From: Nautiliaceae bacterium
Lineage (GTDB): Bacteria > Campylobacterota > Campylobacteria > Campylobacterales > Nautiliaceae
Length of the DNA: 23,749 bases
Assembly: GCA_039831155.1 (NCBI GenBank)
Contig: JBDONT010000019.1
Coordinates: forward strand, 1 to 23,749
Reading direction: 5' to 3'
Shown here: one piece after another, positions 1-23,749 of the stretch
Layout of the letters: each line of letters begins with the position of its first letter
Position numbering within the stretch: the first letter of the stretch is position 1
Position numbers and translations under genes: made by a program
The notes under the pieces: generated by a model
Databases searched by the model: none
Told to the model about the DNA's origin: nothing
Seen by the model: only the letters and a program-made list of their open reading frames with translations

Positions 1-71
1 AGAGTGATATTTGCAATGAAAAACTTGACGAGTTAAAAGAGAAAATTACTCAGTTGGTGTTTTTAGAATAA
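1..71 (+). CDS. 3' end of an unidentified gene entering from the left (partial)
   Basis: The frame starting at nt 3 reads SDICNEKLDELKEKITQLVFLE* with TAA at 69-71. It has coding-like composition, but the family is not recognisable. Confidence 0.5.
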   Translation, partial: SDICNEKLDELKEKITQLVFLE

Positions 72-100
72 AAGTAGCAAGAAAAGAAGCTGCTATCTTT
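71..100. terminator. Possible weak hairpin between convergent genes
   Basis: aaag-tagca (71-79) pairs with tgcta-t-cttt (91-100) and overlaps the stop of the small minus-strand gene. Confidence 0.3.
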
Positions 101-233
101 TTGAAGAGTTTTTAGCAGCTGCTCTTTGAGCTCTTGTGGCAAAGCTTCCTTTTGGAACTCTTCCTCCGTTTGCTTTTGCTGTTGCACTTTGAATTCTTGA
201 AGCCGCTTTTGATGTCATAGGTATTTTTGCCAT
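93..233 (-). CDS. 46-aa basic, Ala-rich small protein with an SMP (seed maturation protein/LEA)-like motif; not in the ORF track
   Basis: Manual translation gives MAKIPMTSKAASRIQSATAKANGGRVPKGSFATRAQRAAAKNSSKR*. AGGAGG RBS (239-244) lies 5 nt before the ATG, and TATAAT lies at 265-270 on the minus strand. The pattern MT.xAASRIQSA...GG.V.KGS.A.RAQ.AA.KN resembles the SMP repeat (PF04927-like, recognised by eye). Confidence 0.88.
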   Translation of the reverse strand: MAKIPMTSKAASRIQSATAKANGGRVPKGSFATRAQRAAAKNSSKR

Positions 234-264
234 TTTTTCCTCCTTTTTGTTTTTTGGGCAAGAA

Positions 265-270
265 ATTATA
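265..270 (-). promoter_or_regulatory. -10 box (TATAAT) for the small SMP-like gene
   Basis: attata on + reads TATAAT on -, about 30 nt upstream of the ATG at 233. Confidence 0.55.
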
Positions 271-301
271 AGAGCTTTTTTAATTTTAATATAGGAATTT
301 T

Positions 302-348
302 AAAGGACAAGAAAGTTAAAAATAATTTTACTCGCTTTCTTGTCTTTT
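302..348. promoter_or_regulatory. Inverted repeat, operator-like, in the divergent intergenic region
   Basis: Perfect 10-bp arms GACAAGAAAG (306-315) and CTTTCTTGTC (335-344) with a 19-nt spacer. The stem extends outward (aaa/ttt) and has an inner taaaa/tttta stem. An extra CAAGAAA half-site lies at 259-265. Confidence 0.6.
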
Positions 349-406
349 TCTTTTCCTATTTATATTTTATGATAATGGTTAAAATTCCGATAAAAAAGGA
401 GTCAAA

Positions 407-2251
407 ATGAAATGTGCTAAATGGATAAGTAATGAAGAAATTTTAGGAATTGTAGTAAAAATTTTGGATATCGAACCAGATAATAAAAGAATAGTTAATA
501 AAGATTTAGAAAGGTTTTTTAAATTTGAAAATATTTCCATATCAAAATATAAAGAAATTGAAGAGTATTTATTAAAAGAGATTTCTTCAAAATTAAAAAT
601 AGGATATATTGATTTAATTCATCTTTTAAATGTTTTAAATCAGATAAAAATTCATAATCCAACTCTTAATGTATCAAGAAAACAACTTGATTTTATTTTG
701 CTTTTTGATGTGATTATTCCATTTTTTATTTCGAAGGCTGATTATAAATTTTTAGAGATTTTGAAAAAATATATTAATAGCAAATCGCCTTTTGAAAAAT
801 TTTTAGATGATTATTTAGAGCTAAAAAAGAAATTAATAGAAGAAAAAGGAATTGATACTACTTATAAAAATTTAAAAAATTGGATAAATGGAAAAAATAT
901 CTCAAAATCCTCAGTTAATGAGATTTTAGAGTTAATTGATGAAGATAAGAAAGAGGAGTTTTTAATATCTTTGTGGGTTATGAGAGTAATAAATAATTTA
1001 AGAAATTATTTTGGAGAAAAGATATCAAAATTCATATTTTCTCATATTAATCTGCTAATAGATTTTGATTTTGCTATGAAAGATGAGAGGGATGGTTATA
1101 AAGCTATTTTAGAAAAGCTTAATTTAAAAAATTCTTGGATGTTAAGAGAGTATTTTTATAGATATATTGAAAGAAATGATTATGTTTTTGTAGGGTTTGA
1201 TGACTCGCGTGTAGATGAATTTTATGTTAATGAAATATTGATAAGAATAAAAGAGCTTTATAATTACAAAAGTATGGTAATTTTAGATGAAAATCAGTTT
1301 TTTTCTTTGATAGATGATTTCTTTTTTGTTGATTATATTAGATTAAATTTGGAAAAGCCTTTTAGTGAAGTTGATAAAAAAATTAAAGAAGTTTCAAAGT
1401 ATACAAAAATAGATAACGATATGATAATTTTGGATGAAATTTCAAGGTTAGGTAAAGAGGAGTTTATAAGTGAATTTTCAAAATTATATGAAAGTTTAGA
1501 AGATAAAAGTTATCCTTTGGCTCAATTTTTTATGGGAATTTATCTTGTTAAAAGAGGAAAGTTAAAAGAGGCATTAGAAAAATTTAAATTGGCTTTAAAT
1601 GGAGTTAATTGTATAGGTAGTAATATTTTAAAAGTAATTGAATTTGGATTAATGGTAAGTGCAAAACTTAACAATAAAAAACTCACAATAAATTTTAAAA
1701 ATAATAAGTCTGATTTTATTAAATTTTATTTTGAAGGGTATAGGTTAGGTGTTTTGGTTTATCCAAAAGATTTTAAACCTATTTTAAATGATTATAAATT
1801 GGAGTTTGAAAGAAGATATGGAAAATTAAAAACTTTAAAAGCAGGAAATAAAAATGTTTATTTTGGTTTGGTAGATGAAATTCAAAAAATAAAGCCTGAT
1901 TTAAAAAAACCTAATAAAAAAATAAAATTGCCTTATAAAAATTATAAAATTCATCAGCTTTTGCATTTTGCGGGAGAAGGGAGTTTTGAAGATGTAAAAA
2001 GATTGGTTGAAGCTGGGGCTGATGTTAATTGTGCGGATGAAGTAAGTAATTATACGGCTTTAATTGCCGCTCTTGAAAATCCACTTGATGAAGAGAGAAG
2101 AAAAATAGCTTTTTATTTAATAGATAAAATGGATAAAGATATAATAAAAAAAGAGTTGATTAAGAAGAAAAAAAGTGCTTTGGATTATGCTAAGGAATGG
2201 GGAGAAAGTGAAATAGTGGAAAAAATAAAAGAAAGACTTTCTAAGATTTAA
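407..2251 (+). CDS. 614-aa protein with C-terminal ankyrin repeats, a TPR-like helix pair and a possible Xre-type HTH segment
   Basis: Ankyrin motifs are QLLHFAGEGSFEDVKRLVEAGADVN, YTALIAALEN and KSALDYAKEWGESEIVEKI. The TPR-like segment is PLAQFFMGIYLVKRGKLKEALEKFKLAL and the HTH-like segment is TTYKNLKNWINGKNISKSSVNEI. An aaggag RBS precedes the ATG. Confidence 0.8.
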   Translation: MKCAKWISNEEILGIVVKILDIEPDNKRIVNKDLERFFKFENISISKYKEIEEYLLKEISSKLKIGYIDLIHLLNVLNQIKIHNPTLNVSRKQLDFILLFDVIIPFFISKADYKFLEILKKYINSKSPFEKFLDDYLELKKKLIEEKGIDTTYKNLKNWINGKNISKSSVNEILELIDEDKKEEFLISLWVMRVINNLRNYFGEKISKFIFSHINLLIDFDFAMKDERDGYKAILEKLNLKNSWMLREYFYRYIERNDYVFVGFDDSRVDEFYVNEILIRIKELYNYKSMVILDENQFFSLIDDFFFVDYIRLNLEKPFSEVDKKIKEVSKYTKIDNDMIILDEISRLGKEEFISEFSKLYESLEDKSYPLAQFFMGIYLVKRGKLKEALEKFKLALNGVNCIGSNILKVIEFGLMVSAKLNNKKLTINFKNNKSDFIKFYFEGYRLGVLVYPKDFKPILNDYKLEFERRYGKLKTLKAGNKNVYFGLVDEIQKIKPDLKKPNKKIKLPYKNYKIHQLLHFAGEGSFEDVKRLVEAGADVNCADEVSNYTALIAALENPLDEERRKIAFYLIDKMDKDIIKKELIKKKKSALDYAKEWGESEIVEKIKERLSKI

Positions 2252-2253
2252 TT

Positions 2254-2487
2254 ATGAAACTTACTAACATTACCGGAAGAGAACTTATGAAGATTTTAAA
2301 AAAGCTTGGGTTTTATTTTGATAGGCAAAATAGAGGAAATCACAGGATTTTTAAAAACCCTAAAGGAGAAATTGTCGTTATTCCTGCTTATAAGAAAAAA
2401 ATATTAAAGCCCGGGCTTTTAAAGGGAATTTTAAATCAGTTAAATATCAATAAGGATGAGTTTATGAAACTTAGGGATATGGTATAA
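2254..2487 (+). CDS. hicA: HicA (YcfA)-family type II toxin / mRNA interferase, with no adjacent hicB
   Basis: RELMKILKKLGF..RQNRGNHRIFKNPKGEIVVIP...LKPGLLKGILNQ matches the HicA consensus, including the catalytic G-x-H His. 77 aa, basic. Confidence 0.85.
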   Translation: MKLTNITGRELMKILKKLGFYFDRQNRGNHRIFKNPKGEIVVIPAYKKKILKPGLLKGILNQLNINKDEFMKLRDMV

Positions 2488-2488
2488 T
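2480..2488 (+). promoter_or_regulatory. Extended -10 promoter (TGGTATAAT) for hypE, overlapping the hicA stop
   Basis: Exact TGnTATAAT about 30 nt upstream of the hypE ATG. Confidence 0.6.
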
Positions 2489-2519
2489 TAAATAAAAGTG
2501 TTTTAGATAAAGGAATAAA

Positions 2520-3497
2520 ATGAAAATAACTTTAGCGTATGGTGGTGGAGGAGAAGAGACAAACAAGTTAATAAACGATTTGTTTTATAAATATTTTAAT
2601 AATGATATTTTAGTAAGTGCGGAAGATGCTGCGGTTATCGGCACAGATGGAAAAATTGCTTTTACTACCGATAGTTTTACGGTAAGTCCTTTGTTTTTTA
2701 ACGGAGGGGATATTGGAAAGCTTAGTATTGCTGGGACTTGTAATGATATTGCTATGATGGGAGGTAAGCCTGAATATTTAACTTGTGGGTTTATGATAGA
2801 AGAGGGGCTTGAATTTAATGAGCTTGAAAGAATAGTAAAGTCAATGGCTGATGAGCTTAAAAAAGTCGGGGCAAAAATTGTTGCCGGAGATACGAAAGTA
2901 GTTCCGGCCGGAAGTGTAGATAAGATTTTTATAAATACTTCCGGAATTGGAAAAATTGTAAAAGAAGGAATTAGTGCCCATAATTTAAAACCTGGCGATA
3001 AGATAATAGTTAGTCGTGATATTGGAAGACACGGAACTGTTATAATGGCTCACAGATACGGGGTTGATACAGATTTAAAGAGTGACTGTAAAGTTTTATG
3101 GGATGAGGTAAAAGCCCTTATTGATACGGGAATTGATATAAAAGCTATGCGTGATGCGACAAGAGGAGGGGTTAGTGCCGTTTTGAATGAATGGAGTAAG
3201 GCCAGTGGAGTAGGAATTGAAATTGAAGAAGAAAAGCTTCCTATTAGTGATGAAGTTATAGGGCTTTGTGAGATATTCGGGTTTGAGCCTATGGATTTGG
3301 CAAATGAAGGTACGTTTGTAGTTGCAGTTGATGCACAAGATGCTAAAAAAGCAGAGCAGGTATTAAAACAGTTTAACGATAAAGCTTCAATTATCGGGGA
3401 AGTAGTGGAGGGAAATAAAGTTGTCTTAACGTCTCCTTGGGGTTCTAAAAGATATATTGAACTACCAAAAGGAGAATTGTTGCCTAGAATTTGTTAA
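2520..3497 (+). CDS. hypE: Hydrogenase maturation carbamoyl dehydratase HypE
   Basis: N-terminal ITLAYGGGG, FTTDSFTVSPLFFNGGDIGKL, GDTKVV, MRDATRGG, ANEG and the diagnostic C-terminal PRIC. Confidence 0.97.
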   Translation: MKITLAYGGGGEETNKLINDLFYKYFNNDILVSAEDAAVIGTDGKIAFTTDSFTVSPLFFNGGDIGKLSIAGTCNDIAMMGGKPEYLTCGFMIEEGLEFNELERIVKSMADELKKVGAKIVAGDTKVVPAGSVDKIFINTSGIGKIVKEGISAHNLKPGDKIIVSRDIGRHGTVIMAHRYGVDTDLKSDCKVLWDEVKALIDTGIDIKAMRDATRGGVSAVLNEWSKASGVGIEIEEEKLPISDEVIGLCEIFGFEPMDLANEGTFVVAVDAQDAKKAEQVLKQFNDKASIIGEVVEGNKVVLTSPWGSKRYIELPKGELLPRIC

Positions 3498-3502
3498 ATT
3501 TT

Positions 3503-3511
3503 TGGTAAAAT
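3503..3511 (+). promoter_or_regulatory. Extended -10 (TGGTAAAAT) for ubiE
   Basis: TGnTAAAAT motif in the intergenic gap upstream of the RBS. Confidence 0.55.
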
Positions 3512-3541
3512 AGTATATGAATAATCATTTAGGAGTTGTGT

Positions 3542-4246
3542 GTGAGTAAACAGGAAGAAATTGTTAGTATGTTTGATTCTATTGCAAAGAGGTATGACTT
3601 TGTAAATAGAGTATTGACGTTCGGTATAGATAAAAGATGGAGAGAAAAGGCCATAAAAGATACTTTAGAACTTATCGACAAAAGAGAAGTTAAAATCTTA
3701 GATGTAGCGTGTGGAACGGGGGATATGATTGAGATTTGGCAAAACGAATCCAAAAAGAAAAATATAAAAGCGACTATTTGTGGATTAGACCCGAGTGTAG
3801 GAATGCTAGAGGTTGCTAAAAACAGATTTCCGGGGATTAAGTTTTATCACGCGTATGCAACTGAAATTCCTTGTAATAGTGAAAGTATTGACGGTATTAG
3901 TATTTCATTTGGTATTAGAAACGTAATAGAAATAAAAAAAGCGATAAAAGAGTTTTATAGAACGTTAAAAAACGGAGGAATTGTGCTTGTTTTGGAATTT
4001 GTAAAAGCAGATACCCCTAATAAGTTTAGAAAATGTGTGGATTTTTATTCTAATAAAGTTTTACCTAAAATTGGTGGAATTCTTAGCAAGAATAAAAAAG
4101 CGTATGAGTATCTTCCAAACTCTATAGAGAATTTTTATACTCCTAATGAACTTAGGCTTCTTTTTGAGAAAGAAGGATTTAAAACCCTTAAAATAGATAG
4201 TTTTAATTTCGGTCAGGTTGGGGTTTTTATATTTAAAAAGTCTTAA
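3542..4246 (+). CDS. ubiE: Demethylmenaquinone C-methyltransferase (UbiE/MenG family)
   Basis: MFDSIAKRYDFVNRVLTFGIDKRWR, SAM motif LDVACGTGD, ISFGIRNV, AYEYLPNSI. The start is more likely GTG at 3542 (AGGAG at 3531-3535) than TTG at 3536. Confidence 0.93.
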   Translation: MSKQEEIVSMFDSIAKRYDFVNRVLTFGIDKRWREKAIKDTLELIDKREVKILDVACGTGDMIEIWQNESKKKNIKATICGLDPSVGMLEVAKNRFPGIKFYHAYATEIPCNSESIDGISISFGIRNVIEIKKAIKEFYRTLKNGGIVLVLEFVKADTPNKFRKCVDFYSNKVLPKIGGILSKNKKAYEYLPNSIENFYTPNELRLLFEKEGFKTLKIDSFNFGQVGVFIFKKS

Positions 4247-4255
4247 CCCCCACCT
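4215..4255. terminator. Hairpin straddling the overlapping ubiE/thiS stop codons
   Basis: aggttggggtt (4215-4225) pairs with aacccccacct (4245-4255), 10 of 11 complementary. Confidence 0.45.
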
Positions 4256-4443
4256 ACAAAGTTTAAAGCCTCCACTTTGTCGTTTTCTTTTAGTACGAAT
4301 TTATCCCATTCGTCTTTTTTTACGATTTTCATATTAACAGCAACTGCCATAGTCTTATCAAGGACCTTAAGGTCCTCTAGGAGTTGTCTTATTGTTGTGT
4401 TTTCATTTATCTCTTTTTCAATTCCGTTTATTTTTATTTTCAT
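4243..4443 (-). CDS. thiS: Sulfur carrier protein ThiS
   Basis: 66 aa, MKIKING...AVAVN..IV.K..W....LKENDKVE..FVGGG with the C-terminal GG. Confidence 0.93.
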   Translation of the reverse strand: MKIKINGIEKEINENTTIRQLLEDLKVLDKTMAVAVNMKIVKKDEWDKFVLKENDKVEALNFVGGG

Positions 4444-4451
4444 AATCTTCC

Positions 4452-6425
4452 TTATAATGTAATCTCTTTTATATCTGCAATGTCAAGGAATTCTTTATAA
4501 ATTGAAGCTATTAGGCTTTTTCTGTTGTGTTTTATTTTTTCATCTTCCACATTTACCATTACATTATCGAAAAATCTATCGATAAGAGGTTTTAGAGATA
4601 CTAAAAAGTCAAGTTTTTCTTCAAGGTCATTAATTTCTTTTACTTTTTTAAACTCTTCCCATAACGCTTTTTCTTCATCTTTTTCAAATAATTTTTCGTC
4701 TACTTTAATCGAATTTAAATCGAAGTCTTTAACAATATTGGCAACTCTTTTGAAGGTGGTTGAGAGTTCTTTGAAGTCTTCTGAATTTACCATTTCGTTA
4801 ATTAGTTTTACTTTTTTGTCAATTTCTACTAAATTACTCTCACCCGTAGCAAGCACGCTTCTGATAACCGAAGGATTTACGTTATAGAATTTGTAAAGTC
4901 TTTCAAAAATAAACTCTATTAGCTGATTTGTGTCAAATTCTTTATAGTTTGATTTTAGTTCGTTTATAATTTCTTTTATTTCCAAAGGTATATTGTTTTC
5001 GTTTGTTATTTTGATTATGTAGTTTGCAGCACGTCTAAGTCCAAACGGGTCTTTGTTTCCTTTTGGAATTTTACCTATGCTAAACAGAGCCATTAGGGTA
5101 TCAAGGTTTCTTGCAATGTTTAAAAGGGCAGAGGTTTTATTTGTAGCAGTGTCGGAGTATTGTTCTTTAATAGCAGTTGCGATTTCTTCTTCAACTCCTT
5201 CTTTTTTTGCGTAATAATACCCCATAATTCCTTGAAGCTCGGTAAACTCATATACCATTTCTGTTAAAAGGTCTGCTTTTGCTAGATTTACGGCTTTTAG
5301 AAGTTTTTCTTTATCTGCTTTGAATTTATCTGCCAGAATTTGTGCTATTTTTTCTTCTCTTTTTACTTTATCGTATACGCTTCCAAGCCCGTCCATATAA
5401 ACGATATTTTTTAAACCTTCTATGCTAAGACCTCTTTTAAGGTCGTTTTCCCAGAAGAATAAAGCGTCACTTAGTCTGGCCCTTAGTACTTTTTCGTTAC
5501 CTGCTATAATTTTTGAAAAATCGTTTGTATAAGCGTTGCTTACTACTATAAAAGCGTTTGTAAGTTTATCGTCTTTATAAACCGGAAAATATCTTTGGTG
5601 TTCTTTCATAGATGTAATGATAACTTCCGGAGGAAGAACCAAAAACTCTTCGTCAAACTTTCCAGGAAGGGCTGTAGGGTATTCGGTAATTGCTACGATT
5701 TCAGCAAGTAAATCTTCGTCTATTTCAACTTTTATGTTTTCTTTTTCTTCAAGTGCCTTTATTTCTCTTAAGATTTTGGCTTTTCTTTCATCTTGATAGA
5801 GAATAACTCCGTGTTTGTCAAGTTTGCAGAAATATTCCCCTACGAATTCTATTTTTATATCTTCTTTGAAAATTCTATGAGGTTTTGTGATATTGGAGGA
5901 TTTCACACAATAAGAGTTAAACTCTATAACTTCGTCTTCCAGCATACATAATATCCATCTAACCGGTCTTATAAATTCAGCTTCACACTCTCCCCATTTC
6001 ATTGTTTTTCCGAAATTTAAAGAGTTTAGCCATTCGTTTATCATTTGAGGTAGAAGTTCTTTAGCTTCTTTTCCTTTTACTTTTTTTTGGAAATATAAAA
6101 ACTCTTTGTTGCCTTTTGTTTTAAATAAAACGTTTTGAGGTTCAATTCCACACTTTTTAGCAAAACTCTCAAGGGCTTTTGGGTTTTTTTGAGCTATTTC
6201 TTTTGGAGCTCCCCATATCTCTTCTACTTTGTCTTCTTGTTTGATAGGAAATTCTCTATGCCAAAGAGTTAAACGTCTAGGTGTGTAATAAAAACTGAAA
6301 TTTGTTTTTAAATCATATTTTTCCAAAATATCCAGCCATTTTTTTTCGATGTTCGGTAATTCTTTTAAAAGAGGGATAGCCGGTAACTCTTCAACTCCTA
6401 TTTCTATGAGTAGTGGTTTTAACAT
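4452..6425 (-). CDS. glyS: Glycyl-tRNA synthetase beta subunit
   Basis: LLIEIGVEELP, TPRRL, FIRPVRW, HQRYFPV, GNEKVLRARLSDA, EFTELQGIMG, DPFGLRRAA, FFDNVMV. The real start is probably ATG 6425 (or 6428) after an aagga RBS. The listed TTG at 6455 overlaps the -10 box. Confidence 0.97.
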   Translation of the reverse strand: MLKPLLIEIGVEELPAIPLLKELPNIEKKWLDILEKYDLKTNFSFYYTPRRLTLWHREFPIKQEDKVEEIWGAPKEIAQKNPKALESFAKKCGIEPQNVLFKTKGNKEFLYFQKKVKGKEAKELLPQMINEWLNSLNFGKTMKWGECEAEFIRPVRWILCMLEDEVIEFNSYCVKSSNITKPHRIFKEDIKIEFVGEYFCKLDKHGVILYQDERKAKILREIKALEEKENIKVEIDEDLLAEIVAITEYPTALPGKFDEEFLVLPPEVIITSMKEHQRYFPVYKDDKLTNAFIVVSNAYTNDFSKIIAGNEKVLRARLSDALFFWENDLKRGLSIEGLKNIVYMDGLGSVYDKVKREEKIAQILADKFKADKEKLLKAVNLAKADLLTEMVYEFTELQGIMGYYYAKKEGVEEEIATAIKEQYSDTATNKTSALLNIARNLDTLMALFSIGKIPKGNKDPFGLRRAANYIIKITNENNIPLEIKEIINELKSNYKEFDTNQLIEFIFERLYKFYNVNPSVIRSVLATGESNLVEIDKKVKLINEMVNSEDFKELSTTFKRVANIVKDFDLNSIKVDEKLFEKDEEKALWEEFKKVKEINDLEEKLDFLVSLKPLIDRFFDNVMVNVEDEKIKHNRKSLIASIYKEFLDIADIKEITL

Positions 6426-6445
6426 CATTTTCCTTTTTTTATGTA

Positions 6446-6467
6446 ATTTTATCAAATTTGGTATTAT
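6446..6467. promoter_or_regulatory. Back-to-back extended -10 boxes for glyS (-) and the FtsZ-C gene (+)
   Basis: TGATAAAAT on - (6446-6454) and TGGTATTAT on + (6459-6467). Confidence 0.5.
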
Positions 6468-6488
6468 TTAATTTAAAAAGGGGAAATT

Positions 6489-6839
6489 ATGATACTAAAA
6501 GAGATTTTAAAATCAGATGAAAACGATATAAATTTGGATTTTAACGATTTGGATTTGATATGTTCTCATTTAGGTTTTGCTTTTGTAAATAAAAAAAGAG
6601 GAAAACCGGATGATATATTAAAAACTCTTTTTCCTAAAAATATCTCTTCTTTTAAAGGGGCTTTGATTTATTTTAAAACCCACAGTGAGTTTCCGTTGCT
6701 GGAAATAGAACGTGTAGTTGGTAAGGTTTATGAACTGGGAAGTGAGGAGTCCGATATTATTTTTGGAAATTCAACGGACGATTCTTTAGACAAAGAAGAG
6801 ATGGAAGTTGTTTTAATTTTAAGTGGGATTGAGGGGTGA
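6489..6839 (+). CDS. Stand-alone FtsZ C-terminal (activation) domain-like protein
   Basis: ENDINLDFNDL resembles the FtsZ T7 loop (INxDFADV). It is followed by KGALIYF, FPLLEI and DIIFGNSTDDSL..EMEVVLILSGI, which resembles FtsZ NIIFG..D..L..EIRVTVIATG. There is no GGGTGTG N-domain. Confidence 0.75.
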   Translation: MILKEILKSDENDINLDFNDLDLICSHLGFAFVNKKRGKPDDILKTLFPKNISSFKGALIYFKTHSEFPLLEIERVVGKVYELGSEESDIIFGNSTDDSLDKEEMEVVLILSGIEG

Positions 6840-7598
6840 TTATTCATATTTACTTAATTTTTCTTTTAATTCTTTAATTTCCTCTTCTAACTCTTTTTTT
6901 CTCTCTTCATTTGCTTTGGTAAGGGCAGAGGCTATTATTCCAGCCGGTACGCTTACAATTCCTAAGCCCAAAATCAGTATAATAGCTGTAAATATTTTAC
7001 CTCCGACAGTTATTGGATATACATCTCCGTATCCTACTGTTGTAAGAGTGGCTACTGCCCACCACATTGAAGCAAATACGCTTGGGAAGTTTTGTGGTTG
7101 TGCCTGGTGTTCGAAAAAGTATATTCCCACTGCCGAAATATAAAATAAAACAAGCGTAAAAAAGAGGAATAAAAAAAACTCCTCTTTTGCTTCTTTGAGT
7201 GCTTTTTGAAAATGAATTATGCTTTTGTGGTATCTTCCCAGTTTAAAAAGTCTTAATATTCTAAATATTCTTAAAATTTTGAGTACCTGGGCGTCTGTTG
7301 CGAGAGATAAATAAAAAGGTAAAATGGATATTAAATCAATAATACCGTAAAAACTGAAAATATATTTTAGTTTGTTTTTGGCGACATATATTCTTAGGAT
7401 GTATTCGACTGTAAAAATTATAGTGGCTGTTATTTCTATAAAATCTAGGATTTGTTTGGTTGAAGAGGATAAATTAGGAATAGTTAAAATAGAAAAATTG
7501 AGGATAGAAACAATTACTACTATTTGGATAAAGATATTAAAAACTCTGCTTGGGGTAGAGTCGTTGTATTCTACTATTTGAGTTAGAAATTCTTTCAT
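6840..7598 (-). CDS. Voltage-gated potassium channel (6TM, KvAP/Ion_trans family)
   Basis: Selectivity filter TLTTVGYGD, pore helix SMWWAVAT, S4 LKILRIFRILRLFKLGRY, S3 IIDLISILPFY and a C-terminal coiled coil. Confidence 0.93.
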   Translation of the reverse strand: MKEFLTQIVEYNDSTPSRVFNIFIQIVVIVSILNFSILTIPNLSSSTKQILDFIEITATIIFTVEYILRIYVAKNKLKYIFSFYGIIDLISILPFYLSLATDAQVLKILRIFRILRLFKLGRYHKSIIHFQKALKEAKEEFFLFLFFTLVLFYISAVGIYFFEHQAQPQNFPSVFASMWWAVATLTTVGYGDVYPITVGGKIFTAIILILGLGIVSVPAGIIASALTKANEERKKELEEEIKELKEKLSKYE

Positions 7599-7650
7599 TT
7601 AATTCCTTTTTTAATATTATTTTAACAATTTTTTATATTTTTCTAAAATA

Positions 7651-7659
7651 TGGCATAAT
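7651..7659 (+). promoter_or_regulatory. Extended -10 (TGGCATAAT) for the DUF262 pair
   Basis: TGnCATAAT about 20 nt upstream of ATG 7680. Confidence 0.45.
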
Positions 7660-7679
7660 TTGTAAAAAAAAGGCAGATA

Positions 7680-9329
7680 ATGGATTTTATGCCCGTAGGC
7701 GATATTATTAATGAAAAAATCTTTTTTTTTATTCCGTATTATCAAAGAGGATATAAATGGGAAGAACATCAGGTAAAGGCTATGCTTGATGATTTTTGGA
7801 ATTTTTGTGAAAAAGTGGAGTATGAAAAAGATGAAAATTATAAGTACTATTCGCTCCAGCCGTTAGTGGTTGTAAAAATGGATGAAAAACGTTACAAAGT
7901 AGTGGACGGTCAGCAGAGATTAACTACGATTTATATTATTTTAAAAGCTTTTCAAAACTATCTGGAAGAAGAAAAAGATAAATATACCTTTGAAATTGAT
8001 TATGAAAGAGGTTCAAAAGAGTTTCTTAAAAATATAGAAAAAGAGGCTGATGAATTTAACTTAGATTACTGTTATATGAAAAACGCATATAATACGGTTT
8101 TTGAATGGATAGAAGAAAAAGGGCTTCAAGAGCAAGATGTTTTGGATTTAAGAAACGTTATAGTAAGAAATTCAAGAAAAATAAACGGTGTAGATAGAAA
8201 AAACAATATCCGTTTTATCTGGTATGAAATAGACGAAAAGGATGAGTTTGACGTTTTTATAAGATTAAATATAGGTAGGATTCCTCTTACCAATACAGAG
8301 CTTATTAAATCTTTTCTGGTTCAAAAGGAGTCTTCTTTACAAAAAAGATTTGAGTTTTCAAAAGAGTGGGATGAGGTTGAATATACCCTTGAAAATGATG
8401 AGTTTTTCGGATTTTTATCTGCTAAGGATTTTTCTACCAGAATGGAGGTTGTTTTTCAGATTCTTTTAAATAAGACGGAATATAAAGAATATGAGCTTTA
8501 TGAGGCTTTTATTAAAAAATACAAAGATTTTTCTTTAGAAGAGATTTGGGATGAGGTAAGAAAGGTTTTTTATCTTTTGAAATTTTGGTATGAGGATAGG
8601 GAGTTTTATCATTTGATAGGATATTTAATCAGTGTGGGTGTAAATATTAACGAAATATTCGTTTTATATAGCGAAAGTGAAAATAAAAAAGATTTTAAAA
8701 ACAAACTTAAAGAGTTAATAAAAAGAAATTTAAATATTAAAGTGGAAGAGATTGAAACGCTTAGTTATTTAGAGAAGGAAAAAGTGCATAAAGTTTTGCT
8801 TTTATTTAATGTTTTGAGTCTTATTAATTCTACAAAAGATGTGTATGTGAAGTTTTCGTTTGATAAATTTAACCGTGAAAAATGGTCTATTGAACATATA
8901 ACGCCTCAAACCGATAAGATAAAAGAGCAGGATTTTAATAAAATAAAAGAAGAACTTAAAAAATTAAATTTGAATTTAAATTTTGATTTAGAGTTTGATG
9001 AGTTTAGGAAAAATATTGAAAAGGAATTTAGCGACTTTACAGATACCGAAGAAAAACATAATATTCAAAATTTAACTCTCTTGCCAAGAAGTCTTAATTC
9101 TTCTTTAAAAAACAACTTTTTTCCGGTAAAAAGAAACTATATAGTCCAAAAAGACAAAGACGGAGAGTTTGTGCCGATTGCTACTAAAAATCTATTTTTG
9201 AAATACTATAGTGACGCCGTAAAAAATGATAGTCTTTTAAAGTGGAGTAAAGATGACGGCAAAAGATATGTAGAGGCTATAAAAAATACGTTGGGAAAAT
9301 TTTTAGAAGGTGATGAGAATGGCAACTAA
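7680..9329 (+). CDS. GmrSD-family modification-dependent restriction endonuclease (DUF262 + DUF1524 HNH)
   Basis: DUF262 motifs IPYYQRGYKW, VVDGQQRLTT and FIRLNIGRIPLT. HNH motifs WSIEHITPQ and HNIQNLTLLPRSLNSSLKN. Confidence 0.9.
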   Translation: MDFMPVGDIINEKIFFFIPYYQRGYKWEEHQVKAMLDDFWNFCEKVEYEKDENYKYYSLQPLVVVKMDEKRYKVVDGQQRLTTIYIILKAFQNYLEEEKDKYTFEIDYERGSKEFLKNIEKEADEFNLDYCYMKNAYNTVFEWIEEKGLQEQDVLDLRNVIVRNSRKINGVDRKNNIRFIWYEIDEKDEFDVFIRLNIGRIPLTNTELIKSFLVQKESSLQKRFEFSKEWDEVEYTLENDEFFGFLSAKDFSTRMEVVFQILLNKTEYKEYELYEAFIKKYKDFSLEEIWDEVRKVFYLLKFWYEDREFYHLIGYLISVGVNINEIFVLYSESENKKDFKNKLKELIKRNLNIKVEEIETLSYLEKEKVHKVLLLFNVLSLINSTKDVYVKFSFDKFNREKWSIEHITPQTDKIKEQDFNKIKEELKKLNLNLNFDLEFDEFRKNIEKEFSDFTDTEEKHNIQNLTLLPRSLNSSLKNNFFPVKRNYIVQKDKDGEFVPIATKNLFLKYYSDAVKNDSLLKWSKDDGKRYVEAIKNTLGKFLEGDENGN

Positions 9330-11331
9330 TTTTTTAGATATCAGACACATAAAAATACCTATTGTTCAAAGGGACTACGCCCAGGGTAGAGACGATGAAA
9401 AGGCAAGGGAGGTTATAGAAAATTTTTTGGATGATATATTTTTTGCTTTAGAGAATAAAATAAATTTTCATTTGGATTTTGTGTATGGAAATTATGAAGA
9501 TGAATACTTTGTGCCTATTGACGGACAGCAGAGGCTTACGCTTTTGTATCTTTTGCACTGGTATTTCGCCAAAAAAGAGAATATCGATTTTAAAAACGGT
9601 TTAATTTATGAAACTAGGGTGTTAGCCAGAGAATTTACTAAAAAATTAAATTCTTTTGATATTGATTTAAATAAGGATGAGTTGTCTTTGCAAATAGAAA
9701 ATCACAAAGATTTTATACCTTATTGGAAAAACGACCCGAGTGTTAAGTCTATGTTAAAAGTTCTTGATTTGATTCATAAAAAAGCAAAGGATAAAAATAT
9801 AAGTTTTAAAGATTTAAGTTTACTTACGTTTGAGATTTTTGAATTAAGCGATTTTTCTCAAAAGCAGGCAGAAGAACTTTACAGTAAAATGAATTCAAGA
9901 GGAAAAGCTTTGAGTGAATTTGAAAATTTCAAAGCAAAAATAGAGCAGATTGTCCTTGAAAAAAGAGATGAAAATTTATACAAAACTATTGCTTCTAAAT
10001 TTGAAAAAGAGTGGATAAATGAGTTTTGGAGAGGCAGTTGTGAAGATGCTAAGAATGTTGATAAAAGGTTTATTAATTTTGTTTATTTTTTAACCGAAAT
10101 GAGATACTATGATATTAAGTGGGAAAAAGAGCTTAATATAAAAAGCTTTTCGTTTTTGAGAGAGTTTTATTCGAATGAAGATAATTTAAATTTTTTAATC
10201 TCTTCGTTGGATAAGTTAGAAGAGTTTAAAAGTTTTTCTAAGGAATTTGAAAGTTTTAAGCTTTTTGATAAAAAAGAACATATAAATTTTTTTGAGGAGA
10301 TAACGGAAAATTATTTTAAGATGAGTATTACAAATAAAGTTTTGGCTTATATGCTTTTAAAAACTTTAAATAAAGACAGTAAATACCTTTTAAGAGTTGT
10401 AAGGAACGATTTAAATAGAGGCAGAACATTAAAAACGGGTAGGATTGAATATAACTTAACAATAGAAAACAAAGATATCCCAAAATATTTAAGTGAATAT
10501 AATAAACTTTTAAACGATAATCCTTATAAAGCTTTGTTGGAAAATAGATTTTCAACAGAGAGTATGAAACAGGAACAGAAAAAGGCTGAATTTGTTTTAA
10601 AAGGTTTTGAAAAACAGATATTTGAGCTTGAAGATTTTGAATATTTAAAAGGAGATTTGGGGCTTATACTCTCTTCAATTAAGGATTTAGGCCAAATAAA
10701 ATTTATTCATACTCATTTTATTGATTTATTTAAAAAAGATGATAGTTTTATAGCAAGGGCATTTCTTAGTTTTGGGGATTACAGCTTGAAAATCGGCAGT
10801 ATTTTTAGAGGTAATAAATATTTTTTCGGACAAAAAGGAAACTGGGAGGTTATATTTACAACTAACACCCAGACAAAAGAGCATTTGGAAGTTTATAACA
10901 GATTTTTTGATTCTTTGGATAAATTGGATAGTAGCATTGAAAATAAACTAAAAGAGTATGACGGAAAAAATAAAGACTGGATTTATTATTTCTTAAAATA
11001 TCCTCTTATTCTTAGCAAATATAAAAATCTTAGCAACGTAATAGGATGGATAAGAGAGTGGGAGGGAGATATCTCATCTATTGAAAAGCTCCAAAAACAT
11101 ACCCAAATATCAAATCAGAGATTAAATGTATTTTTGCTGCCTATTGCAAAAACATTTGATGATGATTTATTAAAATACCAGGAAATAGATGAAAATAATC
11201 TTACATTTTTGGAGATAAACGATATGCAAATTTATGTGGAAGATTCTAAAATTTATGTGGATGAAGAGGCGTTTGAGCTTTTTGGTATTAAAGATGCAGT
11301 AAAAGAAGTGATTGAGTATTTAAAGAAGTAG
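9319..11331 (+). CDS. Second DUF262 (GmrS-like) protein with a long C-terminal region and no recognisable HNH motif
   Basis: IPIVQRDYAQG, IDGQQRLTLL, YSKMNSRGKAL. No EHIxP motif is visible. The likely start is ATG 9319 after aggtga, overlapping the upstream gene by 11 nt. Confidence 0.85.
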   Translation: MATNFLDIRHIKIPIVQRDYAQGRDDEKAREVIENFLDDIFFALENKINFHLDFVYGNYEDEYFVPIDGQQRLTLLYLLHWYFAKKENIDFKNGLIYETRVLAREFTKKLNSFDIDLNKDELSLQIENHKDFIPYWKNDPSVKSMLKVLDLIHKKAKDKNISFKDLSLLTFEIFELSDFSQKQAEELYSKMNSRGKALSEFENFKAKIEQIVLEKRDENLYKTIASKFEKEWINEFWRGSCEDAKNVDKRFINFVYFLTEMRYYDIKWEKELNIKSFSFLREFYSNEDNLNFLISSLDKLEEFKSFSKEFESFKLFDKKEHINFFEEITENYFKMSITNKVLAYMLLKTLNKDSKYLLRVVRNDLNRGRTLKTGRIEYNLTIENKDIPKYLSEYNKLLNDNPYKALLENRFSTESMKQEQKKAEFVLKGFEKQIFELEDFEYLKGDLGLILSSIKDLGQIKFIHTHFIDLFKKDDSFIARAFLSFGDYSLKIGSIFRGNKYFFGQKGNWEVIFTTNTQTKEHLEVYNRFFDSLDKLDSSIENKLKEYDGKNKDWIYYFLKYPLILSKYKNLSNVIGWIREWEGDISSIEKLQKHTQISNQRLNVFLLPIAKTFDDDLLKYQEIDENNLTFLEINDMQIYVEDSKIYVDEEAFELFGIKDAVKEVIEYLKK

Positions 11332-12210
11332 TTTATAATTCTTATAAATCGGCTCATCCACATATAACCCGTCAATCGTAAACGGGCCTTCCTCTTCAAA
11401 CCTTTTTACTATCATTTTTGCAAACTCTTTATCTTCATCAAAAATTTTATTGGCCATTTCTACTTGTGCAGGAGTTATACATCCAACTCCATTTAGGCCT
11501 AAGTTTTTTTGAAGCAGGCACCACTTTTTAAATCCCTCTAAATCTTTATACTGCTGATAGACAAAACCAATTGGAGTAATGTCTAAAAATCTTGAAGTTA
11601 ATGAAAAATCGCTTAAAATCTTATGAATTAAGGGATTTTCAAGGGATATTATAGAATGAGGGAGTTTTAGTTCGTTTAATAAATCATAAATTCCTATATA
11701 AAATGTTGTGAGTTTTGGGTGTTTTAGGTCTTTTAAATTAAAAAAAGCTTCCTTTGTCTCGATGGAAGCGTGGATTTCCTTTTCTGTTCTCATAAAAAAA
11801 ACGTCTTCAATCTCTTCAGTTGAGTTTATTTTCGGTATTCTAAAAGCGTTAAAGTTAAACTGTTTTAAAAATTCTATATCTTTTATTCCACCCTCATCAA
11901 GTGCGTTTACTCTTATGACTATTTCTTTATCAATCTTTTCAATACGGCTTAAAAATACTCCTATCATAACTCTTGCAATCTCTTTTTTTTCTTTGGGTAC
12001 TCCGTCTTCAAGGTTTAGCATAATAACGTCTGCTTTTAGTTCGTCTATTTTGTTGAGGTGTTTTACTTGGTGTCCACTTACCATTAAAACAGAGCGTTTT
12101 TTTGTTTTGGGGAGGTTAAAAGTTTTAATCGGTTTTATTAAGGATAAAGCTTTTTTAACGTCGTTATTTTTTACGATGTTTTCCAGTTCTTTTATATCTT
12201 CAAAAATCAT
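11320..12210 (-). CDS. CitE-like acyl-CoA lyase (HpcH/HpaI aldolase-citrate lyase family)
   Basis: RSVLMVSG, ADVIMLNLEDGV, IRVN, IPKI, SIETKEA, GIYDL, GCITPAQV...N.IF, VDEP. Confidence 0.85.
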   Translation of the reverse strand: MIFEDIKELENIVKNNDVKKALSLIKPIKTFNLPKTKKRSVLMVSGHQVKHLNKIDELKADVIMLNLEDGVPKEKKEIARVMIGVFLSRIEKIDKEIVIRVNALDEGGIKDIEFLKQFNFNAFRIPKINSTEEIEDVFFMRTEKEIHASIETKEAFFNLKDLKHPKLTTFYIGIYDLLNELKLPHSIISLENPLIHKILSDFSLTSRFLDITPIGFVYQQYKDLEGFKKWCLLQKNLGLNGVGCITPAQVEMANKIFDEDKEFAKMIVKRFEEEGPFTIDGLYVDEPIYKNYKLLL

Positions 12211-12602
12211 TTTTTCTCCTTTGAGTTTATATAAAGCAGTAGAGCCTGGATTTCGTTATCGGTTAAGTAGTCGTATTTTGGCATAATGTTTATAAATCTT
12301 ATAGGGTTTTTAGGGTCTTTTTTCAGTAAGGGTTTTATTTTTATTTGATGAAAAAGAGCTTTTTTTAGCTTCTCAAACGTTAAGTTTTTAAAAGGTGTGG
12401 TTTTTATTATCACTTTTTCGTTTTTGGAGTTGATGTAGCTTGTTATTATTTTTCCTTGAGCTTTTTCGCCGTGACATTTTGCACAGCTAATTCCCCTAGG
12501 GTTATGGTAGAGCATTTTTCCGTATTCCAGTTTTGTAATAAACCAACTCTCTTCTTTTGCGTATAATGAGGTTATTAGGATAATTAAGAGCCGAATTAAC
12601 AT
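12207..12602 (-). CDS. Periplasmic monoheme c-type cytochrome
   Basis: Signal peptide, EYGKMLYHNPRGISCAKCHG (CxxCH) and a distal MPKY Met ligand. Its position next to folD-lepB matches other Campylobacterota. Confidence 0.88.
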   Translation of the reverse strand: MLIRLLIILITSLYAKEESWFITKLEYGKMLYHNPRGISCAKCHGEKAQGKIITSYINSKNEKVIIKTTPFKNLTFEKLKKALFHQIKIKPLLKKDPKNPIRFINIMPKYDYLTDNEIQALLLYINSKEKK

Positions 12603-12618
12603 TAAATTTTTCCTTTTA

Positions 12619-12650
12619 TGTTAAAATTTCAAATATTTCTCATTTTATCA
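12619..12650. promoter_or_regulatory. Face-to-face extended -10 boxes for folD (+) and the cytochrome c gene (-)
   Basis: TGTTAAAAT on + (12619-12627) and TGATAAAAT on - (12642-12650). Confidence 0.5.
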
Positions 12651-12663
12651 AAAAGGATAACAA

Positions 12664-13515
12664 ATGACAATTTTGGACGGAAAAAAACTATCGGAGAAAA
12701 TAAAAGAAGAATTAAAACTTGAAGTAGAAAAACTGAAAAAAGAGGGAATTACTCCGGGACTTGCAGTAATTTTAGTGGGAAACGACCCGGCAAGCCACAC
12801 TTATGTCAGAATGAAAAAAAACGCCTGTGAGAAAGTAGGTATTAATTCTGTCGTTTATGAGATGGATGAAAATATCACTCAAGAAGAGCTTTTGGCAAAA
12901 ATTGACGAAATAAATAACGACGATTCTATTCACGGACTTTTAATTCAGCTTCCTTTGCCAAAACATATAGATACAACAGAAATTCTAGAGAGAGTTCATC
13001 CTAAAAAAGACGTTGATGGGTTTCATCCTTACAATATGGGAAGGCTTGTTGAGGGGCTTGATACGTTTGCACCTTGTACGCCTCTTGGGGTAATGGAGCT
13101 TTTTAAGGAGTACGATATAGATTTAAAAGGAAAAGACGTATGCGTTGTAGGTGCTAGTAATATAGTAGGTAAACCTATGTGGGCACTGCTTGTTAACGCC
13201 TGGGCTACGGTGGATATTTGTCATATTGAAACGCGTGATTTAAAAACTCATACAAAAAGAGCCGATATCGTAATAGTGGGTGTGGGTAAACCTAATTTAA
13301 TTACCGAAGATATGGTAAAAGATGATGTAATCATAGTTGATATCGGAATTAATAAACTTGATGACGGAAGACTTGTAGGGGATGTGGATTTTAAAAACGT
13401 TAGTAAAAAAGCTTCATATATAACTCCTGTACCGGGAGGCGTAGGTCCTATGACTATTGCTATGCTTCTTAAAAATACCGTAAAAGCTGCAAAAAACTTT
13501 AAAGATAACAAATGA
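12664..13515 (+). CDS. folD: Bifunctional methylenetetrahydrofolate dehydrogenase/cyclohydrolase
   Basis: PGLAVILVGNDPAS..YV..K, QLPLP, KDVDGFHP, PCTPLG, GASNIVGKP, ITPVPGGVGPMT. Confidence 0.98.
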   Translation: MTILDGKKLSEKIKEELKLEVEKLKKEGITPGLAVILVGNDPASHTYVRMKKNACEKVGINSVVYEMDENITQEELLAKIDEINNDDSIHGLLIQLPLPKHIDTTEILERVHPKKDVDGFHPYNMGRLVEGLDTFAPCTPLGVMELFKEYDIDLKGKDVCVVGASNIVGKPMWALLVNAWATVDICHIETRDLKTHTKRADIVIVGVGKPNLITEDMVKDDVIIVDIGINKLDDGRLVGDVDFKNVSKKASYITPVPGGVGPMTIAMLLKNTVKAAKNFKDNK

Positions 13516-14345
13516 AAGAAAAATTAAAAAAGCTTTATGAGTGGTCCGGGACTTGGACCGGGACTATAGTTATTGTTTTACTTATTATTTTCTTTTTGGC
13601 TCAAGCGTTTGTAATTCCCAGTGGAAGTATGAAAAGAACTCTGCTTCCGGGAGATGCTCTGTTTGCTAAAAAATTTGCATACGGAGTGCCTATTCCTCAT
13701 ATTCCTTGGATAGAAGTTCCTATACTTCCCGATTTTAAAGGGGATGGTCATTTAATTGACGGTCCTAGACCGAAAAGAGGTGATATAGTGATTTTCCGTT
13801 GGCCGGAAAACCCTAAAATGCACTTTGTAAAAAGATGTGTGGCAGTAGGTGGCGATAAATTAATGGTAAGAGATAAAAACTTGTATTTAAGAGTTGAAAA
13901 TAACGACCAAAAAACCATAGAGTTTGCAAAAAAAATGAAAGCCGAAGTTGTGGATATAAACGGGGAAAAATGGGCTAAGAATCCTTATATGAAAATGCAT
14001 CCCGGTATTCACCACGACTCTAACGTAGATTTTCCGGAAGAAGTGTTTAACTACGGACCTATAATAGTCCCAAAAGATAATTACTTTATGATGGGAGATA
14101 ACAGAGACCACAGCAACGATAGTAGATTTTGGGGACCGGTGCCTTACAAACTGATAGTCGGGAAACCTTGGTTTATTTATATGAGTTGGGTTATGCAAAA
14201 AAAAGGCGAAGACGAGGCGGAAAACTGTCCTAATTTTACAATCAGATGGAACAGAGTCGGAAAAACCATACATGAAATTGAACAAGAACTAAGAGAGGGT
14301 AAAAAACCTTATTTAACCGCCGGATGTAATCCTAAAGCAGACTAA
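13512..14345 (+). CDS. lepB: Signal peptidase I
   Basis: IPSGSM (catalytic Ser), FVKRCVA (catalytic Lys), MGDNRDHSNDSRFWG. ATGA overlap with folD. Confidence 0.96.
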   Translation: MKEKLKKLYEWSGTWTGTIVIVLLIIFFLAQAFVIPSGSMKRTLLPGDALFAKKFAYGVPIPHIPWIEVPILPDFKGDGHLIDGPRPKRGDIVIFRWPENPKMHFVKRCVAVGGDKLMVRDKNLYLRVENNDQKTIEFAKKMKAEVVDINGEKWAKNPYMKMHPGIHHDSNVDFPEEVFNYGPIIVPKDNYFMMGDNRDHSNDSRFWGPVPYKLIVGKPWFIYMSWVMQKKGEDEAENCPNFTIRWNRVGKTIHEIEQELREGKKPYLTAGCNPKAD

Positions 14346-14354
14346 AGGAAGAGA

Positions 14355-15017
14355 GTGGAATTTATAATTATAAAATACGCAGCTTTAATTCTTGCGTTTT
14401 TAATAGCCATTATAGGTCACGAAATTATGCACGGGCTAATGGCTAGATATTACGGTGATTTAACGGCTACGAAAGAGGGAAGACTTAGTATAAATCCCAT
14501 AAAACACATAGACCCCTTTGGGAGTATTGTTTTTCCTTTGGTTTTGTTTTTATCTCAAAAACTTATGGGGGTTGCCAATCCTATAGTATTCGGGTGGGCT
14601 AAACCGGTGCCCGTTAATATGTTTACTGTTGTAAACAGAGGTGGTTATATAGGGGCTTTTAACGTTTCTATTGCGGGAGTTGTTTATAATATGACTCTTG
14701 CTTTACTTGCTTCTAGCGTTTTGTGGATGTTTGATAGACCACAAAGTTATTTTGAGCTTTTTATTTATCTCTTTTTAGCTTATATTATTATAGTCAATGT
14801 CATTTTGGCTGTTTTTAATATGGTGCCTATTCCTCCACTTGACGGGGCAAATGCTATTAAATATCTCTCTTTACATTTTAAGTGGTACAAGATAGTTGAG
14901 TTTTTCAATAAAATAGAACCTTACGGAATGATTATTTTAATGATATTTTTGTTTACGCCTCTTGGAGATTTTATTTTTAAACCGGCTTATTATTTAATCG
15001 ATATTCTTTTAAGGTAA
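14355..15017 (+). CDS. Site-2 protease (peptidase M50) family membrane metalloprotease
   Basis: HEIMH (HExxH), GRLSINPIKHID, FGWAKPVPVN, FNMVPIPPLDG. Confidence 0.93.
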   Translation: MEFIIIKYAALILAFLIAIIGHEIMHGLMARYYGDLTATKEGRLSINPIKHIDPFGSIVFPLVLFLSQKLMGVANPIVFGWAKPVPVNMFTVVNRGGYIGAFNVSIAGVVYNMTLALLASSVLWMFDRPQSYFELFIYLFLAYIIIVNVILAVFNMVPIPPLDGANAIKYLSLHFKWYKIVEFFNKIEPYGMIILMIFLFTPLGDFIFKPAYYLIDILLR

Positions 15018-15046
15018 GGGGTTATTTTTTAAACCACCCCTTAACC
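15013..15046. terminator. Hairpin straddling the convergent M50 protease/dnaJ stop codons
   Basis: taaggggt (15015-15022) and acccctta (15036-15043) are perfect 8-bp arms, extendable by gg/cc. Confidence 0.5.
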
Positions 15047-16110
15047 CTTTCTATTGCTTCTTCTAAGATACTTTTATGTTCTTTTATCTCTCCACCGAAG
15101 CTTTTATGAAGTTTTTCAAGCAGTTCTTTTTGTTCATCGGTTAGTTTTTTAGGGTATACGATATTTAAAATGGCAATCAAATCCCCTTTATATCCCGTGT
15201 TAGGGTCCGGAATTCCTTCTCCTTTAAAAATAACTTTCGTTTTATCTTTTGTATAAGGTTTTATTTCTATCTCTTTTTCTCCGTTTAGAGTTGGGATTTT
15301 GACTTTATCTCCTAAAATCGCACTTGTAAAGAATATAGGAACTTCCACTATTAAATTATTTCCGTGACGTTTGAAGATTTTTGATTCTTTTACTTTAAAG
15401 ATTAAATACAAATCTCCTCTTCCGAATCCCGGATATTCGTTTCCTTTGCTAGGTACTCTCATTCTCATTCCGGTATCTACGCCGGCTGGGATGTCTATTT
15501 TTACTTTTTCTTTTTCTATTACGTAGCCTTTTCCGTTACAAGCGTTACACACTTTTTTGGCTATAAATCCTCTTCCGTTACATTGAGGACACGTTTGAGA
15601 TATTCTCATAAATCCGTTACCCATTACCACACTTCCTCTTCCGTGGCAGGTAGGGCACGTTTCTTTTTCTTTGGCTCCACTTCCTTCACACTCTTTGCAA
15701 GGTTTGAAATAGCTTATTTCTATCTCTTTACTAATTCCGTATACCGCCTCTTCAAATTCCAGAGTAACTTCTACGGCTTTGTCTATGTCATAAGGCATTT
15801 GTTGTGATTTTGACTGTGAAAAATCTCCCCCGAAAATATCGTTAAACATATCGAATATATCCCCGAAATCAAAGTCGGTTTTATAGCCTTGTCCTTCAAG
15901 TCCCTCTTTTCCGTATCTGTCGTAAATCGCTCTTTTTTCATCATCGCTTAGGACTTGATAAGCTTCGTTTATTTTTTTAAACATCTCTTCGGCTTCTTTG
16001 TCTCCAGGATTTCTGTCCGGATGATATTTCATAGCGAGTTTTCTATAAGCTTTTTTTATTTCTACTTTTGTAGCCGTTCTTTCAACGCCTAATATTTCAT
16101 AATAATCCAA
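15022..16110 (-). CDS. dnaJ: Chaperone DnaJ
   Basis: J domain with HPD, four CxxCxGxG zinc-finger repeats and C-terminal domains. TTG start with an aggagggg RBS. Confidence 0.97.
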
Positions 16111-16132
16111 TCGCCCCTCCTTTTTTGGTGGA

Positions 16133-16192
16133 ATTATATCAGTTTAGGATAAAAGTTGTGAAGTTTTAAGAATATAATTAATATGCTATAAT
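16133..16192. promoter_or_regulatory. Divergent extended -10 boxes for dnaJ (-) and purL (+)
   Basis: TGATATAAT on - (16133-16141) and TGCTATAAT on + (16184-16192). Confidence 0.65.
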
Positions 16193-16212
16193 TCTTTAAA
16201 AAAAGGTTCGTT

Positions 16213-18432
16213 ATGGCATATGAAATTGATAAAAGTCAATTAGACGAAATTCTGCAAAGACATAAATTATCGTGGGAAGATTATGAGCATATTAAAAAAA
16301 TTTTAGGGCGTGAACCGAATCTTGTGGAACTTGGTATTTTTTCTGCAATGTGGAGTGAGCATTGTTCTTATAAATCGAGTAAAGTTTATTTAAAAGGTTT
16401 CCCGACAGAAGCTCCTTGGGTAATTCAAGGTCCCGGAGAAAATGCCGGGGTTATTGATATAGGTGATGGAATGGCAGCTGTTTTTAAAATGGAATCTCAC
16501 AACCACCCTTCGTTTATTGAGCCTTATCAAGGTGCGGCAACCGGTGTAGGAGGGATACTTAGAGACATATTTACAATGGGTGCAAGACCGGTTGCGAATT
16601 TAAATGCTATCAGATTTGCTCATATTAAAGGAAATGATGAAATAGCCAAACTTCATAGACACTTGTTAAGTGGGGTTGTAGCAGGAATCGCCGGATACGG
16701 TAACTGTATAGGAGTACCTACAATTGGTGGAGAGACTGCTTTTGAAGAGTGTTATAAAGGTAATATTTTAGTAAACGCCTTTTCTCTTGGAATTTGTCCT
16801 CAAGATGAAATATTCTACGCAAAAGCCGAAGGTATCGGAAATCCGGTAATTTACGTAGGTTCTAAAACGGGACGTGACGGACTTGGTGGGGCTGTTATGA
16901 GTAGTGACAGTTTTAAAGAGGGAGACGAAGACCAAAGACCTACAGTTCAAGTCGGAGACCCGTTTACAGAAAAACTGTTAATGGAAGCGTGTTTGGAACT
17001 TTTTAAAACCGACTATATCGTAGGTATTCAGGATATGGGAGCTGCCGGGCTTACATCTTCAAGTTTTGAGATGGCCGGTAAGAGTGGAAGTGGGCTTATT
17101 ATGCACTTAGATAAAGTTCCTATGAGAGAAGAGGGAATGAACCCTTATGAACTTATGCTTAGCGAATCTCAAGAGAGAATGCTTATTTGTGCTAAAAAAG
17201 GTTACGAAGATAAAGTAGTAGAAATATTTAAAAAATACGACCTTGACGCAGAGGTAATCGGTGAGGTTACGGATACGGGAAGGGTTGAGCTATACTGGTA
17301 TGGAGAAAAAGTTGCGGATATTCCGGTAGACCCTATTACGGAAGAAGCACCGGAACTGACTAGACCGGTAAAAGAACCGGAATATTTAAAAGAAATCAAA
17401 AATATTCAAATTCCGGATGTTAACCCTCAAGAAGCGTTTGAAAAACTTATGAGTGAGAGTGAAATAGTTGATAAATCTTGGATTTACGAGCAGTATGATT
17501 CTATGGTACAAACAAATACGGTTGATACCAAAAGGGTTGACGGAAGTGTTATAAGGGTAAAAGAAAACGGAAAATTCTTAGGAATGGCGTGTGATTGTAA
17601 CGCCAGATTAAATTATATAGACCCGAAAAAGGGAGCTGCAGCTGCCGTAATGGAAGCCGGAAGAAACGTAGCCGTTAAAAAGATAAAACCACTTGCAATT
17701 ACCGACTGTCTAAATTACGGAAACCCTCTAAACCCTGAAATTATGTGGCAGTTTAAAATGGGATGTGAGGGTATAAAAGAGGCTTGTGCCGCACTTAATA
17801 CGCCGGTTGTAAGTGGAAATGTATCTCTTTATAACGAAAATGAAGGTGAGGGTGTATATCCGACTCCGGAAATAGCTATGGTTGGAGCAAGTGATGATTT
17901 TAGAAGCAGTGAACTTAAAGAAGAAGGTAATACAATTTATATTTTAGGAGAAACAAAACCGGAATTCGGAGGAAGTCTTTATCTTAAAGTATTCGGAGGA
18001 AAAGTCGGAGGAGTTCATCCGGAAGTTAACTTTGACAAAGAGCTTAAACTTTGGGACGTGCTTCAAAGCGATTTAATCGAAAGTGCAAAAGACATTTCAA
18101 CCGGAGGAGCCGCAATCGCCGCTTATAAGTGGGCTTGTGTGAGTGATAAGGGAGTTGAAATTGATATGAAAGTCTCTTCTCCTAAAGATATTTTTGCAGA
18201 AAGTTTAAGTCGTGCTTTTGTTGAAGTAAAACCTCAAAACGAAGAAGCTTTTGAAGAGTTATGTAAAAATAAAGGTATTTATTTTGAAAAAGTAGGGCGT
18301 GTAGGTGGAGATAAAATCAGAATAAACGATGTTGAAGTTAATTTAGACAAAGCAAAAGATATCTATTTCAATACTTTCCCTAAAATTATGAAAAACGAAA
18401 TAGATTTTGCAGATACGATTTTCGAAGGATAA
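16213..18432 (+). CDS. purL: Phosphoribosylformylglycinamidine synthase subunit PurL (small type)
   Basis: [61 protein letters not shown]. Confidence 0.98.
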
Positions 18433-18459
18433 GATTTAAAGATAAATCTTTTCTCCTTC
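18424..18459. terminator. Hairpin straddling the convergent purL/MBL stop codons
   Basis: Inner stem aagattta (18431-18438) / taaatctt (18443-18450), plus outer stem gaagga (18424-18429) / tccttc (18454-18459). Confidence 0.5.
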
Positions 18460-19833
18460 TTCTACTATATGGGCTTTTTTTTCAAAATATGAGTTTATTA
18501 CCGATTTAAAGATTACCTGTTTGTCGAACTCTCCGTGTATTAGGAAAATCCTATCAAGTTTTTTAAATTCGCTCATCCATTCAATAAGCTCGTTTTGGTC
18601 TGCGTGAGCCGAAAATCCGTTAATTGTGTGGACTTTTGCTTTTACCATTATCTCTTCGTGAAAGATTTTTATAAATTTAGCCCCGTCTACTATTTCTCTG
18701 CCTAAAGTCCCTTTTGCCTGGTATCCTACGAATAAAATAGAGTTTCTAGGGTTCCATATACGGTGTTTTAAATGATGAAGGACTCTACCTCCGTTACACA
18801 TTCCACTACCAGCTATTATTATGTTTCCTCTTTCTAAGTTGTTTATGGCTTTGCTCTCTTCTACATCTTTAACAAGTCTTAATTGAGGAAATTCAAAAGG
18901 GTGTTTTTTAAATTTTTTACATTTTTTGCTTAACAATTTAGACCATTTTTTATAAACGGCAGTTACTTTTGTAGCCATAGGGGAGTCTAAAAAAACTCTG
19001 CTTGATTTAGGAAGAGATTTTTCTTCGCTCATTTCTTTTAAAATACATAAAACCTGTTGAGCTCTTTCAATTGCAAATGTTGGAATTATTACATTTCCTC
19101 CGTTTAAGAGAGTGTTTATTATTACTTTTTTAAATTCTCTTATGCTTTCATCTATGCTTTTATGGTTTCTGTCTCCATAGGTGCTTTCAATAAATAAAGC
19201 GTCGGCAAAGCTGGGTTTTTGAGGTTTTGGTAAGATACCGTTGTTTTTGTTGCCTAAATCTCCACTAAAAACGACTCTTTTTTTAATATCGAACTCTTTA
19301 AAATCAATTTCAATAAAACTGCTCCCAAGTATATGCCCGGCGTCTTTGAATTTTGCCTTTATGCCTTTTGCTATTTTTACGGTTTTATTGTATTCGACTT
19401 TTACTCTATCCATTTTTTTAAAAATCTCTTTTACTTCGTCCACCGTATAAAGAGGTTTTCTTACTTTGTCTTCTTTTCCTCTTCTTTGGGCTTTTTTGTA
19501 TCTTGTTTTGTAATCTTCCTCTTGAAGTTTTGCACTGTCTAAAAGGACTATTTTAGTGATATCGAATGTTGCAGGATGAGCGAAAACTTTACCTTTAAAC
19601 CCATATTTATATAAAATAGGAATTCTTCCTACATGGTCAAGGTGTCCGTGCGTTAGGATTAATGCGTCTATATCTTTTGGGTTAAAACCTAAAGGTTCAT
19701 AATTTAAATGTTCGTTTATTCCTTGAAACATTCCGGCATCAATTAAAATTTTGCTTTTTTCGGTTTCTAGCATATGCATAGAACCGGTTACGATTTTTGC
19801 AGCTCCAAAGCTTTGTTCGTATGCTTGTTTCAT
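18436..19833 (-). CDS. Metallo-beta-lactamase/beta-CASP RNA-processing nuclease (YSH1/TTHA0252-like)
   Basis: THGHLDHVGR, AGHILGS, FSGDLG, ESTYGDR, GSGMCNGGR, FSAHAD, IHGE. Confidence 0.92.
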   Translation of the reverse strand: MKQAYEQSFGAAKIVTGSMHMLETEKSKILIDAGMFQGINEHLNYEPLGFNPKDIDALILTHGHLDHVGRIPILYKYGFKGKVFAHPATFDITKIVLLDSAKLQEEDYKTRYKKAQRRGKEDKVRKPLYTVDEVKEIFKKMDRVKVEYNKTVKIAKGIKAKFKDAGHILGSSFIEIDFKEFDIKKRVVFSGDLGNKNNGILPKPQKPSFADALFIESTYGDRNHKSIDESIREFKKVIINTLLNGGNVIIPTFAIERAQQVLCILKEMSEEKSLPKSSRVFLDSPMATKVTAVYKKWSKLLSKKCKKFKKHPFEFPQLRLVKDVEESKAINNLERGNIIIAGSGMCNGGRVLHHLKHRIWNPRNSILFVGYQAKGTLGREIVDGAKFIKIFHEEIMVKAKVHTINGFSAHADQNELIEWMSEFKKLDRIFLIHGEFDKQVIFKSVINSYFEKKAHIVEEGEKIYL

Positions 19834-22226
19834 TATTTATCCTTTTCCATATTTACTATATCTTGAATAACTTTTAATACGCTATCCGGGTTTAAACTCA
19901 TACTCTCAATCCCGATACTTACAAGAAACTTAGCAAATTCCGGATAATCGCTTGGGGCTTGACCACAAAGGCCATTATATTTATTATTTCTTTTAGCACC
20001 TTCTATTGCCATTTTTACCATCTCTTTAACTGCTTCATCTCTTTCGTCATAATCAAATGCAACAATTTGAGAGTCTCTATCAACTCCAAGTGTTAATTGA
20101 GTTAAGTCATTTGTACCGATACTTATTCCGTCAAATATTTTTAAAAATTCATCAATTAAAATTACATTGCTTGGAATTTCACACATCATATAAGTTTTTA
20201 CATCTCCTAAGCCATTTTCTTCTAATACTTTTTTAACTCTTTTTGCTTCATCAATTCTTCTACAAAACGGAATCATTAAAACTATGTTATCAAATCCCAT
20301 TGTCTTAATGGCTCTTTTCATTGCCTTACATTCAAGCTCAAATCCTTCTTTATAGTTTGGATGAGAGTATCTTGCAGCTCCTCTAAACCCTATCATTGGA
20401 TTGTCTTCTATTGGCTCAAAGTGTCTTCCACCTAGTAGATTTGCATATTCGTTACTTTTAAAATCACTCATTCTAACGATACATTTTTTTGGGTATACGC
20501 TGCTTGCAATTGTTGCAACCCCTTCACTTAGAGTTTTTACAAAAAACTCTTCTGCATCTCCATCAAATGGAAAACTTAGTTCATCAATTAAAGCTTGTTC
20601 AGTTTCATTTAGCATTTCAGGGTGCTTTATTGCCATTGGGTGGGCTTTTATGTAGTTATTGATAATAAATTCCATTCTTGCAAGACCAATCCCATCAACC
20701 GGAAGTTTTGCAAGGCTAAAAGCAAGTTCCGGGTTTCCTAAATTCATCATAATTTTAGTTTTTGGACGAGGTAGTTTTGAGATGTCTGTTTTTTCTATTT
20801 CAAATTTGAGTATTCCTTCATATACTTTTCCAATCTCACCCTCTGCACAGCTAACTGTCACTTTTTGATTTTCTTTAAGTATCTTCATAGCATCTTTTGC
20901 ACCAACAATTGCAGGTTTTCCAAGCTCACGGCTTACAATTGCCGCATGACAAGTCCTACCGCCCGTTTCTGTAACGATTGCACTTGCCTTTTTCATAACA
21001 GGTTCCCAATCTGGGCTTGTAGTGTGGGCTACTAATACATCTCCTTCATTAAACTTATCAGCTTCTGCCATAGATTTTAATATTTTAACTTTTCCGGCTC
21101 CAATTTTTTCGCCAACCGCGTTTCCTGTTAGTAAAACTCTGCTTTTTTCTTTAAGTTTATAGATTTCAAGAGTAGTTGCTTTTTGTTGAGAGTGAACAGT
21201 TTCTGGGCGAGCTTGTACCATATATAATTTTCCATCAACTCCGTCTTTTGCCCACTCCATATCCATAGGAGTGTAAGTATTTCTTGCTTTTGTATAGTGT
21301 TCTTCTATTTTTATAGCCCAGTCAGCCAAAGTTAATACTTCTTCATCATTTATTGCAAATTTCATTCTTTTTTCTATTGGAGTAGGGATATTTTTTGTAA
21401 ACTGCTCTGCAAGATTTTCTTTTTGAAGCTCATCGCTAAAAATCATCATTTTTTCTTTGCTGCCGAGTTTTCTTTTAAGTACGGCTTTATATCCTTTTTT
21501 AAATGTAGGCTTATGAACATAAAAAGTGTCCGGATTAATTGTCCCTTGTACTACATTTTCACCAAGCCCAAAAGCCGCATTGATAAATACAACATCTTTA
21601 AATCCACTCTCCGTATCTATACTAAACATAACTCCACTGCTTCCTATATCGCTTCTTACCATTTTCATAACTGCAACTGATAGATAAACTTTCATAGGGT
21701 CAAAGTTGTGAGTGTATTTATAGTTTATGCTTCTGTCTGTAAAGTTGCTTGCAAGACACATCTTATAAGCCCAAAGAAGATTTTTTTCTCCTTTTATGTT
21801 TAGGTAAGTTTCATTTTGTCCGGCGAATGAAGCAGTCGGGCTATCTTCTGCCGTTGCTGAACTTCTAACGGCAAGGCTTAAATCCCCATACTCTTTTTTT
21901 AACTCTTCGTATCCTTTTAAAATTTCTTCTCTTAAATCATCCGGAACTTCTCCCTTCATTATAAGTTCTCTTGCGGTTTTACCTACTCTTTTTAATTCAT
22001 CAATATCGTCTGGATTGAAGTTTTCAAATAGTTTATTTAATTTTTCCCATATATTATTATGAGTTAAGTAATGTTTATAAGCAGTTGCAGTTACTGCAAA
22101 TCCGTTTGGCACATTTACTCCAAGTGGAGTTAAATGGTTATACATCTCACCTAAACTTGCATTTTTACCTCCGACTTCACTTACGTCTTTTAAGCTTAGG
22201 TCTTTAAAAAATTTAATATAGTCCAT
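19833..22226 (-). CDS. ppsA: Phosphoenolpyruvate synthase (pyruvate, water dikinase)
   Basis: VGGKNASLGEM, AVRSSATAED, QARPETVHS, GGRTCHAAIVSRELG (phospho-His), MCEIPSN, SIGTNDLTQL, LCGQAPSD. Confidence 0.97.
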   Translation of the reverse strand: MDYIKFFKDLSLKDVSEVGGKNASLGEMYNHLTPLGVNVPNGFAVTATAYKHYLTHNNIWEKLNKLFENFNPDDIDELKRVGKTARELIMKGEVPDDLREEILKGYEELKKEYGDLSLAVRSSATAEDSPTASFAGQNETYLNIKGEKNLLWAYKMCLASNFTDRSINYKYTHNFDPMKVYLSVAVMKMVRSDIGSSGVMFSIDTESGFKDVVFINAAFGLGENVVQGTINPDTFYVHKPTFKKGYKAVLKRKLGSKEKMMIFSDELQKENLAEQFTKNIPTPIEKRMKFAINDEEVLTLADWAIKIEEHYTKARNTYTPMDMEWAKDGVDGKLYMVQARPETVHSQQKATTLEIYKLKEKSRVLLTGNAVGEKIGAGKVKILKSMAEADKFNEGDVLVAHTTSPDWEPVMKKASAIVTETGGRTCHAAIVSRELGKPAIVGAKDAMKILKENQKVTVSCAEGEIGKVYEGILKFEIEKTDISKLPRPKTKIMMNLGNPELAFSLAKLPVDGIGLARMEFIINNYIKAHPMAIKHPEMLNETEQALIDELSFPFDGDAEEFFVKTLSEGVATIASSVYPKKCIVRMSDFKSNEYANLLGGRHFEPIEDNPMIGFRGAARYSHPNYKEGFELECKAMKRAIKTMGFDNIVLMIPFCRRIDEAKRVKKVLEENGLGDVKTYMMCEIPSNVILIDEFLKIFDGISIGTNDLTQLTLGVDRDSQIVAFDYDERDEAVKEMVKMAIEGAKRNNKYNGLCGQAPSDYPEFAKFLVSIGIESMSLNPDSVLKVIQDIVNMEKDK

Positions 22227-22282
22227 TTTTCTGCCTTTTTTTGATTTACTATCATTTTACTCCAACTTTACTTAAAATAGAC

Positions 22283-23491
22283 TTAAAAAAATAAAAATCC
22301 GGTGAAAATAGTGATAATTCCGAATATTAATAGAATTAAAAAGTCTTTAAAGTTATTTTTCTTCCCAAAATAGATAGCATACAGGGCTTTTAGAATATTA
22401 TTACTTCCGGTTGCTATAAATATGGCTTTTAGTATTGTTTGTTGAGAGATTGAGTATTTACAGGTTAATAGAGATAAAATATAAGGGTCGATATCCGTAA
22501 ATCCTATTAAAAACGAGAGTATCTGTAAACCGGTATTTCCATAATGGGTTGTAACGTATTTGGTAATTACTATCATCGCTACAAACAAAGAAGCAAAAAT
22601 AAAAGCCGTTTGCAGCTCCAGAGGGTTTTGGTCGTTTATGTAATTTGATGTGGTGTCTTTTTTGTAAAACAAAAAGGCTATGAAGATTAAAGCAATTGCA
22701 AATAAAATATAAAAAGGAGCCATTTTGGCTGCTGTTTGGTGGTTAAATATAAATGCGATTGTCAATATTCTTAGATACATCATAGCAGTAGCTATTATAA
22801 TCGCACTTGTTAGGATTAGCGAATTTGTTTGGGCTTTTTTGCTAAGTACTACCGTTGTAGCGGTTGAGCTGTATAGCCCTCCTAATATACCGGTTATTAA
22901 ATAACCTTTGTTTTTGAAAAGATACTTTTGAAGTATATAACTTCCGTATGAAATACCGGAAATAACGACGACCGCCAGCCATATTTTAAAAGGAGAAATA
23001 TCTATAAAAGCTATTTTTTTATCCGGTAAGAGTGGTAAAATAACTCCACTTAAAAGTATAAATTTTCCCAATGTTTCGAACTCTTCAAGCTCAATTTGAG
23101 TAATTATTTTTTGGATTTTTTTCTTAGAGTTTAAAATAAAAACGACCAGAACAAATATTAAAGCCGGAAACCAGATATTGTATTCGACGCTAAGGGGTCC
23201 TAAAGAGTAGACAATGGCTGCAATTAAGTAGATAATAATACTGCTTTTATTGGACTGAAGTTGTTTATAATAAAAAAGTGAAAAAAGAAGGGTAAAGCCG
23301 ATAAAGCCCGTTATGTAAAGATTAAGGTTGATTTTAAAAAACAAAAATCCTATTATTCCTAAAAACGTATAGGTTCTGGTAGAACCTATAAAAAACTCTT
23401 CACTTTTAATCTCTTTATAGGCTTTTATTTCAAGACCTATTAAAAAACTAAAAACAACAGTGATGATAAAATGAATAAGCAAACTATTCAT
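22283..23491 (-). CDS. MgtC/SapB N-terminal + DUF4010 membrane protein
   Basis: LIGLE...GSTRTYTFLG, ILPLLPD, PFKIWLAVV.ISGISY..Y, GILGGLYSSTATT, NPLEL..A, GFTDIDP, SNNILK. About 12 hydrophobic segments. Confidence 0.85.
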   Translation of the reverse strand: MNSLLIHFIITVVFSFLIGLEIKAYKEIKSEEFFIGSTRTYTFLGIIGFLFFKINLNLYITGFIGFTLLFSLFYYKQLQSNKSSIIIYLIAAIVYSLGPLSVEYNIWFPALIFVLVVFILNSKKKIQKIITQIELEEFETLGKFILLSGVILPLLPDKKIAFIDISPFKIWLAVVVISGISYGSYILQKYLFKNKGYLITGILGGLYSSTATTVVLSKKAQTNSLILTSAIIIATAMMYLRILTIAFIFNHQTAAKMAPFYILFAIALIFIAFLFYKKDTTSNYINDQNPLELQTAFIFASLFVAMIVITKYVTTHYGNTGLQILSFLIGFTDIDPYILSLLTCKYSISQQTILKAIFIATGSNNILKALYAIYFGKKNNFKDFLILLIFGIITIFTGFLFF

Positions 23492-23622
23492 AATACATCA
23501 ATTCCTTTTACTCTTCTGTAATATTTTACTACAAGTCTTTTAACAAAATCGTTAAATAAGAACCATACAATGGTATATCCAAGTAAAAATAATCCCCAAT
23601 CCCAACCAATCGGAGTAATAAG
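23488..23622 (-). pseudogene. 3' remnant (last TM helix and tail) of a plasma-membrane-type proton-efflux P-type ATPase (P3A), cut off by an IS
   Basis: Reads LITPIGWDWGLFLLGYTIVWFLFNDFVKRLVVKYYRRVKGIDVL*, matching the P3A C-terminal pattern TPIGW.W....W.Y..VWF...D.VK. Its TGA overlaps the DUF4010 ATG (ATGA). The resemblance stops exactly at the IS end. Confidence 0.75.
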
Positions 23623-23655
23623 GAGACCGTTCATAATTCCGTGTCAGCTAAGAAA

Positions 23656-23664
23656 ATTATATCA
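23656..23664 (-). promoter_or_regulatory. Outward-facing extended -10 (TGATATAAT) inside the IS end
   Basis: Perfect TGnTATAAT on the minus strand, identical to the dnaJ box. Its TGA is the transposase stop codon. Confidence 0.6.
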
Positions 23665-23748
23665 TAGATTTAAAGCTTCATCCAATCTTCCTTCAAAGAA
23701 AATTGCCAGTTGAGAGAGTGTAAGGTTCCAGTTTCTAATCGGCATAGT
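23662..23748 (-). CDS. C-terminus of an IS256-family (mutator-type) transposase (partial)
   Basis: TMPIRNWNLTLSQLAIFFEGRLDEALNL* matches the IS256 C-terminal signature WTMPI..W...L.QL.I.FE.RL. Confidence 0.9.
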   Translation of the reverse strand, partial: TMPIRNWNLTLSQLAIFFEGRLDEALNL

Positions 23749-23749
23749 C

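Follow-up and report, generated by a model that had tools for sequence, protein, structure and literature searches.

The small gene and its surroundings

The window analysed here is the whole 23,749-nt stretch of contig JBDONT010000019.1 in the Nautiliaceae assembly GCA_039831155.1. Close to its left end lies an open reading frame on the minus strand (93..233) with an ATG start, 46 codons and a TAG stop. Its product, MAKIPMTSKAASRIQSATAKANGGRVPKGSFATRAQRAAAKNSSKR, is a single-repeat SMP-like protein of 46 aa, of which an exact copy is contained in a large protein collection. The protein has no aspartate or glutamate, 11 lysine or arginine and 11 alanine residues, and consists of two halves (AASRIQSATAK and FATRAQRAAAK) that are identical at 6 of 11 positions and are joined by the segment GGRVPKGS. 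This composition and the two related halves had been pointed out in a preliminary description made from the DNA letters alone, and both are confirmed. As read from its sequence, the protein is hydrophilic, with neither a hydrophobic N-terminal stretch or signal sequence nor a membrane-spanning stretch.

The expression signals proposed in the same description fared unevenly. A Shine-Dalgarno sequence, AGGAGG (244..239, minus strand), is situated 5 nt upstream of the ATG and, together with 68 short homologues (see below), bears out the claim of an ORF with a ribosome-binding site. The TATAAT hexamer is present as a candidate -10 box 31 nt upstream of the ATG (270..265, minus strand). The promoter scanner, however, preferred another minus-strand candidate (310..283) and reported two sites against 1.1 expected, so that a promoter for the small gene is only plausible. 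The downstream hairpin also exists (~101..70, minus strand), overlapping the TAG stop and followed by CUUUUAUU, and is a possible terminator; it is weak, at -7.2 kcal/mol (z = -0.56), and 53 of 200 shuffled sequences fold equally well. A terminator scan gave no site, and no Rfam family was matched in positions 1..2600 of the window. In a related genome, G005, the equivalent place is taken by a tighter hairpin, GCAGC/GCTGC.

Divergent from the small gene lies a plus-strand gene (407..2251) for a 614-aa all-alpha protein with C-terminal ankyrin repeats, followed 2 nt past its stop by a HicA-type toxin gene in the same inserted island (2254..2487, plus strand; Pfam HicA_toxin, 68.1 bits; PHROG 353, toxin). 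No HicB-like gene was found between HicA and hypE. On the other side, window positions 1..127, which include the final 35 nt of the small gene, overlap the 3' end of another contig of this assembly, C40 (L091 positions 2939-3065, identical to the window). This contig end brings in hypD and an MNT-type nucleotidyltransferase gene (PF18765 and PF01909, 39 bits each). Since the last 127 nt of C40 equal window 1..127, the order can be given as hypD, the MNT-type gene, a 25-codon remnant that overlaps the stop of the latter, the small gene (minus), the 614-aa gene (plus), HicA (plus) and hypE. In a complete genome of the same genus (G001), hypC, hypD and hypE are consecutive, with a 12-nt gap, and the insertion described here, in which the small gene is accompanied by genes of toxin-antitoxin type, comprises window 1..2519 together with the C40 end (L091 2649..3065).

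The small gene adjoins these hyp genes in two other genomes. In G005 the small gene and hypD are convergent, with roughly 40 nt between them; only 7 nt of contig remain upstream of the small gene's start, and hypE is cut at the start of another contig, so this genome is uninformative on the ankyrin partner. In G015, which is 99% complete, it occupies the same hypE-side spot beside unrelated genes of 257 and 315 aa. The ankyrin partner family was not found in this genome, and the 257-aa neighbour bears no likeness to it. The hypD/hypE junction thus looks like a variable hotspot with differing content in G005 and G015, and the differing neighbours here and in those two genomes make the small gene its constant element. 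Some 7 kb away in the window, two adjacent genes (7680..11331) carry GmrSD_N (DUF262) and are type IV restriction-like.

Conservation, selection and expression

A search of 5.8 billion proteins returned 75 candidates, of which 68, with lengths of 42-78 aa, are homologues at E ≤ 0.01. When 1.84 billion representatives were searched with a profile, 938 clusters were recovered at E ≤ 1e-3, with 206 at E ≤ 1e-10. The few homologues that bear any name are all called 'hypothetical protein'. Five residues (Q15, A19, G29, S30 and F31) are invariant in the 43 aligned family members, and members of the small family from different phyla share 65-90% protein identity. A codon comparison covering residues 6-41 at 83 loci gave a median pS of 0.80 against a pN of 0.26 over 3403 pairs, with a pooled omega of 0.31 over the 228 unsaturated pairs. 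The window gene itself, compared with its two nearest relatives, gave omega values of 0.17 (L005) and 0.24 (L003). A conserved protein with saturated synonymous sites indicates purifying selection at the protein level, and 93..233 (minus strand) is a genuine protein-coding gene under such selection. The preliminary description had proposed dN/dS among homologues as a check on its claim, and the selection it looked for is found.

In two metatranscriptome libraries, both from one sample of a single study, RNA contigs cover window positions 1..188 with no differences, at word depths of 42.5 and 15.4, and pieces on the ankyrin gene in the same runs have depths of 2-5; depths are per contig, and the contig with the small gene also spans upstream genes. 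Because such contigs are unstranded and may include DNA, this cover is only a weak hint of small-gene expression, and stretches of the window that lack it are uninformative. A vent-metagenome DNA run (X4) contains a variant of the small gene (window 87..255) with 10 differences over 121..255 and a flank of the G005 hypD type. Its word depth of about 249 is far above that of the neighbouring genes, which suggests multiple strains or copies whose neighbours differ.

The small gene is single-copy in its 1.53-Mb genome and present in four of 41 genomes of relatives. Across a sample of the phylum it was found in nine of 401 high-quality genomes, representing seven of 63 genera. A pattern scan using one genome per species confirmed 192 stretches, from which 80 loci were kept, and the nearest named relative is L005, an uncultured Nautiliales MAG, in agreement with the Campylobacterota assignment of the preliminary description. 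Hosts include Campylobacterota, Alpha-, Beta- and Gammaproteobacteria, Desulfobacterota, Bacteroidota, Dehalococcoidia, Izemoplasmatales, Acholeplasmataceae, Cloacimonadales, Halothermothrix and Hydrogenothermaceae, as well as a single Bathyarchaeota MAG. Phage records gave no match to the small gene, and plasmid records gave only two. Its rarity, its patchiness and a protein identity of 65-90% between phyla are signs of horizontal spread.

Relationship to SMP repeats

The Pfam SMP profile (PF04927) aligns residues 5-43 of the protein with profile positions 18-57 of 59 at 23.6 bits (E 6.8e-5), which passes the gathering score of 22 narrowly, by 1.6 bits; 28 of the 43 aligned family members match this profile at E ≤ 0.01. 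In the reverse direction, the bacterial profile (A1) retrieves accepted SMP members and longer proteins with 2-11 copies of the unit. Two multi-repeat proteins from metagenomes, P0069 and P0070, reach SMP scores of 147.8 and 108.8 bits. A search for longer forms gave 55 proteins, the named ones being from corals, a tardigrade, fungi and green algae, and three algal proteins among them carry SMP or seed-maturation names given by their sources ('SMP domain-containing protein' in Klebsormidium and Apatococcus, 'seed maturation family' in Micractinium). The likeness to a seed-maturation-protein repeat first suggested from the sequence is therefore upheld both by the score above threshold and by reciprocal profile retrieval.

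LEAPdb class 11 corresponds to PF04927, and its description (PMC3353982) gives the motifs T.GEAL[EH]A and PGGVA, several repeats in 159-278 aa, and the authors' view that the class is probably natively folded. Neither of the two motifs listed there occurs in the 46-aa sequence, which holds one repeat and falls well outside that size range. As the motifs are absent and the repeat is single rather than several, we read the protein, from sequence comparison, as a divergent, minimal SMP member. It shares with SMP, LEA D-34 and LEAPdb class 11 proteins an HMM match above threshold over most of the repeat, and a two-helix unit with a glycine-rich connector. It differs from them in having P-K-G-S-F-A at the equivalent spot and in being bacterial, strongly basic and from a family that is operon-linked to an ankyrin-family partner.

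Multi-repeat SMP-like proteins of non-plant eukaryotes, for example those of a tardigrade (P0071) and a coral (P0216) and the metagenomic P0069 and P0070, have repeats that are 50-72% identical to the window protein in the best local alignment, and share its core and loop motifs. The multi-repeat proteins differ in their 2-11 tandem copies, acidic residues and long linkers, and have no operon context. At two loci (L019 3884..4135 and L010 3819..4123) the unit is doubled, a Desulfobacterales locus having two SMP units fused in a single ORF and the other locus two adjacent diverged copies, and such double units look like intermediates toward multi-repeat forms. Two relatives, P0073 and the protein of L067, carry several acidic residues in the same core; the lack of acidic residues is thus not a family trait, which weakens the earlier suggestion of nucleic-acid binding through basic charge.

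The Ifi-6-16 HMM (PF06140) matches even more of the family at E ≤ 0.01 (37 of 43 members, against 28 for SMP), over a 30-residue stretch rich in Ala, Gly and Ser. The window protein scores 22 bits against this profile, below the gathering score of 29.1, and unlike Ifi-6-16/ISG12 proteins is hydrophilic and has no membrane-spanning stretch. Because it is sub-threshold and not hydrophobic, its likeness to them is most simply explained by a small-residue helix motif common to both; the overlap between the Ifi-6-16 and SMP matches may reflect that motif or a relationship of these Pfam families that has gone unrecognised. Some multi-repeat relatives exceed the Ifi-6-16 gathering score. No family in NCBIfam, PHROGs or PADLOC matched the small protein.

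A full-text literature search yielded no article dealing with single-repeat SMP proteins of bacteria or with SMP proteins encoded in defence islands, and the articles it matched to the name 'SMP domain-containing protein' mostly concern a lipid-transfer SMP domain that is unrelated. While the Pfam family itself is known, with some of its bacterial members named automatically, the search gave no published account of the one-repeat subfamily, the two gene cassettes described below or the linkage to the partner.

Predicted fold

AlphaFold2, run on the 43-sequence alignment, models the protein as a helix (residues 8-21), a loop (22-30) and a second helix (31-43), with a mean pLDDT of 85.7 and a pTM of 0.61, and the two related halves of the preliminary description are the two predicted helices. 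Small polar and alanine residues line both (RIQS in helix 1, RAQR in helix 2), and the conserved loop terminates in the invariant G-S-F. One SMP repeat is accordingly predicted to fold as a 40-residue helix-loop-helix hairpin, a model that gives no support to the disorder in the earlier proposal of a disordered protectant. Foldseek comparison of the hairpin with the PDB returned no match at E ≤ 1e-3, the rows being generic helical pieces, and searching PDB sequences with the family profile likewise yielded none at E ≤ 10.

An ankyrin-family partner

The 614-aa protein matches the corresponding partner at L019 by BLASTP over residues 113-614 (E 6e-15), as well as 14 other partners. Its own Ank_2 match, at 25.1 bits, is below the gathering threshold of 27.3, and its relatives match Ank strongly. 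The AlphaFold2 model is all-alpha; Foldseek returned for it ankyrin-repeat rows only (E 0.013-0.09, none at E ≤ 1e-3) and nothing for the N-terminal two thirds. The partner matches PADLOC solely via its ankyrin repeats.

Neighbouring ORFs were clustered for 83 loci of the small gene, L002 being left out as a duplicate of L005. At 22 of these (context A), an ankyrin-family protein of 730-1086 aa with its ankyrin repeats at the C-terminus is encoded directly downstream on the same strand (non-pathogenic culturable hosts of the pair include Paraburkholderia oxyphila NBRC 105797, L007, and Photobacterium iliopiscarium ATCC 51760, L045), so that with the 614-aa neighbour in the window the partner stands beside the small gene at 23 of 83 loci; an ankyrin-family neighbour is absent at the remaining 60. 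A reverse search against metagenome contigs, using the partner's non-ankyrin middle domain alone (A7, a 6-sequence alignment), gave 30 loci. At 27 of them the small gene precedes the match by about 1.1-1.3 kb in the same orientation. Another two, with only about 850 nt of upstream sequence, were not judged, and one (L109), where there is enough DNA, is truly without the small gene. Seen from the partner, the small gene is thus present at 27 of 28 evaluable loci, many of which are close kin; with near-duplicates taken into account, the 30 loci amount to about 8-10 lineages by our reading of identities. At about a quarter of its loci, then, the small gene forms a fixed two-gene module with an all-alpha/ankyrin protein of 600-1100 aa.

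No third gene is constant across the 50 partner loci, an upstream AAA ATPase being present in only eight. HicA downstream of the partner is absent from the other 49, and a term search of a paper on HicA contexts (PMC10865869) gave no mention of ankyrin. In the window the small gene adjoins a member of the ankyrin family (A4), as in the module, but it is not upstream and co-directional; this is the only divergent pair among the 50, the other 49 being co-directional, and for that reason the window pair may be rearranged or no longer co-regulated. The suggestion that the adjacent repeat protein has the small protein as its ligand is strongly backed at the genomic level by the counts in both directions (23 of 83 and 27 of 28 loci), and the hairpin may be regarded as a putative ligand. 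A complex prediction for the hairpin and the 614-aa neighbour, run without controls, scored 0.00 and speaks neither for binding nor against it.

Other genomic contexts

A second cassette (context B) was found at 22 loci (L004, L009, L015, L017, L018, L020, L022, L029, L032, L037, L038, L040, L051, L053, L056, L059-L061, L063, L078, L080 and L082). Here the small gene lies between two opposite-strand genes, one for a 115-aa helical protein (A2) and one for a zinc-ribbon, one-transmembrane, cysteine-rich protein (A3), neither of which matches a Pfam family. Marinobacter profundi (L009) and Rheinheimera pacifica (L038) are among the hosts of this cassette. A Pro/Gly-rich C-terminal tail with the motif PPNGPS is present in 10 of the 22 small proteins of this context and in none of the 61 others.

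The remaining 38 of 83 loci show neither cassette and have heterogeneous neighbours. In three Dehalococcoidia loci a protein combining HTH_31 and TPR is encoded directly downstream of the small gene. This arrangement, and more generally a tiny gene adjoining a large helical-repeat protein, recalls RRNPP-type peptide/receptor pairs. The 46-aa protein nevertheless does not qualify as such a peptide: it has no signal sequence and is highly conserved rather than fast-evolving, hosts of the small family are mostly Gram-negative, and an HTH in the ankyrin-family partner is unsupported by Pfam. A common Xre-type HTH among the partners was considered and dropped except as a lead, there being no Pfam HTH and only weak hhalign likeness. 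By hhalign, A2 and A3 had no match to the ankyrin family A4, the alignment of the Dehalococcoidia HTH-TPR protein with A4 was confined to 28 columns, located at the recognition segment of the HTH (E 0.0014, probability 18%), and A2 aligned with the HTH-TPR protein at E 0.06. Pfam gave no HTH in 16 A4 segments and one stray HTH_33 row (E 0.15) for nine A2 proteins.

In two Flavobacteriaceae (L057 2001..6883 and L066 2954..6878), the small gene is divergent from a gene for an RtcR-like CARF/sigma-54 activator and is followed by one for a glycosyltransferase/radical-SAM/SPASM fusion protein that matches pVip weakly. A PADLOC scan covered 148 of the 155 neighbour ORFs selected from the 38 cassette-less loci. 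Left out were HypD, UvrB, ShlB and RecA (L084:981-2027), which are annotated otherwise, together with a hypE fragment identified by translation only (L003:3-449), L084:2160-3428 and the 1075-aa L027:2-3229. Matches at E ≤ 1e-5 occurred at 20 of the 38 loci, with a specific defence-type match at 13 of those by our own sorting, both being raw counts. The types at the 13 loci were PbeA, type I/II restriction-modification, HKD+Snf2, Shedu-like, LmuA-like, Cas1, GajB-like, PDC-S03 and RtcR-CARF.

Possible roles of the hairpin

Ankyrin and TPR arrays are protein-binding scaffolds, and this, with the near-obligate linkage seen from the partner side, leads us to infer that the hairpin is bound by or works with its solenoid partner. 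Our leading reading of the genomic context, a tentative one to which we give a little less than an even chance, is that the two act together as an accessory stress- or conflict-related module, in which the hairpin would be a small protein-binding unit docked on, or handed over by, the partner. Because it often occurs without the partner, the hairpin would also have to act alone, most simply on a common target; where the partner is missing, it would thus engage the same, probably universal, cellular target. Several observations weigh against this module. An ankyrin-family neighbour is absent at 60 of 83 loci and, in G015, the partner family is absent from a genome that has the small gene; the window pair is divergent, unlike those at the other 49 of 50 partner loci; and the loci of the reverse search shrink to some 8-10 lineages when near-duplicates are considered. 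The SMP score, too, is only 1.6 bits over threshold, and the class-11 motifs are absent.

Plant SMP/D-34 proteins are regarded as protectants that shield or re-dissolve aggregates. The hairpin could correspondingly be a stand-alone protectant of LEA type, made under stress to shield or re-dissolve aggregating proteins or RNA, with its neighbours incidental or acting only as regulators of its gene. The homology to SMP repeats favours such a role, which we nevertheless regard as rather unlikely, and the 2-11 tandem repeats of eukaryotic relatives (tardigrade, corals, terrestrial green algae) fit a bead-like unit. Independence from any one partner would likewise agree with the 38 of 83 loci that show neither conserved cassette and with G015, and the rating of class 11 as probably natively folded (PMC3353982) fits the confident predicted fold. 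Retention of the small gene at 27 of 28 evaluable partner loci is, however, far tighter than would be expected of an incidental neighbour, and no osmotic or desiccation genes are recurrent beside it.

A role for the hairpin as an effector or signal of conflict islands, deployed or sensed by varied sensor or regulator proteins among anti-phage and mobile-element genes, appears unlikely. Its sensors would include the ankyrin protein, the HTH-TPR protein and the RtcR-like CARF activators, and in keeping with this the HTH_31+TPR gene follows the small gene in the three Dehalococcoidia loci and the activator is divergent from it in L057 and L066. The island in the window, moreover, contains the MNT-type and HicA genes, with the two GmrSD-type genes 7 kb away, and PADLOC matches were obtained at 20 of the 38 cassette-less loci, 13 of them defence-specific. 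As raw counts, these do not establish enrichment. No PADLOC model matches the hairpin itself, phage records are without it and plasmid records number only two, and many neighbours (RecA, UvrB and HypD, for example) are housekeeping genes.

That the ORF is not functional at all, being either an open frame that arose by chance in A+T-rich intergenic DNA or a remnant decaying there, would suit its shortness, the weak terminator, the unproven promoter and the assembly break that falls inside it, but is extremely improbable in view of the 65-90% cross-phylum identity despite saturated synonymous sites, the intact Shine-Dalgarno sequence and the confident predicted fold.

Returning to the partnered hairpin, a broader proposal, and a decidedly speculative one with a slim chance of being correct, is that it is a horizontally traded mini-effector or ligand used to report or counter cellular damage or infection by unrelated sensors and scaffolds, namely the ankyrin-family partner, the HTH-TPR protein, the RtcR-like CARF activator and the zinc-ribbon membrane cassette, with the multi-repeat LEA/SMP proteins of plants, algae, corals and tardigrades as its concatenated descendants. 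If this were true, the two-gene module would be the first tractable genetic system for SMP-repeat binding. We know of no established molecular mechanism for SMP/LEA D-34 proteins, and a one-repeat bacterial form with a fixed partner in culturable hosts would open that mechanism to genetics and biochemistry. For annotation, the family adds a widespread and mostly unnamed group of mini-proteins, comprising about 940 clusters at 50% identity, and it marks variable hotspots rich in conflict genes, such as the hypD/hypE junction. Elsewhere in the window, positions 6489..6839 hold a 116-aa ORF that matches the FtsZ C-terminal domain only (PF12327, 30.5 bits), without the FtsZ GTPase part.

Follow-up and report, generated by a model that had tools for sequence, protein, structure and literature searches.

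A HicB-less hicA gene behind an ankyrin-repeat protein gene in the hypD-hypE gap of a Nautiliaceae bacterium: a possible counterpart of pVip-hicA

The HicA context most similar to the one analyzed here is pVip followed by hicA, listed as class 10 by Gerdes (2024; PMC10865869) and a published case of a HicB-less hicA behind another defense gene. That study leaves open how viperin-adjacent HicB-less HicA RNases are controlled and what they contribute to defense. Within a stretch of 23,749 nucleotides from a Nautiliaceae bacterium (assembly GCA_039831155.1, contig JBDONT010000019.1; hereafter the window), a HicB-less hicA likewise lies directly downstream of a larger, probably defense-type gene, with which it is apparently co-transcribed. 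In contrast to class 10, this upstream gene codes not for a radical-SAM viperin but for a protein of 614 amino acyl residues (614-aa protein) with putative HTH, TPR-like, and ankyrin parts, and Pfam finds no radical-SAM match in it. The term "ankyrin" does not occur in the main text of PMC10865869, and literature searches for orphan HicA with ankyrin, or for pVip or prokaryotic viperin with ankyrin, returned nothing relevant. An original prediction made from the DNA letters knew of no named system with this layout, which is only partly right because class 10 had been published. In PADLOC-DB v2, neither the small protein encoded upstream nor HicA has a match and the 614-aa protein matches only PDC-M72A with its ankyrin part (E 0.0013, 16 bits), which does not amount to a system hit.

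Three other described arrangements invite comparison. With canonical HicAB/HicBA the locus shares a HicA domain (68 bits), the histidine of the G-x-H motif, and a compact two-gene arrangement, whereas its genome lacks HicB and the neighbors of hicA are the 614-aa gene and hypE. The RRNPP regulators (PlcR/PapR, ComR, AimR/AimP) are HTH and TPR sensors of small peptides. Similar to them, the 614-aa protein would combine a putative Xre-like HTH with subsequent TPR-like helices, next to a small gene and a palindrome in the promoter region. In contrast to them, its putative HTH is internal (about residues 123-191) and not N-terminal, ankyrin repeats are added, and the adjacent small protein, a member of an independent family with a wide distribution, is hydrophilic and lacks an export signal. 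Structural matches between RRNPP members and the 614-aa protein cover the HTH only (Z 3.5-3.8). Finally, as in defense islands and hotspots, variable AT-rich TA and defense genes (MNT-HepT, a PIN-like pair, pVip) occur at one fixed intergenic site, although the hypD-hypE gap showed neither an integrase nor a transposase.

Layout and cargo of the hypD-hypE gap

Positions 1-2519 of the window represent the right part of a mosaic island of about 2.8 kb inserted between hypD and hypE, in the order hypD, MNT, HepT remnant, small gene (reverse), inverted repeat, 614-aa gene, hicA, and hypE. The features are as follows.

3-71, plus strand: 3' end of a 25-codon HepT (DUF86) toxin gene remnant, whose translation matches the C-termini of HepT from the relatives G011 and G007
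93-233, minus strand: gene for a basic, hydrophilic 46-aa protein of an SMP-motif family, with AGGAGG six bases before its ATG
306-344, no strand: perfect inverted repeat located between the two divergent genes, its 10-bp arms set 19 nt apart, GACAAGAAAG at 306-315 and CTTTCTTGTC at 335-344
407-2251, plus strand: open reading frame for the 614-aa protein, all-helical in its AlphaFold2 model
773-979, plus strand: putative internal Xre-like HTH (about residues 123-191) within the helical N-terminal region, a structural sub-match with Z 3.2-4.2
1454-1819, plus strand: TPR-like hairpins (about residues 350-471) in the predicted structure of the 614-aa protein
1889-2248, plus strand: three ankyrin repeats (residues 495-614), structural match with Z 13-14
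2254-2487, plus strand: hicA, coding for a predicted 77-aa HicA-domain RNase (PF07927) and starting 2 nt past the stop of the 614-aa gene
2476-2497, plus strand: 22-nt element with an extended -10 box, TGGTATAAT at 2480-2488, overlapping the hicA stop codon
2520-3497, plus strand: hypE (TIGR02124, 436 bits; cut-off 251.6), a conserved gene that flanks the hotspot on its right

The predicted gene structure proved accurate in that the 46-aa gene, the 614-aa gene, and hicA 2 nt behind it are all real open reading frames at these positions. In the same genome (completeness 96.7%), contig C40 carries hypC, hypD, and an intact MNT antitoxin gene upstream of the HepT remnant, and its last 127 nt or so are identical to positions 1-127 of the window, so that the two contigs overlap. 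The MNT-HepT module is without an intact HepT here, only the 25 codons being left after MNT, while the pair is intact in G011 (Pfam HepT-like, 57.4 bits) and G007. The MNT gene with its HepT remnant is best explained as a separate passenger in the island.

Among the 16 family genomes with both genes on one locus, hypD and hypE are separated by only 6-187 bp in 11 and by 561-3149 bp in the remaining 5. The unrelated, AT-rich cargo of the gap in relatives consists of MNT-HepT, a pair made up of a 62-aa gene and a PIN-like gene (named by eye), pVip, or ORFans; the gap is a cargo hotspot in Nautiliaceae. This agrees with the claim that the block was acquired. The 46-aa gene, the 614-aa gene, and hicA are all AT-rich and all lie ahead of hypE. 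The 614-aa gene is more AT-rich than hypE, as had been noticed: each 400-base window over positions 401-2000 has a G+C content of 0.205-0.233 and the last 250 bases or so of the gene reach 0.28-0.30, in comparison to 0.37-0.39 within hypE.

The sole boundary mark seen at the gap is an element that spans about 19-22 nt, is repeated, and contains an extended -10 box. An identical copy of the 22-mer at 2476-2497 follows the hypD stop in G015. A near-identical copy is found after hypD in the own genome, which differs, including an indel, beyond the level of three mismatches, and no second copy within three mismatches exists in that genome. The 22-nt element is likely the hypE promoter and the island boundary. 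Promoter-like sites are no commoner than in shuffled sequences (15 versus 14.0), no terminator-like site was found, and a search of positions 1-3000 against Rfam gave no match at E <= 1.

A palindromic site had been proposed between the divergent genes, and the perfect inverted repeat at 306-315/335-344 bears this out. It was read from the sequence, and the automated repeat finder did not list it. Of 2000 shuffles, 58 contained a perfect repeat of equal or greater length and none one with at least four G/C per arm. The repeat is kept in the related loci L032 and L033 by means of two compensatory changes. Each arm includes TTGTC, a possible -35 element, and a minus-strand promoter-like site, TTGTCC-16-TAAAAT, makes use of the left arm. 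We regard the inverted repeat as a candidate operator for the cassette with the 614-aa gene.

Fold and family of the 614-aa protein

The designation of the large protein as HTH/TPR/ankyrin protein is weak by sequence because in Pfam searches Ank_2 stays below its cut-off (25.1 versus 27.3 bits), TPR_2 has an E value of 0.11, and no HTH family is found. It fares better by fold. In the AlphaFold2 model (pLDDT 83.5, pTM 0.71), residues 495-614 align with ankyrin domains at Z 13-14 and an rmsd of about 2 Å over some 100 residues, and homologs pass the ankyrin cut-off (29.7 bits for the protein of locus L031 and 51.3 bits for P0011). According to the model, this region is an ankyrin repeat fold. 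Residues 114-195 or so alone are aligned in 27 of 50 structural rows, mostly with Xre/cI-type HTH domains; these matches are weak (Z 3.2-4.2), with an rmsd of 2.7-3.8 Å in most rows and above 5 Å in two, and one row extends to residue 240. All aligned members of the family share W159. By fold, the protein does resemble the original label, well for ankyrin (Z about 14) and tentatively for the HTH; Pfam backs the label poorly.

With the whole model or residues 1-350, Foldseek gave no match in the PDB at E <= 0.001. For residues 1-350, the best VIA-align match (terpene synthases, Z 4.6) is within helical noise, and these searches assign no fold to the N-terminal region. An Atlas search with residues 1-480 yielded only unnamed clusters at 0.93-0.94, leads to TPR, Sel1, and HTH_3 being below 0.9. 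The N-terminal 510 residues have no match in phage, plasmid, and viral-contig collections, and the protein shows no similarity to the 257-aa protein of G015 or the 254-aa protein of G011 (BLASTP) or to the 391-aa protein of G298 (hhalign).

Its close family comprises 10 clusters, whereas distant homologs have 800-860 residues, full-length ones being few; the ankyrin family is found in 5 of the 401 genomes of the class. With a dN/dS of 0.29, the codon changes show the 614-aa gene to be under purifying selection.

hicA and its exchangeable upstream partners

HicA matches PF07927 (HicA_toxin) with 68.1 bits, the cut-off being 27, over profile positions 1-58 of 58. The residues G28-N29-H30, invariant in 6 of 6 aligned homologs, form the G-x-H motif that we take to hold the catalytic histidine, while P-A/V-Y, with tyrosine for the second histidine, stands in place of the usual P-x-H motif. 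The gene is under purifying selection (dN/dS 0.10-0.16); together with the invariant G-N-H, this indicates that HicA is live, and RNase activity is predicted. It is the single HicA found in a search of its genome. As claimed originally, HicB is missing, since neither PF15919 nor PF05534 has a match at E <= 0.1 anywhere in the genome; HicB was not found in G000, G011, G023, G015, and G005. Related HicB-less HicAs are encoded behind unrelated ORFans in G167 and G298 and stand alone in G197. More distant HicAs, those of G028, G003, G107, and G332, are preceded by a small gene that was judged HicB-like by eye.

The pairing of the large gene with hicA, part of the original prediction, is upheld at all five loci at which the junction is visible (window, L032, L033, G023, and L031), where the former directly precedes the latter, only the last 23 codons of the large homolog being visible in G023. 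Since all hyp-linked copies come from close relatives, these five amount to about two independent observations. At L031, both genes are about 55% identical to those of the window, their frames overlap by 14 nt, and they lie between different flanking genes away from hypE. Junctions of 2 nt or with overlapping frames suggest co-translation. Pieces of the 614-aa gene and of hicA occur in contigs from vent metatranscriptome RNA libraries; because DNA carry-over is possible and none of these pieces bridges a gene junction (31-nt rule), we make no claim on expression or on operon structure from them.

In the relative G011, a HicA 88% identical to that of the window follows pVip (NF038283, 290 bits with a cut-off of 180; PADLOC pVip, 274 bits) at the same chromosomal site. 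L033 and G011 are 96% identical through hypC-hypD-MNT, then differ by carrying a small gene and a 623-aa gene versus a 254-aa gene and pVip, and homology restarts exactly at the hicA ATG with 91% identity. pVip is present in 6 of the 401 genomes of the class, and in the own genome nothing exceeds the NF038283 cut-off. Distant homologs of the 614-aa protein are encoded divergently next to pVip in G079 and G239.

Our preferred reading, which we hold at about even odds, is that the 614-aa gene and hicA form a functional pair. This would be a new context for a HicB-less HicA, would be allelic to pVip-hicA, and would probably serve defense. The functional unit would be a two-gene operon, and its HicA would belong to a clade of HicB-less RNases behind varying upstream genes, the ankyrin protein here and viperin in the sister genome. 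The 614-aa protein might autoregulate the operon through binding of its HTH to the inverted repeat and might sense a protein or ligand cue with its TPR/ankyrin surface, HicA would be the RNA-cleaving effector, and together they could constitute an abortive-infection or defense-type pair.

The exchange at this site can also be read as pure hotspot coincidence, that is, three unrelated genes came together, hicA is a stand-alone orphan next to hypE, and the 614-aa protein is a regulator or scaffold with no tie to HicA. An exchange boundary exactly at the hicA ATG fits this reading, as does the occurrence of the HicA clade behind unrelated genes or alone; hicA is also missing within 10-15 kb of distant homologs of the 614-aa protein in four genomes, and a clustering of TA genes in islands of this kind is described in PMC10865869. 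We nevertheless consider coincidence unlikely, if a serious competitor, as the pair is kept at L031 in spite of the sequence divergence and the change of surroundings, the tight junctions suggest co-translation, and the 614-aa family is associated with pVip in a different lineage as well.

Alternatively, the 614-aa protein might be the antitoxin of a non-canonical type II TA system, binding and neutralizing HicA in place of HicB. The gene order is that of hicBA modules, with an upstream partner overlapping or abutting hicA, the genome is devoid of HicB, and large forms of HicB make up classes 7 and 8 in PMC10865869. However, G011 retains hicA with pVip and possesses neither the 614-aa gene nor HicB; at 88-91% identity, hicA is therefore tolerated without the 614-aa protein. 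In addition, the related hicA of G197 stands alone, and neither Pfam nor fold comparison identifies a HicB-like domain in the 614-aa protein, which makes an antitoxin role improbable. When a complex of HicA and the 614-aa protein was predicted (alignments A1 and A3), the result was no answer, with a score of 0.00, which is evidence on neither side with regard to binding.

The small gene and the meaning of the locus

The original prediction had described a three-part switch. In such a switch, comparable to RRNPP peptide sensing, the TPR/ankyrin protein would sense the small protein as its ligand or partner and would thereby gate HicA. Indeed, at all three loci with a visible upstream side (window, L032, and L033) the small gene and the 614-aa gene are divergently oriented, the inverted repeat shared by the two genes is conserved, and the HTH and TPR-like layout recalls PlcR/ComR-type regulators, which are among the weak HTH matches. 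A further hint, albeit a slight one, of a shared contig is that the longest contig listed has the same length, 3033 bp, for a small homolog and for a 74%-identical large homolog. The distribution of the small gene points the other way. Its family consists of 68 homologous clusters, the own protein included, with 67-100% identity (best local alignment) and source names from Pseudomonadota and Bacteroidota, and thus covers several phyla, in comparison to the 10 close clusters of the 614-aa protein. In G015 and G038 the small gene occurs without the 614-aa gene, adjoining the unrelated 257-aa gene in the former and an integrase in the latter. The homology of the window with G015 stops at base 271 and does not reach the inverted repeat, and no small gene was found near distant homologs of the 614-aa protein in the four genomes that also lack hicA nearby. 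Also, the 46-aa protein has a basic, hydrophilic sequence over its whole length and no hydrophobic export signal. Its match to PF04927 (SMP, seed maturation protein) is marginal (23.6 bits, cut-off 22, residues 5-43) and, at the level of sequence, shows a shared motif and not a shared function.

The small gene has a dN/dS of 0.14-0.34. As far as its distribution tells, it is an independent neighbor or passenger and not part of a module, and the idea of a specific partner is not supported. The three-gene module is not borne out either, since co-occurrence of the three genes elsewhere is limited to a few close relatives and hicA is found behind viperin in G011, so that we consider a three-part switch very unlikely.

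Returning to the two-gene pair, a wider reading would be that the HicB-less HicA clade with G-N-H and P-A/V-Y-K-K-K is a plug-in RNase effector for interchangeable upstream defense proteins, and that the 614-aa family is an unrecognized anti-phage sensor which replaces viperin at the same locus and adjoins it in other lineages. We put this forward tentatively, as a possibility with the greater weight against it. If true, this would be the fifteenth context for HicA and would add a new defense family built on ankyrin repeats. The locus provides a natural allelic pair, the same hicA at one site behind either viperin or the ankyrin protein, and the question of control and contribution to defense left open for class 10 is therefore testable by partner swap. 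By its three-way association with pVip and HicA, the uncharacterized HTH/TPR/ankyrin family becomes a candidate for defense, and in vent Campylobacterota the hypD-hypE gap emerges as a compact hotspot for cargo.

Cargo between hypD and hypE

The three reading frames were confirmed where the original prediction had placed them, and the locus reads as follows:

3-71: HepT remnant, the tail end of a 25-codon leftover of a HepT toxin gene, which normally lies downstream of MNT
93-233 (-): small gene, 46 aa, with AGGAGG ahead of the ATG
306-315 and 335-344: arms of a perfect 10-bp inverted repeat between the divergent small and large genes
407-2251 (+): large gene, 614 aa
2254-2487 (+): hicA, 77 aa, starting 2 nt past the stop of the large gene
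2520-3497 (+): hypE (TIGR02124, 436 bits)

The G+C content of the large gene is 0.205-0.233 in every 400-base window within 401-2000 and reaches up to 0.28-0.30 in its final ~250 bases; that of hypE is 0.37-0.39. The dN/dS values of hicA (0.10-0.16), the large gene (0.29) and the small gene (0.14-0.34) all indicate purifying selection. The window corresponds to contig C13 starting at base 1, and hypC, hypD and a gene for an MNT nucleotidyltransferase lie at the end of C40, another contig of this genome. Since C40 shares its final ~127 bases without any difference with window positions 1-127, both contigs abut, and the start of the window is no true island boundary. Together with the HepT remnant, this overlap gives the island order hypD, MNT, HepT remnant, small gene (reverse), inverted repeat, 614-aa gene, hicA, and hypE. 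MNT is intact on C40 and followed only by the 25-codon HepT remnant, leaving this genome with an MNT antitoxin gene that lacks its HepT toxin; the MNT-HepT pair is intact in the compared genomes G011 and G007.

Among 16 genomes of the same family in which a single fetched locus includes both hypD and hypE, the distance between the two genes is 6-187 bp in 11 and 561-3149 bp in the other five. The cargo of these larger gaps is AT-rich and unrelated from genome to genome.

Cargo of the larger hypD-hypE gaps
G007: MNT-HepT
G002: MNT and a HepT fragment
G016: 62-aa gene and PIN-like gene (named by eye)
G011: MNT-HepT, reverse 254-aa gene, radical-SAM gene, hicA
G015: 235-aa and 315-aa genes, small gene (reverse), 257-aa gene

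The hypD-hypE site is therefore a small hotspot for defence and toxin-antitoxin cargo, and the view that the block had been acquired was right; it is a mosaic, however, and not the single cassette that had been proposed. The 315-aa protein of G015 (locus L006, 1922-2869(-)), which adjoins the 235-aa ORF and gives a weak PADLOC match to JukB (21.5 bits, E 3.3e-5), may be a further defence candidate at this hotspot. G002 has an insertion of ~560 bp with a small 64-aa ORF between hypC and hypD (L024), so that the neighbouring junction is also able to take cargo. An element of ~19-22 nt with TGGTATAAT is present in two places, directly 3' of hypD and where hicA ends, shortly before hypE (window 2476-2497; L028 4102-4123; C40 just past the hypD stop). 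The copy of G015 is an identical 22-mer and the C40 copy is near-identical, with one indel. This element flanks the island in the manner of a direct repeat; it could represent a promoter that was duplicated or a site of recombination. On the 3' side of hypE, ORF lists show a methyltransferase-like gene (3536-4246(+)), whose position is conserved in G011, G023, and L033, and, on the opposite strand, a long gene (4452-6455(-)) resembling glycyl-tRNA synthetase beta, both named by eye.

The small gene and the inverted repeat

The 46-aa protein barely exceeds the cut-off of the Pfam SMP profile (23.6 bits, cut-off 22). Its homologues form 68 clusters, a count that includes the query's own protein, with identities of 67-100% in the best local alignments; Actinobacillus, Nitrosospira, Cupriavidus, Neptunomonas, and Lacinutrix are among the sources named. 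Identities of 67-91% between distant phyla (best local alignments) represent an unusual conservation for such a small protein, and the family is without known function. Three of 40 relatives possess the gene: in G005 it sits at the end of a contig, after hypD, in G015 it diverges from the 257-aa gene, whose product shows no BLASTP similarity to the 614-aa protein, and in G038 a copy 55% identical lies beside an integrase and is followed by a strongly acidic 46-aa ORF (L007 1492-1781). At the DNA level, the window is homologous to G015 over positions 3-271, ending short of the inverted repeat, and no match to the small gene was found in the vicinity searched around distant homologues of the large protein in four genomes. 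The three-part module of small gene, operator, and large gene with hicA is thus unsupported, as the small gene is widespread and has other neighbours, despite its presence upstream of the large gene in all three loci that extend far enough to show it (window, L032, and L033, relatives 81-85% identical). The small gene is an independent passenger.

The inverted repeat was read directly from the sequence and is absent from the automated repeat-search listing. A perfect repeat of equal or greater length occurred in 58 of 2000 shuffles, and one with at least 4 G/C per arm in none of 2000. It is kept in two related loci by means of two compensatory changes, and the large protein would bind DNA at this site.

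The large protein and its linkage to hicA

Pfam matches of the 614-aa protein are sub-threshold for both Ank_2 (25.1 bits, cut-off 27.3) and TPR_2 (E 0.11), and no Pfam HTH family was matched. Its AlphaFold2 model is confident and all-helical (pLDDT 83.5, pTM 0.71), with residues 495-614 forming three ankyrin repeats (Z 13-14, rmsd about 2 A), and helices 350-471 look TPR-like; this TPR/ankyrin surface may act as a sensor. For residues 1-350, modelled separately (pLDDT 84.3, pTM 0.86), Foldseek returned no solved fold at E <= 0.001, and the best VIA score was Z 4.6. Of 50 VIA rows, 27 align only residues ~114-195 (one extending to 240), mostly with Xre/cI-type HTH domains (Z 3.2-4.2), in agreement with the conserved W159 motif. 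The close family consists of 10 clusters, itself counted. An exhaustive HMMER search yielded 309 proteins at E <= 0.001, most of them matched solely via ankyrin repeats; some 15 are homologous over their full length (800-860 aa, 25-35% identity) and carry additional ankyrin repeats. The few named distant homologues stem from Campylobacterota and Elusimicrobiota, among them a Sulfurimonas gotlandica protein and one of an Elusimicrobiota MAG. For the N-terminal 510 aa of the large protein, no matches were found in phage, plasmid, or viral-contig collections.

The 77-aa protein has a clear HicA domain (Pfam 68.1 bits, cut-off 27), G-N-H being invariant in six aligned HicAs, and presumably acts as an RNase. 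The genome has no HicB profile matches, nor was PF15919 found in G011, G023, G015, or G005. In the window, L032, L033, and G023, the gene directly downstream of the large one is hicA; the G023 contig holds only the final 23 codons of the large gene. The most is learnt from L031, a locus of a Nautiliaceae MAG, where both proteins are ~55% identical to those of the window, the frames overlap by 14 nt, and the genes downstream of the pair differ from hypE. Linkage in two contexts supports a two-gene unit of the 614-aa gene and hicA, a reading weakened by the evident independence of hicA in G011 and G197. No hicA was found within the fetched 10-15 kb around the distant homologues of G079, G239, G315, and G359.

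HicB-less HicA behind defence-type genes

In G011, a hicA 88% identical to that of the window occupies the same site behind a different gene, which encodes a prokaryotic viperin, pVip (NF038283 290 bits, cut-off 180; PADLOC pVip 274 bits). L033 and G011 are 96% identical across hypC-hypD-MNT and then wholly different, until homology returns exactly at the ATG of hicA with 91% identity; hicA is modular. Related HicB-less HicAs with alike G-N-H and P-A/V-Y-K-K-K motifs occur in three further genomes, after unrelated AT-rich ORFans without Pfam match in G167 (L048, 377 aa) and G298 (L049, 391 aa) and alone in G197 (L050). A 128-aa ORF overlapping the junction in G167 weakly matches a PBECR3 nuclease (E 0.0036). 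The more distant HicAs of G028, G003, G107, and G332 are each preceded by a small, ordinary HicB-like gene (named by eye).

In the class sample of 401 genomes, pVip is present in six and the ankyrin family in five, own genome counted. pVip and a large-protein homologue are divergent neighbours in G079 and G239, loci that are syntenic and therefore represent a single event. No pVip is present at the loci of G315 and G359, where an RmuC gene and a gene for the glycyl-tRNA synthetase beta subunit lie close by on opposite sides of the homologue. Two of the six pVip genes, in G099 (L060) and G291 (L061), contain an in-frame TAA stop and are likely pseudogenes.

Gerdes (2024; PMC10865869) describes fourteen HicA contexts, among which the order pVip-hicA is class 10, and raises the question of how pVip-linked HicA RNases are regulated; the terms "Ankyrin" and "TPR" have zero occurrences in the main text of that paper. 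Common to class 10 and the present locus is a HicB-less hicA behind a defence-type gene, the upstream gene being the 614-aa gene here but a viperin in G011. The locus is thus a variation on an already known arrangement, and the three-way association, in which hicA is linked both to the ankyrin family and to pVip and these two are linked to each other, suggests that the ankyrin family has a role in defence and that this HicA clade serves as a plug-in effector.
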